Virus record (IMG/VR): IMGVR_UViG_3300020195_000651
Coordinates: 1 to 54,845 of that record
Source: a virus
Lineage: Duplodnaviria > Caudoviricetes
Direction: 5' to 3' (one strand)
DNA: 54,845 bases
The notes beneath the pieces are model-generated. The model had not been told where the DNA came from, searched no databases, and saw only the letters and a program-made list of their open reading frames with translations. Positions 1-54,845 of the stretch are shown here, one piece after another (position 1 is the stretch's first letter; each line of letters opens with the position of its first letter). A program made the position numbers and the translations under genes.

Positions 1-127
1 AGAAATAGGGCTGGACAAGCCCGAATCTACGCTTCAGGAGATTGAACCTCTACTATCAAGAGAGAAGTTGGTAGCAAGTTCGGTCAACGAATGAAGAATC
101 CGCAGGGCTTGCCCTGCGGTAAGTCAA
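1..127 (+). mobile_element. Right end / omega-RNA region of an IS200/IS605 (tnpB-type) element, cut by the window edge
   Basis: GAAT-ccgcagggc-tt-gccctgcgg-taag-TCAA: subterminal hairpin with the IS608-type right-end guide/cleavage pair GAAT/TCAA. Confidence 0.7.
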
Positions 128-765
128 AAACGATTGGATGAAAGCACATAATCCCTGAATACTTGACACATTGATTGGGTTGGAAACAACTCTCCTGATC
201 TCAATTTTGGATCAGGACTGTCCTTCCAATGCACTTTGATCTTATCTGCGATCTCTGGTGATTCAAAGAATTTAGGCACATCACAGCAAGTTTCTTTGTG
301 TGTGACTATTGAAAACCCAGCATCACTGAACCATTTGCGATAAGTGGGAATTGGGTGAATTATCTTTTGGGTAAACTTTCCACCCAGTTCTGGATAAACA
401 AGATGTGCATATGCTTTATTTAACTGGAATAGGTGAGTTCCGTGAGGGGAACACCATGGGTGGCATCTTACATAAATTTTCGTATTTGAGTTAGAAAGTG
501 ACTCAACCTTTAACAAGTCTTCAACTGGATTTTGGCTGTGATCTAACACGTCGTACAATACAACAACATCATAAGGAGGGGTAGATTTTGCCCCTCTGAT
601 GTATGCCTGTTTGGTTACGTCTTCATCTTCACAAAAGAAACTCAACCCTGTGAGCCTCCTACAGACGAATGTATCAAGTATTGATATTGCACGCAATTCT
701 TTATCTTGCGTATTAGACGCTATTTGAAGAGGATGAGCGGCATTTGGCCAATCTGGGTGAAACAT
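124..765 (-). CDS. Class I SAM-dependent methyltransferase-like protein
   Basis: YDVVVLYDVLDH motif typical of Methyltransf_11/23; stop codon TGA lies inside the IS right end. Confidence 0.55.
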   Translation of the reverse strand: MFHPDWPNAAHPLQIASNTQDKELRAISILDTFVCRRLTGLSFFCEDEDVTKQAYIRGAKSTPPYDVVVLYDVLDHSQNPVEDLLKVESLSNSNTKIYVRCHPWCSPHGTHLFQLNKAYAHLVYPELGGKFTQKIIHPIPTYRKWFSDAGFSIVTHKETCCDVPKFFESPEIADKIKVHWKDSPDPKLRSGELFPTQSMCQVFRDYVLSSNRF

Positions 766-798
766 AATCTAAATTAGAATTAGAAACGTAGATATTGT

Positions 799-1245
799 AT
801 GTCAAGCAACCTATTCATCGGATTCAAAATGTTTGTCGAAACATATGGAGATGAAGATAATAAAGATAAAGAAGAACCGGATTCATTTCAATCCCAAGCA
901 AAAAAAGTTTTGGGAGTGTCCAAGAAACTTTGGACTATGATGCCGTTACTTCTTAGTAACGTCAAATTAGGAAATCATAAAATTATAGAACCAACTATGT
1001 TTTATGTAAAGGAGTTTGATGATGATTCTGTCACATTAACAAACGTTCCAAAAGACGGTCAGCCTGACGATGAATCGGATTATGATGATCCGGACGATGA
1101 AATTGACTTAGACAAGTCAACGATCACAGGAAGAATTGAAGTAACGATAAGTAAAGATGATTTTGACGGTCTTCAGAAGCCTCAAACGTTTCAAGGAATG
1201 GATACAATGTCACTTAGGATTGGTGGCGGCGGGGGGATGATGTAA
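799..1245 (+). CDS. Hypothetical acidic protein
   Basis: 148 aa ORF; TAGATA 4 nt before ATG. Confidence 0.7.
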   Translation: MSSNLFIGFKMFVETYGDEDNKDKEEPDSFQSQAKKVLGVSKKLWTMMPLLLSNVKLGNHKIIEPTMFYVKEFDDDSVTLTNVPKDGQPDDESDYDDPDDEIDLDKSTITGRIEVTISKDDFDGLQKPQTFQGMDTMSLRIGGGGGMM

Positions 1246-1442
1246 TGGAAAGTTTTAGTAAATGGATTCATCAAGAAGAACTCAAGACAACAGAAACTAC
1301 TGATTCAGGTCAAGTTGCTGGATTTTCAAGACAATTATTCAGCAAAGGTCCAATGAATACCAAAATGTATCCTGAACCTGTAGTAATGAAGGATGAAAGA
1401 ATAAAACGTGGAAAGAATTTGTCAAAATTGCAAACTATTTAA
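1245..1442 (+). CDS. Hypothetical protein with capsid-targeting-like N-terminus (MESFSKWIHQEE)
   Basis: Coupled to upstream stop (TAATG). Confidence 0.6.
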   Translation: MESFSKWIHQEELKTTETTDSGQVAGFSRQLFSKGPMNTKMYPEPVVMKDERIKRGKNLSKLQTI

Positions 1443-1698
1443 TGAATCTGAAGGTACTTGTTTGGTAACGATTATTGTGCGTGGCGAACATTATGAATTG
1501 CCTGTTATTGCTAGTGATAGTTGTCATTGGGAGCGGGTTGATCGTGAAATTCAAAGCGATCTAGAACATACTCTGTCTGACAATAAAGAACCATATTTCC
1601 GAGCGAAATTAGAATCAGAAATGGATTCCGTAATTGAAGTCAAGCAAATGAGAATGTGGTCTGACGGAAAAAATGGATACATAGAAACAACTGAGTGA
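1408..1698 (+). CDS. Hypothetical Cys-rich protein
   Basis: CQNC...C...C, probable Zn binding. Confidence 0.65.
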   Translation: MERICQNCKLFNESEGTCLVTIIVRGEHYELPVIASDSCHWERVDREIQSDLEHTLSDNKEPYFRAKLESEMDSVIEVKQMRMWSDGKNGYIETTE

Positions 1699-1708
1699 AT
1701 GGATATCA

Positions 1709-2353
1709 ATGGATGATGTAATTGGTAAATATAACTACGTTCAATTTGGCGAATTGAATTATTGTATCAATAATGATATTATGTATCAAAGAGATATGAC
1801 TACTTCCGTTGAATATGGAGAATCTTATTTCGATAAATACATTGAATATGAAGACACAGAAATCAGCAATGGAATAAACAAAGGTCGTATTGACCTTTCT
1901 CACAAGTATTGCAAAGTTATTCTTGACGTTGGTGTCGGCAGTGGTGAATTCATCAAGAAATCACATGCGACCATGTACGGATTTGACATTAATCCAATAG
2001 CGATTGATTGGCTCAAGGAACGCAAAATTTGGGTTGATCCATACGAATCCGTGCCAGATGTTATTGAAGGAGTTACACTGTGGGATACTCTAGAACACAT
2101 TCCAAAACCAACTGACTTATTGAATAAATTCCGATCAGGAATGTATGTTTTTATCGCAGTCCCAATTTTCAATGATTTAACAAAAGTCAGATTCAGTAAA
2201 CATTACCGAAAGAACGAACATTACTATTACTATACAGTTCATGGTCTGAAAGGATACATGAACGATATAGGATATAGTTTAATTGAAATGTCAGACTCAG
2301 AAATGCGTTCTGGGCGAGAAAACATTATGGCTTTCGCTTTTCAGAGAAGATAA
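1709..2353 (+). CDS. Class I SAM-dependent methyltransferase
   Basis: ILDVGVGSG motif I, GFDIN, WDTLEH. Confidence 0.85.
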   Translation: MDDVIGKYNYVQFGELNYCINNDIMYQRDMTTSVEYGESYFDKYIEYEDTEISNGINKGRIDLSHKYCKVILDVGVGSGEFIKKSHATMYGFDINPIAIDWLKERKIWVDPYESVPDVIEGVTLWDTLEHIPKPTDLLNKFRSGMYVFIAVPIFNDLTKVRFSKHYRKNEHYYYYTVHGLKGYMNDIGYSLIEMSDSEMRSGRENIMAFAFQRR

Positions 2354-2849
2354 TTACATCATCTATGTAATTACTATAACTATCTGTGATTGAAGTTATC
2401 TGTGGGTCGTTAAGTATATTTTCAGTAATTTTTGTTATTAGTTTGTTTGGTCTGTGCCTGCCATATTCCAAACAATTTGCAGCCTCTACTGCGCCTACAC
2501 GAGATGACAATATAGCGTAAGCTATTGCTGAACTGCGTGACACGCCAGCCATACAAGCAACGGCAATATTATCTCTTCCTGTTGCCCAAAACAAAGCTTC
2601 TGTAACGTGGTGAGTTTGTGGAGGACTCCATCTCGTCCGCATTTGTTCTGAATCAAATTCAACGTCATCAAATTCTAAATGCAGCAGTTCTCCAGATGTC
2701 AACTTTTTGATGTCTTCCAATAAGTAGGTTTCATCTGGTTCTGTGATGACAATAACATCATATCCAGTTTCACTTTGTAAAAACTTAACTAGGTTTTTTC
2801 TGCTGAAAATCTTTATGTTCATATTGATTAGTTTAGAGGTATTTGTCAT
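2325..2849 (-). CDS. Protein tyrosine/dual-specificity phosphatase-like protein
   Basis: CX5R loop ACMAGVSRS, FDD general-acid loop, RPN motif. Confidence 0.85.
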   Translation of the reverse strand: MTNTSKLINMNIKIFSRKNLVKFLQSETGYDVIVITEPDETYLLEDIKKLTSGELLHLEFDDVEFDSEQMRTRWSPPQTHHVTEALFWATGRDNIAVACMAGVSRSSAIAYAILSSRVGAVEAANCLEYGRHRPNKLITKITENILNDPQITSITDSYSNYIDDVIIFSEKRKP

Positions 2850-4896
2850 TCTTGATCAATTCTTTCGCATTTTCGGAAATGCCTTCTGCGATCAATTTAC
2901 TGCAATTAAGAGCCTTGATGATGCCAAGTACATTGCCTGAAATCTTGTCTAGTGATCTTAAGTTAGCATCCCACAATCGCTTTCCTTTAATTTTTCCTAT
3001 ATTTTTCAAACGAACAATATCAACCATCTCTTCCTCAACTCCATACAGCAACCTCAGATAAAGCCTTCGGAAATATTCACGTTGATGCCACTTCCCGGTC
3101 ATTTGATCGAGTGCGCACAATACCTCAATTACTCGTTCGCAATCCATCTGTAACCCACGCTGGACTGCTCCCATGACCAAACTGTTATAACCTTTAAGCA
3201 TGTTGAAATAGCAACAGCCGATCTTGACTGCTCCATCCATAAAACTACGGCTACCACCCAACACCTTTTCGCACGCCTCTAACTTCAAACCGTACTTAGA
3301 CATTTCTTCTCTATCACCAGAACTCGTAATTCCCATTCTGTGACTGTCAATATTCGCCAATGCCATACTGATCCAGTAATCATCAGCAGATTTGTCTTTT
3401 TCAAACACTTTCGTCCAGTTTCTTGATAAGTCAGAAACATCAAATGGTGAGTAATAAAACATACTCGCTACTGTTCCAATAGAAGTAACGTCGTAAACGC
3501 CTTCATCTTCAACCATTGCGCCACATCGAGTCAACCCGTTCATTACCTCTGTTACAACATTACTATTGAGTTCTTTGGCTTGATGATGAGCAAGACTACG
3601 TTCATACCAATCATGTACATCATTATCACTCTGAATGTTTCTATGATGTACTTCGCTGGTTAGGTGGAATGCCAAACACTTACCTTCACCGATTCGTGAT
3701 TGAATTGGAGATTGTGATTCAAGACGTGTTTTTTGCTTATCGAATGTCTTGGAGGGAAGTAATACGTATGCGTCTCCTTGCGGGTCATATTGCGGTCGTC
3801 CTGCGCGTCCACATTCTTGCAATATGTCTTGAGTTTCCACTTCGCTGAGTCCGCGATGAACGCCAACCACAACGACACGTCTTGCAGGAACGTTAATTCC
3901 AGCGGCGACAGTAGATGTAGCAACAAGACACCTCAACTTTGGGTCTTCTCGGAATCTATTTTCAATACTGACTCGCTTCTCCTTGGTCAGATCAGCATTG
4001 TGATATTCACATTGAATTCCACGTTCTTTGAGGACGCTGTGCAGCATTTCTCCAGTTCTTTTTGTGTGAACGAACAAGAGGAACTTATCAGTCATATGTT
4101 CTTCAACAATCTTGATTGTTTGACGAACTTTCTCTTCCTCATTCTTTTCATATCCAAATGACACTTCGTTATACTTGACGTAATGTATATTGAGTGGGCA
4201 AGGACGGTACTTGGACTCCAACACAATTGTTGGCTTTCCGTTCAATTTGCTGAACCATTCGCCTATTTCTGTGACGTTGGGTAAAGTTGCGCTAAGACCT
4301 ATCAATCGACATTCTGGATTGATTTCACTGAACTTCATCAACCCTGATTCCAAATGATCTCCACGACCACTGCTCGCGATAAGATGTGTTTCATCGATTA
4401 CCAAAGTTTTGACTGCTTTGAGAAATTCGCTTGATTCACTGCGATGGTTTCTTGTTCTGGAGTTCAACATTTCACTTGTCATTACAATCAGATCAGAGCT
4501 GTCCAGTTCGGCTTTACGACTTGCTGTTAGTTTGTAATCACCCGTACAGACGGAAACCCTGAGTTTGCCCAAGTGACAATCTGGTCCTTCCCAGTCATCC
4601 AGGCGTTCTTGGGCGAGTGCGCGTAATGGCACGAGATACATGGCTTTGCCGCCTTTTCCATGTATTTCATCGCCAATAAACAATTCTGAACAAATCGTCT
4701 TTCCGCTACTTGTTGATGATGCAATTATGCAATTGTTATCTTTGTCATAATATTCAAAAACTTTACTTTGAACTGGATTGAAGTGTTCAAAAGGAAACTT
4801 GCCGTGCTTGTATTTCGATGTTTTTACTAAGTCTTTAGTGTCAGTAATTTTTGTTATCATGGCTCTCATTAAATGAAAATAACTCTTGTTGAACAA
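2833..4896 (-). CDS. Ski2/Hel308-like SF2 DExH helicase
   Basis: TSSGKT, PLRALA, DETH, LSAT, QECGRAGRP, C-terminal HhH (LKNIGKIKG); true start probably nearer 4860. Confidence 0.9.
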   Translation of the reverse strand: MFNKSYFHLMRAMITKITDTKDLVKTSKYKHGKFPFEHFNPVQSKVFEYYDKDNNCIIASSTSSGKTICSELFIGDEIHGKGGKAMYLVPLRALAQERLDDWEGPDCHLGKLRVSVCTGDYKLTASRKAELDSSDLIVMTSEMLNSRTRNHRSESSEFLKAVKTLVIDETHLIASSGRGDHLESGLMKFSEINPECRLIGLSATLPNVTEIGEWFSKLNGKPTIVLESKYRPCPLNIHYVKYNEVSFGYEKNEEEKVRQTIKIVEEHMTDKFLLFVHTKRTGEMLHSVLKERGIQCEYHNADLTKEKRVSIENRFREDPKLRCLVATSTVAAGINVPARRVVVVGVHRGLSEVETQDILQECGRAGRPQYDPQGDAYVLLPSKTFDKQKTRLESQSPIQSRIGEGKCLAFHLTSEVHHRNIQSDNDVHDWYERSLAHHQAKELNSNVVTEVMNGLTRCGAMVEDEGVYDVTSIGTVASMFYYSPFDVSDLSRNWTKVFEKDKSADDYWISMALANIDSHRMGITSSGDREEMSKYGLKLEACEKVLGGSRSFMDGAVKIGCCYFNMLKGYNSLVMGAVQRGLQMDCERVIEVLCALDQMTGKWHQREYFRRLYLRLLYGVEEEMVDIVRLKNIGKIKGKRLWDANLRSLDKISGNVLGIIKALNCSKLIAEGISENAKELIKNDKYL

Positions 4897-4929
4897 GAGT
4901 TATAACAGATTATCGATTATGTGTCAATG

Positions 4930-5250
4930 CTAAACTTTATTTTTTACGTAGTCATCCCAGACTTTCCATGTGCCACCTTCGCTAACAGGACACAATATTT
5001 CTGAATCATCATAAACAGTCAGTACGACTTGAGAATGTATTTCTGGAATTTCGCCTTCATTTTTAGCGAAAACCAAGCTTGATCCGTTGTAAACATAAGT
5101 GATAATTGCATCAATTTGTTTCAACAAGTTTTCTAACTTGATAAAATGTTCATGATGATTTGAAAGCCGTGTGCGAACTTGTAAAGTGTATCTCATTTTT
5201 TTATCGTTTGAAATAGTCCATTGTGCCCAAGCATTCATTTGCTGCACCAA
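4930..5250 (-). CDS. Hypothetical protein
   Basis: ORF in the leftward operon; true start probably MRYTL. Confidence 0.6.
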   Translation of the reverse strand: MVQQMNAWAQWTISNDKKMRYTLQVRTRLSNHHEHFIKLENLLKQIDAIITYVYNGSSLVFAKNEGEIPEIHSQVVLTVYDDSEILCPVSEGGTWKVWDDYVKNKV

Positions 5251-6481
5251 TACGTTTCAGTGCCAAAGCATAGGCAGAAGTTCTGAGAGATGGAATTCTG
5301 TACTTATCCATTCTGGTTACTGTACGTTCTGTTGCATAGTTTATCATTTGTCGCAATCCCTTGTCAACATCTTCTGCTGTCCTTTGCTGTGCGTTTCGGT
5401 TCTGGAGCCATTCAAAGTAGGATACGACCACGCCTCCAGCGTTAGCCAAAATATCAGGGACGACGACAATTCCCTTGTCGTTCAAAATTGCGTCTGCTTC
5501 ATTGGTGGTTGGTCCATTTGCTAGTTCAAGAACGACTTTGGCTTGTATTTTATCAGCATTATTTTTCGTCAATACGTTTTCAATAGCCGCAGGCACCAAA
5601 ACATCGCATTTAAGGGCAAGTAATTCATCGTTAGTAATCAATGTTCCTTGTCCCCAATTACGCCAATTTGAATCTTGTAAGGATTTCAGTGCCAAATCAG
5701 CATCAAATTCTGGACCTTTGGGGTCCATGTATACACCGCCGTATTCATTACTGACGGCAATGATGCGATTGCACAATGTTTCTTTTCGAGCAAGTTTTTC
5801 ACAGAACCAATAACCAACTTTTCCGAATCCTTGAATTGCGATGGTGACAGGTGAGGAAGCGCGAAACTTGAGTTCGGATTGGCGTTCCATGATGTGTTCA
5901 AGGCAATAGTAAGCGCCGTAGCCTGTGGCTGAGTTTCGTCCTTCTATGCCCCCCAGAGCGACGGGAAGCCCCGTAATGACGGCTTTAGGGTGTCCACCCT
6001 TGATCTTGCGGTATTCGGAGTACATCCAGCCCATAACTCGTTCGTCAGTGGCTACGTCAGGTGCAGGGATGTCTGTGTCTGGTCCGATAAAGTCAATGAA
6101 GGCATCGATGTAGGCTTTGCTAATGCGTTCCAGTTCGCGGTGACTGAGTGAGTTGGCGTCAACGCATATTCCACCTTTGGAACCTCCGTATGGCAATTTC
6201 ACGCAGGCGCATTTGAAAGTCATCCAGAATGACAGAGCTTCTACGTGATCGCGGTCAACTTTGGGGTGAAATCTGATGCCACCTTTACATGGTCCAAGAG
6301 TGTCGTTGTATTGACATCTATAAGCTTTATACATCTTGAGCGACCCGTCGTCGTGTCGCATTGGAATTGCGCATTGAAGAGTTTTTTGCGGGTATTGAAG
6401 TCGCTCCCAACTTTCCGGATCAATTTCAGCAAAAGGGTATGCTGCCTCAAGTTGTTTTTTTGCCTCATCTAACATCGGCAT
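5201..6481 (-). CDS. gdhA: Glu/Leu/Phe/Val dehydrogenase (glutamate dehydrogenase)
   Basis: GPCKGGIRFHP, PYGGSKGG, DIPAPD, IQGFGKVG, ELANGP, NAGGVVVSYFEW. Confidence 0.93.
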   Translation of the reverse strand: MPMLDEAKKQLEAAYPFAEIDPESWERLQYPQKTLQCAIPMRHDDGSLKMYKAYRCQYNDTLGPCKGGIRFHPKVDRDHVEALSFWMTFKCACVKLPYGGSKGGICVDANSLSHRELERISKAYIDAFIDFIGPDTDIPAPDVATDERVMGWMYSEYRKIKGGHPKAVITGLPVALGGIEGRNSATGYGAYYCLEHIMERQSELKFRASSPVTIAIQGFGKVGYWFCEKLARKETLCNRIIAVSNEYGGVYMDPKGPEFDADLALKSLQDSNWRNWGQGTLITNDELLALKCDVLVPAAIENVLTKNNADKIQAKVVLELANGPTTNEADAILNDKGIVVVPDILANAGGVVVSYFEWLQNRNAQQRTAEDVDKGLRQMINYATERTVTRMDKYRIPSLRTSAYALALKRIGAANECLGTMDYFKR

Positions 6482-6490
6482 AAATGCTCC

Positions 6491-6889
6491 TTATTTGTCA
6501 AGTCTGATAACTTGCCGTCCTCTCATCAAATACGGTTTGGTGTCACCTTTGATGAAATTACCATACGCATATAATTCAGCGTGTCCATCACCATTAACTG
6601 CCATAAACTCGATGTATTGATATTGAATTTTGTTACCGTAAATATCTTGAACTTGGATCAAGTCAATAATGTCAAATCCTGGCAGTGGTTTGGGTTTTTG
6701 GTCTATTATTTTGTACAGAAGAACCCAATCTTGTTTCTTCCAACGCAGCAGAGCGTCGGGATTAACGTGAACCCAACCGTCCCTAAGAAGTTTGTCTTCG
6801 TCGGTAACTCTTCGTTTGGGTTTCAGAACATCTTGTCTCCAGGGGACTAAACCTGCTATCATTAATCGTTTGTAGATTTTTTTGTTCAC
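6491..6889 (-). CDS. Hypothetical protein
   Basis: 132 aa, GTG start with TAGATA 5 nt upstream. Confidence 0.65.
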   Translation of the reverse strand: MNKKIYKRLMIAGLVPWRQDVLKPKRRVTDEDKLLRDGWVHVNPDALLRWKKQDWVLLYKIIDQKPKPLPGFDIIDLIQVQDIYGNKIQYQYIEFMAVNGDGHAELYAYGNFIKGDTKPYLMRGRQVIRLDK

Positions 6890-6922
6890 ATATTTATCTA
6901 TCTGTGTTGCAGATAATAAACA

Positions 6923-7378
6923 TTATAAACTTCCGTCATCGCTGATATCTTCGATGATTATTTCAGCGACCATATTTTCGTATTTCTTTTTTGGTCTCTG
7001 GTTGACTAAGGGGATTGGTCCCGTTGGGGTGTCGTGATAGACTTTGCGACGACTTTTTCGTGGTCCTTCAATGCCACGAATAATGTCTGATACTCTGATA
7101 ATGTTGTCATTGATCTCTTCAAAATCTGAGTCAATAAGACCGTAAGCGGTCTGAATATTCTGGACGAGGTTCCCCCAGTTTTCTTGCAGATCGCTTAGCG
7201 CTTCATCAATATTATCTTGACGGTCTTTAAACCTTTCGTATTTCTTCCACTCAGCGAGTGGAATTATGTATCGACGGACTTGTTGTGCCGGTTTTTGCGC
7301 CGGTTTTTGCTGCTGTTGTTGGTTTTGCTGCTTCTGATTAGCGCGATTTCGTTTTTTCTTTCGGCTCATAGCTGCCAA
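6923..7378 (-). CDS. Hypothetical protein, basic/Q-rich N-terminus, coiled coil
   Basis: 151 aa ORF in operon. Confidence 0.7.
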   Translation of the reverse strand: MAAMSRKKKRNRANQKQQNQQQQQKPAQKPAQQVRRYIIPLAEWKKYERFKDRQDNIDEALSDLQENWGNLVQNIQTAYGLIDSDFEEINDNIIRVSDIIRGIEGPRKSRRKVYHDTPTGPIPLVNQRPKKKYENMVAEIIIEDISDDGSL

Positions 7379-7691
7379 ACCTCTTTTTGACTTCGAGTTG
7401 GACGTAGCTATCTACTTGGTCCACCATATTGAAGAAGTCATCGGCAGAGGTTGCACTAGAGAGCCAACGGTCCATTTCTGGTTGTCGTTGGACTACCTCT
7501 ACAGCTTCTCCCAGATCGCCGCCAAGTCTATTGGCGAGTCGCATCCCAATGTACTTCAGATCATCGTCATTTAGCCGCCGGACATACTCTTTTAGAACAT
7601 CATTGAACTTTTTCATCTGATCCCCTGACTTATATGCAAAACTTGATACGTAAAGATAAATTTGAAGAATTACTATTATCGCAGTGGGCAA
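7338..7691 (-). CDS. Hypothetical protein (probable start MKKFNDV, about 7616)
   Basis: ORF overlapping the next gene start. Confidence 0.65.
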   Translation of the reverse strand: MPTAIIVILQIYLYVSSFAYKSGDQMKKFNDVLKEYVRRLNDDDLKYIGMRLANRLGGDLGEAVEVVQRQPEMDRWLSSATSADDFFNMVDQVDSYVQLEVKKRFGSYEPKEKTKSR

Positions 7692-7954
7692 GCTTTATGG
7701 ATATCACAAAGCTCCTATCTTATGTACTCAGCTGCGCCCGAGACATTACATATCCGATTACCAAAACGAAAATAAAACAACGCGGTACGCAACTCAAATT
7801 ATCCAGGTTTGAACCACAAAATGATGGTTTTATCATATGGGCTGAATTTTCGTTTTCTCGCGATTCCGGAACCGTTATTGGTACAAGTGAACTATTCCTG
7901 AATCCAAACGGGGAAATTAACCACATTCAAACTCAAGGTCAGTTCTTTATTTAA
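7634..7954 (+). CDS. Hypothetical protein
   Basis: 106 aa ORF filling the gap between convergent/divergent genes. Confidence 0.6.
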   Translation: MQNLIRKDKFEELLLSQWASFMDITKLLSYVLSCARDITYPITKTKIKQRGTQLKLSRFEPQNDGFIIWAEFSFSRDSGTVIGTSELFLNPNGEINHIQTQGQFFI

Positions 7955-8427
7955 AAGAATGCTATTTGATTTCTATCGACATGAGAATACCTCAATCCTT
8001 CATATACGCAAGGTGTAAACTTGGTTATAAATGGACTCGGAACAGGATCATTATCCTTGTAATATACGGTCCAAACGTATATTTTCCTGGCGAACTCGTC
8101 CGCTACGCCTTTGCGGTTGTGCATAACTTCAATGAAAGAAAGTTCTTTATCATCTAAAAACTGAGTTGCAACCTTGCAAACCAAAGAAAATGGCAAGAAT
8201 GTATGATACTTACCAAATACCTGTAAACTTTCCAACTCTATATCTAAGTAACGACACCTATTAAAATACACTAATAAATCATATCCGTCAACTACAATTT
8301 CTCGTTGTTTCAAGCAAGATATAATTTCCTCATCTTGTGGTGACTTAATAGGAAAACTATGTGGCACTAATTGAAGTGCAAGTGCTTTCATTTCTCTTAC
8401 GTGTTTATCCAAACGACAGATTTGCAT
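7951..8427 (-). CDS. Hypothetical protein
   Basis: 158 aa ORF. Confidence 0.7.
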   Translation of the reverse strand: MQICRLDKHVREMKALALQLVPHSFPIKSPQDEEIISCLKQREIVVDGYDLLVYFNRCRYLDIELESLQVFGKYHTFLPFSLVCKVATQFLDDKELSFIEVMHNRKGVADEFARKIYVWTVYYKDNDPVPSPFITKFTPCVYEGLRYSHVDRNQIAFF

Positions 8428-8431
8428 AGTT

Positions 8432-9163
8432 TTACCTTGCTGTCATCACTAACTCAGCAATATTTTCTAGACTGAAATTCTTTTTCATCATAAAGGCAGC
8501 ACGATTTGCTTCAACTGCCGCATTTGCTGTCCAGGTTTCAACAAGTCGTCCACCTGTATTTATTGCATTGATGTCCGAAAAAGTTTGTGCTGCGTAACAC
8601 ATCCAGTTTGCAGCAAAAGCAGCTACTGATTCACCGTCAGCAAAATACCCATTCTCATCCTTGCGTATGTCTTTTCTCGTGCTTTCAATGAATGTTTTGG
8701 CTCTGCCACTTTCACGAGCATCACCACCAATCCAGTCCAAGATATAGTCTTGAAATTTTGGGTCTTTATAAACTTTAGAAACTGCCCCGAACCCAAATTT
8801 CATTCTTGTGTAATCACTAATCTTGGGCAATCTTACTGTTTCTTTTGGTCTCATCCATTCACAATACACTCTACCATCAACAGATTCTTCGACGACTTCA
8901 CCACGAGATTCCCAAAGCACAGGACTATCAATACTAATATGTGCGCGAAATAAGAGAGATGCAAGAATTGAGTGTCGATAGCCTGGAATTAACTTTAACT
9001 TTTTTGGCTTGTTTAAATGCTCAGACAATTGATTTACCCGAATCCAACCTGTAGATGTGGATTCGGGACGAGCATTACATAAAGTTCCTGGTCCCCACCT
9101 GTGTCCATCAGGCGTTGACCACTCCTGATCCGTAATTTGATACAGAATTGATTCTGACATCAT
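8432..9163 (-). CDS. Hypothetical protein
   Basis: 243 aa ORF. Confidence 0.75.
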   Translation of the reverse strand: MMSESILYQITDQEWSTPDGHRWGPGTLCNARPESTSTGWIRVNQLSEHLNKPKKLKLIPGYRHSILASLLFRAHISIDSPVLWESRGEVVEESVDGRVYCEWMRPKETVRLPKISDYTRMKFGFGAVSKVYKDPKFQDYILDWIGGDARESGRAKTFIESTRKDIRKDENGYFADGESVAAFAANWMCYAAQTFSDINAINTGGRLVETWTANAAVEANRAAFMMKKNFSLENIAELVMTAR

Positions 9164-9292
9164 TCACGTCCCAAAATTACAACACACCAGAGAATTAGCA
9201 TAAATACTGCCCCTCCTGGTGTATTCCAGTTATTCAGATAACTCTCTATAATACCAAACAAAAATATTGTTGACCATATCGATAAAGAAACT

Positions 9293-9852
9293 TTACGAGT
9301 CAGCTTGTACATTCAAAAATTCCAAATTTTCCGCATGGTCAAACTCGTTTTCTGCCTCAAACCAGAAGTCACAACCATCACATACAGGACAACCAGCAGC
9401 AATCCATTTGTAATACGCCAGTTCACGAATCTGACTTTGCCTGTGTCAAGTACCCACGACCCTAAAGGGTCGGGGCTTGGCATTCCAAATTTCGTGTTGG
9501 ACCGAACCGTGTCCGGCGTTTCACGCCGGACGACACGGTACTTGAAAACAAGTACGACGGACGCCAATAGGTTGCTTGACTGTAACCCAATACTATTAGA
9601 GTATGTAACAATTACTTTTGCAATATTTTGTCCTATGGGCGGCTTACCCACTACCCTAAAGGGCTGACTGGCGAGTACGCCAGTCAGCATCTACGATGTA
9701 GGGGCTTCCGCCGCCCTTCTCCGTGAATCATCTAGTGTTAGATGTACCAAATTTGGCATTGGAGGCGTTTCAGGAAAATTAATTGGCGGCACATTTTCCA
9801 ATGTAGGTACGTAAATAGCACTTGGATATACAATTTCAATCATTTCATTCAT
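9293..9852 (-). pseudogene. DUF2934-like gene (93 aa when rejoined) interrupted by the element at 9445-9722
   Basis: Joining 9852-9723 to 9444-9293 reads ...LTLDDSHRQSQIRELAYYKWIAAGCPVCDGCDFWFEAENEF..., matching the IRExAYxxWxxxGxP...WxxAE DUF2934 pattern. Confidence 0.8.
9445..9722 (-). mobile_element. Non-autonomous IS200/IS605-derived element, family B copy 1 (278 bp)
   Basis: Follows target TTCAC; LE guide GAAG + hairpin; RE CAAG-ccccgacccttt-agggtcgtggg-tac-TTGAC; near-identical to 41731-42028. Confidence 0.88.
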
Positions 9853-10104
9853 TTATTTCGATCTTTCTTTTGTTAATTTAATTAATACAAAACTACCATC
9901 TTCTTCATTCACACTCAACAAAACGCGATCATCGACTTTGGGTGTGAATTGATAACATCCAGTAATTGGAATTTTCATTTCTGGATTTTTGTTACGTCCA
10001 GCATTAACATTAATGTGAACCAAATTATCGGCAATTGATTTGATTTTGCCGACATTTTGGTTGTAATTTTTGTAGTACGGAGCAACCTTCATCAACTTTT
10101 GCAT
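9853..10104 (-). CDS. Hypothetical protein
   Basis: 83 aa, tightly coupled to neighbours. Confidence 0.65.
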   Translation of the reverse strand: MQKLMKVAPYYKNYNQNVGKIKSIADNLVHINVNAGRNKNPEMKIPITGCYQFTPKVDDRVLLSVNEEDGSFVLIKLTKERSK

Positions 10105-10313
10105 TATTCTTTCCTGAAAATCAATGGATTGTACTCAGCAACACGCTGACATGGAATATTCTCGTTAGCGAAATTGATTGCTCGAAGCGCATCCAACACA
10201 TTGTTGAATAACGCCAGAGTTCCAGGTTGGATGATCTTGGGGGATGCCCAAGAACCATCCTTACGCAAGTATACATTGCCACTACGAGATGTTGCAAATC
10301 CAACGTACTGCAT
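10104..10313 (-). CDS. Hypothetical protein
   Basis: 69 aa, TAATG coupling to the downstream gene. Confidence 0.6.
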   Translation of the reverse strand: MQYVGFATSRSGNVYLRKDGSWASPKIIQPGTLALFNNVLDALRAINFANENIPCQRVAEYNPLIFRKE

Positions 10314-10320
10314 GGGAACC

Positions 10321-11376
10321 TCAGTTTCGAGTTTCTTCGTTGAAAAGTTGTTCTATCAGATCACTTGGAGTCAGGTGATGTTCGGGCGTAATTACCGTTC
10401 CTGCTGCGGCAAATCTTGCCAACATTTCTTGGAGTTCTTTGTAAGCAAAGAATCGCGGTCCAGTTTCCACATCTTTCGACATGTGTTTTTGAAGTCTGGC
10501 AAGGAACCAGTTACGAGTCTGCGTCAATCCGGGTGATAATTCATATTCCTCTGGGTTGTTGGAGAACCCAAGCAATCGGAACACATCTTCTGTGTCCAAC
10601 CAGCAGAAAGATGACCACGGGTCGTTTTCTTCGTATGCCGCAGGGAATGGTTTCTTCCGAGTCATTTCAATGAAGTGAATGAGCAAACGGGTCCAGTTCT
10701 TAATCAAATACGCATCCTTGCAGCCATCGCCCTCAATGATGCGAAATTCCAGTGTTTTTCGGCTGTTGCGAAGGTACTGGTTTGTGTTTAGAGAATAATA
10801 TTTAACATTCCCCACACGCTTGATCAGGTCAGCGGCACTCATCTTGGTGTCGTGCTGCACGAGATTCGTCATTCCCATGAACTGACAGTACCGATTTCTC
10901 TTTCGGGTTGGCGGAACCGAATCCATGAACAATGGCTCTACCTTGAACCAGTGTGCAATAACAGACGCAATCTCTGCTGGTTCCAGATCGGCAACCTCAA
11001 CGTGAATGTGAACAGAGCAACGCTGATCCACCTTGATTTTGGGGTCTGCGCCAATCGCGTGAACGACTTCGCAGCACCGTTTTAGTCCGCTCCACCCCTT
11101 GAAGACGGGTGTGCAAACTTCCATTCCGCAAGAACTGTCCGGCTTGAGAACCCACACGTCGTTTCCGTGCGTGTGTTCCCAATCGCGAATATCCACGCCT
11201 TCTGTGCTGTGGCGTGCCACTAGCATACCGACATAGTCGATACCAGCGGGTTTTTGACCTTGGTCGGGGCGGTTTTTCCCATCAAAAGCCAAAATCTCCA
11301 GTTCAATGCCGAAGCGTCGGTCTGAAGTGAAGCTCAAGTAAGGTAATTTGCCGCTTTTCTTGATTGGTTCGCCCAT
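10321..11376 (-). CDS. Putative amidoligase (COOH-NH2 ligase, Amidoligase_2 type)
   Basis: RRFGIELE, DSSCGMEVCTP, CSVHIHV, KYYSLN, TLEFR. Confidence 0.85.
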   Translation of the reverse strand: MGEPIKKSGKLPYLSFTSDRRFGIELEILAFDGKNRPDQGQKPAGIDYVGMLVARHSTEGVDIRDWEHTHGNDVWVLKPDSSCGMEVCTPVFKGWSGLKRCCEVVHAIGADPKIKVDQRCSVHIHVEVADLEPAEIASVIAHWFKVEPLFMDSVPPTRKRNRYCQFMGMTNLVQHDTKMSAADLIKRVGNVKYYSLNTNQYLRNSRKTLEFRIIEGDGCKDAYLIKNWTRLLIHFIEMTRKKPFPAAYEENDPWSSFCWLDTEDVFRLLGFSNNPEEYELSPGLTQTRNWFLARLQKHMSKDVETGPRFFAYKELQEMLARFAAAGTVITPEHHLTPSDLIEQLFNEETRN

Positions 11377-11391
11377 TATCTCTCCCTGTTT

Positions 11392-12081
11392 GTGACTGCA
11401 TCATATCAGACCGAGAAGTATCTATTCAACGTCAATTCTCTTTATGCACTAAAGGTATCTTATTGGACTTGTACAATCAATATCAAAACGTTACAATCAC
11501 GTCTAAAATTGTACCCAGGAGCAACCATGGCAATTATCCGTACTTCGGTGCCAACCAAGACCCCGCGCATCAAAAAAGAAAAACCAAAAAAACTGGCAAG
11601 CAAATGTCTTCTTCTCAAGACGCCAGACAATCGTTGTTTTTTTACTGAAGAAAAACACTTTCCTTGCCTGATTGAGTTTGGACGTACATTCGAGGCAGAA
11701 ATATCGGTTGTCAAAATGAAAGAACAAGTTGAAGTTCTTGATCTTGGAGATTTGGCAAAATCCATTTGCACTCCATCCACAACCGAAATAGTTCCGGACT
11801 ATGAAATTGTGGAGACCAAATTGGTCGCAACGCTAAAAAAAAATAGTGAAGTGCGAATTTCCAACCTAGAACAAGGCAAACTCGTATTAGAATACGTTCA
11901 ATCCATTCTACTTGCTGGTCATTTGGTGTGCGCTGGCGACTTGGAGAGTAAATTCCCGACGATCAACAAGGTTAAACTTTATAGTCATTTCACACGAGCA
12001 AGACGCGAAATGACTGCACAAGGACACACACTCAAAAAAGAAAAGCCTGGAACGTATCGTCTTGTCGCCAAACAAGATTAA
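11392..12081 (+). CDS. Hypothetical protein, possible C-terminal winged helix (probable start MAIIRT at 11527)
   Basis: AGGAG precedes ATG at 11527; C-terminus ends KKEKPGTYRL. Confidence 0.65.
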   Translation: MTASYQTEKYLFNVNSLYALKVSYWTCTINIKTLQSRLKLYPGATMAIIRTSVPTKTPRIKKEKPKKLASKCLLLKTPDNRCFFTEEKHFPCLIEFGRTFEAEISVVKMKEQVEVLDLGDLAKSICTPSTTEIVPDYEIVETKLVATLKKNSEVRISNLEQGKLVLEYVQSILLAGHLVCAGDLESKFPTINKVKLYSHFTRARREMTAQGHTLKKEKPGTYRLVAKQD

Positions 12082-12353
12082 ATCCAGCCAGTCCTAGTAG
12101 CTGCCATCAAGGATTGTGCTGTAATTTCCCGACCAGTAAAATCTGAAAGACTTTTCAGCAAATGGGTTTGAATATCCATTTGCACTTGCATAAACACCGC
12201 CGGTCCCATCTTTTTAGCTTCCATCAATGACGCTTGATCAATTTCATACGGAAATAACTTGTCGTCAATAAAAATATCCTTGTGATGAATCCCAATCTTA
12301 GGGTCAAAATGTGTCTTGACAACAAATCGTTGTTTCTTTGGCGTATCACTCAT
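12078..12353 (-). CDS. Hypothetical protein
   Basis: 91 aa ORF. Confidence 0.65.
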   Translation of the reverse strand: MSDTPKKQRFVVKTHFDPKIGIHHKDIFIDDKLFPYEIDQASLMEAKKMGPAVFMQVQMDIQTHLLKSLSDFTGREITAQSLMAATRTGWI

Positions 12354-12378
12354 ACAAGTATTATAGTTTCGCTATTTT

Positions 12379-13206
12379 ATGTTCATGAAGATTACTGCAA
12401 TAGTCAACACTCCTAGTCAACTCAATGTAACTTTAGACACAGTTGAATCAATCACTACTTATATGACTGATCGGGTTCTTCTCGTCATTGATGATGTTGG
12501 ATATGACAAATTAGACATATCCAAACTATCTGTTGATAGCATCAAAGGATTTCGTCACGGATGCAAGCGTTCACCCTATAGAAATTTTGCATTAGGATTA
12601 TTACGAGCTTACAACAAGTGGCCAGATTCCGATTGGTTTCTTTTCACTGATTACGATGCTCTTGTCGGGTCTTCTGCGTTTCGGGATGATCTAACCAAAG
12701 CTCAAGATGATAACGTGTGGATGATTGGCAATGACTTGCGGAGAAATCAATCAGTCAAATTAGAATTAGTTGAACAGATACTAAAAACAAAATTCAATGA
12801 AATGTTATATTTGTTTGGTGCGTGTTTGTTTTACAACAAAGTGTTCGTAAAAAAACTCATGGAAGAAAACTTCCTTGAAAATCTATTATCTCGAACGAAT
12901 AACTTCCAGTATGGATTTTTTCCAGGTTATTCTGCTTGGGATGTTACAGAACATATGATGCCTACGTTAGCAAATCATTGGGGCGGCGACGTTCAACAAT
13001 TCGCCAATTGGAAAGACAACTGGACTGGATTTTATCAAGTTGGTAATTATCGTCGCTATCCAATTCGATGGAAACCTGAATTGAGCAAAGAATTGAAAAC
13101 TGAAGAGTATCTGCAAGCTTCTATTATGCACCCGATCAAAACTTATGATCATCCCATACGTAAATTTCATCGCAATAAACGACTAAGACAAAAATCTCTC
13201 GCCTAA
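12379..13206 (+). CDS. Glycosyltransferase-like (GT-A fold) protein
   Basis: DWFLFTDYDALV DxD motif; C-terminal IMHPIK. Confidence 0.6.
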   Translation: MFMKITAIVNTPSQLNVTLDTVESITTYMTDRVLLVIDDVGYDKLDISKLSVDSIKGFRHGCKRSPYRNFALGLLRAYNKWPDSDWFLFTDYDALVGSSAFRDDLTKAQDDNVWMIGNDLRRNQSVKLELVEQILKTKFNEMLYLFGACLFYNKVFVKKLMEENFLENLLSRTNNFQYGFFPGYSAWDVTEHMMPTLANHWGGDVQQFANWKDNWTGFYQVGNYRRYPIRWKPELSKELKTEEYLQASIMHPIKTYDHPIRKFHRNKRLRQKSLA

Positions 13207-13848
13207 CTGTCGGTCTCTTATAATTTTTGCTGGACTTCCATACGCCAAAACATTATCAGGAAGTGATTTCATTACTAATGACCCAGAACCAATAACGGTA
13301 TTTTCTCCTATTGTTATTCTGTCAACTACTGTTGTACCTAACGCGATAGCCGAAAATTTACCAACAGAGACTCTTCCACCTAAAGTCGCACCAGCAGAAA
13401 TACTAGCAAATTCATCGATTTGACAATCATGTAATATAATTGCGCCATTGATAAAAAGAGTAAAATTTCCTATTTTGCAATTCACATCAATCACACACAA
13501 AGACAATATAACTACACCAAATCCAATCTCAACATTTTTTCCTATTACCGCAGTTGGATGAATCACATTGCCAAATTGAAAATCATTGCATTGATTGATA
13601 ACACTATCATAAATTGTTTTTCGACTCCAGTTGTCTCCAACTGTAATCACCCCTGCATCAATTTTATACTCTTCAATCAAAGACATTAAATCTTCTTGTC
13701 TTCCAATGATGTTGTATCCCGAAACTTCAATTCCAATTTCTTTTTCAGAATCAATTATTCCGACAATGTTGTATATTCCTTGTTTTTGTATTGCGTCAAT
13801 ACAAGGAGATACATGATTGCCACCACCAAAACAAACAATATTTTTCAT
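13183..13848 (-). CDS. NeuD/PglD-family sugar O/N-acetyltransferase
   Basis: N-terminal FGGGNH Rossmann-like part, VIHPTA and hexapeptide repeats, YGSPAK. Confidence 0.9.
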   Translation of the reverse strand: MKNIVCFGGGNHVSPCIDAIQKQGIYNIVGIIDSEKEIGIEVSGYNIIGRQEDLMSLIEEYKIDAGVITVGDNWSRKTIYDSVINQCNDFQFGNVIHPTAVIGKNVEIGFGVVILSLCVIDVNCKIGNFTLFINGAIILHDCQIDEFASISAGATLGGRVSVGKFSAIALGTTVVDRITIGENTVIGSGSLVMKSLPDNVLAYGSPAKIIRDRQLGERFLS

Positions 13849-14648
13849 ATAGATTTAGAATTATTTATGTTGTCATCAAAATCTTGATCAAATTTTTTCT
13901 TGTCTACAAAGTATTGATGTCCATATCCTTTTTTGATATCGTTTGGTCTTAATTTTTCCCCAAGTCTTTGATATCTTTCATAAGTCTCATCTCTACCCAA
14001 ATAACGATAATGAAACATTTTTATATCTTGTGCATTAGGATAAACAATATAAAATTCAGATTTACAAATTCCATGACAGCCAACAACATAATCAAAACTG
14101 CACATTTTATTCAATCGAAACAATGAAACTTTGTTGTAGTAATGGTTAGGCACTCCATTACGAACAATCTCAGTTAAACATTTGCCATCATACGTAGGAA
14201 AACTATCACAAACCATATCATACCCAATTGATTGTATTGCCATTACATCTGAATCTAAATTGGATAAATAATCTATCAAATTAGGATGATATACAAACTC
14301 ATCAAAATCAATAACAATTGCCCAATCCGCCTGACCGATTGATTCTTTCCATACAGTTGATTTTAGTTTCGCCGCATTTTCGCATATAGAACCATCTGGA
14401 TTCCATGATCTTATTTCTACTTTTGGTTCTGACTTTAATAATTGCATCGAATCATCTGTAGAGCCATTATCAAATACAATTATTTTTTCGCAAATAGGAG
14501 CATAGTAATGCAAAAAGAATGGAACGAGATTAATCTCGTTCCATGCAAGTGTATACAAATGTATTTTCATACAAGTATGTATCTCAATCAAGTTCAATAT
14601 ATTGAACTGTTGTTCCGTGAGTTCTAGATGCAATATAAATAGATTCAA
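13845..14648 (-). CDS. Glycosyltransferase family 2-like (probable start MKIHLY, about 14570)
   Basis: WNE, FDNGSTDDS, IVIDFDEF. Confidence 0.85.
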   Translation of the reverse strand: MNLFILHLELTEQQFNILNLIEIHTCMKIHLYTLAWNEINLVPFFLHYYAPICEKIIVFDNGSTDDSMQLLKSEPKVEIRSWNPDGSICENAAKLKSTVWKESIGQADWAIVIDFDEFVYHPNLIDYLSNLDSDVMAIQSIGYDMVCDSFPTYDGKCLTEIVRNGVPNHYYNKVSLFRLNKMCSFDYVVGCHGICKSEFYIVYPNAQDIKMFHYRYLGRDETYERYQRLGEKLRPNDIKKGYGHQYFVDKKKFDQDFDDNINNSKSI

Positions 14649-14895
14649 TATTTGATCTTCTCAATCTATCGTTCAACTCTTTATGTTGCTCTTTGAGCCT
14701 GGATATATATGCTTCTGCTTTTAATGGAGGCATTTGACCAACATCCACAGTATAAACCAGCAAACCTCTACAATAATTTTGTTCGCCAATTATGTTTTCG
14801 TTAACTGGTCCATTCCAACCACCTGCAACTTCTTTCCTTTCTTGCACTCCAATAACTTCTCTCAATTGTTGTTCTGTCAATTCAATGTCTCGCAT
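14584..14895 (-). CDS. Small protein carrying a T4 gp20 portal-like motif
   Basis: VYTVDVGQMPPLKAEAYISRLK resembles the portal segment FYIDVGNLPxxKAEQYL. Confidence 0.6.
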   Translation of the reverse strand: MRDIELTEQQLREVIGVQERKEVAGGWNGPVNENIIGEQNYCRGLLVYTVDVGQMPPLKAEAYISRLKEQHKELNDRLRRSNIESIYIASRTHGTTVQYIELD

Positions 14896-14904
14896 TTCAA
14901 TTCC

Positions 14905-15819
14905 TTAATTTCCATGTACTGATTCTATCCATCTCACTGTGCCGCTCTCACTTCTCATTAATACACTATGAGTACGAGCCTTACCGCCTGGAAACCTAAC
15001 TCCCTTCAACAAACTTCCATCCGTGATTCCTGTTGCGCAGAACACAACATCACCTTTAGCCAAATCCTCCATCTGAAGAACCTGATCATTGATTAGTGAG
15101 CCATTAGGTTCACACAGAATGCCTTCAAATCGTCCACGCATGCACTTGAGGGCTGCTGCGGTGATTACGCCCTCTGGGGTGCCACCAACGCCGTAATAGA
15201 AATCTATGCCACTCTCTGGCACGCATGATGCTATTGCGCCTGACACGTCACAATCAGAGATTAATCTGATGCGACAACCAAATGCTCTCAATGTATTAAT
15301 GTATTCTTTATGTCTTGGGCGGTCTAATAAACATACAGTAATTCTATGATGTTGTTTACCAGTAAAATCACTGACCTTCTGGACAATATCAGACAACGGT
15401 TCACTGATGCTAACATTTAATCTTACTAAGTCTGGACCGAGTGCCAGTTTTTTCATGTAGAATACATCAGAACTAAAAAGACTATTGCGATAACCTATCG
15501 ACATAACGCTCATTGCTTCATATCCACCGCGACTGGTTGGTGTTGTGCCTTCAATCGGATCAACCGCAATGTCATATGATGGCTCTACGAATCCAGCCAA
15601 TCCACCTACGACATCACCTTTGAATAAACCAGGAGCATTGTCTTTTTTTCCTTCGCCAATGACAATCTGTCCACAGAAATCAATGCGTGCAAGTCGATCA
15701 AGCATCGCATCAGTTGCAGCCTTATCAGCGGCATTTTTATCGCCACGTCCTACTTGTTCTGAGGCAGACACGGCTGCGGCTTCAGTTACACGAACCATGT
15801 CTAAATGGATATTTTTCAT
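14905..15819 (-). CDS. glpX: Fructose-1,6-bisphosphatase class II
   Basis: VRVTEAAA, GRGDKNAAD, VIGEG, DIAVDPIEGT, LDRPRH, GGTPEGV, ATGITDG. Confidence 0.95.
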   Translation of the reverse strand: MKNIHLDMVRVTEAAAVSASEQVGRGDKNAADKAATDAMLDRLARIDFCGQIVIGEGKKDNAPGLFKGDVVGGLAGFVEPSYDIAVDPIEGTTPTSRGGYEAMSVMSIGYRNSLFSSDVFYMKKLALGPDLVRLNVSISEPLSDIVQKVSDFTGKQHHRITVCLLDRPRHKEYINTLRAFGCRIRLISDCDVSGAIASCVPESGIDFYYGVGGTPEGVITAAALKCMRGRFEGILCEPNGSLINDQVLQMEDLAKGDVVFCATGITDGSLLKGVRFPGGKARTHSVLMRSESGTVRWIESVHGN

Positions 15820-16031
15820 TTCAATTCCTGTATAATAAAAATCTCAACACCTTCTGGATAACCGCCCCAAAGGTAACGACAACGATAACCGTTTCTACTG
15901 TCAGCGTCATCATTACAAAGAATAAACTCTGAATAGTTCTCCGCGACAAATTGTTGTGCGTTTTGCACCAATTCAAATTTGCCTTTATTCTTATTCTGAA
16001 ATGTTACAATGTATTTCATTACAAAGTCCAT
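15816..16031 (-). CDS. Hypothetical protein
   Basis: 71 aa; ATGA overlap with glpX. Confidence 0.55.
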   Translation of the reverse strand: MDFVMKYIVTFQNKNKGKFELVQNAQQFVAENYSEFILCNDDADSRNGYRCRYLWGGYPEGVEIFIIQELK

Positions 16032-16145
16032 TCATCTACGTCTAATTCAACTGCAAGCCATCCAGTAGGAACAATCCACTTGCGCCCATCGCTTGTCATC
16101 AGGCGATGTGTTCCAGAGGAACGGATTAGTGAACTACCCACGCCC

Positions 16146-17375
16146 CTAAAGGGGCGGGGCTTCCGCTCCAACCAATAGCCCACTCAGAGCGGGTCTTACA
16201 TCAGGGCAAGCGGCTATCCCTCTCGTTCCGAGAGTTCTGATCCTCAATCCTTCATTCAATATGTTACAAGCAGCGTTATGATCTCGCTGGTTGTTCTCCC
16301 AACAGTTCCAGCAACACCACTCACGTTCAGTTGGCTTTAACTCACGATTACGCCAACCACACTTGTTGCATAACTGAGACGAAGGATACCAACGACTAAC
16401 TTTCACCAACTCACGACCATACCAAACTGCTTTGTACATCAACTTCTGCACAAACGAGTAGAAACCACAATCGGCAATGTCCTTATGCCGTTTTCGCTCT
16501 TTCCATCGTGGTTCATCCCTATCGTCAGGCTTGGTCTTCGCAAGCATGTCACTCACAGAGTTGTCTTCGACAACAATAACTTGGTTCTCGTTAATGATGC
16601 GACGACTCAACTTGTGCAAATGATCTTCACGCTTGTTGTGTACCTTCAAGTACAACTTCGCTAACTTACGCTTCGCCTTCGTCCTCCCATTACCACCTTT
16701 CTCACTTCTCGATACTTCCTGATGCAACAACTTCAACCGTGCCGCAAATTGCTTCGCAGGACGAGGATTGACTTCAGTGTTACCATTGCTGTCCACCATC
16801 CCATGCACGTTCAGGTCGTAAGCCACAACTTCTGCTCGTTCTGACAACGGTTGAATATCACGCTCGACTGTGATTGAAACATGATATTGTCCTGCCTTAT
16901 TCTTGCTGATCGTGGCGAACTGTATATCACCTTCTACTTTGCGATGTTCGACGACAGGTATACCTTCCAAAAACTTCGGCATCACTAATTTGTCGTCAAT
17001 GATGTAGATGTTTTGTTTGACACGGAAGGATTGTTTAGCATGTCGTTTCTTGAACCGTGGGAAACCTTTCTTGCCTTTGATCTTTTGCTTCACCTTGCGG
17101 AAGAAGTTATCGTATGCACGTTGCAAGCATTCGACTGCGTATTGCAAACTTTGGCTTCCGACTTCTTTGAGCCAAGGAAACGCTTGCTTGAGTGTTGGCA
17201 GTTCTTTTTCGTTGTCGCTTCGTTTGAGTGATTTGTTGTTTGTTTTGTATTCTTGTATCCTTTTATCGAGGAAGTGGTTGAACACGAACCTGCCACAGCC
17301 GAAGTGTTTGGCGAGCAATACTTCTTGCTGAGTGGTTGGTGACAACCTCAGTTTGCAGGAATACAGGTGCTTCAC
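16146..17375 (-). CDS. tnpB: RNA-guided endonuclease TnpB
   Basis: N-terminal HTH (HFGCGRFVFN), GFPRFKK, RuvC D (AYDLN), E (VVED), D (QRDHNAACNI), Zn finger CNKC/CWNC. Confidence 0.95.
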   Translation of the reverse strand: MKHLYSCKLRLSPTTQQEVLLAKHFGCGRFVFNHFLDKRIQEYKTNNKSLKRSDNEKELPTLKQAFPWLKEVGSQSLQYAVECLQRAYDNFFRKVKQKIKGKKGFPRFKKRHAKQSFRVKQNIYIIDDKLVMPKFLEGIPVVEHRKVEGDIQFATISKNKAGQYHVSITVERDIQPLSERAEVVAYDLNVHGMVDSNGNTEVNPRPAKQFAARLKLLHQEVSRSEKGGNGRTKAKRKLAKLYLKVHNKREDHLHKLSRRIINENQVIVVEDNSVSDMLAKTKPDDRDEPRWKERKRHKDIADCGFYSFVQKLMYKAVWYGRELVKVSRWYPSSQLCNKCGWRNRELKPTEREWCCWNCWENNQRDHNAACNILNEGLRIRTLGTRGIAACPDVRPALSGLLVGAEAPPL

Positions 17376-17530
17376 TTATTTCCTTGCTTGGCGTAGTCAC
17401 GAATGAAGTCACGAAGCGTGTCGCTCATAGTTTTGTAGTTCTGGTCGCAGAGTGCTTTGAACTTATCGAAGAGTTCGGTTGGTACTCGTATGGACAAAAC
17501 CTTATCGGCTACGTTCTTTTTCTTTGTCAT
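17372..17530 (-). CDS. Ribbon-helix-helix (CopG-like) protein, 52 aa, not in the ORF track
   Basis: MTKKKNVADKVLSIRVPTELFDKFKALCDQNYKTMSDTLRDFIRDYAKQGNK*; GTGA overlap with the tnpB start. Confidence 0.75.
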   Translation of the reverse strand: MTKKKNVADKVLSIRVPTELFDKFKALCDQNYKTMSDTLRDFIRDYAKQGNK

Positions 17531-17854
17531 ACACTTTATATAGTGGTGTGCGACGATTTTTGAGCAAGGAAATTTGATTTTGAGCCGAATTTTTAGGGGA
17601 CGGTGCGTTTGTCTTGTTTTAACGGTGCTTGATTTTGCTTCAAGAATGAGTTAATCTTTAGTGTATCGCCTTCATCCCCTACCCTAAAGGGCTGGTAGGC
17701 AGTCTCCCTCGCTCCGCTCGGTCGCTTTGCCTACCAGCATCTAGCGATGTAGGGGCTTTCGGCTCCGAAGACGGGTAAATGCGTCACATTATTCAATTCT
17801 ACTTTATTGTCATTTGGGAAGTGGTACGTTCGCTTACGTTCGGGTTCTTTCAGT

Positions 17855-18748
17855 TTATTCAATTCTGGCTTTGTCGTCGTTTTGTTCATAAGTATCACCT
17901 TTTCTCTTTAATAAATAACTTTCTGCAAGTTTCACATAGTCTGGATTAATTTCAAACCCTAGATATTCCATTCCTAAATCTTCTGCTACAGCAGCTTCGC
18001 TGCCTGTTCCAATGAATGGAATAAGAACTTTACCATTCTCATGTGGCTTACTTGCCATCAACAATCTTTTAGTCAATTCGTAAGGTTTTTGTGTTGGATG
18101 TTGAATTACATCGTGATCTTCATGTTCATCCCTTTTTTTATTTGGATATGCTTGATTGCACGAACGACACAAAAACCATCTTTCGGAAGCACCTGCTCCA
18201 CCTGCCAAGGCAGGAACTTTCAACACGTCACGAGGAAGAGCGCCTTTTTCATTTGCTTCATATACTGTCTCTTTACCATCATGGCTGTATCGTCCTTTTG
18301 TACCTTTTCGTACCTTGCCAGCCGCATTCTTTAAGAAGACGTCAGTGTATGGAACTCTGACACTGTCTTGATTAAAAATTCGTTTTGATTTGTCTACCCA
18401 ACAACATAATATACTTTCGTGACTTCGTTGCCAAAAACTTAACTTTGGTACTGTTTTGTTTTCGTAGTGCCAAATAAGCCACCGATGAGGAATTTTCAAT
18501 CTTGCTGAGATGTGGGCAAGAGTTTCAGAAAATCCATAAATATAAATGGTTCCACTTGGTTTTAATACACGTTTACATTCATCAATCCATTCATCACACC
18601 AATCAAGATACGACGCAATGTCCATATTGTCTTTACAGTCGCCAAAATCTTTGCCAATATTGTATGGAGGGTCTGCTATTATTAGATCAAAATATTCATT
18701 TGATTGCTGTCTCAGTCCAATCAAAACATCTAACATGAAAATAGGCAT
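17855..18748 (-). CDS. N6-A/N4-C DNA methyltransferase (beta class)
   Basis: IADPPYN, HPTQKP, PFIGTGS, GFEIN. Confidence 0.92.
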   Translation of the reverse strand: MPIFMLDVLIGLRQQSNEYFDLIIADPPYNIGKDFGDCKDNMDIASYLDWCDEWIDECKRVLKPSGTIYIYGFSETLAHISARLKIPHRWLIWHYENKTVPKLSFWQRSHESILCCWVDKSKRIFNQDSVRVPYTDVFLKNAAGKVRKGTKGRYSHDGKETVYEANEKGALPRDVLKVPALAGGAGASERWFLCRSCNQAYPNKKRDEHEDHDVIQHPTQKPYELTKRLLMASKPHENGKVLIPFIGTGSEAAVAEDLGMEYLGFEINPDYVKLAESYLLKRKGDTYEQNDDKARIE

Positions 18749-19101
18749 TATATTTTTTTAATCCTGTTTATACACTCCATCATTTTTTCATAAGTCATCT
18801 CGCATTTTGCTCTGTTGCAAGTATAGCAACTAGGCAAACTATTTTTTAAAGTGTATCCATCATCATTATTCATTCTGTCGATTCCATTATAAATATAATC
18901 TCCCCATGGCGTTGGTTTTGCTTTTCGATTGTTTTCTATTTTGCAAATTCGATCTGGCAAGCAGCCACAATAATGACATGGTGTTGATGTAATAACATGA
19001 AACTCTTCGAAAGTCAATTGAAAATCTCTACCGTATTTTTTGGCTCCTGTTTTATATTTAGAATATAAACGATTTGCTCCACTCCATCCTTTTGGCACCA
19101 A
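18748..19101 (-). CDS. HNH-like homing endonuclease (frame stays open upstream to about 19280)
   Basis: CHYCG...YNGIDRMNN..GYT..N..PSCYTCNRAK; upstream in-frame CSNC/CRNC. Confidence 0.75.
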   Translation of the reverse strand: MVPKGWSGANRLYSKYKTGAKKYGRDFQLTFEEFHVITSTPCHYCGCLPDRICKIENNRKAKPTPWGDYIYNGIDRMNNDDGYTLKNSLPSCYTCNRAKCEMTYEKMMECINRIKKI

Positions 19102-19292
19102 TTGACAATTTCGACATTTGGTCGATCTTTTTATTGCATTTGGTGTCTTGATTGTAACTTGATTACAATTTGAACATTTTACTTTGAATCCTCTATTGCT
19201 TCCAACATATTCGAAGATTTCAAGATGTTTAATTTTTTGATCAAGTAATGGTTCTATGTTTTTCCCCGTACAAAATTCTCCATGTTAGCTGA

Positions 19293-19328
19293 ATAATAAC
19301 CACACTGATTTATCAGTGTGGTTATTAT
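19293..19328. terminator. Palindromic hairpin, likely terminator
   Basis: ataataaccacactgat-tt-atcagtgtggttattat. Confidence 0.6.
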
Positions 19329-19338
19329 AAACTTTATC

Positions 19339-19647
19339 TTAGATGCCGTTCTTTTCTAGTTGAGAAAGGCTCATCCGCTCTAGAGTCGGATTTGCTACCT
19401 TCGTGCGAAGTGGATTGTCCGAACGCAATTCGTTCGTCATCGCGATCTTATCAATACGGAAGCTCTTAATTGGAGCCTCTTCAATGTCTCTAACCGTTCC
19501 ACCCTCTCGGACTTCATAGCCCTTGAAGTATTCCTTCTCTTGCTCGGTGATCAGGACTGTTCGCTTGACTGGGTGACTGTGAGTTCCCTTGTAGAAGAAC
19601 TTGGCTGCTGGGCGGGTCTTGACGAGTTCGTGTTGTGTGCTGTTCAT
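19339..19647 (-). CDS. WYL-like small protein
   Basis: FFYKG...KRTV...KGYE...IKSFRIDKI resembles the WYL RxFRxDRI motif. Confidence 0.5.
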   Translation of the reverse strand: MNSTQHELVKTRPAAKFFYKGTHSHPVKRTVLITEQEKEYFKGYEVREGGTVRDIEEAPIKSFRIDKIAMTNELRSDNPLRTKVANPTLERMSLSQLEKNGI

Positions 19648-19715
19648 ATTAATTCTCAGTTCTTTCGTTTTTAGTTGTTTTGCAAGATTTATAGTCGTCG
19701 CAATCGACTTTTCTA

Positions 19716-19743
19716 ATTCTATCACATTAACCATCCTTGTCAA
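19716..19743 (-). promoter_or_regulatory. sigma70-type promoter
   Basis: TTGACA-16 nt-TAGAAT on the minus strand upstream of the WYL-like gene. Confidence 0.55.
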
Positions 19744-19848
19744 CTATTTTACTTAGAAATTACTTTTCAAATTCAACATCTTGTCTTTTGCATCCATTGG
19801 GCGATAGGTAAATTGTATCATAAGTAATTCTGATGTCAACATCGATAA

Positions 19849-20844
19849 TTATTTTGCAAACCATTTGTCTAGTATGTTTTTAATTCCAAATCGTCCTCTG
19901 CCATATTTTTTGCAAATAGTGTCCATAACTTCTTTTTTTGTTTTTGATTCACTAATCCAGCATTCGTAATCTTTTACAATCAATTCTATTTCTTCTTCAG
20001 TGATTGGCTTTCCTTGATTTGGCGGAGTTTCATTAACTACAAATTTTAGTGATTTAAGATCACGACCAAATTCAACTTCATCTAGTTTTGGCATCCAATA
20101 ATCAAAACTGTGTTTGTTTAATTCAAATCCAATTGGTTCGCGACCTAGTTTTTTTGATACGAATGCTGTTGTGAAATTACCCATAAAAAAATCACAAACT
20201 ACATCTCCTGGGTCAGATGAATACCGAACCAGTTTTTCAATAAGAGCATTTGGTAATTTATTTTTGTTCTTAACCTCGCCAGGATTAAATTCTTTATTGA
20301 TTTTGAAAACATCTTCCAAATCATCATACAAAGAATCATCAATTTCAAAAACGTCTTCAATATCTCGATAATTCAATGACCCTTTTTTGTCACGTTCTTG
20401 TGATCCATAACGACAATAAGTATTAAATTTATGTGATGAACCAGGTTTCGACATGTATAAAATATGGTAATGAGATGTAACAAATTTTTTCTTTGTAGCT
20501 ACTCCAAAATTGAATTTCCAAATTATGTGATTTATTAATTGTAAATCTAATTCATCTGCCGCATTCAATATATGTCTTAGATTAGTCCATCCAGATATTA
20601 CATACATTGACCCATTTGGTTTCATTATTCTTTTAGCTTGTTCTAACCACTTGTAAGAAAACTCATAATAATCATCAACTTTAGTTTCTACGTATCCTTC
20701 TAATAAAGTTTTATTGTCTCTTTTATAATATTTATCAAATGTACTTTCATTGATGCCAAATGGTGGGTCATAAATCCCCAAATCTATAGTTTCAGATTTA
20801 ATTTTTGTTTTGGCTCCTTCAATGCAATCTTCATTATAAATCAT
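19849..20844 (-). CDS. N6-A/N4-C DNA methyltransferase (beta class)
   Basis: YDPPFG, DFFMGNFTT, GFELN. Confidence 0.88.
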   Translation of the reverse strand: MIYNEDCIEGAKTKIKSETIDLGIYDPPFGINESTFDKYYKRDNKTLLEGYVETKVDDYYEFSYKWLEQAKRIMKPNGSMYVISGWTNLRHILNAADELDLQLINHIIWKFNFGVATKKKFVTSHYHILYMSKPGSSHKFNTYCRYGSQERDKKGSLNYRDIEDVFEIDDSLYDDLEDVFKINKEFNPGEVKNKNKLPNALIEKLVRYSSDPGDVVCDFFMGNFTTAFVSKKLGREPIGFELNKHSFDYWMPKLDEVEFGRDLKSLKFVVNETPPNQGKPITEEEIELIVKDYECWISESKTKKEVMDTICKKYGRGRFGIKNILDKWFAK

Positions 20845-21488
20845 ATTTTAACTTTCGCATGTACCAATTTTAGAAAATCTGATTTTGAAATTGGCTTATC
20901 TTGAAAAATAATAGTCATATTTTCATCATCAAGTAGATTTATGATATCATATACTGGTATTCCTATATCATCGCGTGGAATTCTTTTACCAATACTTTCA
21001 TAAAGCTTTATTTCTTTAATTTTTACACTTTGATGTTTTTCAATCAATGGATTGAGCAATTCCGCATTTTTTCTACCGATAATAATTAGCGAAAAAACAA
21101 TATCTCCACTTCTCTTCATACAAGAGTACATAAAAGCGTCATATTCTAGTGTTTGAATTCGACGAATTGGATCATTTTGTTTGTCGAACTTTAATTCACC
21201 AAGACCTTTTTCAGTTAGTGATTTGTTTTTAGGCCATTGAGCCTTTTGTTCGCCGTTTTTAATTTCTAATTCTGGGCAAATAAAATCTATGCCAGACGTT
21301 CCATCTGGCTCCAATTCAATACCTTGTTCATTCAGTTTATAATGTTTAATGAATTGTTGCATTTGCAGGATTGATCTGTTTAAGTTGTTATAAAATAAGT
21401 CTTTTTTATATTTAACTTTTAGTTTTTCCTGGCCGCACATTATGTTTTTGAGTTCTTCACAAAGTACAGAAAGATCATTTAATTTCAT
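20841..21488 (-). CDS. Hypothetical protein, possible restriction endonuclease
   Basis: AT-rich, ATGA-coupled to the MTase; GIDF...GEQK could be a PD-(D/E)xK motif. Confidence 0.45.
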   Translation of the reverse strand: MKLNDLSVLCEELKNIMCGQEKLKVKYKKDLFYNNLNRSILQMQQFIKHYKLNEQGIELEPDGTSGIDFICPELEIKNGEQKAQWPKNKSLTEKGLGELKFDKQNDPIRRIQTLEYDAFMYSCMKRSGDIVFSLIIIGRKNAELLNPLIEKHQSVKIKEIKLYESIGKRIPRDDIGIPVYDIINLLDDENMTIIFQDKPISKSDFLKLVHAKVKI

Positions 21489-21518
21489 GTTTAATAAGTT
21501 CCAATCGTTGTTTTCAAT

Positions 21519-21547
21519 ACTATAATCGATATCACCATTAATGTCAA
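21519..21547 (-). promoter_or_regulatory. sigma70-type promoter
   Basis: TTGACA-17 nt-TATAGT on the minus strand. Confidence 0.55.
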
Positions 21548-21563
21548 TTATTAATTACGTAAA

Positions 21564-21593
21564 AATACCCAACTGGACGTCCAGTTGGGTATT
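21564..21593. terminator. Perfect 30 bp palindrome after uvsX
   Basis: aatacccaactggac|gtccagttgggtatt. Confidence 0.65.
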
Positions 21594-21605
21594 AAATACA
21601 ATTAA

Positions 21606-22796
21606 TTACTCATCGCCTGCTACATCAATTTCAGATGCAACATCCATAGTCACAGCATCATTAGCTGCCCCAAACGTATCGATGTAATATTGAACCTGTT
21701 CTGTACCAGTTGCATCAATCAACGCAGGACACTCCAACAACGTTTGCACGGGAACCGTATTCTGTTCCTTATTAGCCTTGAACTTAATTGTCTGTCCACC
21801 TGCCCACGGTTCTGCCACTGTATAGTTACCAGCACTTCCCTGAATCAATCTTCCAGCCTGCAACAATACATCCAACAAACCACCAAATGGATCAATGCCC
21901 TTGTCGTAGAACAAATGAACGTTCTTTGCTTCTTTGTGGGCACCAGTAAACCTACTCTTAGTACATTTGAATGTAACGTTCATGCCAATTGTACGTTCAT
22001 TACCATCCTTGAGTTGCTTGTATGAGTGCATCCTGATACGTGTTGAACAATAGTATTTCAGTGCTTCGCCACCACCTGCCTCGATAGTATCTGGTCCATA
22101 CATAACTCCAATTTTCTTTCGTAATTGGTTTACAAACAAAATTGCTGTGTGAGTCTCTTTCACGATTGGCATGAGCTTACGTAACTCAGAAGAACATATC
22201 CTGGCTCGTTCTCCTGGCTTTTCTACACCAGCGCCAGCTTCTTTGATTTGAGTCTTGGTTGCTTCTTCCATGTCTAACGTAGTTTGTGCAAATTCACGTG
22301 AAGATGGAGAAACTGCAATTGAGTCATACACAATGCACAATGGGCGTTCTTTTGGAACTGCTGCTGGACCACGTACCTGTCTAATTACCTTGTGAATGCG
22401 ATTAAATGACCCTTCTAGGGTATCACAATCAGTCACAATCAACTTCTTAGGATCAACGTGTGACGCCTTGATAGCGAAGTTCTTACTGACAGCATGTTCA
22501 GCATCATGGAACACAGGAATTCCACCATAGGTCTGACAGCCACGTAGGAAGTTCGTACCTAGAAGTGATTTACCAGTAGCCGACTCTCCGGAGACTTCTG
22601 CCATTGCACCGATTGGGAATCCGCCACCAATGAAACGTTCACTGATTATATAATTAAGAGCGATAATTCCTGTATCGATAAATCCTGGGCAATTATCTAA
22701 TTCATCGAGTAGATCGCCACCAACATCTTTGCTGAGTGTTTTGAACATATCCAATTCATTCTCAGCCATTACTATTTCTTTTGTTTTCTTTGCCAT
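21606..22796 (-). CDS. uvsX: RecA/UvsX recombinase
   Basis: IDTG, GESATGKS, DAEHA, VYDSIA, FVNQLR, GGGEALKYY. Confidence 0.92.
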   Translation of the reverse strand: MAKKTKEIVMAENELDMFKTLSKDVGGDLLDELDNCPGFIDTGIIALNYIISERFIGGGFPIGAMAEVSGESATGKSLLGTNFLRGCQTYGGIPVFHDAEHAVSKNFAIKASHVDPKKLIVTDCDTLEGSFNRIHKVIRQVRGPAAVPKERPLCIVYDSIAVSPSSREFAQTTLDMEEATKTQIKEAGAGVEKPGERARICSSELRKLMPIVKETHTAILFVNQLRKKIGVMYGPDTIEAGGGEALKYYCSTRIRMHSYKQLKDGNERTIGMNVTFKCTKSRFTGAHKEAKNVHLFYDKGIDPFGGLLDVLLQAGRLIQGSAGNYTVAEPWAGGQTIKFKANKEQNTVPVQTLLECPALIDATGTEQVQYYIDTFGAANDAVTMDVASEIDVAGDE

Positions 22797-22876
22797 ATTT
22801 CCTCTTGTTTTTAAACTTTATAATGAGACGAAAAAAGACATGGACGTGTTGTCCATGTCTTTGATTTCAAACACTT

Positions 22877-23764
22877 TTACATTGACCGCAATTCAGCAAT
22901 AAAATCGTCGTCAGCTAATGATTCATCCTCATCATCTTTTGGTTTAGGAGCATTTACTTTTTTAGCTGCGGGAGCAGCAACTTCTTCAGACTTGCTACCA
23001 GAATCAAAATCCAATGCTGGGTCTTTCTCAAGACCTCTAAAGATTCTTAGTTCCTTCATAATCTCTTCGGTCGTCTTGACCTGTCGTAGTGCCTGCAAAT
23101 CATGCAAATTCTCAAGCCAAGCCGCAATCTGTTTGCTAGTACCAGTTGGTGACACGCCAACGAATTTAGACTCATCATAATTCGGATATGCTTCTGTTCC
23201 AGCCTTGCGAAGTCTCTTGATGATCTTCAAATCTCGACCAGTTTCTACATCACTGATATCACCCAATTCTGGCTCGTCCAACGATGGATCGCCCAAAATG
23301 GCACGAATGATTCTTGCGTGAAGTTGCTTGCCGATGGACAGAATCTTAGGACCAATGTCCTTTTCAACCTCGTTGGTTTGAGAGTTTATCTGAGAGCGAA
23401 CAATAACATTGTAGTAATATCGTTCCATAGGTTTAATACTACGGGCTTCTGCGCGAATCTGTTCTGCTTCATCACCACCTTTTTGATCAGATTCTTTCCA
23501 CAGGTTACGATAATAGTTACAAATCGGACAGAAACCTTGCCACTTACCTGCTACTAGCATTTGTGGACAATGGATATTCTTCTGACCGAGTTTGTGCGTG
23601 CGAGTCACGCAATAAAGCTTCTGTCCCTTGCGTGGCGGAAGAATTCTTACCACGACGCTGCCTTCACCTTCAGGCATTCGGACGAAGTTATCAAGGAAAT
23701 TGTTGTTGCCAGAGCTTTCAAGACGTGTTTGTTCTTGGCGAAGTTCGTTTAAATCAAGACCCAT
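22877..23764 (-). CDS. Single-stranded DNA-binding protein, T4 gp32-like
   Basis: VRILP, CPIC, RYYYNV, GRDLKI, YPNYDESKF, acidic C-terminal tail; next to uvsX. Confidence 0.85.
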   Translation of the reverse strand: MGLDLNELRQEQTRLESSGNNNFLDNFVRMPEGEGSVVVRILPPRKGQKLYCVTRTHKLGQKNIHCPQMLVAGKWQGFCPICNYYRNLWKESDQKGGDEAEQIRAEARSIKPMERYYYNVIVRSQINSQTNEVEKDIGPKILSIGKQLHARIIRAILGDPSLDEPELGDISDVETGRDLKIIKRLRKAGTEAYPNYDESKFVGVSPTGTSKQIAAWLENLHDLQALRQVKTTEEIMKELRIFRGLEKDPALDFDSGSKSEEVAAPAAKKVNAPKPKDDEDESLADDDFIAELRSM

Positions 23765-23875
23765 AGTTTATCTCCAGTAATTTACAGTTAAGGAAGTTTT
23801 CTGTAGAAGTTATTTCTACACGTATTAATCGGCTACAGAACGGAAAACTTGAATCGAATTATCGATAAACGTGAA

Positions 23876-23899
23876 AAAACCCAGCAATTGCTGGGTTTT
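23876..23899. terminator. Perfect 24 bp palindrome, likely terminator
   Basis: aaaacccagcaa|ttgctgggtttt. Confidence 0.65.
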
Positions 23900-23913
23900 A
23901 AGTGAAAATTTAT

Positions 23914-24261
23914 TTAGAACTTGACGATATGAAGTGGTTTGTCCAAACTGTTTGCTATATCGATTGAACTTTTAGTTCCTCTCGATATCTCATCCCAAAA
24001 CGCAACTACCGCATCACTTTCTTTGATGATATCATGGTTTCGCAAGAATCCTGCTCTCCTACCGTATTTATTCCAGTCTGGTTTGAAGATCAATGTGTGG
24101 ACATTGTGTTGTCTTGCCCATTCTTCTGCCAAAGTGTCTGCGCCAACAGCACCACCCGAAACAATTAGGGTGATGGTTTTGATTTTGTTGATTTTATTTA
24201 GCGTCTTGTCTAACAAGATTTGATCTTGGAATTGTCTGCTACCGACTACTGCTAATTTAAT
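23914..24261 (-). CDS. SLOG-family protein (DUF2493/YAcAr-like), probable ATT start
   Basis: IKLAVVGSRQF, VSGGAVGAD, AGFLRN, FWDEISRGTKSSI. Confidence 0.82.
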   Translation of the reverse strand: MKLAVVGSRQFQDQILLDKTLNKINKIKTITLIVSGGAVGADTLAEEWARQHNVHTLIFKPDWNKYGRRAGFLRNHDIIKESDAVVAFWDEISRGTKSSIDIANSLDKPLHIVKF

Positions 24262-24536
24262 TTCTTTGCCTCTGACTTGATTTTACTGTCAATGAATGAT
24301 TGTGGAACGTTCCCGTTCAATGCCGCCCATTCTGAATCTGTTAGGGTGTCCTTAGCAGCATAACTGGCAAATAGATAATCCAAGTACGAACGTCCAAACA
24401 TTTTCGTCATCTTGACGAAATCATGAGTTACATTAAACTCACCTTTTGATGTGAGTCCTTCGGTACAAAACCGGCTCCAATCACTTTGTTTCATACTGGT
24501 CTCTTTACCTTGTTGCCATTGAACCAATACCCACAC
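24252..24536 (-). CDS. Hypothetical protein (probable start MKQSDW)
   Basis: ORF in operon. Confidence 0.6.
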   Translation of the reverse strand: MWVLVQWQQGKETSMKQSDWSRFCTEGLTSKGEFNVTHDFVKMTKMFGRSYLDYLFASYAAKDTLTDSEWAALNGNVPQSFIDSKIKSEAKKLN

Positions 24537-24778
24537 ATATCATTAATTAGTTTGAGTCCTTCTGGACTGTCTATTGGCACATCCAGATCACAAATAACCG
24601 TATCGTGGTTACAACGGGGACAAATTGCATTGCTGGACGATTTGAACAAAGTCACCGTACTGGCGTCAAATACGACGCAACAATAAAAACAACCTGCGCG
24701 CCGACTAGCTTTGACTGAAGCATAGTTTTTACGACAGAACTCATGTGCAAGTTCTGGGTCGTATTGAACTTCGTTCAT
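24491..24778 (-). CDS. Cys-rich hypothetical protein
   Basis: GCFYC...AICPRC. Confidence 0.7.
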   Translation of the reverse strand: MNEVQYDPELAHEFCRKNYASVKASRRAGCFYCCVVFDASTVTLFKSSSNAICPRCNHDTVICDLDVPIDSPEGLKLINDMCGYWFNGNKVKRPV

Positions 24779-26217
24779 ATCAGAACATCCTCGTTTTGTC
24801 CAAGGCTCTCAGGATACTTATCACGAATTTGAGCTACGATGCCACTCAAAAACTCTTTAGCTTGATGTTCAGCTAGTCCCGTATAGTTCTCAGGACTGAA
24901 ATCTTCTTGAGAATCAAAAACCGCCTTTGAAGTTAAAGGATTTTTCGCCAAGTTACGCAGCAAATCGTTATTGTCCCCAGCAGCCACTTGTTGTGCAGCA
25001 TAAACAGATTCATCTCTTATCAAAGCATGTATTGCTTGACGATCTCCACCTGCTTTGACCGCCTTCATCATTATGCCTTCTGTGGCTACAAAAGGCATTT
25101 CTCGCATTGTGCGGCGACGAATAACGTTGCGATTAACAATTATACCAGAAGAAATGTTAAGTGCAAGTTTCAAAATCGCATCTGCTGCCATAAAAGCATT
25201 TGGCAACGATAATCGACGTACCGCACTATCGTCCAAAGTTCTCTCCAACCATTGCGTCATTGCCGTCATTTCAAAGTTATGACACTCGTTGACCAAATAT
25301 CTCGACAAAGAACACATTCGTTCGCATTTGTGGGGATTCTTTTTGTATCCCATAGCCGACGAACCAACTTGAGTCTTGCTGAACGATTCTTGCAATTCTT
25401 GATCGTGTTGTAGCAATCTCATATCGCAACCAAACTTATGCAATGTCTGTCCGATTCCACTCAGGACAGACATAATCATCGATTCGTATTTTCTTGAATA
25501 AGTTTGTCCCGTGATGAGGTAAATATTCTTGAACCCCATTTTGTTAGCAAATAAATTCTCTAATTCTTCAACCTTACGTGCATTACCGAGTAATTCAAGG
25601 TAACTGGCTTGTGTGCCTGTTGCTCCTTTCAAGCCACGAAAGCACAAGTCATTAATCCAGCGATCAATTTGTGCAAGGTCTTCAACCAAGTCTGCGATCC
25701 ACAAACAAGTACGTTTACCAAGAGTCGTAAACTGTGCAGACTGATAATGAGTGTATGCTATACAGGACAGATCAATGTGTGCTTCGGCAAATTGAGCAAG
25801 TTTGTCAATAACTCCGATGAGACGGTGACGCACCAGGACAAGACTTTCCCGCACTAAAATCAGGTCTGCGTTATCTGTAATGTCGCAACTGGTTGCGCCC
25901 AAGTGAATGATTTCTTTTGCCTTTGGGCACAGTTCACCGAGTAGTCTGATGTGTGCAACGACGTCATGTTTGCACTCTTCTTCGAGTTCACCAAGTCGAG
26001 AAATCTCTCGTGGGTCTTCTTTGAATGAATCCACGTGCGCACGAAGTTCGGAAATCATTTCAGGATGGATTCTTGGCTTGCCCTTAGAATCCATTAAGCC
26101 AACTTCCATTTGTGACTCAGCAAGTGCAATCCACAATTGTCTATGTGTTTGCAACCGACGATTCTCTGACCAAATATCTCGCATTTGTTTCGAAGAATAT
26201 CTGTAGGAAAGTTGCAT
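24775..26217 (-). CDS. purB: Adenylosuccinate lyase
   Basis: HDVVAH, IHLGATS, YTHYQ, GATGT, GSSAMGYKKNP, WLERTLDDS. Confidence 0.95.
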   Translation of the reverse strand: MQLSYRYSSKQMRDIWSENRRLQTHRQLWIALAESQMEVGLMDSKGKPRIHPEMISELRAHVDSFKEDPREISRLGELEEECKHDVVAHIRLLGELCPKAKEIIHLGATSCDITDNADLILVRESLVLVRHRLIGVIDKLAQFAEAHIDLSCIAYTHYQSAQFTTLGKRTCLWIADLVEDLAQIDRWINDLCFRGLKGATGTQASYLELLGNARKVEELENLFANKMGFKNIYLITGQTYSRKYESMIMSVLSGIGQTLHKFGCDMRLLQHDQELQESFSKTQVGSSAMGYKKNPHKCERMCSLSRYLVNECHNFEMTAMTQWLERTLDDSAVRRLSLPNAFMAADAILKLALNISSGIIVNRNVIRRRTMREMPFVATEGIMMKAVKAGGDRQAIHALIRDESVYAAQQVAAGDNNDLLRNLAKNPLTSKAVFDSQEDFSPENYTGLAEHQAKEFLSGIVAQIRDKYPESLGQNEDVLI

Positions 26218-26219
26218 TG

Positions 26220-26792
26220 TTATTCCTTGAAGTGTTGTTCGCCTTTGAGAATCAATTTCTTGATTTCTTTAGGTGACAGAATCTTTTCCAGTCCGCTTTT
26301 ATAAAGCCCTGGGATTAAATCAAAATCAATTGCATATGTTACATTGTTGTATTTGATTGAGTCAATGGAGAATATTGGTGCGTTGATGGATGGATGCCAC
26401 CCGCTCATATACCGCATAACTTTTCCTTTCCATCCTGTTCCTAAACGGGAACACCAAACACTGCTATGATACTCAACCCAGTATGTTCTATCAGCAAGTT
26501 GGACCATTCTTTGTAGTGGAGATGGCGCAATTTGCTCTCCGACAAACATGCTTGCAAATGATGTTGGATAGCGTCTCCCTGCTTCTATAAGCCTCATCAT
26601 GCGTCCACGTCCATCATGTGGATATGCCACGCAATACATCAATGAATCATGCGTTTTTAACAACTCACTGATAAGTCCAAAATCGGGCGTTTGAAAATCA
26701 TTGTGCCGAAGAAAGTCAAAAATCGCCATCCTGTCTTCTGGTGTTTTTGGTTTAGTTCCCTTTACACTGTCACGCAGCTTTTTGACTTTCAT
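26220..26792 (-). CDS. Hypothetical protein (possibly ATP-grasp-related)
   Basis: 190 aa; IFSID...YAIDFD..PG. Confidence 0.6.
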   Translation of the reverse strand: MKVKKLRDSVKGTKPKTPEDRMAIFDFLRHNDFQTPDFGLISELLKTHDSLMYCVAYPHDGRGRMMRLIEAGRRYPTSFASMFVGEQIAPSPLQRMVQLADRTYWVEYHSSVWCSRLGTGWKGKVMRYMSGWHPSINAPIFSIDSIKYNNVTYAIDFDLIPGLYKSGLEKILSPKEIKKLILKGEQHFKE

Positions 26793-28131
26793 ATTGTTCC
26801 TCCTTTTGGAGTTCGCTCATTTTATCAACAGCAAGATTTGAGTCATCGCGATACGACATCAAGTGGTGTTGTAGTTTCGCCATACTGGTTTTTTCTCCAA
26901 TTCCAGCAGCGAATCGTTCTGCCAATTTTGGATTTGCGTCTGGATAAAATCGGAGGAAAAGACGATAAGCTTGACTTGGTGTTGTGTCTCCAATATAAAC
27001 TTTAACATCTGCTCTACCAGGACGAGTCAGAGCGGCGTCCAATTTCTCTGGATGGTTTGTTGTCATGAACACTATTCTTCCATCTTGAGCCATGATCCCG
27101 TCCAAAGCGTTTAACACACCACTGAATGTCAATCCGAAATCAATTCCCTTTTTACGGTCTGTGCCTGGATTTCTTTTCACAAAGGCACAATCAATATCTT
27201 CGATCAAAACGATGGTGTTGGTGTCAACGCTCCCCAACAATTCAATGATCTTCCCGTCATTCATTCCTGGGGAGGACAATGAAAGAACATTGACATTCAT
27301 TCCCAATTCGCTTGCGACTGCTAGTACGAATGAGCTTTTCCCATTGCCCGGTGAGCCATAAAGCAAATATCCGCGTCGGTATGGAACGCCAAGTTTTGTG
27401 TACCATTCGCCTGATTTTTGGAATCTTTTTACATCTGCCAAAACTTGTTCGCTTGTGCCTTCTTCTAAAACAACGGATTCAATTGGGCGTGGACGAATTC
27501 TTCCTGTCAAGTTCCAGTATGATCCCTGACCGCATGTTCTGATTTCCACTTTACCATCTTTAGGCAAAGCGAAATCACGTGCCTCTTCTACAATCTGTTT
27601 GGCAATGTCAATATTTCTGCTGAAGATACGGAGAGTCAAACTTTCTCGTGGTTTCATCCCACTATCAGATGATCCGCCTTTACCTTCTGGCTCGGTACGG
27701 TTGCGGTTCATCGTAACGAGAGTGCCCTTGTAGAAAAACCAATACCACCCAGGCGCAGGAGTGAACACGATTCGTGGTCGCTTGTCTTCGTTATCGTCTT
27801 GTACATATTTGAATTTATCTACGTCGTCTTCCCACTCAGGTGCGGCTTTTGGTCTACGTGTGAATACGGAGACTGAGCGACTACCTTCGAGGGTTCTGGA
27901 GAGCCAGAGTTTCATCCATTGAAAACTTTCATCTTCTTCTTGGATGTCTACGACAGTGATGAACCATCGCTCAAACAGTCGAAACAGTTTACCGGGAACA
28001 TTGCGGAAATAGGCAAGAGCTGCCCCGAACACAATGAGGAGTGCGCCACCCGAGACGAACTCAGTCCCGCCTGGAAGGAACGGAATCATTTTGTTTCCAA
28101 AAGTTTTAGTTCTGTGGCGTGTCCCGCACAC
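26770..28131 (-). CDS. BCS1-like membrane-anchored AAA+ ATPase (probable start MIPFL, 28089)
   Basis: N-terminal TM segment; GVPYRRGYLLYGSPGNGKS, IEDID, FSGVLNALDG, MTTNH, LTRPGRAD. Confidence 0.9.
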   Translation of the reverse strand: MCGTRHRTKTFGNKMIPFLPGGTEFVSGGALLIVFGAALAYFRNVPGKLFRLFERWFITVVDIQEEDESFQWMKLWLSRTLEGSRSVSVFTRRPKAAPEWEDDVDKFKYVQDDNEDKRPRIVFTPAPGWYWFFYKGTLVTMNRNRTEPEGKGGSSDSGMKPRESLTLRIFSRNIDIAKQIVEEARDFALPKDGKVEIRTCGQGSYWNLTGRIRPRPIESVVLEEGTSEQVLADVKRFQKSGEWYTKLGVPYRRGYLLYGSPGNGKSSFVLAVASELGMNVNVLSLSSPGMNDGKIIELLGSVDTNTIVLIEDIDCAFVKRNPGTDRKKGIDFGLTFSGVLNALDGIMAQDGRIVFMTTNHPEKLDAALTRPGRADVKVYIGDTTPSQAYRLFLRFYPDANPKLAERFAAGIGEKTSMAKLQHHLMSYRDDSNLAVDKMSELQKEEQYESQKAA

Positions 28132-28307
28132 GAATAACCATGTTTTTCATGGCATGGATGAGGTATTTTCATGCCACTCAACATCGTATCAATTTTTTTT
28201 CTTGTTTCAACTGAAAGTAATTCAGGTAGATGAGGGCATGTTCGACACATTTCAGTTTTTGGTTTCAATAAACCAATACCATCAGGTCCAAACTTAGACT
28301 TTTCCAT
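28086..28307 (-). CDS. Hypothetical protein
   Basis: CRTCP...HPCHE...CAG. Confidence 0.6.
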   Translation of the reverse strand: MEKSKFGPDGIGLLKPKTEMCRTCPHLPELLSVETRKKIDTMLSGMKIPHPCHEKHGYSCAGHATELKLLETK

Positions 28308-28597
28308 TTAAACTTTAGCCCAAAAACTCAGGTTCTTTTTCTTTGTCACCATCAGAGAGCATCGCAATTGGTTCCAATTTGATTGTAACGTGATGTTTGT
28401 AAACGGTCCCGTCGATATTTTTCACTAAAGCAAAAGGAAACGAGTCATATTGCATGATTTCAGCAATTTCTGTTTCTGCATCTTCCACTGAGGGATACTC
28501 TTGCACAATACCATTAGTATACCAGACTTGGATCATTTAAACTTTATCCTAAAAACTCAGGTTCTTTTTCTTTGTCACCATCAGAGAGCATCGCAAT
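28305..28597. repeat. 64 bp direct repeat (28305-28368 and 28534-28597)
   Basis: Two mismatches, both synonymous; covers the C-terminus IAMLSDGDKEKEPEFLG, stop, spacer and next ATG. Confidence 0.92.
28315..28536 (-). CDS. Hypothetical protein
   Basis: 73 aa; shares its C-terminus with the upstream gene. Confidence 0.6.
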   Translation of the reverse strand: MIQVWYTNGIVQEYPSVEDAETEIAEIMQYDSFPFALVKNIDGTVYKHHVTIKLEPIAMLSDGDKEKEPEFLG

Positions 28598-28852
28598 CAA
28601 GTTTCCGATAGTTGTTCCGTTTGCGTTTATCGCAGCAGTAATGGCTCCACGATTTTTACGTTGATTGATAATAGTCAGCATGGCTGGGTCAGTCAATAGG
28701 TTCTCCTTATTCTTGAAGTCAGCAAGCGGTCTTGACATAATTGTATGACTTTTTGGATCAATAGTATCTTGTTGTGTATCTAAAATTGAAATAATGATAT
28801 ATTTGATTGCATTGACATCCTTATCATTTGCGAATTCCCGAAACGTTTTCAT
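28544..28852 (-). CDS. Hypothetical protein, N-terminus MKTFREFAND (capsid-targeting-like)
   Basis: TATATA 5 nt before ATG at 28852. Confidence 0.7.
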   Translation of the reverse strand: MKTFREFANDKDVNAIKYIIISILDTQQDTIDPKSHTIMSRPLADFKNKENLLTDPAMLTIINQRKNRGAITAAINANGTTIGNLIAMLSDGDKEKEPEFLG

Positions 28853-28857
28853 GCCCA

Positions 28858-28863
28858 TATATA
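28858..28863. promoter_or_regulatory. Bidirectional TATATA putative late promoter
   Basis: Palindromic hexamer 5 nt before the minus-strand ATG (28852) and 6 nt before the plus-strand ATG (28870). Confidence 0.55.
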
Positions 28864-28869
28864 TTAATT

Positions 28870-29658
28870 ATGCGAAATAAAACATTCCGTGAGGCAATGG
28901 AAGACATATATGGTTTTGAAGACAAACACCCTAAACCTGTCGAAAAACCTGATCCTTCTGACGAGTTACCAATTCAACATTTTTCTCTGAATAGAATGCT
29001 GGATGAGCTAGCGAGACTTCAAGTTGGTGGTTTTCGGGTTACTCGTCCATTTGAGGATGAAGTACGCTGGGGTGAGTCTGACGGGGCAATACGCGCGCGT
29101 CTGACTCCAAATCAAGGTGTTAGCATTGAGCGATTAACATCCGACTTGGAAGGAAAACCATTCTGGATTACGAAAAAACTGGTCAAGATGAAAACCAATC
29201 AATTTGCTGGGCATGAAGATGTCGTATCCGGCGAGATTGAAGAACATATTTTATCTTTAGCTAGAGAACCAATTGATGGAGCAGTTAGAGGATATAAAGA
29301 TATTTGGACTTTAACCAAAAGAGTTGCGGAGGGAGTAAAAGGAGTCAATCCATCTTTTGTTTATCAAGAAATCAAAAAGGTCAGTGAAACAAATTACAAC
29401 ATATTATTTTCTGTTGCTAACGGTGGTGTTGGACAAATTGTTAGAAATACTAAGGGTGGTTCTACGCCAGCAGGTATTATAGATATGAGTTATAATCCAG
29501 AACGAGGTTCAATTAAAGGGATATTGACTACCATTGAAATTGAAGGCGAATCAAGTTCGTGGGTGATTGGGATACCTTATTTTATGGGTGAGTTCAGTCC
29601 GACTCAACCCATTGATGAAATTGTACGTGCGCTTCAAGCAGGGTTAAAGTTTATATGA
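28870..29658 (+). CDS. Hypothetical protein, N-terminus MRNKTFREAME
   Basis: Long ORF; ATG at 28870. Confidence 0.75.
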   Translation: MRNKTFREAMEDIYGFEDKHPKPVEKPDPSDELPIQHFSLNRMLDELARLQVGGFRVTRPFEDEVRWGESDGAIRARLTPNQGVSIERLTSDLEGKPFWITKKLVKMKTNQFAGHEDVVSGEIEEHILSLAREPIDGAVRGYKDIWTLTKRVAEGVKGVNPSFVYQEIKKVSETNYNILFSVANGGVGQIVRNTKGGSTPAGIIDMSYNPERGSIKGILTTIEIEGESSSWVIGIPYFMGEFSPTQPIDEIVRALQAGLKFI

Positions 29659-29915
29659 TTATCAGAGCGAAATGTTACATCAGCGATACACTCGGCTTCA
29701 GGAGATAATTTTTTGAGACGAATTAAATTGCTGATTTTTTGTATAACTTCATTGACTGTTCCTGTTATTTCATCCGGAACTGTAGCGATACATTCTTTTT
29801 CTGGAGGGCATTTTTTGAGATAGTGAATAATTTCAGCAACGGTTCCTTCAATTTCCCAACCCCATTTTTCACGATGTAATTTTGCTTCGTTAATAATATC
29901 AAATAATCTTTTCAT
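29634..29915 (-). CDS. Hypothetical protein with internal duplication
   Basis: IEGTVAEII...PEKECIA / ITGTVNEVI...PEAECIA. Confidence 0.65.
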   Translation of the reverse strand: MKRLFDIINEAKLHREKWGWEIEGTVAEIIHYLKKCPPEKECIATVPDEITGTVNEVIQKISNLIRLKKLSPEAECIADVTFRSDNHINFNPA

Positions 29916-29917
29916 TA

Positions 29918-30229
29918 TTACCTCCGTGATGAATCTGGTAATAGTATTGCGTGCGCACGACCAACACCATCTGCCGCTTCTTGCATTCGTCTAAGGAATT
30001 TTTCTTCAAACTGAGTATTATCTTTGAAATAACCACTATTCATTACGCTGTCAGTCAATTTTGCTATTGAACTACGCATTTTTACCAAATGTTGAATTGC
30101 TTGTTCTATTTCTGGATGTGAATGAATTGGAGCGAGTCCACCACTGCTGCCACCATGTACCGTTGGTGTGTTATTTATTGATGGCGTATCATCAGTTTCT
30201 CGTAATTGTACCCATTTCAAAAACCTCAT
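29918..30229 (-). CDS. Hypothetical protein, N-terminus MRFLKWVQLRE
   Basis: TATATA 5 nt before ATG. Confidence 0.7.
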   Translation of the reverse strand: MRFLKWVQLRETDDTPSINNTPTVHGGSSGGLAPIHSHPEIEQAIQHLVKMRSSIAKLTDSVMNSGYFKDNTQFEEKFLRRMQEAADGVGRAHAILLPDSSRR

Positions 30230-30930
30230 GAAATTATATATTCATAAGCGAATTCATCCTGAAAGAATTTTTCTACGTCTTTCGTGACACTGCTTCGATA
30301 ATAACTCAAATCAATAGCGAAAGATTCCAGTAAATTTGCGCCTGTTTCTGTAACCCATTCTTGAACAATTGGTGACAACACAAGGTAATAGGGCGTTATT
30401 TGGCTTAGAGCAACCCATCTGAATAATGACCTGTTTTTTAGACTATCGATAATCTTTTGTTTCGTTAATTCACTAAATTTGCTTTCTAAAACCTTCTTGG
30501 CTTCTCGCAAATCGCCATAAACTTTATTTTCAGACGGTTTTTCTTCTGCAACAGCGTGGTTTTGTATTGTTTCGTTTTGAAATCGTTTTTTCCACACAAG
30601 CCATCGCTTCCAGGCTTTCGGACCAACTAAAACGTTCGGATCAATGTGCGCATGTAGGTCATCGGTCTTGATATTTTTCAGTACAGCGAATTGCGCGACA
30701 ATGTACATCCGATATTCAAAATCTTCTAGCAGTGAATCGCATTCACGGATGAGTTTATAGCAATATTTGAAAATACTTTTCTTACGTGGGTCGCCTTTGC
30801 CAATTTGATAGCGTTTATGGTCTGGGAAATGTTCTTCTGCGAGTTGCATGTACAAAATAGCTATTTTCCATGCCTTTGCTTCAACTTTGTTCATTTTGTA
30901 GTCAAGAATCAGCGATAACAGCTTATCCAT
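30226..30930 (-). CDS. Hypothetical protein
   Basis: 234 aa; AAGGAG RBS; TTGACA-17-GATAAT upstream. Confidence 0.8.
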   Translation of the reverse strand: MDKLLSLILDYKMNKVEAKAWKIAILYMQLAEEHFPDHKRYQIGKGDPRKKSIFKYCYKLIRECDSLLEDFEYRMYIVAQFAVLKNIKTDDLHAHIDPNVLVGPKAWKRWLVWKKRFQNETIQNHAVAEEKPSENKVYGDLREAKKVLESKFSELTKQKIIDSLKNRSLFRWVALSQITPYYLVLSPIVQEWVTETGANLLESFAIDLSYYRSSVTKDVEKFFQDEFAYEYIIS

Positions 30931-31382
30931 TACATTTCTCCTTTAGTGAATTATCCTGATTCAGCAAACAATTGTCAATATCACTTTTCAGTCTTGACTT
31001 TAATTGCACTTATGATATTAATATATCCATGTGTCAGAAAGATACCATCAGTGAAACAAGCCAACACTCGCAAAAGTCACTGATCAAAACCATAGCAACG
31101 CCTTCACCTTTGGCGGTCCCAGAATACTTAGAACCCCATTCTGTTTGCTGAACACCCAAGTTATGCCAGTCCTTCCACCAAAGGGACAAATTCTAAATGA
31201 ATGAGGATTGGCGTTAGTAAGTGTAACAAGTGTATTAACTCCATGCTTAACTTTTTGCATGTACTTAAATTGACTTTAAACGTATTAAGCTTTAATTCAG
31301 CTTAACCCTTATTGTCCCACAGGGGTTCTTTCGAATAAACTGAATGCCATGTTAAACATTAACTAAAACTGATAGATACTTT

Positions 31383-32867
31383 ATGCGTTTCAGAGAGTTT
31401 TACGAAGCAGATGATGCTAAATTCACGGTCAATTCCGTTGAAGTGACTATCAAACAAGTTCCAATGTCTTATCATGAAAGAATCATGCTTGAAGGCGCAG
31501 AAGATGATTTGATAAACATTATAAAGAATTCCTTGTCTGACATGGCAAGTAAAGTAACATCCATTTACAGCAGTCCAACTCCCGCTCGTTCCGCTCCAGC
31601 GACAGAAATTGATGTTGTCCCTAAATCTTCGCTCATGGATGCGGAACAATTGAAGAAGTTCCGTGTGACTATGCAACACCCACGCTCGGGAGTGACGGCA
31701 AAGATGGGACATTATTACCCACAAGTTATGTATGTTTTTGCTAGGAATCAAGAAGACGCAGAAGACAAAGTGTTGCAATTGGTTCGAACTAAATTAGACC
31801 CAAGAGAAGACAGAGACGAAAAGAGCAATGTCCCCAGGAAAAACTATTTGCAAGACATCGATAGAGTTCACATGAATATGCATAGTGAGCAGCTCAGAAC
31901 ATGGAATGACTTCACAGCATCTTTGGCGGAATTATCTGGCAAGCATGATTTGTTTGTTATGGATTATTTTACTGAAAAAGACTTGCAATTAATTCTCAAT
32001 CGAGCTAAAAAGAAAACATTCAAAGAAGACCTTGAGAGATTAACAAAGCCACAAATGAAACTTTTGAAGAAAGTTTACTTCGAATTATCACAAATGTCAG
32101 ATTTGACTGAAAAAACAAGGAAGTTATTAGACCCATCGATTGATAAAGTAATTAAGAAAGAAAAAGGAAGAATTGTTGATCCAAATGAAATTGCAGATGA
32201 TTCGCCTGGAAGTACAACACAAGGATGGGATTACTGGTCAGTATTAGAGCCAAAGACTGAAGAAGAAGAATCTGAATTGTTGGGTAAGATTCATACTGCC
32301 AAAGATGTGTTCAATCTAGCTGCCAAATTCGGTATTCCGGCAAGTCATATTCGTGGTATGGCGGCAGATGGTATTGAAGCAGATGAGAGAAATGTATTAC
32401 CCCGTCAACGACTTTATGATGATATCATCAAAGAAATGAAAAAGATGATGAGAGAAAATAAAGGATCGTATGGAGATTATGGTGTTGAATTCTTGGGCAG
32501 AAAGAAACCAAAAAAACGTTTCCTGAGAGATGTTTTGAAAGATGGCGCAGAGACAAAAGAACTAGAACGACTTGGTATTAGTTGGGCTAGAATTATGGCA
32601 AACGATACAGAAGGACAATACGTTAATGTTTCTGGTTCATTGAAATCTGCATATGTCCACGGCGATCCAAACAGCGTTGCATTGCACCATGAGGCGAATG
32701 AATTTGTTCGCGATCTAATGTCTGGAGACCGTCCGGTGGTGCAACCACGTGTAGCATTTTACAAAAGAGCATTAGAAGAAATGCTTAATACAAGGCATGA
32801 ACTAAGAACAAAAAATGTTAGACATGAGCCTTCTGAACCTTCGGATGATCCAATTCCATTTGATTGA
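31383..32867 (+). CDS. Hypothetical protein, N-terminus MRFREFYEA (possible internal virion protein)
   Basis: 494 aa; TAGATA 4 nt before ATG. Confidence 0.8.
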   Translation: MRFREFYEADDAKFTVNSVEVTIKQVPMSYHERIMLEGAEDDLINIIKNSLSDMASKVTSIYSSPTPARSAPATEIDVVPKSSLMDAEQLKKFRVTMQHPRSGVTAKMGHYYPQVMYVFARNQEDAEDKVLQLVRTKLDPREDRDEKSNVPRKNYLQDIDRVHMNMHSEQLRTWNDFTASLAELSGKHDLFVMDYFTEKDLQLILNRAKKKTFKEDLERLTKPQMKLLKKVYFELSQMSDLTEKTRKLLDPSIDKVIKKEKGRIVDPNEIADDSPGSTTQGWDYWSVLEPKTEEEESELLGKIHTAKDVFNLAAKFGIPASHIRGMAADGIEADERNVLPRQRLYDDIIKEMKKMMRENKGSYGDYGVEFLGRKKPKKRFLRDVLKDGAETKELERLGISWARIMANDTEGQYVNVSGSLKSAYVHGDPNSVALHHEANEFVRDLMSGDRPVVQPRVAFYKRALEEMLNTRHELRTKNVRHEPSEPSDDPIPFD

Positions 32868-32932
32868 CGTTGTTTAAAATTATCGATGTCTGTATCATAA
32901 TTACTGTCCAAAGTAATTAAAAGCAGGCCATT

Positions 32933-34249
32933 GTGAATACAGTTTGTGATAGTTTCGATGCAATTGCATCCGTGTTAGCAGATTTTCTTACTAAACATCG
33001 AGTTGTTTATCTTAAATGCGATCCAGAAATAATTGATTTTAAGTCAACTTATACAGGCACAATCACACTTTTGGGTGCAGGTGGTGAAGGCGTTCAGTTC
33101 TTGATTCCAACTACGTATTTGAACACATTTGTTGGTTTGTTGTCTTGTCATGTTTTTGATAAAGAACGAGTTGTTTTCACTTGGAATATCAAAAACCTAT
33201 TCTCTTATTTGTATTTTCGTTTGCCAAGATCACAGCAAATTACTGTTGAAAGCAAAATAATTGATATCAAGTACGGGGAATCACTTATTGATGTAGAAGG
33301 AACAAAGCCAGAAACCTTTGAGGAAGCGAAAAAACGAGCCAGAGCAATTGCAACAAATGAAAAATGCAAATCAATTCATTCTCGTATTGATATTCCTTTA
33401 GCGACCAGAGTCATTCCAAAGATTGAAACGTATGGACTAAAAGACGCAGAAATTAGAAAGATTCGATATTCAATTTATCATATTGGAGATTCGGAAAATG
33501 GACGATTGAAATGCACCAAACAAGGGAATGATGGGATTTCTACTCACAACTGGAAGGAAGAGAAGATAAAGTTTAAACCGTCACAAGATAATGTATTTGT
33601 TGACCTGGACTTCAAAGCAATGGAAGTATGTGTTTTGCAGTGGTTGAGTAAAGACGAAAGATTGTTAAAGATTATTTTGAGCGGTAGAGACATATATACC
33701 ACCATCTATTCTCTGCTGTACGGTCAGAAATGTCCTGACGACAAGCGGCAATTTATAAAAGAGGTTTTTCTCCCAATTGTTTACGGAATGCAAGCAAATG
33801 CATTGTCCGCTTGTGGTATTAGTCGGGACGAAGCAGAGACGTTAATAACTAAAATTAATGAGTTTTTCCATGTGGCAATGTCTTGGGTTCAATCTCACAA
33901 AGATAACCTAAAGCACGACCCAGTTTTGGTTGATTTTTTTGGAAGAGTTCGTCGTTTTGAAGAAGGCGATAATCATAATGCTGTTCGCAATGCAATAATA
34001 CAAGGACCAGCAGCAGTAATATGCTCAGATAGACTTATCGCTTTGTACGACAAAATACACAATCATTGTGAAATCGTTGCAAATATTCACGATGCATATA
34101 TTTTGGATGTACCGAAGAGTAAATTGTATGATGTTGTGTATCATGCAGTAGAAACTCTACAAGATACAAGTGGATTTCCAGGTTTGCATCTCAAAACAAA
34201 AGTCAAAGTCGGATCGAATCTAACAGACATGAAATTATTCAATCTTTAG
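32933..34249 (+). CDS. Compact family A DNA polymerase-like protein
   Basis: GRL, motif A DLDFKAMEV, RDIY, motif B RQFIK...IVYGM, FFGRVRR, NAIIQGPAA, motif C IHDA. Confidence 0.85.
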   Translation: MNTVCDSFDAIASVLADFLTKHRVVYLKCDPEIIDFKSTYTGTITLLGAGGEGVQFLIPTTYLNTFVGLLSCHVFDKERVVFTWNIKNLFSYLYFRLPRSQQITVESKIIDIKYGESLIDVEGTKPETFEEAKKRARAIATNEKCKSIHSRIDIPLATRVIPKIETYGLKDAEIRKIRYSIYHIGDSENGRLKCTKQGNDGISTHNWKEEKIKFKPSQDNVFVDLDFKAMEVCVLQWLSKDERLLKIILSGRDIYTTIYSLLYGQKCPDDKRQFIKEVFLPIVYGMQANALSACGISRDEAETLITKINEFFHVAMSWVQSHKDNLKHDPVLVDFFGRVRRFEEGDNHNAVRNAIIQGPAAVICSDRLIALYDKIHNHCEIVANIHDAYILDVPKSKLYDVVYHAVETLQDTSGFPGLHLKTKVKVGSNLTDMKLFNL

Positions 34250-34305
34250 TATTGACATTATCGATAAATCAAGTTATATTTAATTTTCTCAATTACAAGG
34301 ATATT

Positions 34306-34878
34306 ATGGCAAAGGCAATGTTTTCGACTTTTCGTTTGAGTGATGAAGAATATGGAAAGTTGATGGTTAAATTTCACGACTTATGCAGATTCCAGGCGTG
34401 GCAATTACTTAGAAGGAATCAGCACAATAATCACACAGACGATTTGGAAGATATAGAACAAGATTTGTTGATTGCTGTAGTGAAGGCTGGAGTTTACTAC
34501 AAGAGACAAATGTATATCGAAGAGTCGTTGAAAGTAGCAAGACGTTACGCCAAAGATAGGTTTGTCAAGAACCTCGTCAATGAGTTGTCTACTTTGTGGA
34601 AAAATAGAACTAAGCACGGCGCAAACAAGCAAAAGTACGGTGAACCACAAGAAAGATTGCTTGACACGATCATCAATTCAATAGTTCCACGTGATAAAAG
34701 ACCGGACCCACAACGTCCACTTGTCATTGATAATAAATTTGCAACTTACTGTAAACAAATTACGTGGAATCAACAAAAGAGTCTTGGTAGAAAAATTACA
34801 CGTGAACGATCCATAAGAACTGGTCTTGTAAGTCTTTCAGAGCATGATTCGGTTTTTGGAATGGCGGCAGGAGAATAA
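34306..34878 (+). CDS. sigma70 region-2-like phage transcription factor
   Basis: DLEDIEQDLLIAVVKA...KFATYCKQITWN resembles sigma region 2; AAGGA before ATG at 34306. Confidence 0.5.
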   Translation: MAKAMFSTFRLSDEEYGKLMVKFHDLCRFQAWQLLRRNQHNNHTDDLEDIEQDLLIAVVKAGVYYKRQMYIEESLKVARRYAKDRFVKNLVNELSTLWKNRTKHGANKQKYGEPQERLLDTIINSIVPRDKRPDPQRPLVIDNKFATYCKQITWNQQKSLGRKITRERSIRTGLVSLSEHDSVFGMAAGE

Positions 34879-35064
34879 ATGTACGGCATTTGGTCATTTA
34901 ATGATGATGGTTGGTTGAAAGAAGATAACGGTATAGCGATATTAGTTTTTGAGCATGAATCACAGGCAAGAAATCGTGCAGCTAAACATTATGGCTATGA
35001 TAAATATGAAGACGTTACTGATGATGGTTGGTGTATAGTCAAAATAATACGTGAGAATAAATGA
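34879..35064 (+). CDS. Hypothetical protein
   Basis: 61 aa, coupled on both sides. Confidence 0.6.
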   Translation: MYGIWSFNDDGWLKEDNGIAILVFEHESQARNRAAKHYGYDKYEDVTDDGWCIVKIIRENK

Positions 35065-36560
35065 AAGATTTAAATAATATAACTGAACGAGAAAAAGAAT
35101 TATTGGAAAGTCTAGTCAATCCAGATGATCCAAGAGAGAAAAAGTATCAGTTTGATATTCCATACCAACAATCAATTCTAGGAATGCTTTTATGCGACAA
35201 AGTGTTTTTGATTCAGAGTATGCAATTAATCAAATCAAATTACTTTGTTGATAAAGCACACGAAACTATATGCGATATCTTGTTTGAGTTTTTTGAGAAG
35301 TACAGTCAATTACCATCTAGGTTTGTAATAAACAATGAAATCAAAGAAAGATTTCCAGATGATGCCAAGAAGAGAATGATTTACACTGGGGAAGTAGAAG
35401 CATTAATTTCTAGTTACATTCCAGGGCTTGATTCTCGTGACGCTTGCTTGGACAAGATTACAGAGTTTGCCAGAGAGCAAGCATTGAGATCAGCAGTAAG
35501 CATTACATTGGACTTGTTGGAGAGGAATGAGAAGAATAAGTGGGGACGGATTGAAGACACGTTCAGGAAAGCACTTCTTGTAGATCGTAATTTTGATTTA
35601 GGGCTTGATTACTTCCAGTGTCTTGAAGAACGCTATGATCGAATGAAAGCCCAACAAACAGACAAAGAAGTGTTTATTACGGGGTTTGATAGCATTGACA
35701 GCCCCGAGAAGGGATTGAGTGCTGGCGGTATTTGTCGTGGTGAAATTGCTTCGTTTATGGGCAGTCCAGGCACAGGAAAAAGTATTTTGCTGGTGAAGGT
35801 TGCTGCTCAAAACATCATGCGAGGCAAGAAAGTATTATATCTGTCTCTTGAAATGGACCAAGACAAGATTGCGAGACGGTTTGATGCAATGATTGCGATG
35901 GACAACATCCGAACATTGGTGGAACGCAAGGAAGAAGTATTGTCTGCATTGCGTGAATGCGTCAAAGGCGAAGAAGACAAACGTCGCTTGATTATCAAGC
36001 AGTTCCCGGCAGGCACGGTAGATGTGCCAATTATCCGTGCGTACCTTGCACAGCTTCAACTCCAGGGTTGGAAGCCTGACATGATTTGTGTTGACTACGT
36101 TGGTGAGTTCAAGGACGAAGAAGGCGTAAAGACCTATGAAAGCCGTCAGCGCGCAGTTAGAGATTTACGCGGGTTAGCGACAGAAGAGAACATGGCGATT
36201 TTTACTGCCATGCAGCCAAATCGTAGGGGTCGTGAGGCTCAAGACAATCAAGGTGTGATTGATGACGATATGTTGGGTGATTCCTTCGGTCAGGCTCGTC
36301 CACTGGATGCCTTGTGGTCAATCAATGTGAATGCTCAAGAGAAGCAGGTTGGTGTAGGTAGAATATTCGTAGTCAAGCATCGTGACGGACGTAGTAGATA
36401 CACAATACCTTTCATGCAGAACAAAGATACATTAGATTGTCGAGAGATCAGTTTTGAGGTACACAGCAATAAACTGACTCAGTTCAAGGTTCAAAAGACT
36501 GCTGATACTGAGATGTCTCCAATTGAAGGTAAAAAACCATACAAGCCAAATAGAGGATAA
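35061..36560 (+). CDS. DnaB/gp41-like replicative helicase
   Basis: ITGFDSID, GSPGTGKS, YLSLEM, VDYV, TAMQPNR, KHRDG. Confidence 0.93.
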   Translation: MKDLNNITEREKELLESLVNPDDPREKKYQFDIPYQQSILGMLLCDKVFLIQSMQLIKSNYFVDKAHETICDILFEFFEKYSQLPSRFVINNEIKERFPDDAKKRMIYTGEVEALISSYIPGLDSRDACLDKITEFAREQALRSAVSITLDLLERNEKNKWGRIEDTFRKALLVDRNFDLGLDYFQCLEERYDRMKAQQTDKEVFITGFDSIDSPEKGLSAGGICRGEIASFMGSPGTGKSILLVKVAAQNIMRGKKVLYLSLEMDQDKIARRFDAMIAMDNIRTLVERKEEVLSALRECVKGEEDKRRLIIKQFPAGTVDVPIIRAYLAQLQLQGWKPDMICVDYVGEFKDEEGVKTYESRQRAVRDLRGLATEENMAIFTAMQPNRRGREAQDNQGVIDDDMLGDSFGQARPLDALWSINVNAQEKQVGVGRIFVVKHRDGRSRYTIPFMQNKDTLDCREISFEVHSNKLTQFKVQKTADTEMSPIEGKKPYKPNRG

Positions 36561-36562
36561 TA

Positions 36563-37012
36563 ATGAGCGAAGATCGAGTAATAAAGATTGCAGGTAAGGA
36601 TGTTACGTTGAAGCAAGAATTCTTGACATTTGACGAACACACAATCAATAATTTTTTGCAAAAGTCTGCTGGTAATCATGCTTCATATTCTGCACAACAT
36701 GCAGACGCACAGTTTATTCATAGCACTTATGAAGATCGAGCCGAAGCGGTTTATGCAGAGAAATTTAAACTTTATCGTGAAGAGAGTAGTAGCGATAAAA
36801 TGGCTGATATGAAGACTAAGTGTGACAAGGAAGTGCAAGAGGCACAAGAGATGGTGCGATTGTCTAAGCACAATGCCAACTTGTTGTATGGGTTCACAAG
36901 AAGTTTAGATCGTGCGCATGAGAGTTGTAAAGAGTTCTGTTATAATCTTCGTAAGGAGATGGATAAGATTTTTGGGTCAACTATCAAAAGTAAAATAGAG
37001 GATATGATATAA
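36563..37012 (+). CDS. UvsY-like recombination mediator
   Basis: 149 aa helical protein after the helicase; size and pattern consistent with UvsY-like proteins. Confidence 0.5.
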   Translation: MSEDRVIKIAGKDVTLKQEFLTFDEHTINNFLQKSAGNHASYSAQHADAQFIHSTYEDRAEAVYAEKFKLYREESSSDKMADMKTKCDKEVQEAQEMVRLSKHNANLLYGFTRSLDRAHESCKEFCYNLRKEMDKIFGSTIKSKIEDMI

Positions 37013-37023
37013 TGAATTTACGT

Positions 37024-37055
37024 AAAGACTACAGGTATTAATACCTGTAGTCTTT
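37024..37055. terminator. Perfect 32 bp palindrome, bidirectional terminator
   Basis: aaagactacaggtatt|aatacctgtagtcttt between convergent genes. Confidence 0.75.
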
Positions 37056-37059
37056 TATA

Positions 37060-37281
37060 TTAGCTTAGTTTTAGTATTCGCTTTTCGACTTGACGCATGA
37101 ATTTATCGACTAGTTCCGTTTTTGTTTCTTCGTTGACTCCGTGCAAGAGTCCTTCGAGTCGTCCTACTAATTGTTCAATTTGACTTGCTAAAACTTCATC
37201 ATCTTGGAATGTTTGCATTCCATAATTGCCGCTAGAAAGTTCTTCAATTCCGTCTTGTTGCCACTCGTTGTAAGTAATCAT
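37060..37281 (-). CDS. Hypothetical protein, N-terminus MITYNEWQQ
   Basis: TATATA 4 nt before ATG. Confidence 0.7.
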   Translation of the reverse strand: MITYNEWQQDGIEELSSGNYGMQTFQDDEVLASQIEQLVGRLEGLLHGVNEETKTELVDKFMRQVEKRILKLS

Positions 37282-37296
37282 GTGTTATATAGATTC

Positions 37297-38256
37297 TCAT
37301 GCAATAGATCGAATCAAAAAAGGGAAAGTTTCGTGTGGAGCGAAGTAACATTTTGCACAATCCATACAATGTCTATTGACGCTTTTAATTATTATACATT
37401 CCGGTTTGAATAATTGTGCGGCTAGTGTAGACAGACATGAATCAATTCCGATGTATTGAACTGATTTTTTTAGTATTTCAACAGACTCAAGGAAATTTGT
37501 TTGGTTGTTGAGATTTATCAGTTCGTCGCATTCTGGAACTTGGTCATTTCCTTCATTGATGACGACTCCTTTGATTCCGGCAGAACGTAATATTCTTCTA
37601 CATCCGTCCCAGTCGGAATCAGAGAAGTCTCTATTGGGGTCTCTTTTATCATTACTGTAAGGGCACACAGCGGCATAAGTTTCTGGCAGGTTGAATTTCT
37701 CAATAGAGGCAACGTTGTGAAGTAGTAGGCTCGATCCGACGAATGGAATCTTACCAGTCTTGATGAGAGGAAAGACGTTGCCGATACTCCAGTCGAGTGC
37801 TTGGTTTAATCCGCTAGGCACTTCGATATTTGATTCAACCATTTTGCGGATGCAACCACGTTTTTCATGGAAGCACCAAAAATTATTGAAGTCAGCCCAA
37901 GCAACAATATGATTTTTTAAGTTGGTGTAGTTGGGGAGCGCAGCGAATATAGATTGTATTGGAGAATGCTTCCTGGTCCCGTAGTATATCGTTGTGATTT
38001 GACTACGTTGATATTCAGGCATAAAACTTTCAAGAGAAATTATGTCACCAATTCCACCGGAGATGAAAATGAGATGAGGAACCTCTGGGACGGGCGGAGG
38101 CATCTTAATAGGTTTTGGTCGTTGTTTTGGTGGATGAGGAACAACAGGTGTTTGTCTTTTTTGGCTTTGTGTGTGTCTTTGATTTTGTTTAGCTGCTGCA
38201 GCTGCTTGTTGCATCATCTGAGACAAACGTAGTTTTTGTCTTTCGCTATAATTCAT
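37297..38256 (-). CDS. GT9/heptosyltransferase-like glycosyltransferase
   Basis: GGIGDII, NLNNQTN, YIGIDS; Q/P-rich N-terminal extension. Confidence 0.7.
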   Translation of the reverse strand: MNYSERQKLRLSQMMQQAAAAAKQNQRHTQSQKRQTPVVPHPPKQRPKPIKMPPPVPEVPHLIFISGGIGDIISLESFMPEYQRSQITTIYYGTRKHSPIQSIFAALPNYTNLKNHIVAWADFNNFWCFHEKRGCIRKMVESNIEVPSGLNQALDWSIGNVFPLIKTGKIPFVGSSLLLHNVASIEKFNLPETYAAVCPYSNDKRDPNRDFSDSDWDGCRRILRSAGIKGVVINEGNDQVPECDELINLNNQTNFLESVEILKKSVQYIGIDSCLSTLAAQLFKPECIIIKSVNRHCMDCAKCYFAPHETFPFLIRSIA

Positions 38257-38318
38257 ATTGACCTTAAATTAATCTCAATGTTAACAATATAGTTATTTGA
38301 GTTTTACTATTTTATTGT

Positions 38319-38939
38319 ATGTCTGATTTTGCTGAAATTCGAGATTTGATGTGTCGTAAACTAAAGCAATCTAGCATTCCTCCACGTATGTTATTGAGTC
38401 GGTTTAGGTTTATTGATGAAAAATCAAGATATAGTAGAGCATGTTTGGACCCTAATTACTTACCGTTTTATTTTTATTTGGGAAGGTTATTTCCCAGACA
38501 ATCGGTGTTAGAAATAGGTTTTGGGTTGGGTTTGAATGGTTCGTTGTATATGATGGGTTGTTCTGAAGTCAATGATTATCTTGCGATTCAGGAGATTACG
38601 AATGAATATTACAGTTTAAGATTAGGGCGAGCCAATGTAAAACAAGTGTATAATAAGACGGCAGGTTTGTATGTTGGAAAATTACACGATGAAATTTTTA
38701 TGAATAGAATGAGAATTCATAAGTGGGATGTCGCTATAATAACAGAAATTAGAGGCTATGATACAAACGTATCTTGGCTGAGTACCGTTTGGGATGAAAT
38801 GAATGATGGCGGTATTATATGTATTGATAATACTGAAACAGAAGTTGTTAATAAATCTTATCGTGATTTCTGTCGCATCAAAGGTAGAGAGCCATTCATA
38901 TTTCCAACACGATATGGAATTGGCGTAATAGAAAAATAG
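38319..38939 (+). CDS. Class I SAM-dependent methyltransferase-like protein
   Basis: VLEIGFGLG, GGIICID. Confidence 0.75.
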   Translation: MSDFAEIRDLMCRKLKQSSIPPRMLLSRFRFIDEKSRYSRACLDPNYLPFYFYLGRLFPRQSVLEIGFGLGLNGSLYMMGCSEVNDYLAIQEITNEYYSLRLGRANVKQVYNKTAGLYVGKLHDEIFMNRMRIHKWDVAIITEIRGYDTNVSWLSTVWDEMNDGGIICIDNTETEVVNKSYRDFCRIKGREPFIFPTRYGIGVIEK

Positions 38940-38946
38940 GTGATTT

Positions 38947-39648
38947 ATCGGATATGAAATAACGTATTATTTCTTCCCGCGTAAGGAAGATGGAGTTGGA
39001 TATGAGACGGAATCTTCGCAAACATTTGTCAAGCAAATGGGTAAATTGGAAGAGGTTCCTGTTGAGAAATTAGCAAGTGCAGTAATGATGCAACTAGCGC
39101 GTAGAGACATTATGGTCTTCAACGTTGAAATTAGTGAATTCATCAAAAGGAAAGTATCCTTTAAGGAAACCAAGGGTGGAGTTCTTATTAAGAATAAGAA
39201 GTTCATGTTGGATGGTACGGTCTGTGAAGAGATTCAAAGTGATGATGAAGATTCTGAACTTGAACTTCAGCCTAAAACCAAGCCAAAGTCCTCTGAAAGC
39301 CCTCTTGATCGTCCAATTAGGTATGAGGTATTTGATCCGGACATTCCATTAGTTGCAATGCTTCAGAAACAATTTAGATTGACTCCAAAGAGAAAATATC
39401 CAATTTTTGAAGAGAAGACAATTATTCAAAGAGTGAATTTGCCTACGGGAATGACGGAAATTCCTGGGTATGAATACGTAACAATTGACGATGAGGGTAA
39501 GCGATGTAAAGTCCCGGCATTGTATTTTGTTCCAGAACAACGTCCATTAATTGGCATGGAAAACAATCATCAAATTCGCAATGATGGTCCAACATTGACA
39601 TACATGGATCGATATTCCGACCCAGGAATGCCCACAATTAGGAGATAA
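38947..39648 (+). CDS. Hypothetical protein (probable ATC start at 38947; first ATG at 39037)
   Basis: Frame open 30 codons upstream of the ATG; AGGTGA precedes ATC. Confidence 0.7.
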   Translation: MGYEITYYFFPRKEDGVGYETESSQTFVKQMGKLEEVPVEKLASAVMMQLARRDIMVFNVEISEFIKRKVSFKETKGGVLIKNKKFMLDGTVCEEIQSDDEDSELELQPKTKPKSSESPLDRPIRYEVFDPDIPLVAMLQKQFRLTPKRKYPIFEEKTIIQRVNLPTGMTEIPGYEYVTIDDEGKRCKVPALYFVPEQRPLIGMENNHQIRNDGPTLTYMDRYSDPGMPTIRR

Positions 39649-39650
39649 AA

Positions 39651-39989
39651 ATGGCAAGAGACATTGGCAAAAAGAAAAAAGATCGTGAGAAGAAGGTTGG
39701 CGAGAAAATGCTTCGTCGACGTAATAAATTAATAGAAGTTAGACGTGAAGAACATCAAAAAGAGAAACTTGCACATATAACAAGAAGACGACAAGAGCCA
39801 ATCGTTAAACATAGGCTCGGAGGAGATACGAGTGTTCCTATGAGTGAGGAAAGAAACATCGAAATCAATCAAGATAATTTGAATGAAAATCTTGTTCGTT
39901 TACAAGAAATGGAACAAGAATTTGTTAATCAAGACAAGGCAAGAGAACATAAGGAGGAGGTAACTGATGACGAAAATGGAAATTACTGA
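39651..39989 (+). CDS. Hypothetical protein
   Basis: 112 aa; GGAG RBS. Confidence 0.7.
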   Translation: MARDIGKKKKDREKKVGEKMLRRRNKLIEVRREEHQKEKLAHITRRRQEPIVKHRLGGDTSVPMSEERNIEINQDNLNENLVRLQEMEQEFVNQDKAREHKEEVTDDENGNY

Positions 39990-40431
39990 GGATAATTTTA
40001 AAGATTATTTTTTCCCTGCCAAAGAGGATTACAAACCTCAAAAGGGTCAAGTTCTTGCGCGATGGCGAGCAAAGGCAGACTTTGTTGACGGTTGGGTAAA
40101 GAGAAATGTAATTGAGCTTTTGTGTGTGTCTAAGGCTGGCGCTGAGACGGCACGAAAGATCATGACCAAACTTGTTTCGTCTCAAGACCGAGACAGCGTG
40201 CGAGTTCTCAGAGAAATGGCAGAAGATTTGGTTGCTGGCAAGACGGTAGATCAAGTGGCGGCTGAACCTTATCGGTTTACAGTAGAGCAATTCTATTGGA
40301 CGGAAAAACAATACATTCCTGACGATCCTCATTGGGAGCTTGTTAATGTCATAGATGTTACAAAGGGAGTTAAAACCAAGATTGTATCGGCATTGAGTGA
40401 CGGTGTAGAATCTGATATAGTATCGGAGTAA
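39967..40431 (+). CDS. Hypothetical protein
   Basis: 154 aa; GGAGG RBS. Confidence 0.75.
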   Translation: MTKMEITEDNFKDYFFPAKEDYKPQKGQVLARWRAKADFVDGWVKRNVIELLCVSKAGAETARKIMTKLVSSQDRDSVRVLREMAEDLVAGKTVDQVAAEPYRFTVEQFYWTEKQYIPDDPHWELVNVIDVTKGVKTKIVSALSDGVESDIVSE

Positions 40432-40446
40432 CACAAGGAGGCGATC

Positions 40447-41007
40447 ATGCCTAAGTTATTCAAAGTGCCTGAATGTTTCTATAAACCAAAAGCTGGTCAG
40501 TACGGTCTTGTTGGTTCAGATGCATATGCAGAAGTTGATTGGGTTGCGTGCCGAGAGGAATTTGAGGAATGTGGTAATCCACGCAAGTTTTTGTTTTGCG
40601 CACTAAAAGGCGAAAGCAGAGCAATCAGGAGGTTTCTTGACGATGCACAGGATCGTATAAAACTTCCCAAACGTGATCGTCTCAAAGTGCTTCAGACAAA
40701 TACACCGACCGTCATCCTCATCAAAACGGGGAAGTTTTGGCGCAACGAAGTCAGATTGTCTTTGTTGACTTGCTTGTTGAGGGTGGGGAAATATTACAAG
40801 GGCAAGAACAACTTTTGGGATACAATCAATAAGTTTCCGTATTTAGCCGAAACAGAAGATGCAGTTGCATGGTTCTTGATGGGCAATACTGTTTATCAAG
40901 ATAAAGATTTTGATTTTGAAGGTTGGTTGACAACTTTTGAGGATATATCATTACGACAACTGGAAAAAATTCTCAAAAAACCAAATCGTCGTCGTAATAA
41001 AGTTTAA
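40447..41007 (+). CDS. Hypothetical protein
   Basis: 186 aa; AAGGAG RBS. Confidence 0.75.
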   Translation: MPKLFKVPECFYKPKAGQYGLVGSDAYAEVDWVACREEFEECGNPRKFLFCALKGESRAIRRFLDDAQDRIKLPKRDRLKVLQTNTPTVILIKTGKFWRNEVRLSLLTCLLRVGKYYKGKNNFWDTINKFPYLAETEDAVAWFLMGNTVYQDKDFDFEGWLTTFEDISLRQLEKILKKPNRRRNKV

Positions 41008-41020
41008 CAAAGGAAAGCCA

Positions 41021-41581
41021 GTGCCAATCGAGAACGAAAGAAAATTTATTTTGCGGATGCTTCCTCATCTGGAGAATAAATTTATCAAGTCAGCAGAAGA
41101 AATTTATTACATTGAACAAGCGTATCTTTTCCGAGGCAAAGGACTGACTGTACGAATACGCAAGCAAAGAGATCGTAATAACAAAGAAATTCAAGTTTTG
41201 ACAACAAAACAACGTGTTGGTGCAAGAATTATCGAGATAGAGAAACGCATCAGCATTGAAGACTATGATGAAATGAGCAAGGTTGCAGAAGGTTGTTTGA
41301 AAAAAGTCAGGTATGTTTTGAAAGGGTGGGAGATTGATTTTTTCAAAGACAGTAGCGAAACGTACTTTGTAATGGCGGAAATTGAATTGCCGGATGGCGT
41401 GGAATCACCAGACAGACTGCCTAAATTTATAACTCAAAACCTATTGTTTGAAGTCCCATTAAATGATTGCCGATTTTCAAGTAAGAAGTTATCAGATGTG
41501 GAATACGCTAAAGCGTTGCTGGAAGAAGTTGTTCGCCAATCAGGAACTTCCCCCAGTATGGGTCAACTTGAATGTCACTGA
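41021..41581 (+). CDS. CYTH-domain protein
   Basis: ENERKF, IEQAYL, VRIR, EIEK, KKVRY, WEIDFF, MAEIEL; GTG start at 41021. Confidence 0.88.
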   Translation: MPIENERKFILRMLPHLENKFIKSAEEIYYIEQAYLFRGKGLTVRIRKQRDRNNKEIQVLTTKQRVGARIIEIEKRISIEDYDEMSKVAEGCLKKVRYVLKGWEIDFFKDSSETYFVMAEIELPDGVESPDRLPKFITQNLLFEVPLNDCRFSSKKLSDVEYAKALLEEVVRQSGTSPSMGQLECH

Positions 41582-41849
41582 CACCTGGAATCAACATGGT
41601 CCATGTGGAATTTGTTACTATCGAACTAATTGCAGAGAGATCGTAATAAAGTTTAAGTATCTATGGTTAGATGATGATAAGTATGAACAGAAGTATTGTT
41701 CTGGTGTGTTGATAGAAATGAATACTTCACCGGGAAGGGCGGCGGAAGCCTCTACATCGTAGATGCTACACTGCCGCTTTGGGCAGTGTAGCCCTTTAGG
41801 GTAGTGTAGCCCTTTAGGGTAGTGGGTAAGCCGCCCATAGGACAAAATA

Positions 41850-41878
41850 TTGCAAACGTAATTGTTGCATACTATAAT
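41850..41878 (+). promoter_or_regulatory. sigma70 promoter inside the family B element
   Basis: TTGCAA-17 nt-TATAAT (TTGCAA-17-TCTAAT in copy 1). Confidence 0.7.
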
Positions 41879-41883
41879 AGTAT

Positions 41884-42028
41884 TGGGTTGCAGTCAAGCA
41901 ACCTATTGGCGTCCGTCGTACTTGTTTTCAAGTACCGTGTTGTCCGGCGTGAAACGCCGGACACGGTTCGGTCCAACACGAAATTTGGAATGCCAAGCCC
42001 CGACCCTTTAGGGTCGTGGGTACTTGAC
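41884..42028 (+). ncRNA. Structured RNA scaffold, candidate omega-type guide RNA
   Basis: Hairpins ggttgc-agtcaa-gcaacc, gtacttg-tttt-caagtac, gtccggcgt-gaa-acgccggac and the RE hairpin; loop GTCAA is complementary to terminal TTGAC. Confidence 0.55.
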
Positions 42029-42246
42029 AGAATACACAAAATAATTGTGTATTATGAAGATTTCAATGATAAAAGTGCAGATGATTTACTTCGTAGAATA
42101 AATTGCGCATTTCTTCACTTTAAGTGCAAGGCTAGATTTAATAGTGAAAGAGTTAGTTTGAGCATTATTTACAAGGAAATCAGGGATAACGCTGTTCAAT
42201 TTGATCGGTTCTTTGAAAATGAAATGGTGGACACTAAATAAGTAAT

Positions 42247-42858
42247 ATGGAAGACGATTTCGAAAAATGGGTATCTGCGTGGGCGGCAGCCGAACAAGAG
42301 ATTGCCCAAGAACGACAAACAAAAGAGCCAGAGCCGGAACCACCGTCTCGCACAAGCTATTTTAGTGGTTCACCGTCAGATCAAGACTATCACGATAGTG
42401 AAGATGGACAGGCTGACGATTGGAATAACCTCTATAGCCGTGCTATGGAGATTGATTTCTCACAGCCTGATACATTGATTACAGATGGCGTCAATGTCGC
42501 TTACGCTGGTGAAGAAGGCTATGGAAAGCAGACCATTCCTCCTCTTGGCAAGTCACCAACTCCAGGTGGCAAGAAAGTCTATACCAATCAACCTATTCAT
42601 TTTGCTTCGGCAGGTGAAGACCAAGAAGGTGATGATGGTCACGTAAGAGTTACCAACAATTGGAATCAGGGCAAAGAACTTGAGGAGCTGTCTGATATCA
42701 AGACTCGTCTTGAAGCAATGGAAAGACGTGCGCATAGTTCTGATGTCTTGAAAAAGAAAGATTTTGGCAGCTTGAAGACTCAACTGGAAGGAATGCGAAA
42801 GCGTGTCAAGCAGTTGAGCGAAAAGTTGACTTCAACTCCACAAAATGATTTGACGTGA
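42247..42858 (+). CDS. Hypothetical protein, acidic with coiled-coil C-terminus
   Basis: 203 aa; TAAATA 6 nt before ATG. Confidence 0.75.
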   Translation: MEDDFEKWVSAWAAAEQEIAQERQTKEPEPEPPSRTSYFSGSPSDQDYHDSEDGQADDWNNLYSRAMEIDFSQPDTLITDGVNVAYAGEEGYGKQTIPPLGKSPTPGGKKVYTNQPIHFASAGEDQEGDDGHVRVTNNWNQGKELEELSDIKTRLEAMERRAHSSDVLKKKDFGSLKTQLEGMRKRVKQLSEKLTSTPQNDLT

Positions 42859-42870
42859 AAATAATATCTT

Positions 42871-42896
42871 AAACACCAAGAATATTCTTGGTGTTT
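42871..42896 (+). terminator. Perfect 26 bp palindrome plus T-rich tail
   Basis: aaacaccaagaat|attcttggtgttt. Confidence 0.7.
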
Positions 42897-42950
42897 TATT
42901 TTTCGATATTGACTCAATCAATAAATTAATATACACTATCTCCATATTCA

Positions 42951-43481
42951 TTGGAGATTAATATGCCCGCAGTTTGGCAAGCAAATTTAGACGTAGTTCA
43001 GTTGGTTGAAAAGGTTAGATTGAAGAATCATGTTCCAAGACTTGAATTAGCAAGTGTGGCGATATGTTTTAGCGACACGAAACCTTTTGTTGGGGGTAGA
43101 TTCAATTGGGGAAAGGTTTCTAAGTTTTCTCCTGTTGCTAAACTTTATCACGCAAAATGTTTTGATTTTTTGATTACAATTTGTGCAGATGCTTGGGTTT
43201 CAATATTGGATGAGTCGCAACGAGAAGCATTGATTGATTTGCACCTGGAAAGGTGTCAAGTTGATTACGAGCCAGTTTGTGAAGAAATCAATGGTGTGAA
43301 GAAGCCAATCAAAGACGAGTGGGGAAGAATCCAAGTCACTGATGTTATCAAAACAAATGACGATGGCAGTCCGAAATGGAAAGTGGACCCACTTGATTTG
43401 AACGTTTTTCAAAGTAACGTATTACGGTATGGATGCTGGTGTGAAGACCTAATTGAATTCAAAACGGCAGTATCAAAATGA
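42951..43481 (+). CDS. Phage metallopeptidase-like protein with degenerate HExxH
   Basis: DFLITI...W......REALIDLHLERC...DL..F..NV.RYG.W; TTGACT-17-TACACT promoter at 42909. Confidence 0.6.
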   Translation: MEINMPAVWQANLDVVQLVEKVRLKNHVPRLELASVAICFSDTKPFVGGRFNWGKVSKFSPVAKLYHAKCFDFLITICADAWVSILDESQREALIDLHLERCQVDYEPVCEEINGVKKPIKDEWGRIQVTDVIKTNDDGSPKWKVDPLDLNVFQSNVLRYGCWCEDLIEFKTAVSK

Positions 43482-43681
43482 ACAGACCATTCTTTGCATT
43501 TAACAATCAAGAAATTGGATTGTTGTATCAAGTCCTTGATGATGAAGAACAACGATTCAACGATTTGTCCGAATCATTCAAACAACACGGTTGTTATAGT
43601 GAACACGTAGCAAATAGATTGAATTTATTAACTAAATTAAAAACATTGGCAATGAAGGAATTGACTAACCCATTGGAATAA
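43478..43681 (+). CDS. Hypothetical protein
   Basis: ATGA-coupled, 67 aa. Confidence 0.6.
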   Translation: MNRPFFAFNNQEIGLLYQVLDDEEQRFNDLSESFKQHGCYSEHVANRLNLLTKLKTLAMKELTNPLE

Positions 43682-43682
43682 A

Positions 43683-43898
43683 ATGTTTGAAGCAATTTGG
43701 GCGACCGCAGTAGATCGTAACGTAATGGTTTTGTCGTATTTGGGTATTGGCTCAGATGGTCGCCATTACGTCAATATTGTTGGTAGCGAAACAGGAGTGC
43801 CAATGGACGAACTCAGATTTGTAAATTCTGATGATCCTCTCAATCCTTTTACGTCTGTTTGGATTGATACACATGGCAACATACATATGGCGGAATAA
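43683..43898 (+). CDS. Hypothetical protein
   Basis: 71 aa, coupled to purN. Confidence 0.6.
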   Translation: MFEAIWATAVDRNVMVLSYLGIGSDGRHYVNIVGSETGVPMDELRFVNSDDPLNPFTSVWIDTHGNIHMAE

Positions 43899-44443
43899 TG
43901 AAAATTGCTGTACTAATTAGTGGAAAAGGTTCAACGCTTCAAAATCTTATACAGGTTCAGAAGTTGTATAATTTTGAAGTTGATTTTGTAATTGCAAGTA
44001 AGGCTAAAGCGACTGGATTAGATTATGCTAGTGCTGCTAACATCGGGTGGGCGGTTCCTCCTCGTGAAATTATTTTTGAGTTTTTAGATGGGCGTGATAT
44101 AGATTTGATATGCCTTGCGGGATATGTCAAGAAGTTAGAAGTTCCCGAAAAATGGCTTGGACGTATCATCAATATTCATCCTGCGTTATTGCCGGATTTT
44201 GGTGGACAAGGGATGTATGGATTGAATGTCCACCAGGCAGTATTGGATGCTAAAGTAAGACTTTCTGGTTGTACTGTTCATTACGTCAATAATGAATATG
44301 ACAAGGGTGCAATAATTGCTAGAAAAATAGTCCCAGTTCTTCCTAACGACACAGTTAATGAATTGGCAGAACGAGTACAACAGGCAGAACGAGAATTATA
44401 CCCAATAGTTATTCAAGATGTTTTAAATGTATTGCGTAAATAA
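43898..44443 (+). CDS. purN: Phosphoribosylglycinamide formyltransferase
   Basis: IAVLISGKGSTLQ, LAGY, INIHPALLP, SGCTVHYVNNEYDKGAII. Confidence 0.95.
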   Translation: MKIAVLISGKGSTLQNLIQVQKLYNFEVDFVIASKAKATGLDYASAANIGWAVPPREIIFEFLDGRDIDLICLAGYVKKLEVPEKWLGRIINIHPALLPDFGGQGMYGLNVHQAVLDAKVRLSGCTVHYVNNEYDKGAIIARKIVPVLPNDTVNELAERVQQAERELYPIVIQDVLNVLRK

Positions 44444-44661
44444 ACAAGGAGAGATTACTAAATTAGTGGTAAGTCAATCTATAATTTGAGGAAGATAAAT
44501 GGTATACAATATCGATAAAGCAGAACTGAAAAGAATTTCAACAAATTCAAACAAAGAAGATCGTTCTTGTATGAACAGGATCATCAATGGAATTTCTGAG
44601 TTGGAAAAAGAAAACAATAAGTTGAATTTTGAGATTAGACAGTTGAAGCATCAACTTGGAA

Positions 44662-44904
44662 TCAAGGTGCAGGACTAAGTGCGATTGCGAATACAGTGCC
44701 GAGAGCAATAACGGCAAATATTATTGCGAATGTTCGCCACATTTTATCTGTCGCGTCTCTCCGGCCAGCTTTGTAACTTACTATGTAAGGAAGACCAAAA
44801 TCTTCTTCGGCGTCGGTTGATTCGAAGTATTCGTCTAGGATTTGTCGTCGGTCCTTTATAATGAACTGAACGCACCTTCGATAGTAGTCTTCGTCTTCTC
44901 TCAT
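44662..44904 (-). CDS. Small membrane protein
   Basis: C-terminal hydrophobic helix. Confidence 0.55.
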   Translation of the reverse strand: MREDEDYYRRCVQFIIKDRRQILDEYFESTDAEEDFGLPYIVSYKAGRRDATDKMWRTFAIIFAVIALGTVFAIALSPAP

Positions 44905-44915
44905 ATATAATAGTT

Positions 44916-45740
44916 ATGCGTACTTTTACCATTCTTCGGAGCCGAAAGCCCCTACATCGTAGATGTTGCACCGCCGCTTTGGGCGGTGCAACCCTTTAGG
45001 GTAGGGGATGAAGGCGATGCACTAAAAATTGAAGCAAAAACAAATACTACTTTTTGTGGAATAAAACACTGACAAATGACTCTATTATCTTGTATCGCCA
45101 CGAAAACCAAGCGGTGATGCACTTAGAACACCCCGAAAGGGGATAACAAACTACGGGCGGAACGCCCGAAAGTAAAGCCCGTGGACTTGGTATAAGACCG
45201 TGCATCCTTAATTGGATACTTAGGCGACCGAGGTTGAAACGGGAAGCCCCGACCCTTTAGGGTCGTGGGTAGTTCACTGAATACTATAGTTTAATGACTG
45301 AAGAATTTTTCACAAAAATAATAACAGGTGGTGTCGCTCCAGTCGGAACAGTAGGAATTATTACGGCCGAGAATCCAGACGCAAATAAATTGACTAAAAT
45401 TGGTAACGACAGGAAAAACAAGGAATTGATTGCTGATCTGGAAAAAGATGGATTTGCTCCAATCCAGATGAAGGGTAAGTTTGCCGGACAACAAGAAAAT
45501 CCGTTCTTGATTATAAACATTACACGTGATAAATTGGTTGAACTTGCTAAAAAATACAAACAACAATCAGTGATCTACGGTGAGAAAAAAGGCAAAGAGC
45601 CTTTTGAATTTATGTATATTCAAGATGGCAAAACAACTAAAAAAGGTAAATTGGGTTTAGAACACCCAAAGAATTTACTTGATCAAGATTGCTATTTTGT
45701 TTTATCTGGCAAGAAATTCAATATTCATTTCAAGAGTTGA
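44916..45740 (+). CDS. DUF3293-like protein whose first codons are separated from the body by the element at 44930-45277
   Basis: Rejoined: MRTFT|EYYSLMTEEFF...; GIITAENP, EN.FLI, LAKKYKQQSVIY; internal ATG at 45294 could give a shortened product. Confidence 0.75.
44930..45277 (+). mobile_element. Non-autonomous IS200/IS605 element, family A (348 bp) with a tnpB-type omega-RNA end
   Basis: After TTTAC; LE tcttcggagccgAAAGcccctacatcg as at 17774; RE GAAG-hairpin-tag-TTCAC. Confidence 0.88.
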
Positions 45741-45843
45741 ATTTGATAAACATAATTGAAAAGTATTTTGAACCATTACGTCATTGGTGGTTTTGGTTTG
45801 TTTGTATAACAATTGTTACTATTCTAATTTTAAGAGATGAAAA

Positions 45844-46365
45844 GTGATACAAATAATTATCGGAAGTAAATCTGATTTTGAAGTAGTCAAAAAGGCATTG
45901 TTGTTAGAAGAATATTTCTTTGACAAACCATCAATTGATATCAAAGTCGCAAGCGCACATAGAAGTCCAGAACGTGTACGTGAACTTGTTGCTAAATGCG
46001 AAAATGACGGCACAAAAGTGTTTATCGCATGCGCAGGTGGATCAGCACATTTAGCTGGAGTAGTCGCTGCTCACACAACCAAGCCAGTCATTGGCGTGCC
46101 GATGAAAACAGAAATGAGTGGTGGTCTGGATTCATTGCTATCAACTGTCCAAATGCCTGCCGGGGTTCCAGTAGCAACTGTTGGAGTTGGCGCAATTGAA
46201 AACGCAGTTGTATTGGCTGTTCAAATTTTAGCAACAAATGATGAAAAATTGACAGACAGACTTGTCAAATACAAGAAAATATTAGTTGAAAGAGTCATTG
46301 AGCAGGATCGCTTTATCATGGAAAGAATACCGCGACCGAAAAAAGCAGAATGGGATGTGGGATGA
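45844..46365 (+). CDS. purE: N5-CAIR mutase
   Basis: IIGSKSD, VASAHRSP, AGGSAHLAG, PVIGVP, GGLDSLLSTVQMPAGVPVATV. Confidence 0.95.
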   Translation: MIQIIIGSKSDFEVVKKALLLEEYFFDKPSIDIKVASAHRSPERVRELVAKCENDGTKVFIACAGGSAHLAGVVAAHTTKPVIGVPMKTEMSGGLDSLLSTVQMPAGVPVATVGVGAIENAVVLAVQILATNDEKLTDRLVKYKKILVERVIEQDRFIMERIPRPKKAEWDVG

Positions 46366-47291
46366 GTTTTTGGGATAAAGTTTATACTGGAGATTGTCGG
46401 AAAGTCCTAGAAGGAATTCCAGATGAATCAATCCATGCAGTTATTACAGACCCGCCGTACTACTTAGACAAGTTGGATTCTGACTGGAATCCAACTGCTG
46501 TTTCAGATACGCGAAATATGAAGGTTGTCACTTCTTTGCCATCAGGTATGAGGTTTGACAAAGAACAAGGTAAGCGATTTCGCGAGTGGTATACAGAGGT
46601 ATCAACGCACTTGTTGCGTGTGCTTCATCCAGGCGGATTCTTTTTTTCGTTCTCGTCGCCAAGACTGTATCACAATATGGCAATTGCGATGGAGGATGCA
46701 GGATTCCTCATCAAAGACCAGTTTCTTTGGATTTACGTTCAAAACCAACCAAAGGCAATGTCGCTAAATCACGTAATTGACAGACTTGATTGGTCCAAAG
46801 AAAATAAAGAAAGTTTGAAAGTTGAACTGAACGGATGGAAAACTCCGCAAATTAAATCGTGCCACGAACCAATTGCATTAGGTCAGAAACCTTTGCGTGG
46901 ATCGTTTTTAGATAATTATCGGGAAACCAATGTTGGCTTGGTAGACACCAAGGTGACTATTGGTGATAATATGTTCCCTTCAAACGTGATGACGACAGAT
47001 GAAATAGATGATGTGATGAATCGTTTCTTTTTAGTGAACAAACCCACAAAGAAAGAAAAAGGCGAGTTCAACACACACAAAACCGTCAAGCCAGTAACCT
47101 TGTGTAAGTATTTGATTTCATTGACGACACGTACTGGTCAAATTGTTCTTGATCCTTTCTTGGGAAGTGGAAGCACGGCGGTAGCTGCTAAAATGTTGGG
47201 TCGTCATTACGTAGGAATTGATCTAAATGAAGAATACGTTGAAATCGCAAATCGTAGGTTAAAAGACGTAGACTTAGCGTCAAACTTTTGA
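46350..47291 (+). CDS. N6-A/N4-C DNA methyltransferase (beta class)
   Basis: ITDPPY, HKTVKP, LDPFLGSGST; start probably 46362. Confidence 0.92.
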   Translation: MGCGMSFWDKVYTGDCRKVLEGIPDESIHAVITDPPYYLDKLDSDWNPTAVSDTRNMKVVTSLPSGMRFDKEQGKRFREWYTEVSTHLLRVLHPGGFFFSFSSPRLYHNMAIAMEDAGFLIKDQFLWIYVQNQPKAMSLNHVIDRLDWSKENKESLKVELNGWKTPQIKSCHEPIALGQKPLRGSFLDNYRETNVGLVDTKVTIGDNMFPSNVMTTDEIDDVMNRFFLVNKPTKKEKGEFNTHKTVKPVTLCKYLISLTTRTGQIVLDPFLGSGSTAVAAKMLGRHYVGIDLNEEYVEIANRRLKDVDLASNF

Positions 47292-47318
47292 TAACATTTA
47301 TCCATCGCAAACAATTAG

Positions 47319-48920
47319 TTGCAGGAGATAATCATGGAAAACAAGTCTGGAATCGAAGAAATAAAGAACGAAGCAGGCGGTACAGCCTATAAGCTGACAT
47401 CCGCTGCCGCTCTTGCGCAAATGGCAGTTACGGGGTGTCTCAATCAGACGTTCTATGCAAGCGCAGAGACGCAACAGAAGACGATCCTTGACCTTTGTGA
47501 TAAGGTTGAGCCGGAGTTGGTGGCAAAGATAGCCGTGTACGCTCGTGAGAGCGGATACATGAAAGATGTTCCTGCATTGCTGTGTGTTTGGCTGGCTTCC
47601 CGTCGCCACAACGATTTACTGACTAAAGTGTTCAGTCGCGTGATCGATAACGGGAAGATGTTGCGCAACTTCGTGGAAATTCTGCGAAGTGGATCAACTG
47701 GACGGAAGTCATTGGGGTCTCTGCCAAAGAGACTTGTTGCGAACTGGTTCAATTCACGGACCACCAAAGAGATTTTCCAACAGTCAGTGGGTGGTGATCC
47801 ATCGTTCCGCGACATTCTCAGACTTTCACACCCAAAGCCCTTGGACCGCACAAAGAATGCAATGTATCGTTGGTTCTTGGGGAAAGAACACGACGTAAAC
47901 GATCTGCCAGAGATTGTTCAGCAGTTTGAAGATTTCAAGAGCGGCAAAAACAAGGAAGTTCCACAAGTTCCGTTTGAAATGCTAACTGCACTCAAACTAG
48001 GGCAGTCGGAATGGTGTCAGATTGCCATGAGAGCAGGATGGCATTGGACAAGGATGAATCTCAACACGATGCATCGACATAAAGTGTTCGATGTGCCAGA
48101 AATGATTGACATGGTTGTCAAGCGTTTGACGGATCGTGAAGCGATTAGCAAAGCTCGTGTCTTCCCGTATCAACTTCTGGCGGCATACAAGAACGCAGGG
48201 TCAGAAACTCCGCATAAGGTGCGAGAGGCATTGCAGGATGCGTTGGAGATTGCAACTGAGAATATCCCACAACTTCCAGGTGATGGGTTCATTCTCATGG
48301 ATAAGTCCGGGTCCATGCGATCTCCAGTAACAGGAGTTCGACAAGGATCAACATCCAAAGTTACGTGTGTGGATGTTGCTGGATTATTGGCAAGTGCAAT
48401 ACTTCGTAAAAATCCATCGTCTTCTTTGATTCCGTTTGACAGTGACGTAGTGGCACATACGTTGAATCCACGCGACACAGTGTTGACAAATGCCGATAAG
48501 TTGGCTAAGATGTGCAACGGCGGAACGAACTGTTCTGCTCCACTCGCCTATCTCAACAAGAGAATGGCGAAGGGCGATTGGATTATGTTGATCTCTGATA
48601 ACCAGTCATGGGTCGATAGTTTAGGCACGAAAATGCCAGTAGCGCCATCGTCATACCGCGCAAGCAGCTACTACAATGCTGGTCCTGGTCATACCAAGTT
48701 CATGCAAGAATTTGACTTGTTCAAAGAACGAAATCCATCTGCGAACCTTGTGGCTCTGGACATTCAGCCTTATGCAACAACTCAGGCTCAGGAACGCACT
48801 GATGTTCTCAACATCGGTGGGTTTTCAGACGCTTGCTTTAACATCGTCAATCTCTTCTATCGAGGGGAATTGACGCCTGACCACTGGCTGGGTGTAATCT
48901 CAGCAATTGATCTGGGATAA
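47319..48920 (+). CDS. rsr: Ro60/Rsr TROVE-domain RNA-binding protein with vWA domain
   Basis: NEAGG, TFYASA, YARESGYMKDVP, LRLSHPKP, RMNLNT, VFPYQL, MIDAS DKSGSM, GGTNCS, ISDNQ, IGGFSD. Confidence 0.93.
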   Translation: MQEIIMENKSGIEEIKNEAGGTAYKLTSAAALAQMAVTGCLNQTFYASAETQQKTILDLCDKVEPELVAKIAVYARESGYMKDVPALLCVWLASRRHNDLLTKVFSRVIDNGKMLRNFVEILRSGSTGRKSLGSLPKRLVANWFNSRTTKEIFQQSVGGDPSFRDILRLSHPKPLDRTKNAMYRWFLGKEHDVNDLPEIVQQFEDFKSGKNKEVPQVPFEMLTALKLGQSEWCQIAMRAGWHWTRMNLNTMHRHKVFDVPEMIDMVVKRLTDREAISKARVFPYQLLAAYKNAGSETPHKVREALQDALEIATENIPQLPGDGFILMDKSGSMRSPVTGVRQGSTSKVTCVDVAGLLASAILRKNPSSSLIPFDSDVVAHTLNPRDTVLTNADKLAKMCNGGTNCSAPLAYLNKRMAKGDWIMLISDNQSWVDSLGTKMPVAPSSYRASSYYNAGPGHTKFMQEFDLFKERNPSANLVALDIQPYATTQAQERTDVLNIGGFSDACFNIVNLFYRGELTPDHWLGVISAIDLG

Positions 48921-48940
48921 ACTTTAACAAGGAGAAAGAC

Positions 48941-49168
48941 ATGACGGAGAAAGTTGACGCTTTTGTTGGTGGAAACAACCAACCACAACACTTGGCTGTT
49001 CTGAACGAACACAAGGAGTATTTGCCCGAGGCAACAACCTCTCATCGGGCGGTCTGTGGTGGAGAAACCACAGGACAAACAGTTGCAACGATTCCTGTAA
49101 GCGATGCGAAGTTCGCTTGCAAGGATTGCGCAGAACAGTTCAAGTTGTGGAAAGAAATCCACAGTTGA
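48941..49168 (+). CDS. Hypothetical small Cys/His protein
   Basis: AAGGAG RBS; H...CG...CKDC. Confidence 0.65.
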   Translation: MTEKVDAFVGGNNQPQHLAVLNEHKEYLPEATTSHRAVCGGETTGQTVATIPVSDAKFACKDCAEQFKLWKEIHS

Positions 49169-49173
49169 AGTTT

Positions 49174-49289
49174 GTGCAGGTAACTCAGTGGTGCCGCTAC
49201 GGGAAACTGTAGCGGACTGGCTGAAAAGCCAAAGAGTATTCCCCTGTGAAAACGAGGAAGAGTCGCAAGTTCGAATCTTGCCCTGCACA
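49174..49289 (+). ncRNA. tRNA-like RNA 1 (expanded D loop, GAAA-capped pseudo-anticodon arm)
   Basis: Acceptor GTGCAGG/CCTGCAC+A; D stem ACTC/GAGT; T arm GCAAG-TTCGAAT-CTTGC; about 40 nt two-hairpin insert in the D loop. Confidence 0.8.
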
Positions 49290-49388
49290 TTTTTTGTTAC
49301 TTGCTGAGTATCTATTATTTACATTAAAAAGGGAGCGGAAACCGACCAGTCGTGACTGAAATGTTAACGTGAAGTCGCCGTAAAGAGA

Positions 49389-49637
49389 ATGGCGTATTTG
49401 AATTTTTTGACCGATTGGTCATCACATGCATATCTAAAATGTTTTTCGTTGGGCTTATTATTATTATTAATGTGTTGGTTGACTCTGACATACGGACAAC
49501 CACAGAGAGATTCAATTCTTGAGCAAGTTTTATCTTTTATTGCTTTGGCTGGGTTGTTAACCATGTCATTCTCGTGGGCGGCATGGGCATGTGATAAAGC
49601 AGAACAAGGATCACTTAGGCACAATAAGGGCAGTTAG
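49389..49637 (+). CDS. Small membrane protein (2 TM)
   Basis: Two hydrophobic segments. Confidence 0.55.
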   Translation: MAYLNFLTDWSSHAYLKCFSLGLLLLLMCWLTLTYGQPQRDSILEQVLSFIALAGLLTMSFSWAAWACDKAEQGSLRHNKGS

Positions 49638-49643
49638 GTGAAA

Positions 49644-49802
49644 GTGGCAATATTTGTTGAACGTTATTATATGAAAGGAAATGATGAAATTATACGTTTG
49701 TGCAAACTTTCTAAAGAATTGTACAATCGATGTAATTATTTGATGAGACAAGCATGGTTTACAATTTATTCTGAAACGGTAGTTAGTGTAATGAGCAGCT
49801 AG
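49644..49802 (+). pseudogene. N-terminal remnant of a tnpB gene
   Basis: VAIFVERYYMKGNDEIIRLCKLSKELYNRCNYLMRQAWF matches the TnpB start pattern VERH...LC..SKNLYN..NY..RQ. Confidence 0.55.
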
Positions 49803-49913
49803 TGTAATAGTAGCACGGCGGTAAAAACGTCTTTGCAAATTTTGTCCAACAGGAATGCAAGTAAGGACTACATTACAAAACCGCAAGCGGAGGTGCGAAC
49901 CCTTCGCTGCCCA
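49793..49913 (+). ncRNA. tRNA-like RNA 2 (about 57 nt in place of the anticodon loop)
   Basis: Acceptor GAGCAGC/GCTGCCC+A; D arm GTGT-AATAGTA-GCAC; stem GCGGT/ACCGC; T arm GGAGG-TGCGAAC-CCTTC. Confidence 0.75.
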
Positions 49914-49928
49914 TTTGAGATACGACAA

Positions 49929-50312
49929 GTGTATGTCAGATTTGTCACAACGTTAAAAAGCAAAAAATCACATCAAAGTCTCGGTGTGATTCGCGCTGCC
50001 GGTCTTCTAAATGATCGCGGTAGATTCAACAAAGAAGACAAGGAAGAGTTAGAGGAGTTGTTTGGTTGGTTCAATGACTTCCTTGCAATACCACAAAGAT
50101 TGTCAAAGTCTAGTAAACCACGTGCAGAGTGTAAAGCAATAAGTTGGTTCAGAGACTCAGCTAATTTACACATTCGCAAGATTAGAGAAATAGCTGATGT
50201 GTTGGAAAGAAATAATATTCAGATTGAGATGTTAACTTCAAAAACTCTAGGTTATATAGTTTATGAAGACGAACATCAAGTAGTCGCAATTCCATTTCAA
50301 GATTCAATATGA
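49929..50312 (+). CDS. Hypothetical protein
   Basis: GTG start MYVRFV; KAISWF...GYIVYEDEHQVVAIP. Confidence 0.75.
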   Translation: MYVRFVTTLKSKKSHQSLGVIRAAGLLNDRGRFNKEDKEELEELFGWFNDFLAIPQRLSKSSKPRAECKAISWFRDSANLHIRKIREIADVLERNNIQIEMLTSKTLGYIVYEDEHQVVAIPFQDSI

Positions 50313-50447
50313 CAAGAAAACAATTAGAAGTATTATCCAGTCTCCAAGATAAAGGCTGGCAAGTCGCGCATCTTGGAAATTGTAGCATGTGCGGTGGTCC
50401 AACTCCAATACAAGACCCAGAAGGCAAAATGTTTAACGTAATGCCTG

Positions 50448-50651
50448 ATGGTAGCATTGAGGAGATTAAAGATTAGCATTGCAACTGAACTTATCGAAGG
50501 CTTGACTGATTTTGGTGATTCATTGGATGATCTTGACTTGAATGAGAGATTTATGGTATCATCTATGAAAGATGGTATTTTGACTCGACAGATGTTAACA
50601 GCAGAAGAAATACTGGAAGAGTGCATTGAAAATGAATTACGTGCCAGGTAG
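50448..50651 (+). CDS. Hypothetical protein
   Basis: Short ORF in operon. Confidence 0.45.
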   Translation: MVALRRLKISIATELIEGLTDFGDSLDDLDLNERFMVSSMKDGILTRQMLTAEEILEECIENELRAR

Positions 50652-50859
50652 AATTGTTGTGAGGTTCGTAAAAGAAACCACTCAAGAACAAATGTACGCT
50701 GTCATTAAAAAATATCCTGTCCACATAAATAAAATGCTAATTGGTGCAAAAGCTGCTTCCCTTGATTGTTTGGTTGGCGAAGAAGAACATATGTGTCGTC
50801 TAATGACATTAGCGCCAGAAATTGATTATATGAAAAAGATGCAAACTGCGAGCGTGTAG
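50626..50859 (+). CDS. Small protein resembling a subtilase pro-domain
   Basis: YVPGRIVVRF...PEIDY. Confidence 0.5.
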   Translation: MKMNYVPGRIVVRFVKETTQEQMYAVIKKYPVHINKMLIGAKAASLDCLVGEEEHMCRLMTLAPEIDYMKKMQTASV

Positions 50860-51003
50860 TGTAGGCAGCACGACCTGCATGATTTTCAGTTCCTTGCTCC
50901 CTAATTCCAGAAATGGAAATGATGGCAGGAGCCTTGCAGGAATATCTCACTAAAATAAGTGTGGTATTCAATGTAAGTGCTGGTTCGAATCCAGCCACGC
51001 TCT
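50850..51003 (+). ncRNA. tRNA-like RNA 3 (about 100 nt structured region replacing the anticodon/variable arms)
   Basis: Perfect acceptor GAGCGTG/CACGCTC; D arm GTGT-AGGCA-GCAC; T arm GCTGG-TTCGAAT-CCAGC. Confidence 0.8.
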
Positions 51004-51021
51004 TCCTAAAATGAGATAGAC

Positions 51022-51249
51022 ATGAAGCTGAAGCATATTGAAGCATATTGGAATGAAGTTAGTAGAATTCTTTGTGTTGATTACGGTGAAGAAACTGCGA
51101 AACAAGGAATTGCTAACTATCGTGCCGCTCTTAGGAAACTCAAAGTAGGTGATATAATTTACCATTCCTCACCAGACGACACAGCTAAAGGTATTATAAC
51201 TGGTGAATATTTAAAGGATGTTATAACTGGTGAATATTTAAATGGCTAG
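51022..51249 (+). CDS. Hypothetical protein with a duplicated C-terminal segment
   Basis: 22 bp repeat ttataactggtgaatatttaaa at 51194 and 51221. Confidence 0.6.
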   Translation: MKLKHIEAYWNEVSRILCVDYGEETAKQGIANYRAALRKLKVGDIIYHSSPDDTAKGIITGEYLKDVITGEYLNG

Positions 51250-51445
51250 GAAGAAAAAACGTACTCAAGATGGTCCTAAGTTAGAATTGGATTTGTCAGA
51301 ATTCAAACCTATAACTCAAAAGTATACAGCAGAGCAATTGTCTGAAGGGCAAAAGTATTGGGGAAAATTTTCTTTCCCAATAGAAACCGCAATAATTGAC
51401 AATGGGAGAAAGAAAAATGGCACTGACTCCACTTCAAGTTCGTGA
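51242..51445 (+). CDS. Hypothetical protein
   Basis: 67 aa in operon. Confidence 0.55.
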   Translation: MARKKKRTQDGPKLELDLSEFKPITQKYTAEQLSEGQKYWGKFSFPIETAIIDNGRKKNGTDSTSSS

Positions 51446-51677
51446 CGTTTGCCAGAGTGGTTCTTACTACAGTGGTGCTAAAGCCTGCAAATATCACGAC
51501 CAGCAGACTCGTTCAGATGGCAAGTGGGTATCTGTCTGCACCAAATTGAATGCTGGTGCATACGCCGCTCTGGAAGCCAAAAGAAAAGGAAGCTACAGAT
51601 ATGGTGGCACGCCAACTGGTGACAACTGCCAAGGCTACATCCTTCTTCAATACAAAGACCAAGGATACGACATATGA
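51396..51677 (+). CDS. Hypothetical Cys-containing protein (probable start MALTP)
   Basis: ORF in operon; GGAG RBS. Confidence 0.65.
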   Translation: MTMGERKMALTPLQVRDVCQSGSYYSGAKACKYHDQQTRSDGKWVSVCTKLNAGAYAALEAKRKGSYRYGGTPTGDNCQGYILLQYKDQGYDI

Positions 51678-52087
51678 TAGAACCAATACTTATTCTCGTG
51701 ATTGGATTTGGGCTTGTAGCAATTGGGTTTTGTTTTGCTATAGTCGTTGCCTTTGGAAACTTGTCAAAGCGACTAAGTGCCCAATCGCAAAAGATTGCAA
51801 AATTGGAAGACAAACGTGTCTATAAAGACCTAGTTCATGCCGAACAATGGAATGAAATTTGGCGTCTAATTTGTCAAAAGTTTAACATTCAAGCGAACGC
51901 AGATGGCACATGGGTTGGTGGAGCAGCCGCCGTAAACATACTCAACCTCATGCGCGCCGGATTTGGTTCCTTTAGCCCTGCACAAATGACCTTCATGGAA
52001 CATTTGGTGAACCAGATTGCACTTGTTCAAGAAGATCAAGAGTTCAAAGGATTCAATATCGATAGGTTTAGACCGTCATCAAATTAA
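51674..52087 (+). CDS. Membrane-anchored hypothetical protein
   Basis: N-terminal TM helix; ATGA coupling. Confidence 0.7.
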   Translation: MIEPILILVIGFGLVAIGFCFAIVVAFGNLSKRLSAQSQKIAKLEDKRVYKDLVHAEQWNEIWRLICQKFNIQANADGTWVGGAAAVNILNLMRAGFGSFSPAQMTFMEHLVNQIALVQEDQEFKGFNIDRFRPSSN

Positions 52088-52091
52088 AAAC

Positions 52092-52124
52092 AAAAGCCCG
52101 GCAATGCCGGGCTTTTTCTTTTTC
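52092..52124. terminator. Bidirectional intrinsic terminator
   Basis: aaaagcccggca-a-tgccgggctttt plus T tract, between convergent genes. Confidence 0.8.
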
Positions 52125-52136
52125 ATTCGACTAAAT

Positions 52137-52490
52137 TCAGTTGACTTCAACTGTTGCATTGGAAACACGAACTACAGCGAATACAACAGTGTTACCTGCT
52201 GTCCCGTTGGCTGTGAACCCACTTGTGGTCACTGCTGATGCAAAAGCATAAGCCGAAGAACCATTGCAAAGAACAATATAGTCAGCGTTGACGCCAGGAA
52301 GAGTCTTCCCGAACGCAACTGCCAAAGTAGCACCCGTAAGAGTGACTGCTCCTGAATATACAACTCGTGTGCCAATAAGCTTCTCTACACCTACGAATAG
52401 ATGCTCTGAACCCTTATGACCCTTTTTATCGGCGCTTCCTTGACCCACACCCGTTACAGAACTGGCCGTGCCCATTTTGATATCTCCCAT
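52137..52490 (-). CDS. Putative small virion structural protein
   Basis: G/A/T/V-rich beta-type composition; TAAATA upstream. Confidence 0.55.
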   Translation of the reverse strand: MGDIKMGTASSVTGVGQGSADKKGHKGSEHLFVGVEKLIGTRVVYSGAVTLTGATLAVAFGKTLPGVNADYIVLCNGSSAYAFASAVTTSGFTANGTAGNTVVFAVVRVSNATVEVN

Positions 52491-52578
52491 GAAAGAATAA
52501 AGTTAACATTATTTACAATTAGGAAAATAAATTATGTAATAATTTGGAAGAAATTCATCCGTGTTACTATGTTAGTAT

Positions 52579-52836
52579 ATGGGAAGAAAATTAACACATG
52601 AATACGTAGAACAATATTTCAAAGAACAAGGTTGTGAATTGATTTCACAATACGAAAATAATCGAACTAAAATTGAATATAAATGTTCTTGCGGTAATAT
52701 TTCATTGATAAAATATCATGATTTTCAATGTGGGAAAAGATGTGGATGTGGAAATAAGAAATTTGGTGAGAAAAGAAGACGTAAATTTCAAGACGTTAAA
52801 GAAATATTTGAAAAAGGAGGAAAAACTGCTTCCTGA
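52579..52836 (+). CDS. Zn-ribbon repeat protein typical of homing-endonuclease N-termini, probably truncated
   Basis: CELISQYENNRTKIEYKCSCGN...GKRCGC. Confidence 0.55.
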   Translation: MGRKLTHEYVEQYFKEQGCELISQYENNRTKIEYKCSCGNISLIKYHDFQCGKRCGCGNKKFGEKRRRKFQDVKEIFEKGGKTAS

Positions 52837-52867
52837 AAATCCACCAAAATCGCATGAAATCGACTAA

Positions 52868-53098
52868 ATGCTTTGGAGAAAAATACTGATGAAGACTATA
52901 TTAGAGGTAGAAGTGAGCGAACTGACCAAAGAATTCGCCGTTGTGAACGGTGAAAGGATCGAGTTTGACCAACCGTGGGAGGAAACGCCAAACCGTGAAG
53001 ACTTTGTGATGTGGCTCACCAATATCCGAAATGAATTGGTGAAACCGAATGTTACTGAAAGCAAGAGAAATTCAAGAAAAGTACAAAATCGCCCATAA
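52868..53098 (+). CDS. Hypothetical protein
   Basis: 76 aa ORF. Confidence 0.5.
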   Translation: MLWRKILMKTILEVEVSELTKEFAVVNGERIEFDQPWEETPNREDFVMWLTNIRNELVKPNVTESKRNSRKVQNRP

Positions 53099-53657
53099 CA
53101 GCCTGATTGATTGGGAAAACAAAAAAGTCTTGACTTCCCACCGCACTGTCGGCGGGCATCGTCGCTGGTTGGAAGACGACATACAAAAGTTACTGACCAT
53201 TCACGAAGTGAAGGAAGAGAAACGGTATTGTTACTACGCTCGTTGCTCAACCGCTAAACAAAAAGAGAACCTTGAGCGACAAGTAGAACGGCTCAAAAAG
53301 CACTGTCATGACAAGGGCTACGCCAATGTCAAAGAGTTCTCCGAGATCGGTTCTGGACTCAATGACAACAGACCCAAACTGCACAAACTGATTGACGCCG
53401 TTCTCAAGAAAGAAGTGAACCACATCGTTGTGGAGTACAAGGACCGGCTCGCCAGATACGGGTTCAAGTTCTTGATGCGGTTCTTCAAGGGGTTGGGCTG
53501 CATGATTGAGTTTCTGGACGAGAAGGCTACCAAGGACGACAATGAGGAATTAGTGCAGGATGTGTTGAGTCTGTTCACTTGTTTCTCAGCACGGCTTACA
53601 AGATTTTCCAAGAAAGATGGAAAAACCTGCCAAGAAAATGATGCAACTTTACTATGA
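53049..53657 (+). CDS. tnpA: IS607-family serine recombinase/transposase (TnpA)
   Basis: MerR-like HTH (RTVGGHRR), YARCST catalytic Ser, [37 protein letters not shown]. Confidence 0.9.
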
Positions 53658-53688
53658 TATAATAGGCAATCAATGCGTAAGGAGCATC

Positions 53689-54771
53689 ATGCAGGTAGGT
53701 TTAGCAGAAGCCGCCAAACAGTTAGGGGTATCAATCAAGACGCTACGAAATTGGGATGCGGCTGGAAAACTCAAAACAGTCAGAACAGTCGGCAATCAGA
53801 GGCGTGTGCCAATTGAAGAAGTTGAACGACTGAAAGGTGGCGACAACGCCAGAGTACACACGACTGAGATGGTTGATAGAACTGCTTGGATGACTCGTAT
53901 TTGCGAAAAGTGTCAACAAGAGTTTTTGATACCACAGTGGCGGCTCAATGAAAGTCCGAAACGTGGTAAATTCTGTAGTCGGAAGTGTCAAGGCAATGGC
54001 TACTGTGAAGTGAATGAGAATTTCTTTTCTGAGCAAAATTCACAGATGGCGTATGTCCTTGGGCTGCTTGTTACAGATGGCTACTTGACGCACAAGAGCG
54101 ATAGACGTGAAATACTGTGTCTCAAGTTGATCGACAGAGATTTGTTAGAAGAAGTCCGAGATATGATGGACTCAACATACGGCATATACAATTGTGGTTT
54201 GACCGACGCTGGCAACTCGATTTATCGTATTGAGTTTGATCGTAGGCAGTTGATTGAGGATGTGAAGAAGTATGGGGTGGTTCATCATAAGACACTTATT
54301 ACGACATTCCCGAAGTTACTTGAAGGTAGGTATTATCCTGATTTCGTGCGAGGCGTTCTTGATGGTGATGGTTGTGTGCATTGGAGAAAAGATAAGCGAC
54401 GTAACAATGGTTACAATGTAGAAACGTATTTCTTAGGAACATTTGACTTGTTGAATGGTATTGCAAATGCTCTTGGCACTCGTCGTAAACCAGAGCCATA
54501 CACTGCTGTAGCTAAGTTGAGGTTTCAGTCTCGTTCAGAGGTTAAGATGATTTACGACTACCTCTACTATGGCAATGCTGATGTGCCATGCCTGAAAAGG
54601 AAGAGAATAAAGTTTGAGGAAATACTCGCTTTGCCGTTCAATGTGCGTCCAAAGGGCAGCAAAAACAAGAAGAAACTAGCAAAGACATTACAAATTGGAT
54701 CGAACAATGAGCAAGAAAAACAAACACAAGAAGTTCAGCCAAGTGTGGAGCAACCAAACGGAGTTAGGTAA
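53689..54771 (+). CDS. MerR-HTH + Zn-finger + two-motif LAGLIDADG endonuclease
   Basis: AAGGAG before ATG at 53689; [16 protein letters not shown]; CEKC..FCSRKC; [10 protein letters not shown] and [10 protein letters not shown]. Confidence 0.85.
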
Positions 54772-54845
54772 GAAGTTCGGTATTTCCGCCATCGCTGTCG
54801 GCAAACTCCTCATTGAAGCCGGTCTAAAAGACCCAACGACCAAAT

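What the first reader, a model, noticed from the sequence alone, without database searches (positions are those of the whole stretch)
41731..42028. Protein-free IS605-type element expressing its own structured RNA: candidate orphan guide-RNA cassette (two copies)
Seen: two near-identical copies (9445-9722 minus, 41731-42028 plus). Each consists of a left-end hairpin, a sigma70 promoter (TTGCAA-17-TATAAT or TCTAAT) and a roughly 145 nt multi-hairpin segment that ends at the right end TTGAC. The first loop (GTCAA) can pair with the terminal TTGAC as a pseudoknot. Apart from the shared right-end hairpin, the scaffold differs from the 3' region of the tnpB element in this window. Known: TnpB omega-RNAs end at the right end and use the flanking DNA as guide. 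Inference: these are trans-acting guides (acaggcaaagtcagattcgt..., agaatacacaaaataattgt...) for a different RNA-guided protein encoded elsewhere, targeting TTCAC-adjacent empty alleles.
Basis: partly seen in the sequence, partly recalled or inferred. Interest (0 to 1): 0.75.

Follow-up and report, generated by a model that had tools for sequence, protein, structure and literature searches.

The report
Guide-RNA-only miniature IS605 transposon
Two copies of a 280-300 base, protein-free IS200/IS605-type mini-transposon sit in this phage fragment; each keeps only the transposon ends, a promoter and the guide-RNA scaffold of a TnpB nuclease encoded elsewhere, a kind of element already mentioned in print.

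Summary
There are two copies (41731-42028 +, 9445-9722 -). Each follows TTCAC and ends in TTGAC, and each has an end domain, a sigma70-like promoter and a 144-nt structured segment.

The element is a non-autonomous IS200/IS605 element (PATE). At least 14 distinct insertion sites of near-identical copies were found, and diverged copies occur in 4 other viral contigs.

The structured segment is a TnpB-type omega-RNA scaffold:
- A covariance model built only from protein-free copies hits the 3' ends of tnpB genes of a distinct clade at 70-76 bits. That clade has the same TTCAC target and the same TTGAC end.
- The same model scores only 27.7 bits on the window's own tnpB.
- Across 7 diverged copies, 96.6% of cells are paired and 13 pairs carry double changes, including the loop-to-3'-end pseudoknot.
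- G-U counts favour the + strand.
- The promoter is the tnpB promoter of coding relatives, joined directly to the start of the scaffold.
- A matching TnpB lies on the same contig as mini copies in 3 contigs, but not in this window.

Not shown: expression, use in trans, and cleavage.

PATEs that encode omega-RNAs for TnpB in trans are already noted by Meers et al. 2023. This is a new member of a known kind. Its own features are the phage setting and an extra three-way junction seen only in protein-free copies.

The parts
41731..42028 (+). Copy B, whole mini-element (298 nt)
   Evidence: The boundaries are set by 14 distinct insertion sites of near-identical copies.
41726..41730 (+). TTCAC target site, predicted TAM, immediately left of copy B
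   Evidence: TTCAC flanks 9 of 9 complete copies found without requiring it. It also flanks L054, L060D and the coding or deleted relatives L008, L068 and L042.
41731..41848 (+). Left-end domain. Closing stem 41737-41743 with 41830-41836, a variable inner hairpin, and the TnpA-type hairpin CCCTTTAGGGTAGTGGG. Includes the 18-nt tandem duplication 41786-41821.
   Evidence: DNA fold -28.2 kcal/mol, z -4.15. The motif occurs 10 times in the window against 0.23 expected.
41850..41878 (+). Sigma70-like promoter TTGCAA-17-TATAAT, facing the right end
   Evidence: 10 of 12. The -10 aligns with the tnpB promoter -10 of L008 and L068. A -10-like hexamer sits 5-7 nt before the first hairpin in 8 of 8 mini-elements.
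41885..42028 (+). Omega-RNA-type scaffold. Order: hairpin 1, long-range stem, three-way junction with two hairpins, right-end hairpin (41997-42021), 3' pseudoknot strand.
41893..41898 (+). Pseudoknot 5' strand GUCAAG, in the loop of hairpin 1
   Evidence: Pairs with 42023-42028. The sixth pair covaries G:C, C:G and U.G, and also U:A in L007 and L043.
42023..42028 (+). Pseudoknot 3' strand CUUGAC, which is also the right-end cleavage motif
42029..42044 (+). Predicted 16-nt guide, taken from flanking phage DNA
   Evidence: Inferred from TnpB biology (a 16-nt guide 3' of the scaffold; PMC10097598 passages). The sequence is unique in the window.
9445..9722 (-). Copy A, whole mini-element (278 nt)
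9723..9727 (-). TTCAC target site, predicted TAM, of copy A
9595..9623 (-). Promoter of copy A, TTGCAA-17-TCTAAT
   Evidence: Read.
9445..9588 (-). Scaffold of copy A
   Evidence: 170.7 bits.
9429..9444 (-). Predicted guide of copy A
   Evidence: Inference; unique in the window.
9296..9852 (-). Host gene split by copy A. Exact removal of the element gives a 93-aa ORF whose C-terminal half is DUF2934.
   Evidence: Pfam DUF2934 E 2.2e-8, 34 bits against a cut-off of 22.
41463..41762 (+). Host ORF hit by copy B 9 codons before its stop. Exact removal gives 98 aa. The next ORF (to 42241) may start at a GTG at 42047.
   Evidence: The start codon is inferred.

Best explanation
Each copy is a non-autonomous IS200/IS605-family element (a PATE). 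It derives from a tnpB-only insertion sequence whose elements insert 3' of TTCAC and end in TTGAC.

The tnpB reading frame is gone. Three things remain:
1. The two ends that a Y1 transposase (TnpA) needs.
2. The tnpB promoter of the left end.
3. Directly after the promoter, the complete core of the TnpB omega-RNA: hairpin 1, a pseudoknot to the last six bases, a long-range stem and the right-end hairpin.

In this lineage the apical part of the RNA has been replaced by a three-way junction.

Shown here: the anatomy, mobility (many insertion sites), homology to the 3' ends of tnpB genes of a clade different from the window's own tnpB, selection on the RNA structure on the + strand, and presence of a matching TnpB on the same contig as mini copies in three contigs.

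Inferred, at about even odds: the promoter makes an RNA that starts at hairpin 1 and runs about 16 nt into the flank. A TnpB of that clade, encoded elsewhere in the phage or in its host, loads this RNA in trans. It then cuts alleles that read TTCAC followed by the flank without the element. Recombination with an occupied copy restores or spreads the insert. A TnpA supplied in trans moves the element to new TTCAC sites.
For: Copies and ends:
- There are 14 distinct right flanks for copies at least 94% identical, and TTCAC lies left of 9 of 9 complete ones.
- Diverged copies in L009, L041, L054 and L060 show about 76% identity where BLAST reported it, for L009 and the second L060 copy.
- Exact removal of copy A restores a 93-aa DUF2934 ORF.
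- The triplet 5' of the hairpin foot matches the cleavage or target site in each case: AAA with TTTAC, GAA with TTCAC, CAA with TTGAC (read). This is the recognition rule I recall for IS608.

RNA structure:
- 54 pairs, 96.6% of 378 cells paired, 13 pairs with changes on both sides against 7.1 +/- 1.4 in shuffles (0 of 500 reach it). Slid controls give 33-42% paired.
- Helices found only in protein-free copies carry 7 of those 13 pairs (helices 4 and 6).
- Strand: 365 of 378 cells pair on the + strand and 334 of 378 on the - strand; 38 G-U cells against 7 A-C cells.

Homology:
- Model R1, built from protein-free copies only, scores 76.2, 75.5, 75.2 and 70 bits on the 3' ends of tnpB in L068, L159, L007 and L008, and 41.6-59.1 bits on L195, L197 and L199.
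- It scores 27.7 bits on the window's tnpB.
- The shared core is visible.
- The two TnpB clades are 28% identical over 224 aa.

Promoter: a -10-like hexamer lies 5-7 nt before hairpin 1 in 8 of 8 mini-elements. It aligns with the -10 that precedes the GTG start of tnpB in L008 and L068.

Partner:
- A clade-2 TnpB is on the same contig as mini copies in three cases: Ga0163150_10000254 (L068 with L056 and L068-), IMGVR 3300043543_000044 (L053/L200 with L041) and 3300043543_000061 (L199 with L054).
- The L068 TnpB has the three RuvC motifs aligned to Cas12f and TnpB structures.

Known frame: the ISDra2 omega-RNA has a pseudoknot between its last bases and its 5' region, and a 16-nt 3' guide (PMC10097598 passages).
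Against: - There are no expression data.
- The 54.8-kb window holds no TnpA and only the other-clade TnpB. It is an estimated 11% of the genome.
- The three-way junction is absent from all 8 distinct tnpB-linked scaffolds seen (L068, L159, L007, L008, L053, L195, L197, L199). Whether those TnpBs accept this RNA is therefore untested.
- L054 has one mismatch in the pseudoknot, and copy A has a weaker -10 (TCTAAT).
- The seven sequences are related and the nested structure was predicted from them. Both controls therefore overstate support, as the tool itself warns.
- The promoter is inherited from the parent element, so its presence alone does not show selection for RNA output.
Confidence: 0.72

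Rival explanations
1. It is a relic PATE. The element is moved by TnpA in trans. The scaffold is a leftover of the parent tnpB element with no present RNA function, and its structure is conserved only by descent.
For: No RNA evidence exists. No partner TnpB is in the window. The promoter is inherited. Degraded fragments exist: L042 is truncated and L044, L048, L049 and L055 are remnants. The related sequences inflate the covariation statistics (caveat).
Against: Seven pairs with changes on both sides lie in helices 4 and 6, which were seen only in protein-free copies. All 8 tnpB-linked scaffolds lack these helices. The pseudoknot pair covaries among mini copies. The -10 position is kept in 8 of 8 minis, including L043, whose upstream sequence differs.
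Confidence: 0.2
2. It is mainly a mobile outward-facing promoter. The effect that matters is transcription of the gene downstream of the right end, and the RNA structure is incidental.
For: The promoter faces the right end and no terminator-like site was found in 41500-42300. In copy B the next ORF begins about 18 nt after the element.
Against: This does not explain the conserved pseudoknot and helices. 2 of the 11 copies examined lie antisense inside an ORF.
Confidence: 0.04
3. It is an IscB-type (HEARO) omega-RNA read on the opposite strand, starting in the flank and entering through the TTGAC end.
For: Rfam HEARO matches the - strand at 42028-41858 with 20.5 bits, E 0.043, aligning its first stem and the end hairpin. 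Meers et al. report that the IscB RNA is bounded by the right end.
Against: The score is far below the gathering score of 83, and the middle of the HEARO model is missing. Pairing is worse on the - strand, 88.4% against 96.6%. The promoter points the other way. The same modules lie inside tnpB 3' ends. No RRXRR domain was found in the window, but the control genomes did not ring, so that search is uninformative.
Confidence: 0.03
4. It is a self-splicing, IStron-like element that removes itself from the host mRNA.
For: Both window copies lie in sense orientation inside ORFs.
Against: No group I or II intron match appears at the gathering threshold in the window, or up to E = 10 around copy B. 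Other copies are antisense or intergenic.
Confidence: 0.01

Closest known systems
PATEs (palindrome-associated transposable elements) of IS200/IS605 that carry omega-RNAs, as noted for Geobacillus stearothermophilus by Meers et al. 2023 (PMC10055086; passages seen)
   Same: No gene. Left and right ends with TnpA-type hairpins. Insertion after a fixed pentanucleotide without duplication. An omega-RNA scaffold that would need a TnpB encoded in another element.
   Different: Found in phage-like contigs. The tnpB promoter is fused directly to the 5' end of the scaffold. The apical region is replaced by a three-way junction not seen in the 8 tnpB-linked relatives. I could not see Extended Data Fig. 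2e or the supplements of that paper, so their PATEs may share some of these traits.
tnpB-only IS200/IS605 elements (IS1341-like, a name recalled) of the TTCAC/TTGAC clade: L008, L068, L007, L053
   Same: Same target, same right-end motif, same left-end promoter region, and same scaffold core: hairpin 1, pseudoknot, long-range stem and right-end hairpin.
   Different: They encode a 362-368 aa TnpB, and their apical hairpin holds the stop codon. The focal element has no ORF and a 63-position insertion there.
ISDra2 TnpB omega-RNA (PMC10097598; abstract and passages)
   Same: The scaffold ends at the right end. A pseudoknot joins the last bases before the guide to the 5' region. The guide is taken from the flank, and the TAM equals the transposon target site.
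   Different: No detectable sequence similarity was tested. TAM is TTGAT there and TTCAC here. Scaffold is 116 nt there and 144 nt here.
HEARO / IscB omega-RNA (Rfam RF02033)
   Same: The end hairpin and the GUCAA...UUGAC pairing are shared when the right end is read on the opposite strand.
   Different: 20.5 bits against a gathering score of 83. The strand test and the gene linkage point to TnpB.

Membership tests
IS200/IS605 non-autonomous element (PATE) | Imperfect subterminal hairpins at both ends on the same strand | tested here: met
   CCCTTTAGGG..G hairpins lie at both ends of each copy, all on the element's own strand. There are 10 matches in the window against 0.23 expected. Folds.
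IS200/IS605 non-autonomous element (PATE) | Insertion 3' of a fixed short target, no target duplication, fixed cleavage motif at the right end | tested here: met
   TTCAC lies left of 9 of 9 complete copies. TTGAC is the last five bases in all. The right flanks differ (A x10, T x2, C x2 among 14 sites). Exact removal restores the copy A ORF.
IS200/IS605 non-autonomous element (PATE) | No protein-coding gene | tested here: met
   The longest stop-free runs are 36-82 codons, and the frame is not shared between diverged copies.
IS200/IS605 non-autonomous element (PATE) | Mobilised by a Y1 TnpA in trans | not testable with these tools
   No PF01797 match in the window. Many insertion sites show past mobility.
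TnpB omega-RNA (reRNA) | Scaffold overlaps the right end and stops at the transposon boundary | tested here: met
   Model hits end at 42028 and 9445.
TnpB omega-RNA (reRNA) | Homologous to the 3' end of tnpB genes | tested here: met
   70-76 bits on L068, L159, L007 and L008. 41.6-59.1 bits on L195, L197 and L199. Alignment.
TnpB omega-RNA (reRNA) | Pseudoknot between the last bases before the guide and the 5' part of the scaffold | tested here: met
   6 pairs, 97.6% of cells paired. The sixth pair shows G:C, C:G and U.G, and also U:A in L007 and L043.
TnpB omega-RNA (reRNA) | Transcript carries about 16 nt of flank as guide and is bound by TnpB | not testable with these tools
   No RNA data were available for this stretch.
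TnpB omega-RNA (reRNA) | Cognate tnpB adjacent | tested here: not met
   No ORF in the element. The only tnpB in the window is of another clade. This is why the element is filed as an orphan, trans-dependent form.
HEARO / IscB omega-RNA | Reaches the Rfam gathering score | tested here: not met
   20.5 bits against 83. No hit at the gathering threshold.
Group I intron / IStron | Match to an intron covariance model | tested here: not met
   No intron family appears at E up to 10 in 41600-42150 or at the gathering threshold in the window.

The most novel reading that the evidence does not exclude
The focal elements are an evolved lineage of guide-only hyperparasites rather than decaying deletions. 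They have shed tnpB, start transcription exactly at the scaffold, and have gained their own three-way junction. They spread through large phage genomes by borrowing both TnpA and TnpB from other elements. During co-infection each copy would then act as an RNA-guided homing cassette against phage alleles that lack it.
Probability: 0.3. Interest if true: 0.6.

Novelty: new member of a known kind. Interest (0 to 1): 0.35.

Why it matters
If the RNA is used in trans, these 280-nt elements are the smallest self-propagating units of the TnpB system: a promoter, a guide scaffold and two ends.

They would show how guide and nuclease can separate, which is a step that models of CRISPR origins require. 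They would also show that phage genomes can carry many RNA-guided homing cassettes at the cost of one nuclease gene.

The family is also a compact natural test set. It holds one TnpB clade and two scaffold architectures, which allows asking which parts of an omega-RNA the protein needs.

The idea itself is already in print: PATEs with omega-RNAs (PMC10055086, passages seen) and transposon homing between co-infecting phages (Table 1 of PMC13565253, seen). The gain is therefore a well-documented example, not a new principle.

Tried and rejected
- Intron reading: no intron model matched.
- Reading-frame test of the boundaries: my first scan suggested that 299 or 279 nt must be removed. That came from forcing the wrong downstream frames. 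With exact boundaries copy A restores a DUF2934 ORF, and copy B fits two overlapping genes. The 159-aa fusion for copy B cannot be excluded.
- Empty sites: none were obtained. blastn of 41000-43000 against GenBank phages found nothing. The search for related loci with the upstream ORF of copy B found no relative.
- Exact right-end pattern in viral contigs: 0 hits.
- Pattern for the junction hairpin: only L009 and L042, so no tnpB-linked copy of the three-way junction was found.
Only L159 (a Chloracidobacterium MAG) is a real family member; the rest look like chance matches.
- RNA runs: no RNA holder was listed.
- The genome search on metagenome loci: the records are not held.
- RRXRR search in the window: no hit, but the controls did not ring, so it is uninformative.
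- Papers: searches (listings only). They did not list a paper on guide-only elements in phages, and I opened only four papers. Supplements were not available.

Full report
**Observation**

The two copies are at the coordinates given. Copy B is 41731-42028 (+), 298 nt. Copy A is 9722-9445 (-), 278 nt. BLAST inside the record aligns them at 88% over positions 4-298, E 1.3e-110.

Both copies follow TTCAC and end in TTGAC. Copy B carries an 18-nt tandem duplication in its left end (41786-41821), and the two copies have different inner left-end hairpins.

The promoter TTGCAA-17-TATAAT is at 41850-41878 and matches 10 of 12 positions. Copy A has TCTAAT as its -10.

The 144-nt segment after the promoter folds far better than shuffles: -69.1 kcal/mol, z -5.7, and 0 of 200 shuffles fold as well.

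**Setting**

The window is a linear IMG/VR virus record that CheckV rates 11% complete. Its genes include DNA polymerase A, a DnaB-like helicase, a RecA-like protein, a Ro60/TROVE-vWA protein and one tnpB.

The end-hairpin motif CCCTTTAGGG..G occurs 10 times against 0.23 expected. Apart from one 1-mismatch hit inside the third element, these matches are the end hairpins of four elements:
- the two focal copies;
- a tnpB element (17774-16129, -);
- a third protein-free element (44930-45277, +).

The last two follow TTTAC and end in GTTCAC, so they belong to a different family from the focal copies.

**What kind of element**

A metagenome scan and viral-contig scans brought in many more copies.

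Copies at least 94% identical to copy B have 14 different right flanks. TTCAC stands left of 9 of 9 complete copies, found with a search that did not require it. The first base after TTGAC varies (A x10, T x2, C x2), so the element ends at TTGAC.

Diverged copies lie in four other viral contigs or loci: L009, L041, L054 and a second copy in L060. L009 and the second L060 copy are about 76% identical to copy B.

Removing copy A exactly restores a 93-aa ORF whose second half is DUF2934 (E 2.2e-8).

For copy B, exact removal gives a 98-aa ORF hit 9 codons before its stop, followed by a separate downstream ORF. A 159-aa fusion needs one more base removed, and I cannot exclude it.

No frame stays open across diverged copies.

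The triplet 5' of each hairpin foot is complementary to the first three bases of the site cut at that end: AAA/TTTAC, GAA/TTCAC and CAA/TTGAC. This is the recognition rule I recall for IS608 TnpA. L054 is an exception.

All of this is the anatomy of a non-autonomous IS200/IS605 element. No TnpA is encoded in the window.

**What the structured segment is**

Coding relatives exist. L008 and L068 are elements with the same TTCAC flank and a TTGAC end, and they encode TnpB proteins of 368 and 362 aa.

The last roughly 105 nt of these elements share four modules with the focal segment:
- a first hairpin whose loop pairs with the last six bases;
- a conserved strand (UAUUGNCGUCCG) that pairs with UUGGAAUGNCAA;
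- the right-end hairpin;
- the terminal NUUGAC.

A covariance model built only from seven protein-free copies gives these scores:

| Target | Bits |
|---|---|
| Two window copies | 175, 171 |
| tnpB 3' ends of L068, L159, L007, L008 | 76.2, 75.5, 75.2, 70 |
| L195, L197, L199 | 41.6-59.1 |
| 3' end of the window's own tnpB | 27.7 |

The two TnpB clades are 28% identical over 224 aa.

**Structure and strand**

I counted the RNAalifold structure plus the pseudoknot on the seven sequences:
- 54 pairs, with 96.6% of 378 cells paired;
- 13 pairs with changes on both sides, against 7.1 +/- 1.4 in shuffles (0 of 500 reach it);
- 33-42% paired in the slid controls.

The sixth pseudoknot pair reads G:C, C:G and U.G, and U:A in L007 and L043. 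One pair of the long-range stem reads U:A, G:C and, in L042, C:G.

The sequences are related and the nested structure was predicted from them, so these controls flatter the result.

The strand test favours the + strand: 365 of 378 cells pair on it and 334 of 378 on the other strand, with 38 G-U cells against 7 A-C cells.

The weak HEARO match on the - strand (20.5 bits, gathering score 83) covers the right-end hairpin and the same inverted repeat. Meers et al. report that IscB RNAs abut the right end. I therefore read the match as shared transposon-end sequence, not as an IscB guide.

**Promoter**

In L008 and L068 the left end carries a -10 box a few bases before the GTG start of tnpB. In the mini-elements the same -10 is followed by hairpin 1.

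A -10-like hexamer lies 5-7 nt before hairpin 1 in 8 of 8 mini-elements: TATAAT six times, TCTAAT once and TATAAA once. This includes L043, a mini-element with the short scaffold and different upstream sequence.

The deletion that removed tnpB therefore joined the transcription start to the 5' edge of the scaffold.

**The extra domain**

In all 8 distinct tnpB-linked scaffolds, about 24 nt forming one hairpin with the stop codon stand where the focal type has 63 model positions forming a three-way junction. A pattern search for that junction found no coding copy. Seven of the 13 doubly changed pairs lie in its two hairpins. That argues for selection on the RNA within the protein-free lineage.

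**Partner**

A clade-2 TnpB lies on the same contig as focal-type copies in three contigs. The L068 protein aligns to Cas12f and TnpB structures (best E 9.6e-34) with the three RuvC motifs in place; naming the motifs rests on my own knowledge.

GC content of the loci that carry copies ranges from 0.36 to 0.51. The element is therefore spread over several genomes of one community, possibly phages and hosts.

**Mechanism**

Shown: the anatomy, mobility, homology and structural selection.

Inferred from published TnpB work:
- The RNA runs about 16 nt into the flank.
- A clade-2 TnpB loads it in trans.
- TTCAC serves as the TAM.
- Unoccupied alleles are cut and repaired from an occupied copy.

The two predicted guides are unique in the window.

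**Novelty**

Meers et al. (PMC10055086; passages only) write that PATEs often encode omega-RNAs that would have to be acted on in trans by TnpB. A 2026 review (PMC13565253; passages and Table 1) lists transposon homing between co-infecting phages.

The literature searches (listings only) did not list a paper on guide-only elements in phages. Supplements and extended-data figures were not available to me.

I rate this a new member of a known kind. It is of moderate interest for the promoter-to-scaffold fusion, the lineage-specific junction and the phage setting.

Noticed in passing
window 16129-17774 (-): A complete tnpB element of the other family: flank TTTAC, end GTTCAC, TnpB of 409 aa at 16146-17375. 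Between the left end and tnpB it carries a 52-aa ORF (17372-17530) with a weak ribbon-helix-helix match (E 0.0012, below the cut-off). L005 holds a 97% identical TnpB.
   Followed up: partly
window 44930-45277 (+): A third protein-free element (348 nt) with the TTTAC/GTTCAC ends of the other family. Its 3' part resembles the tnpB 3' ends of L017, L019 and L029. Copies 95-99.7% identical occur in L015 (two), L020 and L028. It is probably another guide-only PATE.
   Followed up: partly
L063:1790-2077: This locus has the same right flank as copy A at 99.8% over 4.8 kb. Its left end is the other family's type and follows TTTAC in unrelated DNA. It is either a recombinant between elements or an assembly chimera at the shared left-end sequence.
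   Followed up: partly
L060:10995-12353: A diverged focal-type mini-element (11321-11590) sits after a TTCAC inside a tnpB gene of a third clade and splits that gene.
   Followed up: no
L042 (- strand), rc positions 921-1450: An internally deleted clade-2 tnpB element (left end, last third of tnpB, scaffold, TTGAC) abuts a promoter plus a focal-type scaffold that has lost its right end.
   Followed up: no
L044, L048, L049, L055 (e.g. L055:1091-1204): The 3' half of the focal-type scaffold is fused to the end of a 339-aa ORF. By motif the ORF looks like a DNA methyltransferase; this rests on my reading and was not tested.
   Followed up: no
window 42028-41858 (-): The right end read on the opposite strand resembles the first stem and hairpin of HEARO, the IscB guide RNA. 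This suggests that TnpB and IscB guides of this transposon clade use the same inverted repeat on opposite strands.
   Followed up: partly
window 47319-48920, 5201-6481, 26770-28131, 53617-54771: The phage fragment encodes a Ro60/TROVE-vWA protein, a glutamate dehydrogenase, a BCS1-like AAA ATPase and a MerR-LAGLIDADG fusion. This content is unusual and fits a very large phage.
   Followed up: no
window, whole: TTCAC occurs 146 times on both strands (118 expected from base composition), yet only two sites are occupied. TTGAC is enriched (196 against 118) and TTTAC is depleted (130 against 178).
   Followed up: no
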